Below, one piece after another: positions 1-64,000 of a DNA stretch of 64,000 nucleotides (the first letter of the stretch is position 1; every line of letters starts with the position of its first letter). The translations under genes were made by a program, and so were the position numbers. The notes under the pieces were generated by a model. The model ran no database searches. It was not told the origin of the DNA and saw only the letters and a list, made by a program, of their open reading frames with translations. The stretch is from Eledone cirrhosa (Eukaryota): contig OZ024741.1 in the NCBI GenBank assembly GCA_964016885.1, forward strand, positions 295,616,001 to 295,680,000, read 5' to 3'.

Positions 1-22
1 TATATGGTATAACCCACCATAT

Positions 23-673
23 ATGGAGGTGGCCACACCATTAGCTAAGATCTTTCTATCCCTTATTACGAAGCATTTTCCCCCTACACATAAATATAGT
101 AACATTTTTAATAGAAATACTATTAAAATTTCTTACTCTACGACTCCTAACCTTGCACATAACATCACCGCTTCAAACTTAGCTAAACTACCTAGCCGTA
201 GGAACACGTGCAACCCTGTAGTTAGTACTAACTGTAATTGTAGGAATCGGGTTGATTGCCCCCTATCCGGGAAATGCCTCTCTAGTAACATTGTCTACAA
301 ATGTAAGGTTGAAACACCCACGTCCCGTAGGGCCTACATAGTGTTAACCGCCAATAGATTCAAGCAGCGTCTTTAGATGCATATCCATTCTTTTCGTTAC
401 CCTCTAAGAAGGAATATGACGTCACTTTCAGCTTATATCTGGAGTCTAAAAGACAACCACACCCAATATAAGTTACACTGGGAGATCCTAGCTAGGGCTA
501 GATCGTATAACGGAAATAAAAGATCATGTCACCTCTGCGCCGCTGAGGCCCTGGAAATACTCTACACCACAGACCACATCTTAAACAAAAAATCTGAGGC
601 AATTTCGGCTTGTAAACATAAATTGCACAAAACTTTCCTGTATTACAGCCCCACATTATACCCTAACGGATAG
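23..673 (+). pseudogene. Penelope-like GIY-YIG endonuclease C-terminus, disrupted
   Basis: ORFs 23-376 and 377-673 are in one frame, separated by a TAG. Motifs: KHFP..HKY..IFNRNTIKISYS, CNC....CPL.GKC, IVYKC...YIVLT (GIY-YIG with YIG>YIV), FKQR, C.LC..E, LNKKSE...CKH. Confidence 0.88.
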
Positions 674-1242
674 TACGATCTATACGCGGATATTTTACGT
701 CTTGATGTGGTAGCTAAGTATATGTTATCTTTATACCATTACTTATTTGCATAGGTAAGTATATATTACCTGTATGTTTTGTGAAGGTACGTATACTTTC
801 TCGTACGTATATTTGATTGTATATGTTATGGCGTATATTTTATATATTCTGGTACATATGCTTTTGGTTATGTGTATACTTGAGTTTTGCGTCTGTGTGA
901 GTATGCGGGTTGAGTACGTATGTAGGGTGTGTGTATATGTGTACTTCGTGTTTTGGTTGACGTACGTCTCCGAACATATGTGTATTTACATGTAGGTATG
1001 TGTGTGCGCTTGTTATATACGTATTTATTTAATTATATACGTTTATTTAATTATTTGTATACACGCACACACACACATTTATATGTGCGTGTATTTGTAT
1101 ACCTATGGCGAGTGTTTTCGCCTATGCTTGTGTATGTACGTGTATGGATGCGTGTATGCATATTTATTTAATTTCAATTACCTCTGTATTTTATTTACTT
1201 TATTCTTAACTCTGAAGCCGAGAATCATTCTGTTTCCTAGTT

Positions 1243-1525
1243 AGAATTTTAGTCTACGACTTCAGTTATACCATTTACGTGGTTTTGTGTTTGCGTGCAA
1301 TTGTTCTCCACGCTCCAGATATGACGTATTATCTTCGTTTTTTTTCGTTCATTGCCAGAGAACGTCTCTATGAACCACTTAATAGAATATTAGTCCACGA
1401 CTTCTTTTATACCATAAACGTGGTTTTGTCTTTGCTTGTAATTGTTTTTCACCGCTCTAAATAATGACGTATTATATTCGTTTTTTCCCGTTCTTTGCCA
1501 GGGAACGTTTCCACGAACCAGAGTA
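1243..1525 (+). repeat. Diverged ~140-bp tandem duplication in the Penelope 3' UTR
   Basis: tagtc(t/c)acgacttc...gtggttttgt...atgacgtatt...ttgccag.gaacg occurs twice, at ~1250 and ~1391. Confidence 0.75.
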
Positions 1526-1582
1526 TCGTCTTCCTGTCTTCCTCCGGTTGCAACGTTTTTTGAAATATTCACTTCTGCGTTC

Positions 1583-1658
1583 ACAGATTGACTTTGTTAG
1601 TTTCAGAAGATCCCGTTAAGGGTGAAAGCAGCGATTCTTTGCTTAAACTTTAATCTGT
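1583..1658 (+). ncRNA. Type I hammerhead ribozyme (U4>A core variant)
   Basis: Stem I agttt/aaact plus distal acagattg/taatctgt; core CAGAAGA; stem II ccc-gttaa-ggg; GAAA; stem III agca/tgct; CUU site at 1642-1644. Confidence 0.65.
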
Positions 1659-1756
1659 TATTTTAATAAATATTTGCTCTACGGTTCTTATATATTTGAT
1701 ATATATTTATCCTTATCGAGCCCTCTTTGGATTTTCGTCTTCAAATTTATTATTAT

Positions 1757-1832
<76 letters not shown>

Positions 1833-1869
1833 ATATACATATATATACATATATATATATATCCGGTCT

Positions 1870-2420
1870 ATAAAGTGGTCGTGTAGGTGTCACGATAAAA
1901 GCACCCAGTCCACACTGTAAAGGGCCATGCAGGCGTCATGACAAAAAACACCCAGTCCACACTGGTAACTAGTCGTGTTGGCGACACCACAAAAAGTGCC
2001 CAGCCCTCAGGGTAAAGTGATCGTGTAGGTGTCATGACAAAAAGCACCCATCACACACTGTAAATGTGGTTGGCACTAGGAAGGGCCAGCCTGTCCTAAC
2101 CACTGGGGTCAGGTGACTATGTCTTGCTCACACAGAACTATTTCTGGCTTGGTTTCTACAGCTGGATGCCCTTCCTAATGCCAACCACATTTACAGTGTG
2201 TACTAGGTGCTTTTTGTCATGCCTCCTACACTACCACTTTACAGTGTGAACTGGGTGCTTTTTGTCATGATGCCTACATGACCACTTTGCAGTGTGGGCT
2301 GGGTGCTTTTTTGTCATGTCACCATCAAAACCACTTTAGTGTGGGCTTTGTGCTTTTTTGCCATGTATGCTACAGCCTGTCCGCATGAGAGATGTATTGG
2401 AGGGAGGTGTGGAGGTAATG
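1870..2420. mobile_element. Two oppositely oriented RTE-type 3' tails with internal ~47-bp subrepeats
   Basis: + copy ...actgtaaatgtggttggcactaggaaggg (to ~2090); - copy gcccttcctaatgccaaccacatttacagtg... The same tail occurs at ~18.9 kb and ~51.2 kb. Confidence 0.7.
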
Positions 2421-2654
2421 CATACTATATATATGATATATATGTATGCTTTAGATTCAGCCTGTGCCCGTGGGAAGGCAGGTCTTCTATATTACTGCAT
2501 AACTCCAGAGATCCATGTTCTGTGTCATTGTAAACAAATTTGAAATACAGTTGGGAAAAGGTTAAAACTTTATGGAAGACTAGACATACAATTAAAGAAT
2601 TTATTGATAATAAAGATATGTGTAGTGACTAAAACATATTTTGCTTGACTACTA

Positions 2655-3045
2655 AAATAATTGTTTCTACTTTTGGCACAAAGCCAGCAATTACCCAGTG
2701 CATTACTGGTACTTTATTTTATCGACCACGTAAGGATGAAAGGCTAAGTTAACCTCGGCGAGATTTGAACTCAGTCTGTAAAGGGACGTAACTATGCTGC
2801 AAAGCATAGAGTCCGACCCTCTACCGACACTGCCAAATGTTGTAGGAATACAACTAAAGCTTATAAGTTTAATAATTGTTTCTACTTTAGGCACAAGGCC
2901 AGCAAATACCCAGTACATTACTGGTACTTTATTTTATCGACCCCGTAAGGCAAAGTTAACCTCGGCAGGATTTGAACTCAGACTGTAAAGGGACGTAAGT
3001 ATGCTATGGCGTCCAACCCTCTACCGATACTGCCAATTCACCGCT
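2655..3045 (-). mobile_element. Two tandem tRNA-derived SINE copies
   Basis: Minus strand has A-box-like TGGCAGTATCGG and B-box GAGTTCAAATC, central gcctttcatcct..ggtcgataaaataaagtaccag, and tail ttgtgcc..aagtagaaacaattatt. Multiple copies in the window. Confidence 0.85.
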
Positions 3046-3355
3046 TATAAGTTTAATAATACTTATTAATTAAAATAACAACAATTATAAGATCAACATT
3101 AATAGAATATATTAAGAAGAACGATACAAAAATTATGGAAGCTTAATTCAGTAATATGTACACACACATATATATATATACACACGTATATATACGTGTG
3201 TGTGTATATATATATATACATATATATATATACATATATATACATATATACTATACCAGCTGTGACCAATTGGGTCACATTCACTTTAAAATAATTTTTA
3301 AATAATTAAAATATTCACAGACTTGTATATAATATAAAATGAAGTTGGATGGCCC

Positions 3356-3388
<33 letters not shown>

Positions 3389-3764
3389 CATATATATATA
3401 TGTGGGTATCTGTGACCTATGTACACTGATCACAGACACACACACACATATATATTTATATACACACATATATATATACACACTCACATATATATATATA
3501 TACACACACATATAACGCATACACACATATATATATATACACACACACACATATATATATACGCTAACACACACATATATATATATATAAAAATACAATA
3601 TGTTGAAAAGGTAACACACTAGAGAGAGATATACAGTGCGCTATCAATAAAACAGGGGGAAAAACCACCAGTGTATGGAATCTATAACCTATGAAAGGCA
3701 GACTATAGACACGATAATTAAAAATATAAATTAAAGCGTAAATAAATACCTCTATAACTATATA

Positions 3765-3846
3765 ATACACGTACAAATCCAAAGAGATCTGTTTCGCCAG
3801 TAATTTGTTGACAGAAATGGAATAACCTCGGTTCCTCAGCGTGTGT
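3765..3846 (-). ncRNA. Type I hammerhead ribozyme (inverted copy)
   Basis: Reverse complement of 4219-4300, with one stem I change. Confidence 0.7.
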
Positions 3847-4218
3847 AAGGCCATACATTTCAGACAACACTAAGAGAATTTTAAAAGTGTCTGTTCAGCT
3901 ACACGTGGGAGAGAGAAGTCACAGCGTGTTTAAGGGCAGTGAACCAGTGGCCTCTGAGGGACGAACTGCTAGAAAGAGCTCAGGATTTCTTCTCCTTTGA
4001 GCACATTATTTACAGGGAATAGCGAGGGCCTATGGCTCCGTTAATTTATCGTGATATTTCGCTCCTTATAACAGTCTTTCCTATCTCTCTGTTTGGTTGA
4101 GCACACTTCTCTGAGTGGTTTTGGGCTGCCCTTAAACACGTTATGACTTCTCTCTGCCACGTGTAGCTGGACAGTCACTTTTAAAATTCTCTTAGTGTTG
4201 TCTGAAATGTATGGCCTT

Positions 4219-4300
4219 ACACACGCTGAGGAACCGAGGTTATTCCATTTCTGTCAACAAATTACTGGCGAAACAGATCTCTTTGGATTTGTACGTGTGT
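4219..4300 (+). ncRNA. Type I hammerhead ribozyme
   Basis: acacacg-CTGAGGA-(imperfect stem II, acc..ggc)-GAAA-cagatc/gatttg-TA-cgtgtgt. 7-bp stem I, 7-bp stem III, GUA site at 4291-4293. Confidence 0.75.
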
Positions 4301-4551
4301 TATATAGTTATAGAGGTATTTATTTACGCTTTAATTTATACTTTTAATTATCGTGTCTATAGTCTGCTTTCATAGGTTATAGATTCCATACACTGGTGGT
4401 TTTTCCCCCTGTTTTATTGATAGCGCACTGTATATCTCTCTCTAGTGTGTTACCTTTTCAACATATTGTATTTTAAAGAGCTCAGGATTTCTTCTCCTTT
4501 GAGCACATTATTTACAGGGAATGGCGAGCGCCTATGGCTCCGTTAATTTAT

Positions 4552-4642
<91 letters not shown>

Positions 4643-5067
4643 ACAACACCACCAGCTCTCTCTCTCCCATTTTACTTCTCTCTCAATCTATTCTCTCACA
4701 ATAACTATCTCTTTCTCCTACCTTTCTCTCTATTTTAGAAGGTACCCGGAAAAGCTCAGTATCTAGAGAACATGTGCTCCTATTTACGTGAAACTTGTTT
4801 TATTCCATTTGTATTCCCATTTCAGGAGCAACTTCCTTTCAAAGTATTTTCCCATTATGCACCGTTTTGGCTGTATTAAATTACAGACAAGCACGCAATC
4901 ATATACATCTATATTACAGACAAGCACGCAATCACATACATCTATATTACAGATAAGCACGCAATCACATACATCTATATACTACTAAGAGTTTTAGTAG
5001 TATATAGATGTATGTGTATATCTATATCTAAACACACACACCTGAGACAAACTTTAAATTTGAATGT

Positions 5068-5400
5068 ATGTGGTTTAAAGGTTATGGTATTCAATTCACA
5101 ATGGTAAGTTCATAAGTTTGATTCCCAGTTAAGGTAGTGCATTGTGTGCTTGACGAAGACACTTTATTTTATGTTGCTCCAGTCAATTTAGCTGGCAAAA
5201 TTGAGTCAAGGGACCCACCTCGTCACACATTGCGTCATGCTGAATCTCCCTGAGAACTATCTCAAAGATGCACGGGTCTGTGAAATGCTCAGCTATTTAC
5301 ATGTTAATTTTTCACAAGTAGGCAGTTCTGTTGATTGAATAAACTGATGCACTTGTCACTGGAAACAACGGAAGTCTATCAACAACAGTCAAGCGCTGAG
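5068..5400 (+). mobile_element. Degenerate tRNA-derived SINE, second family
   Basis: B-box-like gtttgattccc, then gtgcttgacgaagacactttattttatgttgctccagt. Related to minus-strand copies at ~50.8 and ~57.1 kb. Confidence 0.6.
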
Positions 5401-5407
5401 TTTGATG

Positions 5408-5668
5408 TCAACAACAACAATGATGATGATGATGATGATGATGATGGTAGTGGTGATGATGATGATGATATTGATGATGATATCGATGATGGCAATAGTA
5501 GTGATGATGATGATGATACTGGTGATGATGCTGATGGTAGTGGTGATGACAATGATGATATTGATGATATCGATGATGATGATGATGATAGCGATGATGA
5601 TGCTGATAGTGGTGATGATGTTGATGACAATGACAACAACAACAATAATTATCATTATCATCATTGCT
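5408..5668. repeat. (GAT/AAC)n low-complexity tract
   Basis: Degenerate trinucleotide repeats. Confidence 0.9.
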
Positions 5669-6459
5669 ACTGAGAAAAATGATAAGACACACATGCACAA
5701 ACACAAACACACAGCCATTCAATACATTTATCTATTTAACAAACAAATGTCTTCTCCCCCCCCCCCCCCCCCCACTCACATCCACTTCACTCCCTTTCCT
5801 CCTCTTCATTGTCAAATGATAAAAGAATAGAAGACAAGTTCACTTGTAAGGAAGCGCAGCGACAGCCAATTTGTATGTTGTCAACAATAGTAGCTGCACC
5901 AGACTAGATTCTATGTAAACACTACATTAAGTACTTCCAATCAAAACATGTAACATCCTTGTACATTATTATGGAAGATGGTTCATATTGTACAAGTCAG
6001 ACAAACTCGATAAAATCATTACCATCATCATCATCATCATCATCATTTTATGGCTGCTTTCTATGCTGGTATGGGTTGGATGGATTGTTATGATCTATAA
6101 CCACTTGAGTCAGAATGACCCTCTTCTTGTTTAGAGATGTTCCATATTTGGTATCATTTCTATGGTTGTAACAAATACAATTGCTCTCAGTTGCATATTT
6201 CCTTCTTGCTGTTTACATGATGTACATACTTTCAGATGAGGAACCCAACTCACAGTATTTAACAATTTTGTCAATTTACAGGGAAACACGAATATTTCAT
6301 GTGTTAACATGTCTATAAACATAAACTGGTATCAATGTATTACAGATTAGAGTTTATACAGAAACTTGCCCAAGATAACAACTACAATTGCTCAAAGGCA
6401 GATATGATTTGCAGAACATTACTGGAGAAGTAAGCAGGAAGTTATACACAAGCTACTAT

Positions 6460-6633
6460 TGTGGGAACCAACTAACAGGAGACATAGTAGAGGAAGACCT
6501 GCTTGAACAATCATCAATCAACTCTTAAATTTTACAAACCTCATTAGGGAGCAGTTGCCAGGAGCAATGGAAGATCATGAAATGTGGAGAGACTTTATCA
6601 AGAATGTTTGACTGTGGTTGGAATGATGATGAT
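6460..6633 (+). mobile_element. Decayed RTE-like LINE 3' end
   Basis: Translates WEP..RGRPA..INQL..AMEDHEMWR and ends in a (GAT)n tail. Confidence 0.5.
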
Positions 6634-7047
6634 ACCTTTTCTAATACCTTTTTCATGGCACCAGCACTATCATTGTACAGAATGGTCTGAGTGCATTTTA
6701 TCATGGCACTAACACTAACACCCTACAGGGTATACAGGAAGCATGTTATAGCGGCATCTGCACAAGAGAAATTATTATATGCTTGTCCAGACTAAAGAGT
6801 CTTTTTAGACTCTATATTGTCTCTGTTTTGTTGTCTGACACTGCAACCTCCAGTTGCTTGTTGGATTTACTTTTAGTGTTACAGTGGATGGGTGTTTTGT
6901 ATCATGGCATGCCAGCTGGTTCTTGTATCACCTTCTTCATGTGATTCAGTTTCTAGAGGTTTTTCTTCATGACTTTGTCCCATGTCTCCCAAGGTTCCAT
7001 CCACTTTAAGCACTTGGTACATTTTCATAGAAGTTTGAATACATATA

Positions 7048-7152
7048 TAATTGTTTCTACTTTTGGCACAAGGCCAGCAATTACCCAGTACATTACTGGT
7101 ACTTTATTTTATCGACCCCATAAGGATGAAAGGCAAAGTTAACCTTGGCGGG
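7048..7152 (-). mobile_element. Partial SINE (family of 2655-3045)
   Basis: Near-identical tail and central domain. Confidence 0.8.
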
Positions 7153-7879
7153 AATACATATATAATATAATCTGTCCTTCACTCTCAGAAAGAAACCTTT
7201 TGTACATATATATATAGGTGTGTATATATATATTGCAAAAGATAAGTTGCTTATACGTGGTTGTTATGTTGTAACTTCATGAGGATAAGCCAGACTGAGC
7301 GATCCAAAAGCATTTCACATCAGTAGTTTATTCCAGCTAAGTGTAGGTGATTAGGAGTGACAGAGTATTTATTTATCAAATAAGAGTAGTTAAGATGGGC
7401 TTATCTCACCATAATTGCTTTATTACATGATTTATATTTCTGTTACATGGTTATCTATGTGATTTCATCAGATGCTTGTACAATCATAGATGTAGTTATG
7501 CAATCATTGGGATATGTCGCTGGTCATGTATTACTATCCAGTTGTGATGCCAGCAGACATATGTCTGCTCCTCTGGACTCTGCATGCAAAGAAACAAGTT
7601 GACCAGCTGTATATCACCTTGAAACCAATCATCGAGATGGACACAGGCCCCAAAGGAATGGATCTGCATGCTACAATGACGGCCGAAGACTCTGGAGCTC
7701 AAACTTTGTCATCAGCACAACCTCAAGGTATCAGATGACTCAAGAAGAAGAAGTTTCCACATCAGTGGAAGACATGATATTGGCCAAAAGTTGTCAACTG
7801 CATTCCTTTTTACAGATCTTTCAAGCAAAGGGTAATTCTATGATAGATCATCTAGCTTGGTATTGGTTTAATACTGTTT

Positions 7880-8035
7880 ATAATTATTGTGTTCTGAGTT
7901 CAAATCCTGCCAAGGTTAGCTTTTCCTTTCTTCCCTACGAGGGCGATAAAATAAAGTACCAGAGAGTACTGGGGTCGATTTAATCAACTTTCCCCTCCCC
8001 TTACAATTGCTGGTCTAGTGCCTATAGTAGAAATC
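7880..8035 (+). mobile_element. SINE (family of 2655-3045)
   Basis: ctgagttcaaatcctgccaagg...gataaaataaagtaccag...tagtagaaatc. Confidence 0.75.
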
Positions 8036-8237
8036 ATCATCATCATCAGTAATAGTAGTAGTGGTGGTTGTGGTGGTGGTAGTAGTAGTAGTAGTAGGAG
8101 GAGGAGGAGCAGCAGCAGAAGCAGCAGCAGTAGTAGTAGTAGTAGCCTGTTAAGTAATGGGGTCAATGTTAAAAAAAAATGTTTCAATGTGCAAAGCCAA
8201 CTTTTTGAATTATATTCATATATGTGCATGTGTGTAC

Positions 8238-8363
8238 CAGGGGCGAAGGGTGCGTGCAACGCATGCAGTGCATGCGTTATTAGAATCTTGAGTTGATCAA
8301 TTGCGTCGGTTGAAGCAAGCAGAATTTTGGCTGCTTACTAAATCGTAGACACATAAAAAGATA

Positions 8364-8397
<34 letters not shown>

Positions 8398-8615
8398 GGC
8401 AGCGTCAGTTGAAGCAAGCAGAATTTTGGCTGCTTACTAAATCGTAGACACAAAAAGATAACACACACACACACACACACACAAGATAACACTACATGCG
8501 GCTTTGACCGAGAGAGCCATTTAGAGGGAATGAGGGGGGTAAGGCTTCAGAGCCCCACTTTCCGCCATGGCGATTGGACTGCATACCCTGCTTTCCAGAT
8601 TACCCTTCGCCACTG
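8238..8615. mobile_element. hAT-type MITE
   Basis: 14-bp TIRs CAGGGGCGAAGGGT / ACCCTTCGCCACTG (1 mismatch); perfect 8-bp TSD GTGTGTAC at 8230-8237 and 8616-8623; internal ~99-bp tandem duplication. Confidence 0.85.
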
Positions 8616-8616
8616 G

Positions 8617-8647
<31 letters not shown>

Positions 8648-9129
8648 GATTAGAGCAAACATCATGGGCGCTCTATCTCAAAATTATTTTTGAAAAGCAT
8701 TAGAAATGCGCAACCGGTAAAACTTAAAACCAAAACTGAATACTAACCAATACTATTACTAATTCTTACTTCTTCCTAATTAAACTATTTTTCACTGGGA
8801 ACAATTTGTCAGCATTTTCTTTTCCTTTTACCAATATATATATATGTGTGTGTGTGTGTGTACATATACGCACATATTCATATATACACACATACATATA
8901 TGATTTATATATAAACAGAAATATATGTGTGTGTGTAAGTACATGTATATATGTGTGTATGTAAGTAGTTACATATATATATGTGTGTGTGAAATGCATC
9001 AAACTCTACATCTAAAGTGTCAATACAGAGTACATTGGTTCACTGGCAGAAATAGTGTCTTAAGAAAATAGGAAAACATCAACATTTGTTTACTCTAACG
9101 GGATTCCATAGTTGTTAGTTTTGTTTGAT

Positions 9130-12100
9130 ATTGTGTGGTTGATGGTGGTGGTGTTGGTAGTGGTGTTGTGGTTAGTGGAGGTGGTGTGGTGTGGTTGATG
9201 GTGGTGGTGGTGTTGGTAGTGGTGTTGTGGTTAGTGAAGGTGGTGTGGTGTGGTTGATGGTGGTGGTGGTGTTGGTAGTGGTGTTGTGGTTAGTGGAGGT
9301 GGTGTGGTGTGGTTGATGGTGGTGGTGTTGGTAGTGGTGTTGTGGTTAGTGGAGGTGGTGTGGTGTGGTTGATGGTGGTGGTGTTGGTAGTGGTCTTGTG
9401 GTTAGTGGAGGTGGTGTGGTGTGGTTGATGGTGGTGGTGTTGGTAGTAGTTTTGTGGTTAGTGGAGGTGGTGTGGTGTGGTTGATGGTGGTGGTGTTGGT
9501 AGTGGTGTTGTGGTTAGTGGAGGTGGTGTGGTGTGGTTGATGGTCGTGGTGTTGGTAGTGGTGTTGTGGTTAGTTGAGGTGGTGTGGTGTGGTTGATGGT
9601 GGTGGTGTTGGTAGTGTTGTTGTGGTTAGTGGAGGTGGTGTGGTGTGGTTGCTGGTGGTGGTGTTGGTAGTGGTGTTGTGGTTAGTGGAGGTGGTGTCGT
9701 GTGGTTGATGGTGGTGGTGGTGTTGGTAGTGGTGTTGTGGTTAGTGGAGGTGGTGTGGTGTGGTTGATGGTGGTGGTGGTGTTGGTAGTGGTGTTGTGGT
9801 TAGTGGAGGTGGTGTGGTGTGGTTGATGGTGGTGGTGTTGGTAGTGGTGTTGTGGTTAGTGGAGGTGGTGTGGTGTAGTTGATGGTGGTGGTGGTGTTGG
9901 TAGTGGTGTTGTGGTTAGTGGAGGTGGTGTGCTGTGGTTGATGGTGGTGGTGTTGGTAGTGGTGTTGTGGTTAGTGGGGGTGGTGTGGTGTGGTTGATGG
10001 TGGTGGTGGCGTTGGTAGTGGTGTTGTGGTTAGTGGAGGTGGTGTGGTGTGGTTGATGGTGGTGGTGTTGGTAGTGGTGTTGTGGTTAGTGGAGGTGGTG
10101 TGGTGTGGTTGATGGTGGTGGTGGTGTTGGTAGTGGTGTTTTGGTTAGTGGAGTTTGTGTGGTGTGGTTGTTGGTGGTGGTGGTGTTGGTAGTGGTGTTG
10201 TGGTTAGTGGAGGTGGTGTGGTGTGGTTGATGGTGGTGGTGTTGGTAGTGGTGTTGTGGTTAGTGGAGGTGGTGTGGTGTGGTTGATGGTGGCGGTGGTG
10301 TTGGTAGTGGTGTTGTGGTTAGTGGAGGTGGTGTGCTGTGGTTGATGGTGTGGTGTGGTTGATGGTGGTGGTGGTGTTGGTAGTGGTGTTGTGGTTAGTG
10401 GAGGTGGTGTGGTGTGGTTGATGGTGGTGGTGTTGGTAGTGGTGTTGTGGTTAGTGGAGGTGGTGTGGTGTGGTTGATGGTGGTGGTGGTGTTGGTAGTG
10501 GTGTTGTGGTTAGTGGAGGTGGTGTGGTGTGGTTGATGGTGGTGGTGGTGTTGGTAGTGGTGTTGTGGTTAGTGGAGGTGGTGTGGTGTGGTTGATGGTG
10601 GTGGTGGTGTTGGTAGTGGTGTTGTGGTTAGTGGAGGTGGTGTGGTGTGGTTGATGGTGGTGGTGTTGGTAGTGGTGTTGTGGTTAGTGGAGGTGGTGTG
10701 GTGTAGTTGATGGTGGTGGTGGTGTTGGTAGTGGTGTTGTGGTTAGTGGAGGTGGTGTGCTGTGGTTGATGGTGGTGGTGTTGGTAGTGGTGTTGTGGTT
10801 AGTGGGGGTGGTGTGGTGTGGTTGATGGTGGTGGTGGCGTTGGTAGTGGTGTTGTGGTTAGTGGAGGTGGTGTGGTGTGGTTGATGGTGGTGGTGGTGTT
10901 GGTAGTGGTGTTGTGGTTAGTGGAGGTGGTGTGGTGTGGTTGATGGTGGTGGTGTTGGTAGTGGTGTTGTGGTTAGTGGAGGTGGTGTGCTGTGGTTGAT
11001 GGTGGTGGTGTTGGTAGTGGTGTTGTGGTTAGTGGAGGTGGTGTGGTGTGGTTGATGGTGGTGGTGGTGTTGGTAGTGGTGTTGTGGTTAGTGAAGGTGG
11101 TGTGGTGTGGTTGATGGTGGTGGTGGTGTTGGTAGTGGTGTTGTGGTTAGTGGAGGTGGTGTGGTGTGGTTGATGGTGGTGGTGGTGTTGGTAGTGGTGT
11201 TGTGGTTAGTGAAGGTGGTGTGGTGTGGTTGATGGTGGTGGTGGTGTTGGTAGTGGTGTTGTGGTTAGTGGAGGTGGTGTGGTGTGGTTGATGGTGGTGG
11301 TGTTGGTAGTGGTGTTGTGGTTAGTGGAGGTGGTGTGGTGTGGTTGATGGTGGTGGTGGTGTTGGTAGTGGTGTTGTGGTTAGTGGAGGTGGTGTCGTGT
11401 GGTTGATGGTGGTGGTGGTGTTGGTAGTGGTGTTGTGGTTAGTGGAGGTGGTGTGGTGTGGTTGATGGTGGTGGTGGTGTTGGTAGTGGTGTTGTGGTTA
11501 GTGGAGGTGGTGTGGTGTGGTTGATGGTGGTGGTGTTGGTAGTGGTGTTGTGGTTAGTGGAGGTGGTGTGGTGTAGTTGATGGTGGTGGTGGTGTTGGTA
11601 GTGGTGTTGTGGTTAGTGGAGGTGGTGTGCTGTGGTTGATGGTGGTGGTGTTGGTAGTGGTGTTGTGGTTAGTGGGGGTGGTGTGGTGTGGTTGATGGTG
11701 GTGGTGGCGTTGGTAGTGGTGTTGTGGTTAGTGGAGGTGGTGTGGTGTGGTTGATGGTGGTGGTGGTGTTGGTAGTGGTGTTGTGGTTAGTGGAGGTGGT
11801 GTGGTGTGGTTGATGGTGGTGGTGTTGGTAGTGGTGTTGTGGTTAGTGGAGGTGGTGTGCTGTGGTTGATGGTGGTGGTGTTGGTAGTGGTGTTGTGGTT
11901 AGTGGAGGTGGTGTGGTGAGGTTGATGGTGGTGGTGGTGTTGGTAGTGGTGTTTTGGTTAGTGGAGTTTGTGTGGTGTGGTTGATGGTGGTGGTGGTGTT
12001 GGTAGTGGTGTTGTGGTTAGTGGAGGTGGTGTGGCTGATGGTGGCGGTGGTGTTGGTAGAGGTGTTGTGGTTAGTGGAGGTGGTGTGCTGTGGTTGATGG

Positions 12101-15100
12101 TGGTGGTGGTGTTGGTAGTGGTGTTGTGGTTAGTGGAGGTGGTGTGGTGTGGTTGATGGTGGTGGTGGCGTTGGTAGAGGTGTTGTGGTTAGTGGAGGTG
12201 GTGTGGTGTGGTTGATGGTGGTGGTGTTGGTAGTGGTGTTGTGGTTAGTGGAGGTAGTGTGGTGTGGTTGATGGTGGTGGTGTTGGTAGTGGTCTTGTGG
12301 TTAGTGGATGTGGTGTGGTGTGGTTGATGGTGGTGGTGTTGGTAGTGGTGTTGTGGTTAGTGGAGGTGGTGTGGTGTGGTTGATGGTGGTGGTGTTGGTA
12401 GTGGTGTTGTGGTTAGTGGAGGTGGTGTGGTGTGGTTGATGGTGGTGGTGTTGGTAGTGTTGTTGTGGTTAGTAGAGGTGGTGTGGTGTGGTTGATGGTG
12501 GTGGTGTTGGTAGTGGTGTTGTGGTTAGTGGAGGTGGTGTGGTGTGGTTGATGGTGGTGGTGTTGGTAGTGGTCTTGTGGTTAGTGGAGGTGGTGTGGTG
12601 TGGTTGATGGTGGTGGTGTTGGTAGTAGTTTTGTGGTTAGTGGAGGTGGTGTCGTGTGGTTGATGGTGGTGGTGTTGGTAGTGGTGTTGTGGTTAGTGGA
12701 GGTGGTGTGGTGTGGTTGATGGTGGTGGTGTTGGTAGTGGTGTTGTGGTTAGTTGAGGTGGTGTGGTGTGGTTGACGGTGGTGGTGTTGGTAGTGTTGTT
12801 GTGGTTAGTGGAGGTGGTGTGGTATGGTTGCTGGTGGTGGTGTTGGTAGTGGTGTTGTGGTTAGTGGAGGTGGTGTCGTGTGGTTGATGGTGGTGGTGGT
12901 GTTGGTAGTGGTGTTGTGGTTAGTGGAGGTGGTGTGGTGTGGTTGATGGTGGTGGTGGTGTTGGTAGTGGTGTTGTGGTTAGTGGAGGTGGTGTGGTGTG
13001 GTTGATGGTGGTGGTGTTGGTAGTGGTGTTGTGGTTAGTGGAGGTGGTGTGGTGTAGTTGATGGTGGTGGTGGTGTTGGTAGTGGTGTTGTGGTTAGTGG
13101 AGGTGGTGTGCTGTGGTTGATGGTGGTGGTGTTGGTAGTGGTGTTGTGGTTAGTGGGGGTGGTGTGGTGTGGTTGATGGTGGTGGTGGCGTTGGTAGTGG
13201 TGTTGTGGTTAGTGGAGGTGGTGTGGTGTGGTTGATGGTGGTGGTGTTGGTAGTGGTGTTGTGGTTAGTGGAGGTGGTGTGGTGTGGTTGATGGTGGTGG
13301 TGGTGTTGGTAGTGGTGTTGTGGTTAGTGAAGGTGGTGTGGTGTGGTTGATGGTGGTGGTGGTGTTGGTAGTGGTGTTGTGGTTAGTGGAGGTGGTGTGG
13401 TGTGGTTGATGGTGGTGGTGGTGTTGGTAGTGGTGTTGTGGTTAGTGAAGGTGGTGTGGTGTGGTTGATGGTGGTGGTGGTGTTGGTAGTGGTGTTGTGG
13501 TTAGTGGAGGTGGTGTGGTGTGGTTGATGGTGGTGGTGTTGGTAGTGGTGTTGTGGTTAGTGGAGGTGGTGTGGTGTGGTTGATGGTGGTGGTGGTGTTG
13601 GTAGTGGTGTTGTGGTTAGTGGAGGTGGTGTCGTGTGGTTGATGGTGGTGGTGGTGTTGGTAGTGGTGTTGTGGTTAGTGGAGGTGGTGTGGTGTGGTTG
13701 ATGGTGGTGGTGGTGTTGGTAGTGGTGTTGTGGTTAGTGGAGGTGGTGTGGTGTGGTTGATGGTGGTGGTGTTGGTAGTGGTGTTGTGGTTAGTGGAGGT
13801 GGTGTGGTGTAGTTGATGGTGGTGGTGGTGTTGGTAGTGGTGTTGTGGTTAGTGGAGGTGGTGTGCTGTGGTTGATGGTGGTGGTGTTGGTAGTGGTGTT
13901 GTGGTTAGTGGGGGTGGTGTGGTGTGGTTGATGGTGGTGGTGGCGTTGGTAGTGGTGTTGTGGTTAGTGGAGGTGGTGTGGTGTGGTTGATGGTGGTGGT
14001 GGTGTTGGTAGTGGTGTTGTGGTTAGTGGAGGTGGTGTGGTGTGGTTGATGGTGGTGGTGTTGGTAGTGGTGTTGTGGTTAGTGGAGGTGGTGTGCTGTG
14101 GTTGATGGTGGTGGTGTTGGTAGTGGTGTTGTGGTTAGTGGAGGTGGTGTGGTGAGGTTGATGGTGGTGGTGGTGTTGGTAGTGGTGTTGTGGTTAGTGG
14201 AGGTTGTGTGGTGTGGTTGATGGTGGTGGTGGTGTTGGTAGTGGTGTTGTGGTTAGTGGAGGTGGTGTGGCTGATGGTGGCGGTGGTGTTGGTAGAGGTG
14301 TTGTGGTTAGTGGAGGTGGTGTGCTGTGGTTGATGGTGGTGGTGGTGTTGGTAGTGGTGTTGTGGTTAGTGGAGGTGGTGTGGTGTGGTTGATGGTGGTG
14401 GTGGCGTTGGTAGAGGTGTTGTGGTTAGTGGAGGTGGTGTGGTGTGGTTGATGGTGGTGGTGTTGGTAGTGGTGTTGTGGTTAGTGGAGGTAGTGTGGTG
14501 TGGTTGATGGTGGTGGTGTTGGTAGTGGTCTTGTGGTTAGTGGATGTGGTGTGGTGTGGTTGATGGTGGTGGTGTTGGTAGTGGTGTTGTGGTTAGTGGA
14601 GGTGGTGTGGTGTGGTTGATGGTGGTGGTGTTGGTAGTGGTGTTGTGGTTAGTGGAGGTGGTGTGGTGTGGTTGATGGTGGTGGTGTTGGTAGTGTTGTT
14701 GTGGTTAGTAGAGGTGGTGTGGTGTGGTTGATGGTGGTGGTGTTGGTAGTGGTGTTGTGGTTAGTGGAGGTGGTGTGGTGTGGTTGATGGTGGTGGTGTT
14801 GGTAGTGGTGTTGTGGTTAGTGGAGGTAGTGTGGTGTGGTTGATGGTGGTGGTGTTGGTAGTGGTCTTGTGGTTAGTGGAGGTGGTGTGGTGTGGTTGAT
14901 TGTGGTGGTGTTGGTAGTAGTTTTGTGGTTAGTGGAGGTGGTGTGGTGTGGTTGATGGTGGTGGTGTTGGTAGTGGTGTTGTGGTTAGTTGAGGTGGTGT
15001 GGTGTGGTTGATGGTGGTGGTGTTGGTAGTGTTGTTGTGGTTAGTGGAGGTGGTGTGGTGTGGTTGCTGGTGGTGGTGTTGGTAGTGGTGTTGTGGTTAG

Positions 15101-16075
15101 TGGAGGTGGTGTGGTGTGGTTGATGGTGGTGGTGTTGGTAGTGGTGTTGTGGTTAGTGGAGGTGGTGTGGTGTGGTTGATGGTGGTGGTGGTGTTGGTAG
15201 AGGTGTTGTGGTTAGTGGAGGTGGTGTGGTGTGGTTGATGGTGGTGGTGGTGTTGGTAGAGGTGTTGTGGTTAGTGAAGGTGGTGTGGTGTGGTTGATGG
15301 TGGTGGTGGTGTTGGTAGAGGTGTTGTGGTTAGTGGAGGTGGTGTGGTGTGGTTGATGGTGGTGGTGGTGTTGGTAGAGGTGTTGTGGTTAGTGAAGGTG
15401 GTGTGGTGTGGTTGATGGTGGTGGTGGTGTTGGTAGTGGTGTTGTGGTTAGTGGAGGTGGTGTGGTGTGGTTGATGGTGGTGGTGTTGGTAGTGTTGTGG
15501 TTAGTGGAGGTGGTGTGGTGTGGTTGATGGTGGTGGTGTTGGTAGTGGTGTTGTGGTTAGTGGAGGTGGTGTGGTGTGGTCGATGGTGGTGGTGGTGTTG
15601 GTAGAGGTGTTGTGGTTAGTGGAGGTGGTGTGGTGTGGTTGATGGTGGTGGTGTTGGTAGTGGTGTTGTGGTTAGTGGAGGTGGTGTGGTGTGGTTGATG
15701 GTGGTGGTGGTGTTGGTAGTGGTGTTGTGGTTAGTGGAGGTGGTGTGCTGTGGTTGATGGTGGTGGTGTTGGTAGTGGTGTTGTGGTTAGTGGAGGTGGT
15801 GTGGTGTGGTTGATGGTGGTGGTGGTGTTGGTAGTGGTGTTGTGGTTAGTGGAGGTGGTGTGGTGTGGTTGATGGTGGTGGTGGTGTTGGTAGAGGCGTT
15901 GTGGTTAGTGGAGGTGGTGTGGTTGATGGTGGTGGTGTTGGTAGTGGTGTTATGGTTAGTGGAGGTGGTGTGGTGTGGTTGATGGTGGTGGTGGTGTTGG
16001 TAGTGGTGTTGTGGTTAGTGGAGGTGGTGTGGTGTGGTTGATGGTGGTGGTGGTGTTGGTAGATGTGTTGTGGGT
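9130..16075. repeat. GT-rich minisatellite, 56/59-bp unit, roughly 120 copies
   Basis: Unit ggttgat(ggt)3-4gttggtagtggtgttgtggttagtggaggtggtgtggtgt. Confidence 0.95.
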
Positions 16076-16339
16076 TTTTTCAGTATCTGTGGTGTTGCTG
16101 CGTTTACTGTAATGAAATTTATTGTCTTTATTCAATATTTTGTTGTTTTTTAGTTTGTGAAAATGTTTGTATTAGATTCCTATTTTTCTAAATTACTTTC
16201 TATTGTAATACATAAGTGTTTGTCTGTTTAGTTTTATATTCAACAAGTAGTAATGGAGCTCTATATCCAGTGAAAAGCTAAATAGTCACTTTTAAACAAT
16301 ATTACACATTTTCAGAGTTTACCATTGGTTTCTCATGAA

Positions 16340-16497
16340 AAGGTAGCAAATTGGCAGAACCATTAGAACGGTGGTTAGAATGCTTTGATTTTGATATTTG
16401 TTTCAGCTTTCTGTTCTCTGAGTTCAAATCCCACCAAGGTCAACTTTGGCATTCATCCATTCGAGGTTGACAAAAACGTACCAGTCAAGTACTGGTC
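16340..16497 (+). mobile_element. Degenerate SINE
   Basis: ttggcagaaccatt...ctgagttcaaatcccaccaaggtcaactttggcattcatcc. Confidence 0.65.
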
Positions 16498-17260
16498 AAC
16501 TATTCATATCTAAACCTCATTTAAGGAAACATCTTCTTGTATATACTGACCTAACGTTATTGAATATTCATCTGATGCCTTCTTAACTTAATATATAAAC
16601 TTCTTAAATATACATTAAAATTTATATAATTATATGATCCAAATTGACAAGATCATAGACTTCATTTGATTACTGAATGGCACCAGATGGAACTCATCAA
16701 ATCAAACCAAGGAAACGATGTTTCCATTGGTCTTTCCATCGCGAATATTCAATAACGTTAGGTCAGTATATACAAGATGTTTCCTTAAATGAGGTTTAGA
16801 TATGAATAGTTCACAGGGGTCATTAGAGGATTAAGGTTTTTCAGTGGTACAAAGCCTGCATCTCCTGAATTGTTAATGTAGGCTTAAGATTTCTGAAGCA
16901 CCCCTAGTTTATATTATTGCATTGGTTCCTATATTTCAAGGAACATTTGCTAAAGTTGTTGAAGTTCCCTTATCAGCATTCTTGAAAGATGCAACATGAC
17001 CGTTGTGCCTTTGTTAAATATTTTCTTCAATCCAATGTAGCACGCTGGAAGTGACTTCAGCCTTATATGCAACTGACTTCATATTGTATACCTTTTATCC
17101 TTCTTTAAGCATGAACATCACAGTCTTTTTATGGTTTGGGTTTAGATGTTAAAAAGGATTTCATGTGAGGAACACAAAAGAGATGATCTTAACTGAATAT
17201 TTTACTATATTAGTTTCATGGTGGAAATGCATATTTTAATGCTTATTGAAAAATGTGGGG
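16498..17260 (-). mobile_element. Decayed Penelope-like element with terminal inverted duplication
   Basis: Minus-strand fragments translate SVAYKAEVT, YIGL, HVASFKN...STTLA and CRLCTTEK (GIY-YIG domain, frameshifted). Inverted arms 16498-16569 and 16743-16811. Confidence 0.65.
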
Positions 17261-17733
17261 AGAAATCTAGATGACTTTTTAGGGTCTGTTTGTGGATTGT
17301 TTGTGTAGTGGGTTGGGAGAGATGTCATAAATGTTGTCTTTGAAGGTGCTACACAATAGTACCAAATATGGAACCGTTTGGTTGCAAAGCAAACTTCTTA
17401 ACCACACAGCCATACCTGCTCTGCCTGATCAACATCATTAATGGAGATGTTTAATAAGCAAGGAGGCAGAGAGATGATACAATAAGACTGTTCTAATTGT
17501 CTTGGTGAAATTGATGCACACAAGGTGCATCAAAGGCAAGAGACAAAAAGGGAAATAAAAAAAAGCAATAGAACAGAAAAATAAAATAAAACAAAAATTA
17601 TTTAACTTCTTCCTCACTTGGAAATGAAAAGATCTGTGCAGACAATGTTAACAATACTGTAATTTTTGTGTGTACGTGTGTGTGTGTGTGTATCATTGCA
17701 TTATCTATCTAACTATCTAGCATCATCTATATA

Positions 17734-17784
<51 letters not shown>

Positions 17785-17923
17785 AGTATAAATAAAGTTT
17801 CAGGGTCCAGTTATGGCCACCACTGTATAGTGGAAGAGCTTCTTCAAAACTGGCCTTTCATCAGGCACTCAGACAAAAATACCAAAAAGGAAACTCCTTC
17901 AACTGACTATATTTGGTTCATTA

Positions 17924-18379
17924 TCTATATACTACTAAAAGTCTGTGATTGTGTGCTTGTCTGTAATTTAATACAGCCAAAACAGCACATAATGGGACAA
18001 TATTTTCAAAGATAGTTGCTCTGAAATGGGAATACAAATGGGATAAAACAAGTTTCACATTAAATCAGAGCACTATTCCTGAGATACAGGGTTTTTCTGG
18101 GTACCTTCATAAATAGAGAGAAAGATAAAAAAAGATAAAGAGAAAGAGATTATGATGGTTGTGAGAGAGTAAATTGAAAGAGAGACATAGAAAGAGAATA
18201 TGTACACACACACACACACACACACATACACACACACATATATATAGGCCTTCCAATTTCATTTCACATTATATACATGTCTGTGTATATTTTAATTATT
18301 GAAAAATCATTTTTAAGTGAACATGATTTTAAAAAAATATTTTTAAGTGAACATGACCCAATGGGTCACAGGTGGTCTA

Positions 18380-18380
<1 letters not shown>
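17924..18380 (+). mobile_element. Non-autonomous Helitron (457 bp)
   Basis: A|TC at the 5' end; subterminal hairpin tgaccc-aat-gggtca (18354-18368); CTAG|T at the 3' end; second copy in the window. Confidence 0.8.
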
Positions 18381-18427
<47 letters not shown>

Positions 18428-18816
18428 GGAAAAAATGAAACGAAATTTCATTTCCCACTCTTAGTACGGCTTTTACTTAAATAGAAGTATGTACACGTAC
18501 ATACATATATGTATACAGACGTACAGTAGTATGTATATATATATACATACATGCACATATATATATGTACGTATGGATTCACCGAACATTTATTATAATG
18601 CTTGGTGTGTTTGTAAACAAACATCCCGTATTAAGCCGTAGTGTCTAGCAACCATCGTTGCTCATTTGTTCAACACTGACAAAGGAACGCTGTATATATA
18701 TAATGAATAAAAATAACAAGGATTAAATTACATTAAATTATTTAATTGATTTACAAACATTTCTACAGTATAGAAGAAATATATTTTCTTACTGTATTGA
18801 TAGAAACATTTGTAAA

Positions 18817-19470
18817 TCATCATCATCGTTTAACTTTTATTTTCCATGCTAGCATGGGTAGGATGGGTTGACTCTTTGGGAGAGAATCAGGTCAGAGGAC
18901 CGTATTTCCCTCACCCAAGGTTGATTTTGGCTTGGTTTCTATAGCTGGATGCCCTTCGTAGCGCCAGCCACATTTACAGTGTGGACTGGGCATTTTACTG
19001 TGTGAACCAGGCGCTTTTTTCTTGACACATGGGGGAAGGACATTACATAGTGTGGGATGGGAACTACGGAGGGTGGGGGAGGAAGCTTGAGGAAATTGGG
19101 GGTGTAGGTAGTAGGGGAGCGATGGTTACAGCAAAGAAGGTTCGTGGGAGGGGAGATGGTAAAGGAAGGTGTTGCCTATTAGATATATGCCTCAGCTGAA
19201 GCATATGAAAGGATAGGTCTTCTCTAGTACTGCATAGCACCAGAGGTCACAGTCCTGTGTCATCACCTTGGTAAGGTGTAATTGTACAAGGTCAGCTTGT
19301 ATTACCTCATCCAAAGTCTTCCTAGGCCTGCCCATTCCATGGCTACAATCATCTTTGAGTGCTCTGCACCTTTTTATACAGCTGTCATCCTTCATACGCA
19401 TCACATGTCCATACCAATGCAATATCTTCTCCTGCATGCAACAACTGATCCCTCTAATGCCTAATTTCAT
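18817..19470 (-). mobile_element. 5'-truncated RTE-like LINE (ORF end plus 3' UTR)
   Basis: KLGIRGI.CC...LHWYGHVMRMKDDSCIKRCR..GRPRKT, the same family as 62772; ends in (GAT)n. Confidence 0.85.
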
Positions 19471-19850
19471 GCAATTTAATCCTGGTTATCTTTATTCATT
19501 TTATATATGCTTTGTGATATTGTAGAACTACTGTGATTGGAAATTTACCAATTGGATTAAACTTTAAACCTTCTTTTACCTATCTTGCTGTGGTCTATAA
19601 AATCACATTGAGCTTTGAATTATTCTTTTCCTTTATATGGTTGTTATCAACTAATCTAATCTATCTTATGTGTGTGTGTGTGCGTGTGTGTGTGCGCGTG
19701 TGTGTGTGTATTCAACAGCTATAACAATACCCCCTCATCATACAAAGCAGCTTGTATGCTGTCACAAGAAATAGCAATCGAATCTCCCTCAAATGATACC
19801 TTAATTTTGGAGAAATAGATAGGGATGTCACAGCTAAAGTGTCTTTGATC

Positions 19851-20050
19851 NNNNNNNNNNNNNNNNNNNNNNNNNNNNNNNNNNNNNNNNNNNNNNNNNN
19901 NNNNNNNNNNNNNNNNNNNNNNNNNNNNNNNNNNNNNNNNNNNNNNNNNNNNNNNNNNNNNNNNNNNNNNNNNNNNNNNNNNNNNNNNNNNNNNNNNNNN
20001 NNNNNNNNNNNNNNNNNNNNNNNNNNNNNNNNNNNNNNNNNNNNNNNNNN
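19851..20050. other. Assembly gap (200 N)
   Basis: Run of n. Confidence 1.
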
Positions 20051-23000
20051 TGGGAGACCATTGTAGTTGTAGGAGTTATTGGGAAGATGGGAGTACATTG
20101 TAGTTGTAGGAGTTATTGGGAAGATGGGAGTACATTGTAGTTGTAGGAGTTATTGGGAAGATGGGAGTACATTGTAGTTGTAGGAGTTATTGGTAGGATG
20201 GGAGTACATTGTAGTTGTAGGAGTTATTGGGAAGATGGGAGTACATTGTAGTTGTAGGAGTTATTGGTAAGATGGGAGTACATTGTAGTTGTAGGAGTTA
20301 TTGGGAAGATGGGAGACCATTGTAGTTGTAGGAGTTATTGGGAAGATGGGAGTACATTGTAGTTGTAGGAGTTATTGGAAGATGGGAGTACATTGTAGTT
20401 GTAGGAGTTATTGGGAGATGGGAGTACATTGTAGTTGTAGGAGTTATTGGGAAGATGGGAGACCATTGTAGTTGTAAGGAGTTATTGGGAAGATGGGAGT
20501 ACATTGTAGTTGTAGGAGTTATTGGTAAGATGGGAGTACATTGTAGTTGTAGGAGTTATTGGGAAGATGGGAGACCATTGTAGTTGTAGGAGTTATTGGG
20601 AAGATGGGAGTACATTGTAGTTGTAGGAGTTATTGGGAAGATGGGAGTACATTGTAGTTGTAGGAGTTATTGGGAAGATGGGAGTACATTGTAGTTGTAG
20701 GAGTTATTGGTAAGATGGGAGTACATTGTAGTTGTAGGAGTTATTGGGAAGATGGGAGTACATTGTAGTTGTAGGAGTTATTGGGAAGATGGGAGTACAT
20801 TGTAGTATTTGGAGTTATTGGGAAGATGGGAGTACATTGTAGTTGTAGGAGTTATTGGTAAGATGGGAGTACATTGTAGTTGTAGGAGTTATTGCGAAGA
20901 TGGGAGAACATTGTAGTTGTAGGAGTTATTGGTAAGATGGGAGAACATTGTAGTTGTAGGAGTTATTGGGAAGATGGGAGTACATTGTAGTTGTAGGAGT
21001 TATTGGTAGGATGGGAGTACATTGTAGTTGTAGGAGTTATTGGAAGATGGGAGTACATTGTAGTTGTAGGAGTTATTGGTAAGATGGGAGTACATTGTAG
21101 TTGTAGGAGTTATTGGTAAGATGGGAGTACATTGTAGTTGTAGGAGTTATTGGGAAGATGGGAGTACATTGTAGTTGTAGGAGTTATTGGTAGGATGGGA
21201 GTACATTGTAGTTGTAGGAGTTATTGGTAGGATGGGAGAACATTGTAGTTGTAGGAGTTATTGGGAAGATGGGAGTACATTGTAGTTGTAGGAGTTATTG
21301 GGAAGATGGGAGTACATTGTAGTTGTAGGAGTTATTGGGAAGATGGGAGTACATTGTAGTTGTAGGAGTTATTGGTAAGATGGGAGACCATTGTAGTTGT
21401 AGGAGTTATTGGTAAGATGGGAGACCATTGTAGTTGTAGGAGTTATTGGGAAGATGGGAGTACATTGTAGTTGTAGGAGTTATTGGAAGATGGGAGTACA
21501 TTGTAGTTGTAGGAGTTATTGGTAAGATGGGAGTACATTGTAGTTGTAGGAGTTATTGGGAAGATGGGAGACCATTGTAGTTGTAGGAGTTATTGGGAAG
21601 ATGGGAGTACATTGTAGTTGTAGGAGTTATTGGAAGATGGGAGTACATTGTAGTTGTAGGACTTATTGGGAAGATGGGAGAACATTGTAGTTGTAGGAGT
21701 TATTGGGAAGATGGGAGTACATTGTAGTTGTAGGAGTTATTGGGAAGATGGGAGTACATTGTAGTTGTAGGAGTTATTGGTAAGATGGGAGTACATTGTA
21801 GTTGTAGGAGTTATTGGGAAGATGGGAGTACATTGTAGTTGTAGGAGTTATTGGGAAGATGGGAGTACATTGTAGTTGTAGGAGTTATTGGTAAGATGGG
21901 AGACCATTGTAGTTGTAGGAGTTATTGGTAAGATGGGAGAACATTGTAGTTGTAGGAGTTATTGGTAAGATGGGAGTACATTGTAGTTGTAGGAGTTATT
22001 GGTAGGATGGGAGTACATTGTAGTTGTAGGAGTTATTGGTAGGATGGGAGTACATTGTAGTTGTAGGAGTTATTGGTAGGATGGGAGTACATTGTAGTTG
22101 TAGGAGTTATTGGTAGGATGGGAGTACATTGTAGTTGTAGGAGTTATTGGTAGGATGGGAGTACATTGTAGTTGTAGGAGTTATTGGTAGGATGGGAGTA
22201 CATTGTAGTTGTAGGAGTTATTGGTAGGATGGGAGTACATTGTAGTTGTAGGAGTTATTGGTAGGATGGGAGTACATTGTAGTTGTAGGAGTTATTGGTA
22301 AGATGGGAGAACATTGTAGTTGTAGGAGTTATTGGTAGGATGGGAGTACATTGTAGTTGTAGGAGTTATTGGTAAGATGGGAGTACATTGTAGTTGTAGG
22401 AGTTATTGGGAAGATGGGAGAACATTGTAGTTGTAGGAGTTATTGGTAAGATGGGAGAACATTGTAGTTGTAGGAGTTATTGGGAAGATGGGAGTACATT
22501 GTAGTTGTAGGAGTTATTGGGAAGATGGGAGTACATTGTAGTTGTAGGAGTTATTGGGAAGATGGGAGTACATTGTAGTTGTAGGAGTTATTGGTAGGAT
22601 GGGAGTACATTGTAGTTGTAGGAGTTATTGGTAAGATGGGAGTACATTGTAGTTGTAGGAGTTATTGGTAAGATGGGAGTACATTGTAGTTGTAGGAGTT
22701 ATTGCGAAGATGGGAGAACATTGTAGTTGTAGGAGTTATTGGGAAGATGGGAGTACATTGTAGTTGTAGGAGTTATTGGTAAGATGGGAGAACATTGTAG
22801 TTGTAGGAGTTATTGGGAAGATGGGAGTACATTGTAGTTGTAGGAGTTATTGGTAGGATGGGAGTACATTGTAGTTGTAGGAGTTATTGGGAAGATGGGA
22901 GTACATTGTAGTTGTAGGAGTTATTGGTAAGATGGGAGTACATTGTAGTTGTAGGAGTTATTGGTAAGATGGGAGTACATTGTAGTTGTAGGAGTTATTG

Positions 23001-26000
23001 GGAAGATGGGAGTACATTGTAGTTGTAGGAGTTATTGGTAAGATGGGAGTACATTGTAGTTGTAGGAGTTATTGCGAAGATGGGAGAACATTGTAGTTGT
23101 AGGAGTTATTGGTAAGATGGGAGAACATTGTAGTTGTAGGAGTTATTGGGAAGATGGGAGTACATTGTAGTTGTAGGAGTTATTGGTAGGATGGGAGTAC
23201 ATTGTAGTTGTAGGAGTTATTGGTAAGATGGGAGTACATTGTAGTTGTAGGAGTTATTGGGAAGATGGGAGTACATTGTAGTTGTAGGAGTTATTGGTAG
23301 GATGGGAGTACATTGTAGTTGTAGGAGTTATTGGGAAGATGGGAGTACATTGTAGTTGTAGGAGTTATTGGGAAGATGGGAGTACATTGTAGTTGTAGGA
23401 GTTATTGGGAAGATGGGAGTACATTGTAGTTGTAGGAGTTATTGGTAAGATGGGAGTACATTGTAGTTGTAGGAGTTATTGGGAAGATGGGAGTACATTG
23501 TAGTTGTAGGAGTTATTGGGAAGATGGGAGTACATTGTAGTTGTAGGAGTTATTGGGAAGATGGGAGTACATTGTAGTTGTAGGAGTTATTGGGAAGATG
23601 GGAGTACATTGTAGTTGTAGGAGTTATTGGGAAGATGGGAGTACATTGTAGTTGTAGGAGTTATTGGTAAGATGGGAGTACATTGTAGTTGTAGGAGTTA
23701 TTGGGAAGATGGGAGTACATTGTAGTTGTAGGAGTTATTGGGAAGATGGGAGTACATTGTAGTTGTAGGAGTTATTGGGAAGATGGGAGTACATTGTAGT
23801 TGTAGGAGTTATTGGGAAGATGGGAGTACATTGTAGTTGTAGGAGTTATTGGGAAGATGGGAGAACATTGTAGTTGTAGGAGTTATTGGTAAGATGGGAG
23901 AACATTGTAGTTGTAGGAGTTATTGGGAAGATGGGAGTACATTGTAGTTGTAGGAGTTATTGGGAAGATGGGAGTACATTGTAGTTGTAGGAGTTATTGG
24001 GAAGATGGGAGTACATTGTAGTTGTAGGAGTTATTGGGAAGATGGGAGTACATTGTAGTTGTAGGAGTTATTGGGAAGATGGGAGAACATTGTAGTTGTA
24101 GGAGTTATTGGTAAGATGGGAGAACATTGTAGTTGTAGGAGTTATTGGGAAGATGGGAGAACATTGTAGTTGTAGGAGTTATTGGGAAGATGGGAGTACA
24201 TTGTAGTTGTAGGAGTTATTGGGAAGATGGGAGAACATTGTAGTTGTAGGAGTTATTGGGAAGATGGGAGTACATTGTAGTTGTAGGAGTTATTGGGAAG
24301 ATGGGAGTACATTGTAGTTGTAGGAGTTATTGGGAAGATGGGAGTACATTGTAGTTGTAGGAGTTATTGGGAAGATGGGAGTACATTGTAGTTGTAGGAG
24401 TTATTGGGAAGATGGGAGTACATTGTAGTTGTAGGAGTTATTGGGAAGATGGGAGTACATTGTAGTTGTAGGAGTTATTGGTGAGATGGGAGTACATTGT
24501 AGTTGTAGGAGTTATTGGGAAGATGGGAGTACATTGTAGTATTTGGAGTTATTGGGAAGATGGGAGTACATTGTAGTTGTAGGAGTTATTGGGAAGATGG
24601 GAGTACATTGTAGTTGTAGGAGTTATTGGGAAGATGGGAGTACATTGTAGTTGTAGGAGTTATTGGGAAGATGGGAGAACATTGTAGTTGTAGGAGTTAT
24701 TGGGAAGATGGGAGAACATTGTAGTTGTAGGAGTTATTGGGAAGATGGGAGTACATTGTAGTTGTAGGAGTTATTGGGAAGATGGGAGTACATTGTAGTT
24801 GTAGGAGTTATTGGGAAGATGGGAGAACATTGTAGTTGTAGGAGTTATTGGGAAGATGGGAGTACATTGTAGTTGTAGGAGTTATTGGGAAGATGGGAGT
24901 ACATTGTAGTTGTAGGAGTTATTGGGAAGATGGGAGTACATTGTAGTTGTAGGAGTTATTGGGAAGATGGGAGTACATTGTAGTTGTAGGAGTTATTGGG
25001 AAGATGGGAGTACATTGTAGTTGTAGGAGTTATTGGGAAGATGGGAGTACATTGTAGTTGTAGGAGTTATTGGGAAGATGGGAGTACATTGTAGTTGTAG
25101 GAGTTATTGGTAGGATGGGAGTACATTGTAGTTGTAGGAGTTATTGGGAAGATGGGAGAACATTGTAGTTGTAGGAGTTATTGGGAAGATGGGAGTACAT
25201 TGTAGTTGTAGGAGTTATTGGTAGGATGGGAGTACATTGTAGTTGTAGGAGTTATTGGGAAGATGGGAGTACATTGTAGTTGTAGGAGTTATTGGTAAGA
25301 TGGGAGTACATTGTAGTTGTAGGAGTTATTGGGAAGATGGGAGTACATTGTAGTTGTAGGAGTTATTGGGAAGATGGGAGTACATTGTAGTTGTAGGAGT
25401 TATTGGGAAGATGGGAGTACATTGTAGTTGTAGGAGTTATTGGGAAGATGGGAGTACATTGTAGTTGTAGGAGTTATTGGGAAGATGGGAGTACATTGTA
25501 GTTGTAGGAGTTATTGGGAAGATGGGAGTACATTGTAGTTGTAGGAGTTATTGGGAAGATGGGAGTACATTGTAGTTGTAGGAGTTATTGGGAAGATGGG
25601 AGTACATTGTAGTTGTAGGAGTTATTGGGAAGATGGGAGTACATTGTAGTTGTAGGAGTTATTGGGAAGATGGGAGTACATTGTAGTTGTAGGAGTTATT
25701 GGGAAGATGGGAGTACATTGTAGTTGTAGGAGTTATTGGTAAGATGGGAGTACATTGTAGTTGTAGGAGTTATTGGGAAGATGGGAGTACATTGTAGTTG
25801 TAGGAGTTATTGGGAAGATGGGAGTACATTGTAGTTGTAGGAGTTATTGGGAAGATGGGAGTACATTGTAGTTGTAGGAGTTATTGGGAAGATGGGAGTA
25901 CATTGTAGTTGTAGGAGTTATTGGGAAGATGGGAGTACATTGTAGTTGTAGGAGTTATTGGGAAGATGGGAGTACATTGTAGTTGTAGGAGTTATTGGGA

Positions 26001-29000
26001 AGATGGGAGTACATTGTAGTTGTAGGAGTTATTGGGAAGATGGGAGTACATTGTAGTTGTAGGAGTTATTGGGAAGATGGGAGTACATTGTAGTTGTAGG
26101 AGTTATTGGGAAGATGGGAGTACATTGTAGTTGTAGGAGTTATTGGGAAGATGGGAGTACATTGTAGTTGTAGGAGTTATTGGGAAGATGGGAGTACATT
26201 GTAGTTGTAGGAGTTATTGGGAAGATGGGAGTACATTGTAGTTGTAGGAGTTATTGGGAAGATGGGAGTACATTGTAGTTGTAGGAGTTATTGGGAAGAT
26301 GGGAGTACATTGTAGTTGTAGGAGTTATTGGTAAGATGGGAGTACATTGTAGTTGTAGGAGTTATTGGGAAGATGGGAGTACATTGTAGTTGTAGGAGTT
26401 ATTGGGAAGATGGGAGTACATTGTAGTTGTAGGAGTTATTGGGAAGATGGGAGTACATTGTAGTTGTAGGAGTTATTGGGAAGATGGGAGTACATTGTAG
26501 TTGTAGGAGTTATTGGGAAGATGGGAGAACATTGTAGTTGTAGGAGTTATTGGGAAGATGGGAGTACATTGTAGTTGTAGGAGTTATTGGTAAGATGGGA
26601 GTACATTGTAGTTGTAGGAGTTATTGGGAAGATGGGAGAACATTGTAGTTGTAGGAGTTATTGGGAAGATGGGAGTACATTGTAGTTGTAGGAGTTATTG
26701 GGAAGATGGGAGTACATTGTAGTTGTAGGAGTTATTGGGAAGATGGGAGTACATTGTAGTTGTAGGAGTTATTGGGAAGATGGGAGTACATTGTAGTTGT
26801 AGGAGTTATTGGGAAGATGGGAGTACATTGTAGTTGTAGGAGTTATTGGGAAGATGGGAGTACATTGTAGTTGTAGGAGTTATTGGGAAGATGGGAGTAC
26901 ATTGTAGTTGTAGGAGTTATTGGGAAGATGGGAGTACATTGTAGTTGTAGGAGTTATTGGGAAGATGGGAGTACATTGTAGTTGTAGGAGTTATTGGGAA
27001 GATGGGAGTACATTGTAGTTGTAGGAGTTATTGGGAAGATGGGAGTACATTGTAGTTGTAGGAGTTATTGGGAAGATGGGAGTACATTGTAGTTGTAGGA
27101 GTTATTGGGAAGATGGGAGTACATTGTAGTTGGTTATTGGTAAGATGGGAGTACATTGTAGTTGTAGGAGTTATTGGGAAGATGGGAGTACATTGTAGTT
27201 GTAGGAGTTATTGGGAAGATGGGAGTACATTGTAGTTGTAGGAGTTATTGGGAAGATGGGAGTACATTGTAGTTGTAGGAGTTATTGGGAAGATGGGAGT
27301 ACATTGTAGTTGTAGGAGTTATTGGAAGATGGGAGTACATTGTAGTTGTAGGAGTTATTGGGAAGATGGGAGTACATTGTAGTTGTAGGAGTTATTGGTA
27401 AGATGGGAGTACATTGTAGTTGTAGGAGTTATTGGAAGATGGAGAACATTGTAGTTGTAGGAGTTATTGGGAAGATGGGAGAACATTGTAGTTGTAGGAG
27501 TTATTGGGAAGATGGGAGTACATTGTAGTTGTAGGAGTTATTGGGAAGATGGGAGAACATTGTAGTTGTAGGAGTTATTGGTAAGATGGGAGTACATTGT
27601 AGTTGTAGGAGTTATTGGGAAGATGGGAGAACATTGTAGTTGTAGGAGTTATTGGGAAGATGGGAGTACATTGTAGTTGTAGGAGTTATTGGGAAGATGG
27701 GAGAACATTGTAGTTGTAGGAGTTATTGGTAAGATGGGAGAACATTGTAGTTGTAGGAGTTATTGGGAAGATGGGAGTACATTGTAGTTGTAGGAGTTAT
27801 TGGGAAGATGGGAGTACATTGTAGTTGTAGGAGTTATTGGTAAGATGGGAGTACATTGTAGTTGTAGGAGTTATTGGGAAGATGGGAGAACATTGTAGTT
27901 GTAGGAGTATTGGAAGATGGGAGAACATTGTAGTTGTAGGAGTTATTGGTAAGATGGGAGAACATTGTAGTTGTAGGAGTTATTGGGAAGATGGAGTACA
28001 TTGTAGTTGTAGGAGTTATTGGGAAGATGGGAGAACATTGTAGTTGTAGGAGTTATTGGGAAGATGGGAGTACATTGTAGTTGTAGGAGTTATTGGGAAG
28101 ATGGGAGAACATTGTAGTTGTAGGAGTTATTGGGAAGATGGGAGAACATTGTAGTTGTAGGAGTTATTGGGAAGATGGGAGAACATTGTAGTTGTAGGAG
28201 TTATTGGGAAGATGGGAGTACATTGTAGTTGTAGGAGTTATTGGGAAGATGGGAGAACATTGTAGTTGTAGGAGTTATTGGTAAGATGGGAGAACATTGT
28301 AGTTGTAGGAGTTATTGGGAAGATGGGAGTACATTGTAGTTGTAGGAGTTATTGGTAAGATGGAGTACATTGTAGTTGTAGGAGTTATTGGGAAGATGGG
28401 AGAACATTGTAGTTGTAGGAGTTATTGGAAGATGGGAGAACATTGTAGTTGTAGGAGTTATTGGGAAGATGGGAGAACATTGTAGTTGTAGGAGTTATTG
28501 GAAGATGGGAGTACATTGTAGTTGTAGGAGTTATTGGGAAGATGGGAGAACATTGTAGTTGTAGGAGTTATTGGGAAGATGGGAGTACATTGTAGTTGTA
28601 GGAGTTATTGGGAAGATGGGAGTACATTGTAGTTGTAGGAGTTATTGGTAGGATGGGAGAACATTGTAGTTGTAGGAGTTATTGGGAAGATGGGAGTACA
28701 TTGTAGTTGTAGGAGTTATTGGGAAGATGGGAGTACATTGTAGTTGTAGGAGTTATTGGGAAGATGGAGTACATTGTAGTTGTAGGAGTTATTGGGAAGA
28801 TGGGAGAACATTGTAGTTGTAGGAGTTATTGGGAAGATGGGAGTACATTGTAGTTGTAGGAGTTATTGGGAAGATGGGAGTACATTGTAGTTGTAGGAGT
28901 TATTGGGAAGATGGGAGTACATTGTAGTTGTAGGAGTTATTGGAAGATGGGAGTACATTGTAGTTGTAGGAGTTATTGGGAAGATGGGAGTACATTGTAG

Positions 29001-32000
29001 TTGTAGGAGTTATTGGGAAGATGGGAGTACATTGTAGTTGTAGGAGTTATTGGTAGATGGGAGAACATTGTAGTTGTAGGAGTTATTGGTAAGATGGGAG
29101 TACATTGTAGTTGTAGGAGTTATTGGGAAGATGGGAGTACATTGTAGTTGTAGGAGTTATTGGGAAGATGGGAGAACATTGTAGTTGTAGGAGTTATTGG
29201 GAAGATGGGAGTACATTGTAGTTGTAGGAGTTATTGGTAAGATGGGGAGTACATTGTAGTTGTAGGAGTTATTGGGAAGATGGGAGTACATTGTAGTTGT
29301 AGGAGTTATTGGTAAGATGGGAGTACATTGTAGTTGTAGGAGTTATTGGTAAGATGGGAAGAACATTGTAGTTGTAGGAGTTATTGGGAAGATGGGAGTA
29401 CATTGTAGTTGTAGGAGTTATTGGTAAGATGGGAGTACATTGTAGTTGTAGGAGTTATTGGTAGATGGAGAACATTGTAGTTGTAGGAGTTATTGGGAAG
29501 ATGGGAGTACATTGTAGTTGTAGGAGTTATTGGGAAGATGGGAGTACATTGTAGTTGTAGGAGTTATTGGGAAGATGGGAGTACATTGTAGTTGTAGGAG
29601 TTATTGGGAAGATGGGAGAACATTGTAGTTGTAGGAGTTATTGGTAAGATGGGAGTGGTAGGATGGGAGTACATTGTAGTTGTAGGAGTTATTGGGAAGA
29701 TGGGAGTACATTGTAGTTGTAGGAGTTATTGGGTAGGATGGGAGAACATTGTAGTTGTAGGAGTTATTGGTAAGATGGGAGTACATTGTAGTTGTAGGAG
29801 TTATTGGTAGGATGGGAGTACATTGTAGTTGTAGGAGTTATTGGGAAGATGGGAGTACATTGTAGTTGTAGGAGTTATTGGGAAGATGGGAGTACATTGT
29901 AGTTGTAGGAGTTATTGGGAAGATGGGAGTACATTGTAGTTGTAGGAGTTATTGGGAAGATGGGAGTACATTGTAGTTGTAGGAGTTATTGGGAAGATGG
30001 GAGTACATTGTAGTTGTAGGAGTTATTGGTAGGATGGGAGAACATTGTAGTTGTAGGAGTTATTGGTAGGATGGGAGTACATTGTAGTTGTAGGAGTTAT
30101 TGGTAGGATGGGAGTACATTGTAGTTGTAGGAGTTATTGGGAAGATGGGAGTACATTGTAGTTGTAGGAGTTATTGGGAAGATGGGAGTACATTGTAGTT
30201 GTAGGAGTTATTGGGAAGATGGGAGTACATTGTAGTTGTAGGAGTTATTGGGAAGATGGGAGTACATTGTAGTTGTAGGAGTTATTGGGAAGATGGGAGT
30301 ACATTGTAGTTGTAGGAGTTATTGGGAAGATGGGAGAACATTGTAGTTGTAGGAGTTATTGGAAGATGGGAGTACATTGTAGTTGTAGGAGTTATTGGAA
30401 GATGGGAGTACATTGTAGTTGTAGGAGTTATTGGTAGGATGGGAGTACATTGTAGTTGTAGGAGTTATTGGGAGATGGGAGTACATTGTAGTTGTAGGAG
30501 TTATTGGGAAGATGGGAGTACATTGTAGTTGTAGGAGTTATTGGAAGGATGGGAGAACATTGTAGTTGTAGGAGTTATTGGTAGGATGGGAGTACATTGT
30601 AGTTGTAGGAGTTATTGGTAAGATGGGAGTACATTGTAGTTGTAGGAGTTATTGGGAAGGATGGGAGTACATTGTAGTTGTAGGAGTTATTGGGAAGATG
30701 GGAGAACATTGTAGTTGTAGGAGTTATTGGTAGATGGGAGTACATTGTAGTTGTAGGAGTTATTGGGAAGATGGGAGAACATTGTAGTTGTAGGAGTTAT
30801 TGGTAAGATGGGAGTACATTGTAGTTGTAGGAGTTATTGGGAAGATGGGAGTACATTGTAGTTGTAGGAGTTATTGGGAAGATGGGAGTACATTGTAGTT
30901 GTAGGAGTTATTGGGAAGATGGGAGAACATTGTAGTTGTAGGAGTTATTGGGAAGATGGGAGTACATTGTAGTTGTAGGAGTTATTGGGAAGATGGGAGT
31001 ACATTGTAGTTGTAGGAGTTATTGGGAAGATGGGAGTACATTGTAGTTGTAGGAGTTATTGGGAAGATGGGAGTACATTGTAGTTGTAGGAGTTATTGGG
31101 AAGATGGGAGTACATTGTAGTTGTAGGAGTTATTGGGAAGATGGGAGTACATTGTAGTTGTAGGAGTTATTGGTAGGATGGGAGTACATTGTAGTTGTAG
31201 GAGTTATTGGGAAGATGGGAGTACATTGTAGTTGTAGGAGTTATTGGGAAGATGGGAGTACATTGTAGTTGTAGGAGTTATTGGGAAGATGGGAGTACAT
31301 TGTAGTTGTAGGAGTTATTGGGAAGATGGGAGTACATTGTAGTTGTAGGAGTTATTGGGAAGATGGGAGTACATTGTAGTTGTAGGAGTTATTGGGAAGA
31401 TGGGAGTACATTGTAGTTGTAGGAGTTATTGGGAAGATGGGAGTACATTGTAGTTGTAGGAGTTATTGGGAAGATGGGAGTACATTGTAGTTGTAGGAGT
31501 TATTGGGAAGATGGGAGTACATTGTAGTTGTAGGAGTTATTGGGAAGATGGGAGTACATTGTAGTTGTAGGAGTTATTGGGAAGATGGGAGTACCATTGT
31601 AGTTGTAGGAGTTATTGGGAAGATGGGAGTACATTGTAGTTGTAGGAGTTATTGGGAAGATGGGAGTACATTGTAGTTGTAGGAGTTATTGGGAAGATGG
31701 GAGTACATTGTAGTTGTAGGAGTTATTGGGAAGGATGGGAGTACATTGTAGTTGTAGGAGTTATTGGGAAGATGGGAGTACATTGTAGTTGTAGGAGTTA
31801 TTGGGAAGATGGGAGTACATTGTAGTTGTAGGAGTTATTGGGAAGATGGGAGTACATTGTAGTTGTAGGAGTTATTGGGAAGATGGGAGTACATTGTAGT
31901 TGTAGGAGTTATTGGGAAGATGGGAGTACATTGTAGTTGTAGGAGTTATTGGGAAGATGGGAGTACATTGTAGTTGTAGGAGTTATTGGGAAGATGGGAG

Positions 32001-35000
32001 TACATTGTAGTTGTAGGAGTTATTGGGAAGATGGGAGTACATTGTAGTTGTAGGAGTTATTGGGAAGATGGGAGTACATTGTAGTTGTAGGAGTTATTGG
32101 GAAGATGGGAGTACATTGTAGTTGTAGGAGTTATTGGGAAGATGGGAGTACATTGTAGTTGTAGGAGTTATTGGGAAGATGGGAGTACATTGTAGTTGTA
32201 GGAGTTATTGGGAAGATGGGAGTACATTGTAGTTGTAGGAGTTATTGGGAAGATGGGAGTACATTGTAGTTGTAGGAGTTATTGGGAAGATGGGAGTACA
32301 TTGTAGTTGTAGGAGTTATTGGTAGGATGGGAGTACATTGTAGTTGTAGGAGTTATTGGGAAGGATGGGAGTACATTGTAGTTGTAGGAGTTATTGGTAG
32401 GATGGGAGTACATTGTAGTTGTAGGAGTTATTGGGAAGATGGGAGTACATTGTAGTTGTAGGAGTTATTGGGAAGATGGGAGTACATTGTAGTTGTAGGA
32501 GTTATTGGTAGGATGGGAGTACATTGTAGTTGTAGGAGTTATTGGTAGGATGGGAGTACATTGTAGTTGTAGGAGTTATTGGGAAGATGGGAGTACATTG
32601 TAGTTGTAGGAGTTATTGGGAAGATGGGAGTACATTGTAGTTGTAGGAGTTATTGGTAGGATGGGAGTACATTGTAGTTGTAGGAGTTATTGGTAGGATG
32701 GGAGTACATTGTAGTTGTAGGAGTTATTGGGAAGATGGGAGTACATTGTAGTTGTAGGAGTTATTGGGAAGATGGGAGTACATTGTAGTTGTAGGAGTTA
32801 TTGGTAGGATGGGAGTACATTGTAGTTGTAGGAGTTATTGGGAAGATGGGAGTACATTGTAGTTGTAGGAGTTATTGGGAAGATGGGAGTACATTGTAGT
32901 TGTAGGAGTTATTGGTAAGATGGGAGTACATTGTAGTTGTAGGAGTTATTGGGAAGATGGGAGTACATTGTAGTTGTAGGAGTTATTGGTAGGATGGGAG
33001 TACATTGTAGTTGTAGGAGTTATTGGTAGGATGGGAGTACATTGTAGTTGTAGGAGTTATTGGGAAGATGGGAGTACATTGTAGTTGTAGGAGTTATTGG
33101 GAAGATGGGAGTACATTGTAGTTGTAGGAGTTATTGGTAGGATGGGAGTACATTGTAGTTGTAGGAGTTATTGGTAGGATGGGAGTACATTGTAGTTGTA
33201 GGAGTTATTGGGAAGATGGGAGTACATTGTAGTTGTAGGAGTTATTGGGAAGATGGGAGTACATTGTAGTTGTAGGAGTTATTGGGAAGATGGGAGTACA
33301 TTGTAGTTGTAGGAGTTATTGGGAAGATGGGAGTACATTGTAGTTGTAGGAGTTATTGGTAGGATGGGAGTACATTGTAGTTGTAGGAGTTATTGGTAGG
33401 ATGGGAGTACATTGTAGTTGTAGGAGTTATTGGGTAGGATGGGAGTACATTGTAGTTGTAGGAGTTATTGGGAAGATGGGAGTACATTGTAGTTGTAGGA
33501 GTTATTGGTAGGATGGGAGTACATTGTAGTTGTAGGAGTTATTGGTAGGATGGGAGTACATTGTAGTTGTAGGAGTTATTGGGAAGATGGGAGTACATTG
33601 TAGTTGTAGGAGTTATTGGTAGGATGGGAGTACATTGTAGTTGTAGGAGTTATTGGGAGGATGGGAGTACATTGTAGTTGTAGGAGTTATTGGGAAGATG
33701 GGAGTACATTGTAGTTGTAGGAGTTATTGGGAAGATGGGAGTACATTGTAGTTGTAGGAGTTATTGGGAAGATGGGAGTACATTGTAGTTGTAGGAGTTA
33801 TTGGGAAGATGGGAGTACATTGTAGTTGTAGGAGTTATTGGGAAGATGGGAGTACATTGTAGTTGTAGGAGTTATTGGGAAGATGGGAGTACATTGTAGT
33901 TGTAGGAGTTATTGGGAAGATGGGAGTACATTGTAGTTGTAGGAGTTATTGGGAAGATGGGAGAACATTGTAGTTGTAGGAGTTATTGGGAAGATGGGAG
34001 TACATTGTAGTTGTAGGAGTTATTGGGAAGATGGGAGTACATTGTAGTTGTAGGAGTTATTGGGAAGATGGGAGTACATTGTAGTTGTAGGAGTTATTGG
34101 GAAGATGGGAGTACATTGTAGTTGTAGGAGTTATTGGGAAGATGGGAGTACATTGTAGTTGTAGGAGTTATTGGGAAGATGGGAGTACATTGTAGTTGTA
34201 GGAGTTATTGGGAAGATGGGAGTACATTGTAGTATTTGGAGTTATTGGGAAGATGGGAGTACATTGTAGTTGTAGGAGTTATTGGGAAGATGGGAGTACA
34301 TTGTAGTTGTAGGAGTTATTGGGAAGATGGGAGTACATTGTAGTTGTAGGAGTTATTGGTAGGATGGGAGTACATTGTAGTTGTAGGAGTTATTGGTAGG
34401 ATGGGAGTACATTGTAGTTGTAGGAGTTATTGGGAAGATGGGAGTACATTGTAGTTGTAGGAGTTATTGGGAAGATGGGAGTACATTGTAGTTGTAGGAG
34501 TTATTGGGAAGATGGGAGAACATTGTAGTTGTAGGAGTTATTGGGAAGATGGGAGTACATTGTAGTTGTAGGAGTTATTGGGAAGATGGGAGTACATTGT
34601 AGTTGTAGGAGTTATTGGGAAGATGGGAGTACATTGTAGTTGTAGGAGTTATTGGGAAGATGGGAGTACATTGTAGTTGTAGGAGTTATTGGGAAGATGG
34701 GAGTACATTGTAGTTGTAGGAGTTATTGGGAAGATGGGAGTACATTGTAGTTGTAGGAGTTATTGGGAAGATGGGAGTACATTGTAGTATTTGGAGTTAT
34801 TGGGAAGATGGGAGTACATTGTAGTTGTAGGAGTTATTGGGAAGATGGGAGTACATTGTAGTTGTAGGAGTTATTGGGAAGATGGGAGTACATTGTAGTT
34901 GTAGGAGTTATTGGGAAGATGGGAGAACATTGTAGTTGTAGGAGTTATTGGGAAGATGGGAGAACATTGTAGTTGTAGGAGTTATTGGGAAGATGGGAGA

Positions 35001-38000
35001 ACATTGTAGTTGTAGGAGTTATTGGGAAGATGGGAGTACATTGTAGTTGTAGGAGTTATTGGGAAGATGGGAGTACATTGTAGTTGTAGGAGTTATTGGT
35101 AGGATGGGAGTACATTGTAGTTGTAGGAGTTATTGGTAGGATGGGAGAACATTGTAGTTGTAGGAGTTATTGGGAAGATGGGAGTACATTGTAGTTGTAG
35201 GAGTTATTGGGAAGATGGGAGAACATTGTAGTTGTAGGAGTTATTGGGAAGATGGGAGTACATTGTAGTTGTAGGAGTTATTGGGAAGATGGGAGAACAT
35301 TGTAGTTGTAGGAGTTATTGGGAAGATGGGAGTACATTGTAGTTGTAGGAGTTATTGGTAGGATGGGAGTACATTGTAGTTGTAGGAGTTATTGGTAGGA
35401 TGGGAGTACATTGTAGTTGTAGGAGTTATTGGTAGGATGGGAGTACATTGTAGTTGTAGGAGTTATTGGGAAGATGGGAGTACATTGTAGTTGTAGGAGT
35501 TATTGGGAAGATGGGAGAACATTGTAGTTGTAGGAGTTATTGGGAAGATGGGAGTACATTGTAGTTGTAGGAGTTATTGGGAAGATGGGAGAACATTGTA
35601 GTTGTAGGAGTTATTGGGAAGATGGGAGTACATTGTAGTTGTAGGAGTTATTGGGAAGATGGGAGTACATTGTAGTATTTAGGAGTTATTCGGAAGATGG
35701 GAGTACATTGTAGTTGTAGGAGTTATTGGGAAGATGGGAGTACATTGTAGTTGTAGGAGTTATTGGGAAGATGGGAGTACATTGTAGTTGTAGGAGTTAT
35801 TGGGAAGATGGGAGAACATTGTAGTTGTAGGAGTTATTGGGAAGATGGGAGTACATTGTAGTTGTAGGAGTTATTGGGAAGATGGGAGTACAGTGTAGTT
35901 GTAGGAGTTATTGGGAAGATGGGAGTACATTGTAGTTGTAGGAGTTATTGGTAGGATGGGAGTACATTGTAGTTGTAGGAGTTATTGGGAAGATGGGAGT
36001 ACATTGTAGTTGTAGGAGTTATTGGGAAGATGGGAGTACATTGTAGTTGTAGGAGTTATTGGGAAGATGGGAGTACATTGTAGTATGTTGGAGTTATTGG
36101 GAAGATGGGAGTACATTGTAGTTGTAGGAGTTATTGGGAAGATGGGAGTACATTGTAGTTGTAGGAGTTATTGGGAAGATGGGAGTACATTGTAGTTGTA
36201 GGAGTTATTGGGAAGATGGGAGTACATTGTAGTTGTAGGAGTTATTGGGAAGATGGGAGTACATTGTAGTTGTAGGAGTTATTGGGAAGATGGGAGTACA
36301 TTGTAGTTGTAGGAGTTATTGGGAAGATGGGAGTACATTGTAGTATTTGGAGTTATTGGGAAGATGGGAGTACATTGTAGTTGTAGGAGTTATTGGGAAG
36401 ATGGGAGTACATTGTAGTTGTAGGAGTTATTGGGAAGATGGGAGTACATTGTAGTTGTAGGAGTTATTGGGAAGATGGGAGTACATTGTAGTTGTAGGAG
36501 TTATTGGGAAGATGGGAGTACATTGTAGTTGTAGGAGTTATTGGGAAGATGGGAGTACATTGTAGTTGTAGGAGTTATTGGGAAGATGGGAGTACATTGT
36601 AGTATTTGGAGTTATTGGGAAGATGGGAGTACATTGTAGTTGTAGGAGTTATTGGGAAGATGGGAGTACATTGTAGTTGTAGGAGTTATTGGGAAGATGG
36701 GAGTACATTGTAGTTGTAGGAGTTATTGGGAAGATGGGAGTACATTGTAGTTGTAGGAGTTATTGGGAAGATGGGAGTACATTGTAGTATTTGGAGTTAT
36801 TGGGAAGATGGGAGTACATTGTAGTTGTAGGAGTTATTGGGAAGATGGGAGTACATTGTAGTTGTAGGAGTTATTGGGAAGATGGGAGTACATTGTAGTT
36901 GTAGGAGTTATTGGGAAGATGGGAGTACATTGTAGTTGTAGGAGTTATTGGGAAGATGGGAGTACATTGTAGTTGTAGGAGTTATTGGGAAGATGGGAGT
37001 ACATTGTAGTTGTAGGAGTTATTGGGGAAGATGGGAGTACATTGTAGTTGTAGGAGTTATTGGGAAGATGGGAGTACATTGTAGTTGTAGGAGTTATTGG
37101 GAAGATGGGAGTACATTGTAGTTGTAGGAGTTATGGGAAGATGGGAGTACATTGTAGTTGTAGGAGTTATTGGGAAGATGGGAGTACATTGTAGTTGTAG
37201 GAGTTATTGGGAAGATGGGAGTACATTGTAGTTGTAGGAGTTATTGGGAAGATGGGAGTACATTGTAGTATTTGGAGTTATTGGGAAGATGGGAGTACAT
37301 TGTAGTTGTAGAAGTTATTGGGAAGATGGGAGTACATTGTAGTTGTAGGAGTTATTGGGAAGATGGGAGTACATTGTAGTTGTAGGAGTTATTGGGAAGA
37401 TGGGAGTACATTGTAGTTGTAGGAGTTATTGGGAAGATGGGAGTACATTGTAGTTGTAGGAGTTATTGGGAAGATGGGAGTACATTGTAGTTGTAGGAGT
37501 TATTGGGAAGATGGGAGTACATTGTAGTTGTAGGAGTTATTGGGAAGATGGGAGTACATTGTAGTTGTAGGAGTTATTGGGAAGATGGGAGTACATTGTA
37601 GTTGTAGGAGTTATTGGTAGGATGGGAGTACATTGTAGTATTTGGAGTTATTCGGAAGATGGGAGTACATTGTAGTTGTAGGAGTTATTGGGAAGATGGG
37701 AGTACAGTGTAGTTGTAGGAGTTATTGGGAAGATGGGAGTACATTGTAGTTGTAGGAGTTATTGGGAAGATGGGAGTACATTGTAGTTGTAGGAGTTATT
37801 GGGAAGATGGGAGTACATTGTAGTTGTAGGAGTTATTGGGAAGATGGGAGTACATTGTAGTTGTAGGAGTTATTGGGAAGATGGGAGTACATTGTAGTTG
37901 TAGGAGTTATTGGGAAGATGGGAGTACATTGTAGTTGTAGGAGTTATTGGGAAGATGGGAGTACATTGTAGTATTTGGAGTTATTGGGAAGATGGGAGTA

Positions 38001-41000
38001 CATTGTAGTTGTAGGAGTTATTGGGAAGATGGGAGTACATTGTAGTTGTAGGAGTTATTGGGAAGATGGGAGTACAGTGTAGTTGTAGGAGTTATTGGGA
38101 AGATGGGAGTACATTGTAGTTGTAGGAGTTATTGGGAAGATGGGAGTACATTGTAGTTGTAGGAGTTATTGGGAAGATGGGAGTACATTGTAGTTGTAGG
38201 AGTTATTGGGAAGATGGGAGTACATTGTAGTTGTAGGAGTTATTGGAAGATGGGAGTACATTGTAGTTGTAGGAGTTATTGGGAAGATGGGAGTACATTG
38301 TAGTTGTAGGAGTTATTGGGAAGATGGGAGTACATTGTAGTTGTAGGAGTTATTGGGAAGATGGGAGTACATTGTAGTTGTAGGAGTTATTGGGAAGATG
38401 GGAGTACATTGTAGTTGTAGGAGTTATTGGGAAGATGGGAGAACATTGTAGTTGTAGGAGTTATTGGGAAGATGGAGAACATTGTAGTTGTAGGAGTTAT
38501 TGGGAAGATGGGAGAACATTGTAGTTGTAGGAGTTATTGGGAAGATGGGAGAACATTGTAGTTGTAGGAGTTATTGGGAAGATGGGAGTACATTGTAGTT
38601 GTAGGAGTTATTGGGAAGATGGGAGTACATTGTAGTTGTAGGAGTTATTGGGAAGATGGGAGTACATTGTAGTTGTAGGAGTTATTGGGAAGATGGGAGT
38701 ACATTGTAGTTGTAGGAGTTATTGGGAAGATGGGAGTACATTGTAGTTGTAGGAGTTATTGGGAAGATGGGAGTACATTGTAGTTGTAGGAGTTATTGGG
38801 AAGATGGGAGAACATTGTAGTTGTAGGAGTTATTGGGAAGATGGGAGTACATTGTAGTTGTAGGAGTTATTAGGAAGATGGGAGTACATTGTAGTTGTAG
38901 GAGTTATTGGGAAGATGGGAGAACATTGTAGTTGTAGGAGTTATTGGTAAGATGGGAGTACATTGTAGTTGTAGGAGTTATTGGTAAGATGGGAGTACAT
39001 TGTAGTTGTAGGAGTTATTGGGAAGATGGGAGACCATTGTAGTTGTAGGAGTTATTGGTAGGATGGGAGTACATTGTAGTTGTAGGAGTCATTGGTAGGA
39101 TGGGAGTACATTGTAGTTGTAGGAGTTATTGGGAAGATGGGAGTACATTGTAGTTGTAGGAGTTATTGGGAAGATGGGAGACCATTGTAGTTGTAGGAGT
39201 TATTGGTAGGATGGGAGTACATTGTAGTTGTAGGAGTTATTGGGAAGATGGGAGTACATTGTAGTTGTAGGAGTTATTGGGAAGATGGGAGTACATTGTA
39301 GTTGTAGGAGTTATTGGGAAGATGGGAGAACATTGTAGTTGTAGGAGTTATTAGGAAGATGGGAGTACATTGTAGTTGTAGGAGTTATTGGGAAGATGGG
39401 AGAACATTGTAGTTGTAGGAGTCATTGGTAAGATGGGAGTACATTGTAGTTGTAGGAGTCATTGGTAGGATGGGAGTACATTGTAGTTGTAGGAGTTATT
39501 GGTAAGATGGGAGACCATTGTAGTTGTAGGAGTTATTGGGAAGATGGGAGAACATTGTAGTTGTAGGAGTTATTGGTAAGATGGGAGTACATTGTAGTTG
39601 TAGGAGTTATTGGTAAGATGGGAGTACATTGTAGTTGTAGGAGTTATTGGGAAGATGGGAGTACATTGTAGTTGTAGGAGTTATTGGGAAGATGGGAGTA
39701 CATTGTAGTTGTAGGAGTTATTGGTAGGATGGGAGTACATTGTAGTTGTAGGAGTCATTGGTAGGATTGGGAGTACATTGTAGTTGTAGGAGTTATTGGG
39801 AAGATGGGAGTACATTGTAGTTGTAGGAGTTATTGGGAAGATGGGAGTACATTGTAGTTGTAGGAGTTATTGGTAGGATGGGAGTACATTGTAGTTGTAG
39901 GAGTTATTGGTAGGATGGGAGTACATTGTAGTTGTAGGAGTTATTGGGAAGATGGGAGTACATTGTAGTTGTAGGAGTTATTGGGAAGATGGGAGTACAT
40001 TGTAGTTGTAGGAGTTATTGGGAGGGAGAACATTGTAGTTGTAGGAGTTATTAGGAAGATGGAGTACATTGTAGTTGTAGGAGTTATTGGGAAGATGGGA
40101 GAACATTGTAGTTGTAGGAGTTATTAGGAAGATGGGAAGTACATTGTAGTTGTAGGAGTTATTGGAAGATGGGAGAACATTGTAGTTGTAGGAGTTATTA
40201 GGAAGATGGAGTACATTGTAGTTGTAGGAGTTATTGGGAAGATGGGAGTACATTGTAGTTGTAGGAGTTATTGGTAGGATGGGAGTACATTGTAGTTGTA
40301 GGAGTTATTGGTAAGATGGGAGACCATTGTAGTTGTAGGAGTTATTGGTAGGATGGGAGTACATTGTAGTTGTAGGAGTTATTGGGAAGATGGGAGTACA
40401 TTGTAGTTGTAGGAGTTATTGGGAAGATGGGAGTACATTGTAGTTGTAGGAGTTATTGGTAGGATGGGAGTACATTGTAGTTGTAGGAGTTATTGGTAGG
40501 ATGGGAGTACATTGTAGTTGTAGGAGTTATTGGGAAGATGGGAGTACATTGTAGTTGTAGGAGTTATTGGGAAGATGGGAGTACATTGTAGTTGTAGGAG
40601 TTATTGGGAAGATGGGAGTACATTGTAGTTGTAGGAGTTATTGGTAGGATGGGAGTACATTGTAGTTGTAGGAGTTATTGGTAGGATGGGAGTACATTGT
40701 AGTTGTAGGAGTTATTGGGAAGATGGGAGTACATTGTAGTTGTAGGAGTTATTGGGAAGATGGGAGTACATTGTAGTTGTAGGAGTTATTGGGAAGATGG
40801 GAGTACATTGTAGTTGTAGGAGTTATTGGGAAGATGGGAGTACATTGTAGTTGTAGGAGTTATTGGTAGGATGGGAGTACATTGTAGTTGTAGGAGTTAT
40901 TGGTAGGATGGGAGTACATTGTAGTTGTAGGAGTTATTGGGAAGATGGGAGAACATTGTAGTTGTAGGAGTTATTGGGAAGATGGGAGTACATTGTAGTT

Positions 41001-44000
41001 GTAGGAGTTATTGGTAGGATGGGAGTACATTGTAGTTGTAGGAGTTATTGGGAAGATGGGAGAACATTGTAGTTGTAGGAGTTATTGGGAAGATGGGAGA
41101 GACCATTGTAGTTGTAGGAGTTATTGGGAAGATGGGAGAACATTGTAGTTGTAGGAGTTATTGGTAGGATGGGAGTACATTTGTAGTTGTAGGAGTTATT
41201 GGTAGGATGGGAGTACATTGTAGTTGTAGGAGTTATTGGGAAGATGGGAGTACATTGTAGTTGTAGGAGTTATTGGTAGGATGGGAGTACATTGTAGTTG
41301 TAGGAGTCATTGGTAGGATGGGAGTACATTGTAGTTGTAGGAGTTATTGGTAGGATGGGAGTACATTGTAGTTGTAGGAGTTATTGGTAGGATGGGAGTA
41401 CATTGTAGTTGTAGGAGTCATTGGTAGGATGGGAGACCATTGTAGTTGTAGGAGTTATTGGTAAGATGGGAGTACATTGTAGTTGTAGGAGTTATTGGTA
41501 GGATGGGAGACCATTGTAGTTGTAGGAGTTATTGGTAAGATGGGAGTACATTGTAGTTGTAGGAGTTATTGGGAAGATGGGAGTACATTGTAGTTGTAGG
41601 AGTTATTGGGAAGATGGGAGAACATTGTAGTTGTAGGAGTTATTGTTAAGATGGGAGTACATTGTAGTTGTAGGAGTTATTGGAAGATGGGAGTACATTG
41701 TAGTTTGTAGGAGTTATTGGGAAGATGGGAGTACATTGTAGTTGTAGGAGTTATTGGTAGGATGGGAGTACATTGTAGTTGTAGGAGTTATTGGGAAGAT
41801 GGAGTACATTGTAGTTGTAGGAGTTATTGGGAAGATGGGAGTACATTGTAGTTGTAGGAGTTATTGGAAGATGGAGTACATTGTAGTTGTAGGAGTTATT
41901 GGGAAGATGGGAGACCATTGTAGTTGTAGGAGTTATTGGGAAGATGGGAGTACATTGTAGTTGTAGGAGTTATTGGAAGATGGGAGAACATTGTAGTTGT
42001 AGGAGTTATTGGGAAGATGGGAGAACATTGTAGTTGTAGGAGTTATTGGTAAGATGGGAGTACATTGTAGTTGTAGGAGTTATTGGGAAGATGGGAGAAC
42101 ATTGTAGTTGTAGGAGTTATTGGGAAGATGGGAGTACATTGTAGTTGTAGGAGTTATTGGGAAGATGGGAGAACATTGTAGTTGTAGGAGTTATTGGGAA
42201 GATGGGAGTACATTGTAGTTGTAGGAGTTATTGGGAAGATGGGAGAACATTGTAGTTGTAGGAGTTATTGGGAAGATGGGAGTACATTGTAGTTGTAGGA
42301 GTTATTGGGAGATGGGAGAACATTGTAGTTGTAGGAGTTATTGGTAGGATGGGAGTACATTGTAGTTGTAGGAGTTATTGGTAGGATGGGAGTACATTGT
42401 AGTTGTAGGAGTTATTGGTAGGATGGGAGTACATTGTAGTTGTAGGAGTTATGGTAAGATGGGAGTACATTGTAGTTGTAGGAGTTATTGGTAGGATGGG
42501 AGTACATTGTAGTTGTAGGAGTTATTGGTAGGATGGGAGAACATTGTAGTTGTAGGAGTTATTGGGAAGATGGGAGAACATTGTAGTTGTAGGAGTTATT
42601 GGGAAGATGGGAGTACATTGTAGTTGTAGGAGTTATTGGGAAGATGGGAGTACATTGTAGTTGTAGGAGTTATTGGGAAGATGGGAGTACATTGTAGTTG
42701 TAGGAGTTATTGGGAAGATGGGAGTACATTGTAGTTGTAGGAGTTATTGGGAAGATGGAGAGAACATTGTAGTTGTAGGAGTTATTGGGAAGATGGGAGT
42801 ACATTGTAGTTGTAGGAGTTATTGGGAGATGGGAGTACATTGTAGTTGTAGGAGTTATTGGGAAGATGGGAGTACATTGTAGTTGTAGGAGTTATTGGGA
42901 AGATGGGAGTACATTGTAGTTGTAGGAGTTATTGGGAAGATGGGAGAACATTGTAGTTGTAGGAGTTATTGGGAAGATGGGAGTACATTGTAGTTGTAGG
43001 AGTTATTGGGAAGATGGGAGAACATTGTAGTTGTAGGAGTTATTGGGAAGATGGGGAGTACATTGTAGTTGTAGGAGTTATTGGGAAGATGGGAGAACAT
43101 TGTAGTTGTAGGAGTTATTGGGAAGATGGGAGTACATTGTAGTTGTAGGAGTTATTGGGAAGATGGGAGAACATTGTAGTTGTAGGAGTTATTGGTAGGA
43201 TGGGAGTACATTGTAGTTGTAGGAGTTATTGGTAGGATGGGAGTACATTGTAGTTGTAGGAGTTATTGGTAGGATGGGAGTACATTGTAGTTGTAGGAGT
43301 TATTGGTAAGATGGGAGTACATTGTAGTTGTAGGAGTTATTGGTAGGATGGGAGTACATTGTAGTTGTAGGAGTTATTGGAAGGATGGGAGAACATTGTA
43401 GTTGTAGGAGTTATTGGGAAGATGGGAGAACATTGTAGTTGTAGGAGTTATTGGGAAGATGGGAGTACATTGTAGTTGTAGGAGTTATTGGGAAGATGGG
43501 AGTACATTGTAGTTGTAGGAGTTATTGGGAAGATGGGAGTACATTGTAGTTGTAGGAGTTATTGGGAAGATGGGAGTACATTGTAGTTGTAGGAGTTATT
43601 GGGAAGATGGGAGAACATTGTAGTTGTAGGAGTTATTGGGAAGATGGGAGTACATTGTAGTTGTAGGAGTTATTGGGAAGATGGGAGTACATTGTAGTTG
43701 TAGGAGTTATTGGGAAGATGGGAGTACATTGTAGTTGTAGGAGTTATTGGGAAGATGGGAGTACATTGTAGTTGTAGGAGTTATTGGGAAGATGGGAGTA
43801 CATTGTAGTTGTAGGAGTTATTGGGTAGGATGGGAGTACATTGTAGTTGTAGGAGTTATTGGTAGGATGGGAGTACATTGTAGTTGTAGGAGTTATTGGT
43901 AAGATGGGAAGTACATTGTAGTTGTAGGAGTTATTGGTAGGATGGAGTACATTGTAGTTGTAGGAGTTATTGGTAGGATGGGAGAACATTGTAGTTGTAG

Positions 44001-47000
44001 GAGTTATTGGGAAGATGGGAGTACATTGTAGTTGTAGGAGTTATTGGGAGATGGGAGTACATTGTAGTTGTAGGAGTTATTGGAAGATGGGAGTACATTG
44101 TAGTTGTAGGAGTTATTGGGAAGATGGGAGTACATTGTAGTTGTAGGAGTTATTGGTAGGATGGGAGTACATTGTAGTTGTAGGAGTTATTGGGAAGATG
44201 GGAGTACATTGTAGTTGTAGGAGTTATTGGGAAGATGGGAGTACATTGTAGTTGTAGGAGTTATTGGAAGATGGGAGTACATGTAGAACATTGTAGTTGT
44301 AGGAGTTATTGGTAGGATGGGAGAACATTGTAGTTGTAGGAGTTATTGGGAAGATGGGAGAACATTGTAGTTGTAGGAGTTATTGGGAAGATGGGAGTAC
44401 ATTGTAGTTGTAGGAGTTATTGGGAAGATGGGAGTACATTGTAGTTGTAGGAGTTATTGGGAAGATGGGAGTACATTGTAGTTGTAGGAGTTATTGGTAA
44501 GATGGGAGTACATTGTAGTTGTAGGAGTTATTGGGAAGATGGGAGTACATTGTAGTTGTAGGAGTTATTGGTAGGATGGGAGAACATTGTAGTTGTAGGA
44601 GTTATTGGTAGGATGGGAGTACATTGTAGTTGTAGGAGTTATTGGGAAGATGGGAGAACATTGTAGTTGTAGGAGTTATTGGGAAGATGGAGAACATTGT
44701 AGTTGTAGGAGTTATTGGGAAGATGGGAGAACATTGTAGTTGTAGGAGTTATTGGGAAGATGGGAGTACATTGTAGTTGTAGGAGTTATTGGGAAGAGGG
44801 GAGAACATTGTAGTTGTAGGAGTTATTGGTAAGATGGGAGTACATTGTAGTTGTAGGAGTTATTGGGAAGATGGGAGTACATTGTAGTTGTAGGAGTTAT
44901 TGGGAAGATGGGAGAACATTGTAGTTGTAGGAGTTATTGGGAAGATGGGAGAACATTGTAGTTGTAGGAGTTATTGGGAAGATGGGAGTACATTGTAGTT
45001 GTAGGAGTTATTGGGAAGATGGGAGAACATTGTAGTTGTAGGAGTTATTGGTAAGATGGGAGAACATTGTAGTTGTAGGAGTTATTGTAAGATGGGAGTA
45101 CATTGTAGTTGTAGGAGTTATTGGTAGGATGGGAGAACATTGTAGTTGTAGGAGTTATTGGGAAGATGGGAGTACATTTGTAGTTGTAGGAGTTATTGGT
45201 AGGATGGGAGAACATTGTAGTTGTAGGAGTTATTGTTAAGATGGGAGTACATTGTAGTTGTAGGAGTTATTGGGAAGATGGAGAACATTGTAGTTGTAGG
45301 AGTTATTGGAAGATGGGAGAACATTGTAGTTGTAGGAGTTATTGGGAAGATGGGAGTACATTGTAGTTGTAGGAGTTATTGGTAAGATGGGAGTACATTG
45401 TAGTTGTAGGAGTTATTGGTAAGATGGGAGTACATTGTAGTATTTGGAGTTATTGGGAAGATGGGAGTACATTGTAGTTGTAGGAGTTATTGGTAGGATG
45501 GGAGAACATTGTAGTTGTAGGAGTTATTGGGAAGATGGGAGAACATTGTAGTTGTAGGAGTTATTGGTAAGATGGGAGAACATTGTAGTTGTAGGAGTTA
45601 TTGGTAAGATGGGAGACATTGTAGTTGTAGGAGTTATTGGGAAGATGGGAGTACATTGTAGTTGTAGGAGTTATTGGGAAGATGGAGAACATTGTAGTTG
45701 TAGGAGTTATTGGGAAGATGGGAGAACATTGTAGTTGTAGGAGTTATTGGTAGGATGGGAGAACATTGTAGTTGTAGGAGTTATTGGGAAGATGGGAGTA
45801 CATTGTAGTTGTAGGAGTTATTGGGAAGATGGGAGAACATTGTAGTTGTAGGAGTTATTGGGAAGATGGGAGTACATTGTAGTTGTAGGAGTTATTGGTA
45901 GGATGGGAGAACATTGTAGTTGTAGGAGTTATTGGAAGATGGGAGAACATTGTAGTTGTAGGAGTTATTGTTAAGATGGGAGAACATTGTAGTTGTAGGA
46001 GTTATTGGGAAGATGGGAGTACATTGTAGTTGTAGGAGTTATTGGGAAGATGGGAGAACATTGTAGTTGTAGGAGTTATTGGTAGGATGGGAGAACATTG
46101 TAGTTGTAGGAGTTATTGGTAGGATGGGAGTACATTGTAGTTGTAGGAGTTATTGGGAAGATGGGAGAACATTGTAGTTGTAGGAGTTATTGTTAAGATG
46201 GGAGAACATTGTAGTTGTAGGAGTTATTGGGAAGATGGGAGTACATTGTAGTTGTAGGAGTTATTGGGAAGATGGGAGAACATTGTAGTTGTAGGAGTTA
46301 TTGGTAGGATGGGAGAACATTGTAGTTGTAGGAGTTATTGGTAGGATGGGAGTACATTGTAGTTGTAGGAGTTATTGGGAAGATGGGAGAACATTGTAGT
46401 TGTAGGAGTTATTGGGAAGATGGGAGTACATTGTAGTTGTAGGAGTTATTGGTAGGATGGGAGAACATTGTAGTTGTAGGAGTTATTGGTAGGATGGGAG
46501 AACATTGTAGTTGTAGGAGTTATTGGGAAGATGGGAGAACATTGTAGTTGTAGGAGTTATTGGGAAGATGGGAGTACATTGTAGTTGTAGGAGTTATTGG
46601 GAAGATGGGAGTACATTGTAGTTGTAGGAGTTATTGGGAAGATGGGAGAACATTGTAGTTGTAGGAGTTATTGTTAAGATGGGAGAACATTGTAGTTGTA
46701 GGAGTTATTGGGAAGATGGGAGTACATTGTAGTTGTAGGAGTTATTGGGAAGATGGGAGAACATTGTAGTTGTAGGAGTTATTGGTAGGATGGGAGAACA
46801 TTGTAGTTGTAGGAGTTATTGGTAGGATGGGAGTACATTGTAGTTGTAGGAGTTATTGGGAAGATGGGAGAACATTGTAGTTGTAGGAGTTATTGGGAAG
46901 ATGGGAGTACATTGTAGTTGTAGGAGTTATTGGGAAGATGGGAGTACATTGTAGTTGTAGGAGTTATTGGGAAGATGGGAGTACATTGTAGTTGTAGGAG

Positions 47001-49649
47001 TTATTGGTAGGATGGGAGTACATTGTAGTTGTAGGAGTTATTGGTAGGATGGGAGTACATTGTAGTTGTAGGAGTTATTGGGAAGATGGGAGAACATTGT
47101 AGTTGTAGGAGTTATTGGGAAGATGGGAGTACATTGTAGTTGTAGGAGTTATTGGGAAGATGGGAGTACATTGTAGTTGTAGGAGTTATTGGTAGGATGG
47201 GAGTACATTGTAGTTGTAGGAGTTATTGGGAAGATGGGAGAACATTGTAGTTGTAGGAGTTATTGGGAAGATGGGAGAACATTGTAGTTGTAGGAGTTAT
47301 TGTTAAGATGGGAGTACATTGTAGTTGTAGGAGTTATTGGGAAGATGGGAGTACATTGTAGTTGTAGGAGTTATTGGGAAGATGGGAGTACATTGTAGTT
47401 GTAGGAGTTATTGGGAAGATGGGAGTACATTGTAGTTGTAGGAGTTATTGGTAAGATGGGAGTACATTGTAGTTGTAGGAGTTATTGGTAGGATGGGAGT
47501 ACATTGTAGTTGTAGGAGTTATTGGGAAGATGGGAGAACATTGTAGTTGTAGGAGTTATTGGGAAGATGGGAGAACATTGTAGTTGTAGGAGTTATTGTT
47601 AAGATGGGAGTACATTGTAGTTGTAGGAGTTATTGGGAAGATGGGAGTACATTGTAGTTGTAGGAGTTATTGGGAAGATGGGAGTACATTGTAGTTGTAG
47701 GAGTTATTGGGAAGATGGGAGTACATTGTAGTTGTAGGAGTTATTGGGAAGATGGGAGAACATTGTAGTTGTAGGAGTTATTGGGAAGATGGGAGAACAT
47801 TGTAGTTGTAGGAGTTATTGGGAAGATGGGAGTACATTGTAGTTGTAGGAGTTATTGGGAAGATGGGAGAACATTGTAGTTGTAGGAGTTATTGGGAAGA
47901 TGGGAGTACATTGTAGTTGTAGGAGTTATTGGGAAGATGGGAGAACATTGTAGTTGTAGGAGTTATTGGGAAGATGGGAGTACATTGTAGTTGTAGGAGT
48001 TATTGGGAAGATGGGAGTACATTGTAGTTGTAGGAGTTATTGGGAAGATGGGAGTACATTGTAGTTGTAGGAGTTATTGGGAAGATGGGAGTACATTGTA
48101 GTTGTAGGAGTTATTGGTAGGATGGGAGTACATTGTAGTTGTAGGAGTTATTGGTAAGATGGGAGAACATTGTAGTTGTAGGAGTTATTGGGAAGATGGG
48201 AGAACATTGTAGTTGTAGGAGTTATTGGGAAGATGGGAGTACATTGTAGTTGTAGGAGTTATTGGGAAGATGGGAGAACATTGTAGTTGTAGGAGTTATT
48301 GGGAAGATGGGAGAACATTGTAGTTGTAGGAGTTATTGGGAAGATGGGAGTACATTGTAGTTGTAGGAGTTATTGGTAAGATGGGAGAACATTGTAGTTG
48401 TAGGAGTTATTGGGAAGATGGGAGAACATTGTAGTTGTAGGAGTTATTGGGAAGATGGGAGTACATTGTAGTTGTAGGAGTTATTGGGAAGATGGGAGTA
48501 CATTGTAGTTGTAGGAGTTATTGGGAAGATGGGAGAACATTGTAGTTGTAGGAGTTATTGGGAAGATGGGAGAACATTGTAGTTGTAGGAGTTATTGGGA
48601 AGATGGGAGTACATTGTAGTTGTAGGAGTTATTGGTAGGATGGGAGTACATTGTAGTTGTAGGAGTTATTGGGAAGATGGGAGTACATTGTAGTTGTAGG
48701 AGTTATTGGTAGGATGGGAGTACATTGTAGTTGTAGGAGTTATTGGGAAGATGGGAGTACATTGTAGTTGTAGGAGTTATTGGGAAGATGGGAGTACATT
48801 GTAGTTGTAGGAGTTATTGGGAAGATGGGAGAACATTGTAGTTGTAGGAGTTATTGGGAAGATGGGAGTACATTGTAGTTGTAGGAGTTATTGGGAAGAT
48901 GGGAGAACATTGTAGTTGTAGGAGTTATTGGGAAGATGGGAGTACATTGTAGTTGTAGGAGTTATTGGGAAGATGGGAGTACATTGTAGTTGTAGGAGTT
49001 ATTGGGAAGATGGGAGAACATTGTAGTTGTAGGAGTTATTGGGAAGATGGGAGTACATTGTAGTTGTAGGAGTTATTGGGAAGATGGGAGAACATTGTAG
49101 TTGTAGGAGTTATTGGGAAGATGGGAGTACATTGTAGTTGTAGGAGTTATTGGGAAGATGGGAGTACATTGTAGTTGTAGGAGTTATTGGGAAGATGGGA
49201 GAACATTGTAGTTGTAGGAGTTATTGGGAAGATGGGAGTACATTGTAGTTGTAGGAGTTATTGGGAAGATGGGAGAACATTGTAGTTGTAGGAGTTATTG
49301 GGAAGATGGGAGTACATTGTAGTTGTAGGAGTTATTGGGAAGATGGGAGTACATTGTAGTTGTAGGAGTTATTGGGAAGATGGGAGAACATTGTAGTTGT
49401 AGGAGTTATTGGGAAGATGGGAGTACATTGTAGTTGTAGGAGTTATTGGGAAGATGGGAGAACATTGTAGTTGTAGGAGTTATTGGGAAGATGGGAGAAC
49501 ATTGTAGTTGTAGGAGTTATTGGGAAGATGGGAGTACATTGTAGTTGTAGGAGTTATTGGGAAGATGGGAGTACATTGTAGTTGTAGGAGTTATTGGGAA
49601 GATGGGAGTACATTGTAGTTGTAGGAGTTATTGGGAAGATGGGAGAACA
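20051..49649. repeat. 37-bp satellite array, roughly 800 copies
   Basis: Unit gggaagatgggagtacattgtagttgtaggagttatt with a few recurrent variants. Confidence 0.97.
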
Positions 49650-50729
49650 CCAGAAGGAAAAAAGTGCTCTCCAATACATTTGGAAGATGGTAAATATTAA
49701 TGCAGAATGTCATATCAAATATTAAATGAGATTGAATTTTAAGGATATTTCATAAGATTAAAGGTCAAATATATAAATTATTTCAAAATATGTTTTAAAT
49801 TTGATAACACAAAGCATTTGCTTGACCTTTATGGAACATATTGTGATCATGATCCTATATAAAGGGTGGTAAGCTGTAATTGGTCTTTCCATACATAAAT
49901 CTGCTATTGACACAGGCATGGGTGAGTGGTTAAGAAGTTTGCTTCACAATTTTGGGCAAGTACCTTTACCATTGCATATTTGGTTTGACCCAAGCATTGT
50001 GAGTGAAACTTGTGAACATTTGTTGAAACTGTGTGAAAATTTGTTGAATGACATGTACTTGTAATTCAATGGTCAAGTTTTGACACGTTAATTCATCTTG
50101 AGAATTACATTTAAGGTATGTGTCCATGGAACATTTGTCTACTTACTCATTAACTTAGCATTTAACATCCTGTACCACATGAAACAACATTACCAAGACA
50201 TTCTTGAAAAGTAGAAAACAACACCATGACTGCTTCACATTAACAATTTTCACTTCTTCATTAATAAAGATAATATACAGATTTGAATTAATAAACCCAT
50301 TTAAAAATATTTTCTGAAAAATCAATATAGGATGTTAATGAGTTAGACATTCAGTTGATCACAATGGAAACCAATGGAGAATCCATCACATAAATTTCCT
50401 AGTCACCTACTTTCCTGAGAGCCAAGTGCCCTCTATTTGAGAATCACTACCCAAAACATTAGTTTCAATTCGTGGTCAAAAAGTATGGAAACCTATTACA
50501 TATTTGCTTTAGTTTTAAAATGTTCCATACTGCTTCAACTTACTTGACTGTTCATGATCAGTGGTATTTTGTTGTTGTTTAATCCCATTTAAGTCATAAC
50601 ACACAGTCTCACAGTCAAAGGTATTTCAGCCATGATCATATTTTCCTTTTAGGTAATATAGTACATACATGATCCAATGTTTCTGTTCCTTATTTAAGAT
50701 TAGTTAAAGTTTGTTCTGAGACCAAGGTT

Positions 50730-50985
50730 AATCAGGCCAATGCTTATTCCCAGTTTCCTTGATATTAAATGACTGAGAACACATGATACTTTCTGGGCAG
50801 GATGTTATTATATTGCAGGTTTAACTCCCCAGCTACTGTTGGTATTCATCACAGCTGAGTGTACAGGAGCAACATTAAATAAAGAGTTTTGTTCAAGAAC
50901 ACAACCCAGCAGCCTGTCCAGGAATCGAACTGAATCATTATGATCCTACATCAAGCATCCTAAGCATTAGGCAATGCACCTTCAC
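50730..50985 (-). mobile_element. SINE (second family)
   Basis: cagctgagtg..ggagcaacat.aaataaag...caagaacacaac...ccaggaatcgaac (B box on minus strand). Confidence 0.7.
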
Positions 50986-51136
50986 ATTAGATACACAATG
51001 ACTGAATACAAAAATAGACAGAATAATCTTTGACAAGATTCCAGACCTGTTTGGTTACTGAGTGGGGTTGAACTCATCTAGTTAATCTTTTCATTGCTGA
51101 CACAATCTCCCGTTCACAACACCTGGCAGAAAAATA

Positions 51137-51472
51137 TCACCATCATCATCATCACCATTTAACATCCATTTTTCCACACAAGCATGGGTTAGACAAGTTG
51201 TCCTGTTGGGAACAATGCCAGATCAGGGGACCATGTTTCGCTCATACAGAACTGATTTGGGCTTGGTTTCTACAGCTGGATGCCCTTCCTAATGTCAACC
51301 TCATTTACAGTGAGTACTGGGTGTTTTTTGTCATGTCACTATCATGACCACTTTAGTGTGGGTTGGGCGCTTTTTGTCATGACACCCTCACGACCACTTT
51401 ACAGAATGGGCTGGAGGCTTCCCTGGGTGTATGCTTCAGCCTGTCCTCATGGGAAATCTACGGGAGGGTGGG
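51137..51472 (-). mobile_element. RTE-type 3' tail
   Basis: (CAT)n, ttttcc..agcatgggtt, ggtttctacagctggatgcccttcctaatg; matches 2103-2420. Confidence 0.75.
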
Positions 51473-52095
51473 GCAACACATTTTTAACTGACAAACACCA
51501 AGTCAGTAATAGCCCAGCTCTTTAGCTACTCAACCCCCAAACCTCCACATTGTTAGAAAATATTTCAGTTTCTAGATAGATTTCTATTTCTACGAAAAAA
51601 TTCCATCATTAAGTTATCAATATTAAATCGTTTCATAGAAGAGGATTCTTTTCAAAGAAGTGTCATTGTTACAGAATAGCAATGACACCAACTTTTAAAA
51701 TGTGATCACCTGAATTAAAAGACTTTCTAAACACTGAAACAACTATTAAAATTATGACAGCTTTGCAATGAAATAATACATTAGAGTATGAGGAAATGTC
51801 TTAATATTTTATCAACATTTCAATCAAGCTATGTCTGGCCCCTGTAAAACCAAGATGTTTTCTTTATACAAACTCACACACACAGAACAAATATGTTCAT
51901 ACACATGACACATATAGACACAGGCACTTACATATATATGCACACACTCTCTTTTTTTTCTGTATTTCTCAAAATCTCTTCATCTCTCTCTTTCTCTCTC
52001 TCCCTCTCTCCCTCCCCAAGAGAGCCATAACAAAACTCCTTATCATAGCCTCTACTTTCCCACACTCTCTCTCTCTATTTCTTTTATCTCTCTCC

Positions 52096-52164
<69 letters not shown>

Positions 52165-52167
<3 letters not shown>

Positions 52168-52386
52168 AATAAATTATCGAGAATCGGAACTTCGGCCCAC
52201 GAAATAACGAAAAAACAATTTTCGAAATGTGCGGCAAAGTGCTCAATGGTTCGGATAAACCAGAGCTATAACTAACGTTTAACACCAACACACTGAGACG
52301 ATGCTTAAACAATCATTCGCACAGCCAAAAATACGACCAAGAAAATTCGGGTCAAACAAATAAAAATATATATGAATGAAAAATTG
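52165..52386 (+). mobile_element. Unclassified repeat starting at (TA)n
   Basis: Diverged homolog of 60724-60945 (gagaatcg...cagagcta...acacactgagacgatg...aattcgggtcaaacaaataaaaa). Confidence 0.65.
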
Positions 52387-52752
52387 AATATATATACATA
52401 TATATATCCCTATATATCCCCATATCTATCTATTCTCTCCTAATTTCTCGCTCTCCTTCTTCCTTCTCTCTCTCTCTCTTTCTCTCTCTCTCTCAGATAC
52501 ACCAATACATTATTCACACTTTAAATTGATCAACGAAAGTCTACTCATTAATCTTCTATGGCTTGCCAAATTGTTGTGGTTATTGAATCACAGTATTATT
52601 CCTCTCCTTCCTCATCTTTACCACCTTCGTCTCTCATCTCTTCTCTTCCCATCTTCACATAGATACAAAAGCATAACATTTACTGGGTTGTTAACTTCCA
52701 CAAAAGGCTGGAGTGTGCTTCAATTGAATTTTGACACTTATTTAACTTTTAA

Positions 52753-52947
52753 CCCTTTTGATAGCAAACCACTCGAAACTACCCCTGGTTTGATGACACA
52801 AAACTATTTGTCATAATTTTAATTAAGAACTAGCTTAATAATTAGTAACTTAGTTATATTACTAAATCTTTCAAATTCTTGATTATTTTCAAAATTATTT
52901 GAAAATCATTGGCAGTGTCTTTTATTAGAAATATGGTAATGAAAGGA
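52753..52947. mobile_element. piggyBac-like MITE
   Basis: TTAA|CCCTTT ... AAAGGA|TTAA; reverse-related to 55403-55630. Confidence 0.55.
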
Positions 52948-52951
52948 TTAA

Positions 52952-53142
52952 TAATTGTTTCTACTATTGGCACAAGGCCAGCAATTACCCAGTACATTAC
53001 TGGTACTTTATTTTATCGACCCCGTAAGGATGAAAAGCAAAGTTAACCTCAGCGGGATTTGAACTCAGAATGACAAGGGCCGTAACTCTATGCGTCAAAG
53101 CATGGCGGCCGACCCTCTACCGATACTGCCAATTCACCGCCC
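52952..53142 (-). mobile_element. Full-length tRNA-derived SINE
   Basis: Minus head GGGCGGTGAATTGGCAGTATCGGTAGAGGG, B box GAGTTCAAATCCC. Confidence 0.85.
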
Positions 53143-54007
53143 TTAATAATGTCTAACATAGCAAAGTTATATCTAGGGAAAGGTATGTTGTACAATATTG
53201 TCATAATGGATTGCTGGGTGATTGAGGAAGAGGGAAGGAAACAGCTTACATTTTGATATACCAGTATATATGAGTTCTTGGAACTCAACTTTGCCTTTCA
53301 TCCTTTCGAGGTCGATATAAAAAGTACCAGTCTAGTACTGGGGTCGATTCTTCCTCTATATCTCTTTCTCATTTCCTCTCTCTCACTTTCTATCTTTCTC
53401 TGGAAGACATCTGCTGTACTTATGTCTGGAGAGGGATGGGCTCTGCCATGCTTAAAATGCCCAAGTATGTCAATACATCACCCCTACGACTATCAGGAGT
53501 TATGGGATCAGCAACCTTCTAATAAAACACTATTTTCTACACTTTACACAATACTTTAACCTCTTCAGTACCATAGATGAGATAACTCATCCTAACATGT
53601 TTGAACTCTTTTCCAACATTTCATAATTTCAAAGTTATGAACCCATTTCCAAAGAACTGACATGGGATAGAATTTGAATGACTGGAGACTATGTACTATA
53701 TATACTTACATATGTAAATAAGACCGTTATTGCTCCAATCAGTCCACAAAACACTGAGCGAACACCCTAAACTGAACACCAACTTGCACTCATGACTCCT
53801 GCTAAACCAGCCTGCAACCCACCCTCCAAATTTGCCAAACTGAATGCAAACCCCCCACCTTCCCAACTTGGCAAACCAAACACAGATTGCAACAGCCACA
53901 GAATGTGGAAGACAGATGTTATCAAGCTGCAGCTATCATATTACTCAGTTTCTATATAATAAAGCTAATAAAACTATTATCTGCAGCAACTATGACCCCA
54001 TTACGTA

Positions 54008-54218
54008 ATAGGCAGAATCATTAGAGTATCGGACACCATGCTTTGCAGCATAGAGTTACGGCCCTTTACGTTTTAAGTTTAAATCTTGCCGAGGTTAGCT
54101 TTGCCTTTCATCCTTACGGGGACGATAAAATAAAGCACCAGTGATGCACTGGGGTCGATTTAGTCGACTTTCCTCTCCCCTAGAAATGTTGGCTTTGTGC
54201 CTATATTAGAAACCATTA
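54008..54218 (+). mobile_element. tRNA-derived SINE
   Basis: ggcagaatcattagag...gcctttcatccttacggggacgataaaataaagcaccag...tagaaaccatt. Confidence 0.8.
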
Positions 54219-54439
54219 TGTAATAGGCTGTACTCCACCTTTTCCTGTCATCTCACAAATTTAATCCCTCAAACCATCCACCTAGATGTAATTCACATCT
54301 TTCCCCATAAAATAAGATGTGAATAATCTTTCTTCTTTCATTCAGGAAATGAAAATCACATTTCTTCATTAACTTATTCATTTATTAACTTGGTGCATTG
54401 ATGAAAGCAATGTAATATATATTGTATAAAAGGTCACTG

Positions 54440-55148
54440 AACAACAACAACAACAATAACATAATATCAATAGAAACAAAAACAATAGCAGCAACAATAA
54501 CTATAGCAAAAATAACAACAATGGTGGCAATAACAATAGCGACAATAGCAACAATAACAATAACAACAATAACAACAATGATAATTACGACAATAGCAAC
54601 AATAACAATAACAACAATAACAATAATAATAAAAACGACAATAGCAACAATAGCAGTAACAACAATAGCAACAATAACAATAGCAACAATAACAATAACA
54701 AAAATAGCACCAATAATAATAGCACCAATAAAAACAATAGCAACAATAACAGCAATAGAAACAATAACTACAATAGCAACAATAACTACAAAAGCATATA
54801 ACAATAACTACAAAAACTATAATGACAATAAACAATAGCAACAACAAACAATAGTAACAATAATAACTGCAATAGCAACAACAATAACTGCAGTAGAAAC
54901 AACAATAGCAACAGCAACAATAACAACAATAGCAGCAGTTATACTAACAACAGCAACAATAATTGTAGCCACAACAACTGTAACCCCAGCAACAATAGTT
55001 GCCAAACAACAATAGCAATAGCAACAACAACAATAGCAACTGTAGTAACAATAACTGCAGCAACAATAATAATAATAATAAATGTAACAACAATGGCTGT
55101 AGAAACAAGAACAACAACAATAACAATGATATTATCAACGATAATAAC
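54440..55148. repeat. Cryptic (AAC/AAT/AGC)n tract
   Basis: Degenerate trinucleotide repeats adjoining a SINE tail at 55149-55320. Confidence 0.9.
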
Positions 55149-55402
55149 AGTTTCTGATTTAGGCACAAGGCCAACAATTTAGGAGGAGGGGAAAGTCAAT
55201 TATATTGACCCCAGTGTGCTTCTGGTACTTTATTTTATGGACTCCATAAAGATGAAACACAACAAGAGCACCAACAACAATAGCAGCAATAACTGCAGCA
55301 AGATTTGAACTCAGAGCATAAAGGAACATTCCGAAAATACAAGAACAATGGTAACAATAATGTGTCTGCACATAATTCAAAGCAAGTGTACTTTTCATTT
55401 AA

Positions 55403-55630
55403 CCCTTGCATGACTACATTTCTAATGAAATACACTATTTTAATTAATTAATGAAGAATTTTGAGGGATTTACTAAAAGTATTAATTATTTCATTACTCA
55501 GATAGTAACTTAATGTAAGGTTCTTATAAAATCATGCTGGAAGATTTTAATTTAAATTGGAAACCTTTAAAATGGGTGGTTTTATTTTATAGAACTAGAG
55601 TCAGTTTTGGCCAGGTTGGTAATTAAAGGG
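55403..55630. mobile_element. piggyBac-like MITE
   Basis: TTAA|CCCTT ... AAGGG|TTAA. Confidence 0.6.
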
Positions 55631-56854
55631 TTAAATAGGAACTCTTTAAAATGGGCGGTTTTATTTCATAGAATCAGAGCCAGTTTTGGCTGGGTTGGTA
55701 ACTGGGTTGGTAACTAAAGATCCCACCAAAAACTACAGCAGAACCCAAGTTGCACATCCATCCACAAACTGACTATGTTAAAAGTATTCATGTTGAAATT
55801 AAACATAAACTCATTATATGCTCATTAAAAGGTTAATAGCTATAACCATTAACTAATTTGAAATATTTTTCAATTAAATAGCTATTACCATTCGTTAATT
55901 GGATGGAGGCGAGAAAATGGCAGTAAGTGGTAATGGCATGGACTAAGGACTGATCACGTGAAACAAAATTATTGAATAGAAACTGGCTATTGGATTAAAT
56001 TGACAAACAAAGACATCATCCACAAAAGGTATTGTTACTGTCAAAAGAGCTAAGCACCGTCAGCCCAAATAAAACCATAATGAAGAAATTCAAACAGACA
56101 TTTTCCAAATTACATTGATAATATCATGTTTTAAGCATTATGGAGATTCCTTTATTATATTTCATTTCATTAACAAAGTAGGACTTTAACAGGTTTACAC
56201 CCATTCCACCTCCACCTGGTTGCCTTCATTCTCAATATCCAATTAAATAGCAGACAAGGGCAACGATAGAGGGTGCAGTCCTGTCAGTGAAAAGCAAAAA
56301 TATTAGACAAAAAGCCCCATTGGATTAAATTGGCAAGTGGAGAGATAGTTTCTGAAAAGTACATCATTTGGCTTTTCACCAATTCAATTAGTAAATGAAA
56401 TTGAAAAGTTCCATCTAATATTTCAAAGTTGAAGCTTTCAAGAGCGAAGATTTTTTCTATCACTGGGTTTACTGTTCATATAAAGTAAGAGATCAAACTA
56501 AATCTATCCTCTTTTCTCTCTTCTATTCTATTCTCTTCTGTTCTGTTCTGTGATCTTACCTAATAAATAACTGCAGCTCTGACTATTAGTGGCCATACCT
56601 ACACATATTTACACTTAAGTATACATACATATGTGTATGCAAACAGACCCAGACATACATGAATGTGTGTGTGTGTATATATATACACACACACACACAC
56701 ACATATTATTTATAGATAATTTATATATTTATATATTTATTTATGTTCATACACAGAACAAAAGTGCTACCTAAGATTTCAAGGCCCAATACTGACCATA
56801 TATGTAAGAGGGAGCAAAATTGTGACTAATCTTCAGGTGTTTATATGTGTATAA

Positions 56855-57172
56855 GCACCTGAAAATAAAATGGGATGTGTACCTAGAAAGTCCTCTGCCA
56901 AGGCATAAGTCTGAGCAAGGTTGTTTATGGAAGACCAGCAGTCACCCATGCATACCAGTCTCCCCTCTCCATACCACTGATGTTGTCCAAGGGAAAGGCA
57001 ATGGCCGATACAGCTTGGTACCAGTGACACTGCAACTTATTTCTAAAGTTGAGTGAACTGGAGCAACGTGAAATAAAGTTTCTTGCTCAAGGAAAAAATG
57101 CATCACTTGGTCCAGGAATCAAACTCACAGCCTGCTGATTGCAAGCCCAATGCTCTGACCACTAAGCCATGC
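56855..57172 (-). mobile_element. SINE (second family)
   Basis: gagtgaactggagcaacgtgaaataaag..cttgctcaagg...ggaatcaaactcac...gaccactaagccatgc. Confidence 0.7.
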
Positions 57173-57430
57173 TGGTGTTTACCTCCACAGTATGCTGGGT
57201 GTGCTTCAGCAGAATTTTATCAACTAACTTTTGATAATATCTAACATAACAATGATACTGTATCAGGTGAGAATATATCTTGTAAAATTTTGACATAATA
57301 GGTTGCTGCTGGTTGCTGGGTTATTTGGGAAAAGAAAAGGAAACATATTACGCATTAATGTATCAGTAGATAAATATATATTTTGTAAAATATTGGGAGA
57401 TTATATTATATGCATATCATTATATATATA

Positions 57431-57484
<54 letters not shown>

Positions 57485-57561
57485 GTTTTGCGAGGTTTTT
57501 GATATGAAATCGTGTGTCGAAACAAATATTGTTATTACACAAATATGACCCTCCCCAAGTA

Positions 57562-57637
<76 letters not shown>

Positions 57638-57705
57638 CAAGGTTTAGCAAATAAGAAAAAGTTTCAAAATAAATTTAAAAAAATGAACTTTACTTACTAT
57701 GGTTA

Positions 57706-57789
57706 CCTTTACCGAATCGGTTTCGAGTCTCAAAAACAAACGGACAGTCCATACGGCATCCATTGCAAAGATAAACTCTCGTCAGAAGG
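57706..57789 (-). ncRNA. Type I hammerhead ribozyme, canonical core
   Basis: Minus strand: cctt-CTGACGA-gagttt...agactc-GAAA-ccg-att-cgg-TA-aagg; G10.1-C11.1; GUA site. Confidence 0.85.
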
Positions 57790-58190
57790 ATCCTTCCACT
57801 CGGAGAACATAAAATTCCCGAGTTCAAACCACGAACTGGCGCTATTCAAAATTGTTCCCGAGATGAGAATAAATGAAGTGGAAGCAATTCCTTCAAGTGC
57901 CGTTTGTAAAGATAGAAGCAAAGGCAGGGAGGTCAGTCTGCCCCCGCTATAACTAGCAGCAGTCAGAACGACCAAATTTTTTCTCAACCAAGAGGAGCAT
58001 AATAATAATAAAGTATATGTCCCTACATGCACAAGGCGCTAAGGGACACATGTATTGTCCAACCATATGCCAATGTGGTTCAATGGCAGGTTAATAAATT
58101 AACGAGCCAGAACATATATAATCAAGGTTTAGCAAATAAGAAAAAGTTTCAAAATAAATTTTTAAAAATGAACTTTACTTACTATGGTTA

Positions 58191-58274
58191 CCTTTACCGA
58201 TTCGGTTTCGAGTCTCAAAAACAAACGGACAGTCCATACGGCATCCATTGCAAAGACAAACTCTCGTCAGAAGG
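58191..58274 (-). ncRNA. Type I hammerhead ribozyme, tandem copy
   Basis: Same fold 485 nt away; the differences fall in loop III (aat vs att) and distal stem/loop II. Confidence 0.85.
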
Positions 58275-58568
58275 ATCCTTTCACTCGGAGAACATAAAAT
58301 TCCCGAGTTCAAACCACGAACTGGCGCTATTCAAAATTGTTCCTGAGATGAAAATAAATGAATCGGTAAAGGTAACCATAGTAAGTAAAGTTAATTTTTT
58401 TAAATTTATTTTGAAACTTTTTCTTATTTGCTAAACCTTGATTATATATGTTCTGGCTCGTTAATTTATTAACCTGCCATTGAACCACATTGGCATATGG
58501 TTGGACAATACATGTGTCCCTAAGCGCCTTGTGCGTGTAGGGACATATACTTTATTATTATTATTATT

Positions 58569-58638
<70 letters not shown>

Positions 58639-58847
58639 TATATATATTTATTATATATATATTATATATATGTATATATAATATATATATTATATATATA
58701 CGTTATATATATATGTTATATATATATATTATATATATTTATATATATATATTATATATATTTTATATATATATATTATATATATATTATATATATAAGG
58801 TGAAACAATTGTTCTCAGTATAGGGAACTAACTGTTGTGTTACTACT

Positions 58848-58924
<77 letters not shown>

Positions 58925-58927
<3 letters not shown>

Positions 58928-60231
58928 GGTGCGGACGATATTTGTTCGCAAGATTACTGTCTAGGAAATAATAACACAGTAGTTTTATTTTTTAAGATTT
59001 ATTTATCAAACTTGGGTCAGTTTGTCTTCGTGACTGGTTCTTTCGATCTCACTCGATAAACCCGCCATTGGCTTTGATGACGGCCTCAAGGCGGCCTCGG
59101 AACCAGCTACAGGCCTTCGTCACTGTCCCCCGACTTAGGCCCCTAAAGGCACTTGTGATCCTGGCTTTCAGATCATCTTTCGTATTGCAACTAGATCTGT
59201 TGGTGTCTCGTTCCACTGCACTCCACACAAAGAAGTCGAGGGGGTTGCAGTCAGGCGAGCTGGGAGGCCAGATGTCAGGTGAAGTGTGGTCGACGAAGTT
59301 CTCTGACAGCCAGGCTTGGGTCTTTCGGCTGGTATAGCAGAGCGCTGAGTCTTGCTGCCACACGTACGGCCTACCTGCAGCTACCTGGTCGAATCAGGCC
59401 TTTACTACCTTGCTCAGAATGCGGATGTAGCCATCGGTGTTCAGCTTGAGGCCCTCAGGGAAGAAGTGAGGTGGCATGACGTCACCTTGACTGCTGACGA
59501 CACCTAAGACCAATGTTGTCGCTGGAAACTTTGTCTGCATGACTCTGGGCACGTCTTTGGATGAGACAGCGAGCCACCTGTTGTTCTGGAAGTCGATCTT
59601 CTGGTCTTAGCAGAAGTTTTTCTCGTCGGAGGAAAACCACAGCATGTCTGGCTCCAGTGGGTGTTTCAACTTGTTGATCAGCTTCTTTGCGTGCTTCAGT
59701 CGCTTTTCTTGCTTCGCCTTTGACAGAAATTGTCCTTTCCTCATCTTGTATGAAACGTAGCGAATGTCTTCATGTACCACCAGCCTAATGAGCTTTTCAT
59801 CCACGCCTTTCTCCCTTGCAATGGCACGCATCGACTTGCTAGGTTCATTGTTGATGATTTCCTGAACTTCAGCGACGAACTCGGGCGTTCTGAAGGCGTC
59901 AGATCGTCGATCATGTGTTTTCCTCTCTGATGTTGCTTCATAGTCGAATCCTGAATCTTCCAATTCGTTTCTGAATTTTTCCACCATTCTCCTGCTGACG
60001 CTGAGAAAGTCTGAAATTTCCTTATTTGTCCTCCCGGCACGGATTCCAAGAAGAACTCTGTGTCTCTTCCACAAATTTGGAGGTTCAAAATTATTCATAA
60101 TCAATTATTCTGAAAATAAATAATGTAAATATAGTCACTGTTTTTATGAAGACAAGAGTGACAACGGAAGTAAAAAAAATTTGCATAAAATTAGCAGTTG
60201 AAAATTGCGAACAAATATCGTCCACACCCTG
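58925..60231 (-). mobile_element. Full-length Tc1/mariner transposon, DD37D (maT) type
   Basis: 27-bp TIRs CAGGGTG(C/T)GGACGATATTTGTTCGCAA and TA duplication on both sides. Confidence 0.93.
59049..60098 (-). pseudogene. DD37D transposase, 350 codons in one frame with two premature stops
   Basis: HTH N-terminus, SDEK, QQDSA, WPPSSPDCNPLD (37 residues between the 2nd and 3rd D); TAA at 59607-59609 and TGA at 59394-59396. Confidence 0.9.
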
Positions 60232-60310
60232 TAATATTATATAAAATTTAGTACAACATCATCGAAGCTCTGGTTGCAGCCAAGCTAACGAATGCAATCT
60301 CGGTGTGTAG

Positions 60311-60362
<52 letters not shown>

Positions 60363-60401
60363 TAAAATAACAGATTAAAGTTTAAGCAAATTTATTATTA
60401 T

Positions 60402-60445
<44 letters not shown>

Positions 60446-60634
60446 ATCTTGTTTCACTCGCTTTACCCGTTTTAATTGTCCTAATAACTTAATTTAGTTA
60501 TTATTGCACCGACGTGAGGTATATGATTTTTAATGCAATGAAATATCTATGATCGTCGGCAAATCACTGATGAGGGACTTATTTTAGTACATGTTATCCA
60601 TGTGCAACCAGCAGTATTCTTCTCCCCATTTTTT

Positions 60635-60706
<72 letters not shown>

Positions 60707-60723
60707 ATATATTATATATATAT

Positions 60724-61253
60724 ACAAATATAAATTAGCGAGAATCGTATTCCGTCTATTGGAAATTAGCGAAAAACAACTTCTGAGATGTGTGGCAAGC
60801 GCTCAATAGATTCTAACGAATCAGAGCTACAACATACGTTAAAAGGCCAAACACACTGAGACGATGGTTAAACCATTATCCGCACAGCCATAGAAACGAC
60901 CAAATAATTCGGGTCAAACAAATAAAAAAATATGATTGAAAAATTTACCCGGACCTCTGGATGGTTGGTGAAAATCCAGCATTTGGGTTTCTGCGACTCC
61001 TAAATCAAGTACTGTCCGCTTAGACAAATAATGTTAAGCTTTTGGTAAGATGATTGAACAAGGAAGTCACTTTCTCAACAGGTTTTAGTTCAAGTGCCAA
61101 GGATTGACCGTTACCAATACCCACGTGGGGCTCGGCAAGGGAGGCAACCCCTATTTTTGGCGGATGAATTCAGTGTGTATTATTGCAAAATTGCAAAATA
61201 TCACAAAACGAATTAAGTTCTCAACAGAATGGTTTTAAAGTTAACAAAAGCTA

Positions 61254-61256
<3 letters not shown>
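60724..61256 (+). mobile_element. Unclassified repeat bounded by (TA)n tracts
   Basis: 5' part is homologous to 52165-52386. Confidence 0.6.
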
Positions 61257-61347
<91 letters not shown>

Positions 61348-61475
61348 AAAGTTCTATTTAAAATTGTTGGGATACAACAAGTAAATATTTTTATAATTGA
61401 TATAAAGCACTCGACAAGTATTTGGAGTAGATATAGGATATTAATAAATGGAAACTATATTTATAAAACGATATT

Positions 61476-61540
61476 TATTTCATTATACATATTTCAGGGA
61501 TACCAAATTAAATTATGGTATGCCTTCATCAGACAAAATA
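61476..61540 (-). ncRNA. Minimal type I hammerhead ribozyme (inverted copy)
   Basis: Reverse complement of 61639-61703. Confidence 0.75.
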
Positions 61541-61638
61541 CAATATATAACAGTTTTACAAATAAGATGGCTCCCAAAAATAATGGTTGCATTTTAAAAG
61601 GGTACGTCAAAACTTATTTGTAAAACTGTTATATATTG

Positions 61639-61703
61639 TATTTTGTCTGATGAAGGCATACCATAATTTAATTTGGTATCCCTGAAATATGTATAATGAA
61701 ATA
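61639..61703 (+). ncRNA. Minimal type I hammerhead ribozyme
   Basis: tattttgt-CTGATGA-aggcatacca/tggtatccct-GAAA-tatgta-TA-atgaaata. 8-bp stem I with 2 GU pairs; self-complementary stem III AUAUGUAU. Confidence 0.75.
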
Positions 61704-61741
61704 AATATGGTTTTATAAATATAGTTTCCATTTATTAATAT

Positions 61742-61779
<38 letters not shown>

Positions 61780-61791
61780 TAACAAAAGCTA

Positions 61792-61865
<74 letters not shown>

Positions 61866-61871
61866 TATAGT

Positions 61872-61946
<75 letters not shown>

Positions 61947-62256
61947 TAAGAGAGAGAGAGAAACTGTGTTGACTGTTTATAGCCAGTGTATTGTTGAAAA
62001 GATGGTGGACACTGAAGGCCAAGCTGCTAAAGCTGGAGAAATGGCAGCTGGAAAAAAATCAGAAATGTCAACTGCTAAAGAGATAAGTTACAAGATACAC
62101 CGATAGATTATGCAAAAAAAAATAAAGGGAAATAATGATACAATATAAAAATAAAACATAGGAAAAAAGAAAAATATTGGTTGAAATACATTAATCTCTC
62201 TCTCTCTCTTTCTCGCTGTAAGCTTGTAAGTGTATATATATATATATATATATATA

Positions 62257-62560
62257 TGGTGGCTGCCAACTCGTTTTCGAGTACGGCCACTACTTTATAT
62301 CCATGTAGGAGAACCCCTACCGATGCGCTGAACGAGTGTGACTTTTTTAGTCCAGCCAGCGACATGAAAACTCCGGTACAAACACTACACTTGTGACACT
62401 TATTGACACATAGTGCTGGGCCCATGGTACCATGTGACGACAAGTGCAGAGAGATCTCCAGATATAAAGCAATGCCTGTGCCGTGAAGCTTTTATAGTGA
62501 ACAAAGGCACTGCACAAAGCCAGTCCCACTCTCTTAACCAAGATGATATTTACCAAAAAG
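62257..62560 (-). mobile_element. 3' end of an RTE-like LINE with terminal C2H2-like finger
   Basis: Minus strand WRSLC and CSVCTGVFMSLAGLKKSH, then a short 3' UTR ending at (TA)n. Confidence 0.55.
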
Positions 62561-62771
62561 AAGAACAAGTCAACATCATTGGATACCATCAAGGTTGCAG
62601 GTGTTATATCAGAGTTTTCCTTCTCCTAGAATCCTGCCTTGACAAAGGCTAAGGGGTCATCTCTCCCGGTGATTTTGGATGGCCATTGACTCTTAAGAGC
62701 TCCTTTGGCGTACATATATATATATATATATATATATATGTACGCCATATATATATATATATATATAAGCC

Positions 62772-64000
62772 ATGTATAAAGAAACAATCAGCAAGGTTAG
62801 AATTAACAAGGAATATAATGAAGAGTTTAGCGTAAAAGTTGGTGTTCATCAGGGCTCCGTCCTTAGCCTCCTCATATTTATTACCGCCCTCCAAGCTATA
62901 ACGGAGGAGTTCAAGACCGGCTGCCCATGGGAACTTCTATACGCAGATGATCTAATGCTCATAAACGAATCAATGGCTGAACTAGAGAAGAAATTCCAAA
63001 CATGGAAGCACGGCCTAGAATCAAAAGGCCTTAAAGTTAACTTGTCTAAGACTAAAGTCCTGATATGTAGGAAGGTGAATAAGGCACTGGTCCCATCTGG
63101 GAAATGGCCATGCTCAGTGTGTAGGAAAGGAGTAGGCAGAAACTCCATTTTATGTCCCAAATGCAAAGTATGCGTGCATAAAAGATGTAGTGGGATCACA
63201 GGTAAGCTAACTAAGAATATAGATTTTATATGTGGCCGGTGCTCTGGCGCAATAAGTAGCAGCAAATGCCCACAGAATACTAGCTTATTCCATTGCCCAG
63301 ATGGTTCTATAGAAATAATGGACACCTTCCGTTACCTGGTTGACAAAACCAGCAGTGGTGGAGGGTGCTCTGAAAGTACTGTAGCTAGAGTCCGAACTGG
63401 ATGGAAAAAGTTCAGAGAGCTTATACCACTATTGGCCGCTAAAGGTTTCTCTCTAAAAATAAAAGGCAGTCTGTATGATGCCTGCATACGAACAGCGATG
63501 TTACATGGCAGTGAGACATGGGCCTTGTGTGCAGAGGATATACGCAGACTGGAGAGGAACGAAGCTTGCATGCTCCGTTGGATGTGTAATAGTAATATAC
63601 GCGAACGGCAAAGCATTAATGAACTAAGTGAGAAATTAGGAATAAGAGGGATCAGATGCTGTTTACTCGAGAGAAGACTACGTTGGTATGGTCACGTGAT
63701 GCGCATGAAAGATGACAGCTGTATAAAAAAGTGCAGGGCGATCAAAACAGACGGAAGCTACAGAGTAGGCAGACCCAGAAAAAACCTGGGACGACTTGAT
63801 AAAATTTGACCTCACACACTTACACCTCTCCAAGACAATGTCACTGGACCGATATCTTTGGCGCTACGCAGTAATACAGAAGACCCGCCTTGCCTAAGTA
63901 CAAAGTGTAACCTACAGTCAGTAGGCACCTCTTAACCAAAATACACCCCCGTCCCAACCCTACGCCCACCGCCATCTACACCACCCCTTTCGATGTAAAG
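62772..64000 (+). mobile_element. 5'-truncated RTE-clade LINE; RT with Cys-rich insertion
   Basis: GVHQGSVLS, LLYADDL, GLKVN..KTK, LHGSETW, RRLRWYGHV, GRPRK; frameshift near 63780; 3' UTR runs off the window. Confidence 0.92.

Follow-up and report, generated by a model that had tools for sequence, protein, structure and literature searches.

A head-to-head insertion of a dispersed hammerhead-motif repeat in Eledone cirrhosa, probably mobilised by a Penelope-like element

The window analysed here, a 64,000-nucleotide stretch of the 3.0-Gb Eledone cirrhosa genome (assembly GCA_964016885.1, contig OZ024741.1), contains in the region of positions 3,389–4,642 two inverted arms that each carry a hammerhead motif, together with a partial direct repeat, and the question raised by this arrangement is what kind of element leaves such a footprint and how it was copied. 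In the portions of the literature cited here, causes have been proposed, not demonstrated, both for the copying of animal hammerhead repeats into DNA and for the inverted, tailed insertions of Penelope-like elements (PLEs). We find that the locus is a real, fairly young and partly deleted, otherwise ordinary copy of a hammerhead repeat. It is probably one insertion of a dispersed, non-coding repeat of ~544 nt, with head-to-head arms in (TA)n, which a PLE, likely a member of the Hydra clade, would have mobilised in trans.

The inverted arms (3590–3939 and 4126–4474) align at 97.7% identity, differing by seven substitutions and a 1-nt indel, and share four polymorphic states of one subfamily. 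An 85-bp direct repeat (3973–4057 and 4475–4559) recurs at 98% identity with a spacing of 502 (Table 1). An earlier reading made from the letters only, hereafter the sequence-only reading, had described ~350-bp inverted arms with a hammerhead in each and a terminal 85-bp B duplication, in the order A'-X-B-C-A-B. Alignment, core motif and pairing confirm the arms, their motifs and the B repeat, whereas X is not a separate segment and continues the left arm. Near-perfect 350-bp inverted arms could also reflect an assembly fold-back, or a MITE-like DNA element with terminal inverted repeats, and no Logan contig from four sequencing runs (one study, kind unrecorded) covers the whole junction stretch. 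However, the arms differ by eight changes and a 42-bp indel, their outer ends are different, and arm lengths vary freely across 81 comparable pairs; both explanations are extremely improbable, the fold-back having already been doubted on the arm differences in the sequence-only reading.

Table 1 Features of the two-armed insertion, in window positions.
Feature	Positions	Strand	Basis or details
(TA)n end, left microsatellite target	3578–3590		Sequence
Left arm, unit 159–544, 5'-truncated, 3' end at short site S (unit 541–545), X included	3590–3976	−	Alignment to family
Left-arm type I hammerhead motif; one stem I pair lost by G>A; predicted cut between 3772 and 3771	3765–3846	−	Motif
'X', unit sequence deleted from the right arm	3940–3972	−	Alignment with L002, L004, L005 and L013
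Head-to-head junction, 4-nt overlap AAAG common to both arms	3973–3976		
Right arm, unit 1–544 (minus 42 bp) plus 1–85, 3' end at long site L	3973–4559	+	
Remaining CTGCCCTT repeat marking the 42-bp deletion	4126–4133	+	
Upstream strand complementary to hammerhead loop II (4246–4259), candidate pseudoknot or lock	4196–4209	+	
Right-arm type I hammerhead motif	4219–4300	+	Stem I 4219–4225/4294–4300, CUGAGGA 4226–4232, long stem-loop II, GAAA 4270–4273, stem III 4273–4279/4286–4292, predicted cut after 4293
85-nt tail (second B), stretch between the two fixed 3' ends	4475–4559	+	Cf. tails of PLEs (PMC11167929, PMC8557442)
(TA)n, right microsatellite target	4556–4640		Sequence

The element is dispersed in many copies. 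A 16-mer from the ribozyme has 1,572 exact matches in the genome compared with 2 for its reversed control, which rules out a single-copy locus, and a genome search with the 502-bp stretch returned 116 matches from the best 40 of 2,975 candidates. The unit is ~544 nt long in other copies. A stretch of 42 bp flanked by two CTGCCCTT repeats is missing from the right arm; it corresponds to X, which the left arm keeps. This deleted junction occurs four times genome-wide (at this locus, at L023 and at the duplicate pair L024/L025) compared with 874 intact junctions, and the copies that carry it sit on different variant backgrounds; the spacing of 502 thus reflects a recurrent slip and not the unit length, and the 502-nt unit proposed earlier has to be replaced by one of ~544 nt.

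In the doubled unit, the longest stop-free frame has 84 codons and the longest from an ATG has 46. On these frame lengths the repeat is non-coding, as non-LTR retrozymes are, and it would likewise lack LTR-type features. An ORF with RT and GIY-YIG endonuclease is absent from the unit, which is therefore not an autonomous PLE. The unit might still be the truncated pLTR end of such an element whose full-length copies were missed, given that most PLE copies are 5'-truncated (PMC8557442) and that the genome searches scored the best 40 candidates only. Yet arms longer than one unit always run into the same 544-nt unit and never into an ORF (125 loci), and B is joined exactly to C at 784 junctions, which makes this origin very improbable. 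The element is likely a PLE-mobilised hammerhead repeat of the non-LTR retrozyme kind, a kind already known.

The anatomy of the insertions was determined for 125 of the first 145 loci, excluding 4 overlaps, 1 duplicate and 15 loci of another family. Selection of these loci relied either on the top search scores or on exact matches to short patterns such as the ribozyme 16-mer, so the sample is biased towards long, intact copies and short copies are under-sampled. Head-to-head arm pairs numbered 81 among the 125 loci, and 43 of 70 loci sampled along contig C1 were two-armed. The 3' ends of the 234 arms lay at unit position 85 (site L) in 91 cases and at positions 541 (52 cases) and 545 (23 cases), which form site S; the outer ends thus occupy two fixed sites ~88 nt apart. 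Where both ends of a pair were fixed, 49 of 52 pairs combined one S end with one L end (p = 1e-11), and the remaining 29 pairs had at least one end elsewhere than at the fixed sites. The present locus follows this rule, with its S arm on the minus strand and its L arm on the plus strand. A (TA)n tract adjoins 182 of 188 fixed 3' ends compared with 14 of 46 other ends, and no target-site duplication was discernible within (TA)n. The 5' ends are variable and overlap by 1–9 nt at 49 of 81 junctions. Comparison of permutation points across copies, which had been expected to vary, showed instead two fixed positions for the 3' ends, with variation confined to the 5' truncations, while the suggestion of a pLTR-type partial tandem holds in the form of a one-sided tail (the B duplication) between S and L. 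An inverted 5'-truncated copy with a partial tandem, a tail at one end and a (TA)n target are the features of a PLE-type insertion. As a separate observation, noticed post hoc, five of 97 L-ended arms (window position 3973, L048, L068, L095 and L140) stop 5' at the S site (unit 540–545), where ~1 was expected (p = 0.0045).

Published PLE copies are partially tandem, are accompanied by a truncated copy in inverted orientation and bear a tail at only one of their ends (PMC8557442). In vitro, an anole PLE cuts and extends the two strands of an AT-rich target and does so with no need for ribozyme cleavage; its reverse transcription begins at two internal sites, and the tail is the stretch between them (Frangieh et al. 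2024, PMC11167929). From the published layout and these in vitro data, we infer that each arm is a separate target-primed cDNA. A PLE endonuclease would open (TA)n on both strands, and both DNA ends would serve as primers on the same RNA of the element, with cDNA synthesis starting at S (unit 541–545) from one end and, from the other, at L, which lies 85 nt into the following round. These cDNAs would run backwards, halt at variable points and be joined through a few bases of microhomology. Copying of one full round plus 85 nt in the right arm would produce the B duplication, and a 42-bp slip between the direct repeats, during copying or afterwards, would produce the spacing of 502.

Alternatively, the inverted arm could come from self-priming or fold-back on an antisense template, as modelled in PMC3846280, instead of from two target-primed reactions. 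Both arms do have an identical 5' end, forming a palindrome, at 5 of 81 junctions; at the other 76 the 5' ends differ between the arms. Moreover, one arm can carry sequence that is missing from the other, as X does here, and such arm-specific sequence cannot come from a fold-back copy. We consider this route very unlikely.

A PLE that would have supplied the enzyme was sought among the Hydra-type elements of the genome. Hydra-clade PLEs target (TA)n, bear hammerheads and are marked by RWK, DKT and CxCX5C motifs (Craig et al. 2021, PMC8557442). Pieces of Hydra-type ORFs with these motifs are present in the genome and in the window; the clade call is based on the motifs given in PMC8557442, and four such pieces were unrecognised by Pfam. 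Comparison with two Hydra-type families (L051–L065 and L158–L180) revealed no autonomous element sharing the unit sequence, nested or chimeric copies aside, and among 80 sampled loci only 4 had a Hydra-type ORF nearby. A direct fusion was seen in L141, where an S-ended arm runs into a Hydra-type RT frame with no intervening (TA)n, inside a two-armed insertion of the family to which that frame belongs; this single case could be a nested insertion followed by a deletion. L037 is an ambiguous chimera with a Hydra-type ORF. Three further candidates were rejected: L031 and L032, with widely spaced motif pairs, are not full-length PLEs and represent local duplications or separate insertions, and the motif upstream of a Hydra ORF in L034 is a nested insertion, the unit being absent from 14 other copies of that ORF flank. 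A head-to-tail array of ~3.7-kb Hydra-type units, of the same family as in the L141 chimera, lies at L178–L179. The window itself begins (1–1760) with a 5'-cut remnant of a Hydra-type PLE, comprising the endonuclease end with CxCX5C and one stop and a long 3' region that ends at (TA)n. A hammerhead-like motif (CAGAAGA core, 5-pair stem III) lies at window position 1604 and is also found in L024, L050 and L125.

Both arms of the present locus contain CUGAGGA, GAAA and GUA together with stem I and a stem III of 7 pairs, one of them G-U, in agreement with the 7-bp stem III noted earlier. Rfam yielded no match at the gathering score, and when matches with E values up to 10 were admitted, none of the 20 was a hammerhead; the ribozyme call accordingly rests on motif, pairing and conservation. 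The predicted plus-strand cut, which depends on the motif, coincides with the 5' end at 4294 given by the sequence-only reading. Across the family, CUGANGA, GAAA and NUH are intact in 121 of 152 full motifs, 91% of cells are paired across 52 distinct rows, and N7 is the sole core-adjacent site that varies. In the 15 most diverged loci, conservation was 96.8% in the core, 91.3% in loop II and 70.3% in stem II, figures to be read with the fact that the sampling pattern spanned part of stems I and III. A site-count test of core conservation was not significant (none of 12 core sites varied, which has a chance of 0.215), and within-family covariation was weak, with four double-change pairs compared with 1.4 after shuffling in 54 rows chosen for an intact or near-intact core. 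Stem III is weaker in another subfamily than it is here, and the base of stem II, A-C at this locus, is A-U in ~40% of copies.

Folding predictions, made with no pseudoknot or tertiary terms, place the hammerhead-constrained fold 8.2–10.8 kcal/mol above the minimum, in which 4196–4219 would pair with 4234–4260; in L117, a copy of older type, the three hammerhead stems are present in the minimum fold. The modelled folding gives no support to the earlier suggestion that the ribozyme may cleave as a monomer, nor do the A-C base of stem II and the many arms that run through the cut site (147 of 234), although stem III has 7 pairs. The duplex between the upstream strand and loop II outscored 990 of 1000 shuffled versions, and an equivalent contact of different sequence recurs in a second family. 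This predicted helix may be an activating pseudoknot (PMC3088659) or a lock. In the pseudoknotted hammerheads of Perreault et al. 2011 (PMC3088659), a Watson-Crick contact between the regions of stem I and stem II can likewise stabilise the active fold, whereas the contact modelled here comprises 11–12 pairs with a 14-nt loop and is also the core of the rival, inactive minimum-energy fold.

The cut site is read through by 147 of 234 arms. Only a slight excess of 5' ends was seen at the cut (8 of 162 within 8 nt compared with 0.4 per nt locally), and no excess of indels that would mark jump scars was seen at unit 353–368 (2.2 per 100 compared with 0.5–12 elsewhere). Two or more cut sites are present in 18 of 234 arms, and the tandem arrangement of non-LTR retrozymes is thus found in the family; with one cut site per arm, the present locus is not an 'active' copy by the rule of 10.64898/2026.07.22.740005. 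Among the 188 fixed-end arms, 69 exceed one unit, in subfamilies 75–99% alike, and only 5 exceed two. L033 (4.3 units) and L107 (3 units) were rejected as evidence of rolling-circle copying, as some variants are common to only part of their rounds, which points to duplication after insertion.

The median distance between arms of one locus was 0.054 compared with 0.088 to other loci (64 pairs), and the partner arm was the closest of all in only 9 of the 64 pairs. In 88 insertions, 12 locus-private variants were common to all copies of the site, where ~0.5 were expected, and 202 were unshared; A>G changes made up 5 of the 12 shared variants compared with 10 of the 202 unshared (p = 0.0005). L046 carries ~20 A>G changes per arm in ~110 A positions, mostly identical between the arms, and in one arm two private A>G changes are present in each of its two rounds, with a few discordant sites; its template was likely hyper-edited. 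A family-wide strand asymmetry was rejected as a sign of editing: A>G exceeds T>C (13.3 compared with 10.1 per 1000), but C>T exceeds G>A as well. The recurrence of private A>G variants in both arms and in successive rounds favours one template that was read repeatedly, through a circle or an end-to-end jump, although arm-to-arm sharing of variants could also come from gene conversion. The earlier proposal that the template was read beyond one unit is supported by these shared private variants and by the arms exceeding one unit. A ligated circle, proposed as template in PMC4209133 and PMC7229834 and made by hammerhead cleavage, is in our view the most likely template, a position that we hold with modest confidence; otherwise, the template would be an uncleaved linear multimer or would be read by an end-to-end jump.

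In the linear case, a PLE would insert an uncleaved read-through multimer and the hammerhead would be silent or not required, in line with the in vitro behaviour of the anole PLE. Reading through the cut site with no excess of indels, the scarcity of arms above two units and a predicted fold that disfavours an active ribozyme are consistent with this, as are the report of uncleaved RNA as the main substrate (PMC11167929) and the finding of eight of nine Xenopus dimers without cleavage (10.64898/2026.07.22.740005). However, arrays could only become shorter under linear copying with 5' truncation, whereas more than a third of fixed-end arms exceed one unit; the private A>G changes of L046 recur in successive rounds; and the core is the best preserved part of the motif in the most diverged loci. 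An uncleaved linear template is therefore possible, though unlikely. Equally tentative is an extension of the circle reading, in which each insertion would be the fossil of a PLE RT dimer that copied one ADAR-edited RNA circle, starting at a different fixed site for each end of the target, with the upstream/loop II helix as a switch that holds the hammerhead off in the circle and the precursor until PLE protein or refolding frees it.

The element can be compared with several known systems. Metazoan non-LTR retrozymes (Cervera and de la Pena 2020, PMC7229834; Li, Clavereau and Pollet 2026, 10.64898/2026.07.22.740005), for which circle templates and PLE mobilisation have been proposed, likewise number thousands of copies, co-occur with PLEs and consist of GC-poor, non-coding units a few hundred bases long that bear a type I hammerhead. 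They form long direct arrays, whereas the copies here are mostly dispersed inverted pairs of one to two units with fixed PLE-type ends; their units span 170–400 nt (PMC7229834) compared with ~544 nt, and the long stem-loop II and 7-pair stem III are unlike theirs as described in these two sources. Circles and cleavage have been demonstrated for them, while the present element is known from DNA. EN+ PLEs of the Hydra clade (PMC8557442; Arkhipova et al. 2013, PMC3846280) share the inverted 5'-truncated copy, partial tandem, one-end tail, (TA)n target and a hammerhead in the repeat. The present element differs from them in having no ORF, a tail of ~85–88 nt compared with 30–40 bp, and no sequence shared with either of the two resident Hydra-type families compared. 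Anole Poseidon PAc (PMC11167929) similarly uses two internal RT start sites spanning the tail, both strands and an AT-rich target, but it is autonomous and has closely spaced start sites at the beginning of its ORF; the available text of PMC11167929 does not report a pairing of sites per arm. A literature search returned no published description of the ~544-nt family or of cephalopod hammerheads, although supplements and Repbase/Dfam may hold a consensus, and the word 'ribozyme' is absent from the main text of PMC13282606. The family offers footprints that can be counted, namely one S and one L end per insertion and edits shared between rounds, as well as a substrate defined at 544 nt whose helix can be tested as lock or pseudoknot.

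Other repeats were seen alongside this family. A second non-coding family of ~480 nt (L040:1801–2075, L146–L157) carries a hammerhead of like build, with an A-C stem II base and a long stem III; its own upstream/loop II duplex is predicted at −13.1 kcal/mol, compared with −6.6 and −1.7 for cross-family duplexes. At L154:1300–1900, an arm of the ~480-nt family stands head-to-head with the end of the Hydra-type family from the window start, possibly as a mixed two-armed insertion. Two diverged copies ~210 bp apart of a dispersed, putatively SINE-like repeat occupy window positions 2656–3036, and the repeat recurs in several loci. Two long G-rich satellites extend over window positions 9134–16073 and 20051–49649, with periods of 59 bp (121 copies) and 37 bp (111-bp higher order; 801 copies, 95% alike), respectively.

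Follow-up and report, generated by a model that had tools for sequence, protein, structure and literature searches.

A probable non-LTR retrozyme with PLE-type insertion anatomy and long-helix-II hammerheads in the genome of Eledone cirrhosa

Two hammerhead ribozymes (HHRs) standing in tandem within a non-coding repeat of Eledone cirrhosa raise the question of what kind of element carries them, how it was copied, and whether its transcripts would be cut into unit-length RNAs. The repeat, here called element B, lies in a window of 64,000 nt (assembly GCA_964016885.1, contig OZ024741.1, positions 295,616,001 to 295,680,000), in which all coordinates are numbered from the first letter. A structure scan of both window strands identified two type I HHRs on the minus strand, HHR1 at 58191-58274 and HHR2 at 57706-57789, with predicted cleavage after GUA at 58195 and 57710, respectively, and scissile bonds 485 nt apart. 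Both have the type I core (CUGANGA / GAAA / UH), three helices and an open helix I; the CUGACGA core segments are at 58270 and 57785. Each HHR has a helix I of 4 bp, a proximal helix II of 6 bp closing a 42-nt insert, GAAA, and helix III. In HHR1, helix I is formed by 58274-58271 and 58194-58191, and the core occupies 58270-58264 and 58209-58206. The long, two-part helix II, delimited by covariation and predicted folds, spans 58210-58263 (57725-57778 in HHR2), and comprises the 6-bp proximal stem, a pyrimidine-rich internal loop, and a distal stem capped by a GNRA-type loop. A canonical terminal loop 2 is lacking close to the core, and the internal loop is only a candidate for the loop 1-loop 2 tertiary contact. 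The near-palindromic helix III of HHR1 (58196-58206) is the exact reverse complement of that of HHR2 (57711-57721). The first-pass annotation had described two canonical tandem hammerheads with perfect cores. The scan agrees on both motifs, their cores and the 485-nt spacing, but their size is not canonical, with a helix II of ~54 nt, and Rfam hammerhead models gave no match in element B at the gathering threshold or at E<=5, probably on account of the long helix II.

With 58362-57878 taken as unit positions 1-485, the minus strand carries one full 485-nt non-coding repeat unit (57878-58362) followed by a second, partial unit (positions 1-249; 57629-57877), which forms a pseudo-LTR-like (pLTR-like) direct repeat and ends at the main fixed 3' end of the family. 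The direct repeats (57629-57877 and 58114-58362) are 249 nt long, are 97% identical, and are separated by only 236 nt; no RT + GIY-YIG ORF is present between them. The earlier observation that copy differences avoid the core is borne out, as the 7 differences spare every conserved core base; the helix III loop contains one of them (58201 A vs 57716 T), and another borders helix II (58257). Absent from the first-pass annotation were a 205-nt inverted arm on the plus strand (58360-58564; unit about 161-364) and the (TA)n flanks. The arm is 98% complementary to 57999-58203, covers the first cleavage site, and ends at the second fixed end of the family (the 'tail'). The locus thus reads inverted arm, full unit, and then unit 1-249, with a tandem part of only 1.5 units. 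As read from the flank sequence, a (TA)n target microsatellite adjoins the 249 end (57566-57635) and a (TA)n-rich tract adjoins the tail end of the inverted arm (58572-58924); because both flanks are (TA)n, no target-site duplication is readable. Divergence within the copy is 2.9% between units and 2.5% for the arm, and the two units have 3 private variants in common; the copy is not among the youngest, and L032, L060 and L023 are at 0-1%. Outside the element, 57488-57565 holds the end of another short repeat adjoining the (TA)n tract, similar sequence flanking the B copy in L055, and a minus-strand stretch adjoining the other (TA)n tract (58930-59200) looks to us like part of a Tc1/mariner transposon, comprising its C-terminal end and a terminal repeat.

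The genome copy survey that the first-pass annotation had proposed as a check, covering 3.0 Gb (G000), returned 634 exact matches to a 26-mer from the 3' half of the HHR (reversed control, 0) and 1,386 to a 26-mer from the 3' end (control, 0). Allowing 30-60 nt for helix II, a loose core pattern, in which the core is fixed by construction, identified 4,597 HHRs genome-wide (control, 3). With genome counts far above the controls, the HHR motifs of element B are not due to chance. Additionally, a DNA search gave 2,512 candidates, 40 of which were scored, and 20 divergent members of the superfamily consist of homologous non-coding units with a repeat spacing of ~470-485 nt where they are tandem. 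The longest arrays reach 3.5-4 units (L027 and L198), and two HHRs occur in one arm at only 8 of 75 loci chosen by their 3'-end pattern. GC content is under 50%. No RNA run was listed among the datasets containing the sequence, and four contig sets of unrecorded kind, all from one study, contain the family without ends, strand or level; both results are neutral on expression. One array (L186; G000:C1:30664000-30669000) contains four superfamily HHRs spaced by 485, 335 and 297 nt, corresponding to internally deleted units.

Comparative analyses of the 75 loci, which were picked only by a 3'-end 27-mer and represent related rather than independent copies, inflating the Fisher p, indicate that the ribozyme is under selection at the family level. 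Core columns vary in 38 of 1149 cases (3.3%) and helix III stem columns in 3.4%, relative to 2193 of 27463 (8.0%) elsewhere. Pairing across 63 distinct helix types reaches 84% in helix I (shuffled partners: mean 71%, maximum 76%) and likewise 84% in proximal helix II (mean 66%, maximum 73%), both exceeding all 1,000 partner shuffles, and HHR regions have 69% average column identity across subfamilies. Among 93 segments, the distal helix II pair 116-137 is U-A in 60, C-G in 22 and U-G in 5, and the helix II insert of most types folds as a pyrimidine-rich internal loop and then a second stem. The retrozyme-type arrangement proposed in the first-pass annotation is supported in the family by tandem units, covarying helices, and stronger conservation of the core than of the remaining sequence. 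A short-helix-II pattern (5-29 nt) with the same helix III has 24 genome matches (control, 4), most of which resemble deletion derivatives; none of the five cases inspected lies beside a PLE ORF. Adjacent to the ribozyme, a candidate splice-donor-like GTAAGT (minus strand, 58177-58182) begins 13 nt after the cleavage site. The donor-like GT[AG][AG] is kept across subfamilies, being present after the cleavage site in 127 of 138 contexts, and a TTCTGG block ~70 nt past it follows AG in 7 contexts and TG in 55. The donor-like/acceptor-like pair may be a relic of a PLE 5' intron, the acceptor position reading TG in the element B family.

Dimeric folding through the near-palindromic helix III, suggested initially from the two copies in the window, is backed by palindromic helices III across the family. 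Perfect palindromes occur in three independent forms, with the centres AT, CG and TA in 9, 5 and 5 of 138 contexts, and a weak palindromic helix III is described as a dimer signature for metazoan HHRs in the accessible text of PMC4209133 and PMC3088659. The helices III of HHR1 and HHR2 are predicted to form an 11-bp duplex of -17.5 kcal/mol, relative to -2.0 as a hairpin; their exact complementarity is probably due to one chance substitution, since that helix III variant occurs in only 3 of 138 contexts. In a 723-nt precursor, the predicted energies are -191.0 kcal/mol for the double hammerhead, -185.1 for two monomers, and -204.1 for the free minimum. Local fold penalties are 3.7 and 4.7 for the window copies, with a family median of 4.5 (91 copies). 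The predicted 485-nt self-excised monomer (minus strand, 57710-58194), delimited by the cleavage-site positions, has a fold stability of z = -3.34, with none of 100 shuffles as stable. When the inverted arm is added, the predicted fold drops from -204 to -471 kcal/mol, and because the arm is complementary to the first cleavage site, the first ribozyme is predicted to be blocked in read-through transcripts. On this folding model, a 485-nt monomer from the element B copy would need a transcription start inside unit 1-88, and the copy may be silent or half-blocked. Cleavage in vitro was reported for only 1 of 9 predicted retrozyme dimers tested (Li, Clavereau & Pollet, bioRxiv 10.64898/2026.07.22.740005, accessible text), which is a sober prior for any single copy. 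Divergent RT-PCR alone would not be proof of a circle, whose junction has the same sequence as a genomic tandem.

How the copies were inserted can be read from their ends. Among 119 arms (75 loci), 71 have their 3' end at unit 246-252 and 34 at 349-364, of which 68 and 32, respectively, run into (TA)n (100/105 overall); 5' ends are scattered, with variable truncation. Arms are present on both strands at 34 loci, and 28 of these have one end of each kind. A pattern of tandem and inverted copies with a tail, together with a (TA)n bias, is described for EN+ PLEs in the accessible part of PMC8557442. The family copies show this PLE insertion anatomy: fixed 3' ends, 5' truncation, inversions with a tail, and a microsatellite target.

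The same ends constrain the template. The two fixed ends fall at AU-rich positions within the unit. They lie 81 and ~190 nt downstream of the scissile bond, so that cDNA primed at either would almost immediately fall off a cleaved linear monomer. Nonetheless, 90 of the 119 arms pass through the scissile bond. Genome-wide, 11 5' ends fall at unit 167-169, no excess relative to 15 at 161-163 and 47 at 178-180 (counts not normalised; the downstream control catches more subfamilies and an ATA microhomology), and these 11 include one match from another repeat family and one internal change. A local excess at unit 163-175 (10/91 vs 5.6 expected, p 0.04), in a test that omitted 28 of 119 arms because their 3' ends were non-standard, their identity was below 84%, or they started at 12-13 (reflecting divergent subfamilies), is unconfirmed by the genome-wide counts; similarly, the run-off signal of junctions compatible with unit 168-169 is not upheld genome-wide. 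Because arms cross the scissile bond and 5' ends do not pile up there, the templates were continuous, either ligated circles, as proposed in the accessible text of PMC4209133 and PMC7229834, or uncleaved multimers. Agreement at subfamily-diagnostic sites (38 columns) is 91% for tandem and 89% for inverted pairs within a locus, relative to 52% between loci, which fits one template lineage, as expected, and does not separate circle from multimer. A comparison of within-locus with nearest-other-locus distance (within smaller in only 12/66 tandem and 2/31 inverted pairs) was dropped because a minimum over ~250 segments is biased, and the diagnostic-site concordance replaced it.

Overall, element B is best explained, with good probability, as one insertion of a non-LTR retrozyme, or non-autonomous PLE, from a high-copy family of non-coding tandem units, each with a type I HHR, that are likely PLE-copied into (TA)n microsatellites and predicted to self-cut into units; cleavage and circle formation by the family are plausible predictions. 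A tandem copy would be transcribed on the HHR strand, and neighbouring HHRs would fold, probably as a double hammerhead via the palindromic helix III, and then cleave. The released monomer could be ligated by a host ligase; RtcB ligation in vitro has been shown for mussel and axolotl retrozymes, according to the accessible text of PMC7229834. A PLE GIY-YIG would nick (TA)n, and the nicked strands would prime reverse transcription at unit 249 and about 358, both internal AU-rich RNA sites. The RT would then pass through the ribozyme junction to give up to ~3.5 units, and the inverted form, as at element B, would result when two primings join at the truncated ends. More tentatively, and less likely than not, this ~4,600-copy superfamily has a distinct hammerhead architecture, in which the pyrimidine-rich internal loop of helix II is a working module, for helix I docking or for binding of a PLE RT or host protein. 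Replication would run through a ligated 485-nt circle primed at the two AU-rich sites, and the insertions, if this is true, would preserve in the genome a trace of rolling-circle reverse transcription by PLE enzymes.

On the template we lean only slightly towards a circle over an uncleaved multimer, and it is possible, though rather less probable than the retrozyme explanation as a whole, that the family is a non-autonomous PLE copied from uncleaved multimeric transcripts, no monomer circle accumulating. The HHR would then trim the 5' end of some transcripts or cleave rarely, and tandems would arise by template jumps of the PLE RT. The lack of run-off at the scissile bond, the weak helix III and unfavourable global fold, and the poor in vitro cleavage of metazoan PLE HHRs in the accessible text of PMC4209133 would all suit such transcripts, as would the differences between units inside a locus (~4% on average, with 9-11% of diagnostic sites disagreeing). 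However, the canonical C3-G8 core and the helices I and II that covary across subfamilies imply selection for catalysis, and 3-4-unit arrays persist despite constant 5' truncation. Template continuity across the ribozyme site leaves a two-way test between circle and uncleaved multimer.

The remaining explanations concern the origin of the tandem itself. Among the traits of element B, four are those of PLEs (a pLTR-like direct repeat, an inversion, a tail and a (TA)n target), and the donor-/acceptor-like pair ~70 nt apart recalls a short PLE 5' intron; element B could be the truncated pLTR end of an ordinary autonomous PLE, with the HHR pair as a by-product of tandem insertion. This is improbable and largely refuted for the family, in which the repeat closes head-to-tail with a period of ~470-487 nt at many loci, no arm among the 119 (75 loci; flanks outside the ORF scan) is longer than 1,038 nt, and no PLE ORF lies beside the HHRs of the 20 divergent superfamily members. 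Still more remote is a satellite with relic ribozymes, amplified locally by unequal crossover: it would account for the tandem arrangement and for the 3 private variants common to the two units of element B, yet family copies are short (at most ~4 units) and dispersed over many chromosomes, and their fixed 3' ends, random 5' ends and inversions are built anew at each locus.

No autonomous partner was identified among the PLE loci compared with the unit. RT + GIY-YIG PLEs are abundant in the genome, with 10,596 GIY-YIG PLE candidates listed, of which 150 were scored. Among four long PLE frames, Pfam identified RVT_1 + GIY-YIG in three and RVT_1 only in the fourth; several genomic PLEs carry a cysteine-rich linker, which we take to be Neptune-type. 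Blastn of the unit against 70 GIY-YIG loci (30 + 20 + 20) gave only short matches and no homologous pLTR, the best two being inside a different short repeat, antisense to the HHR of that repeat, and tblastx of the unit against 70 PLE-ORF loci was empty. A long-helix HHR unit upstream of an ORF in L101 is a separate insert and is not linked to the ORF. The PLE at L092:272-8001 (G000:C1:145868500-145876500, minus strand) is near-intact, 4,976 nt long and possibly young, with 750-nt pLTRs that are 99% identical and end in (TA)n, a 938-aa open RT + GIY-YIG frame, and a shifted N-terminal part ahead of it. It has a U3-A8-type HHR-like motif in which helix I and the following bases are the same as in element B, and a weak 44-nt likeness to element B (3/300 shuffles, best of 20 comparisons) that is a lead only. 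Near the start of the unit (about 20-50; window 58315-58345), a GGCGC box beside TTTGAA, situated 45-70 nt upstream of the HHR, presumably resembles cell-cycle promoter elements and is a possible internal promoter; an 11-nt stretch in the same part of the unit is common to the L092 pLTR in opposite orientation. Six other PLEs (L061, L064, L085, L108, L109 and L084) carry HHR-like motifs 3' of GIY-YIG. The cores of these motifs are of the U3/A8 kind and their helix III reads CCGG; one motif has GCAA in place of GAAA, and the PLE families have two alternative ends into (TA)n.

Comparison with known systems indicates that the kind of element is already known and is not a new class, and that the ribozyme form is a variant with an unusually long helix II. 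Metazoan non-LTR retrozymes have been described in coral, mussel and axolotl (Cervera & de la Pena 2020, PMC7229834). As far as the accessible text of that paper goes, element B resembles them in its non-coding tandems, in which each unit has a type I HHR with a canonical core, in a GC content below 50% and the lack of an LTR, in a weak palindromic helix III that favours dimers, in a copy number in the thousands, and in sharing its genome with PLEs. It differs in its unit of 485 nt relative to ~170-400 nt, its two-part helix II of ~54 nt relative to ~4 bp, and its short arrays; circRNA, which is only predicted for element B, has been demonstrated for those retrozymes. At 485 nt the unit falls within the range of 51-972 bp given by Li, Clavereau & Pollet (bioRxiv 10.64898/2026.07.22.740005), and, by the accessible text of that preprint, two consecutive units with complete HHRs make element B a 'putatively active retrozyme' that co-occurs with EN+ PLEs, as theirs do. 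In the preprint, the retrozyme-PLE link consists of co-occurrence and vertebrate pLTR homology; for element B it consists of insertion anatomy, with no homologous pLTR found. Like EN+ PLEs of Neptune/Poseidon type (PMC4209133 and PMC8557442, accessible text), element B has partial tandems, 5' truncation, an inverted arm, a tail at one end, a (TA)n target, and a sense-strand HHR near the 3' end; unlike them, it has no ORF, and its tail is ~110 nt relative to 30-40. Its HHR also departs from the minimal form, having a 3-bp helix III and a long helix II, whereas the ORF-bearing PLEs examined in the same genome have short or U3-A8-type motifs. No report of this long-helix-II family was found in the literature searched, which apart from the cited papers was covered by listings and abstracts, although the supplements of the retrozyme papers could hold a similar one, and the word 'ribozyme' is absent from the main text of an octopus repeat annotation (PMC13282606). 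Dependence of retrozymes on PLEs has hitherto been proposed from co-occurrence and pLTR likeness, and the element B family provides a more direct and unusually clear footprint, all features of its insertions being those of PLE integration. As the long-helix-II form escapes Rfam, similar invertebrate families may be under-counted, and thousands of natural variants are available for probing the role of the helix II extension.

Long helices II are also present in other, unrelated families of the genome. For instance, L101 (174-1506, and about 500-1000 from the far end) contains another non-coding repeat whose HHR has a long helix II (~50 nt) and a helix III that is palindromic, with a donor-like motif 13 nt past the cleavage site. 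Within the window, a second, unrelated type I HHR family is present as an inverted pair at 61484-61695 (minus strand, 61532; plus strand, 61647), between (TA)n tracts, with an 8-bp helix I and a 30-nt helix II; it has relatives in L101, L208, L216 and L219, and at L018 and L020 its 3' end lies beside B copies. The window also contains two strand-skewed satellites, one at 9134-16073 with ~120 copies of a 59-nt unit, and one at 20051-49649 with ~800 copies of a 37-nt unit and 95% matches.
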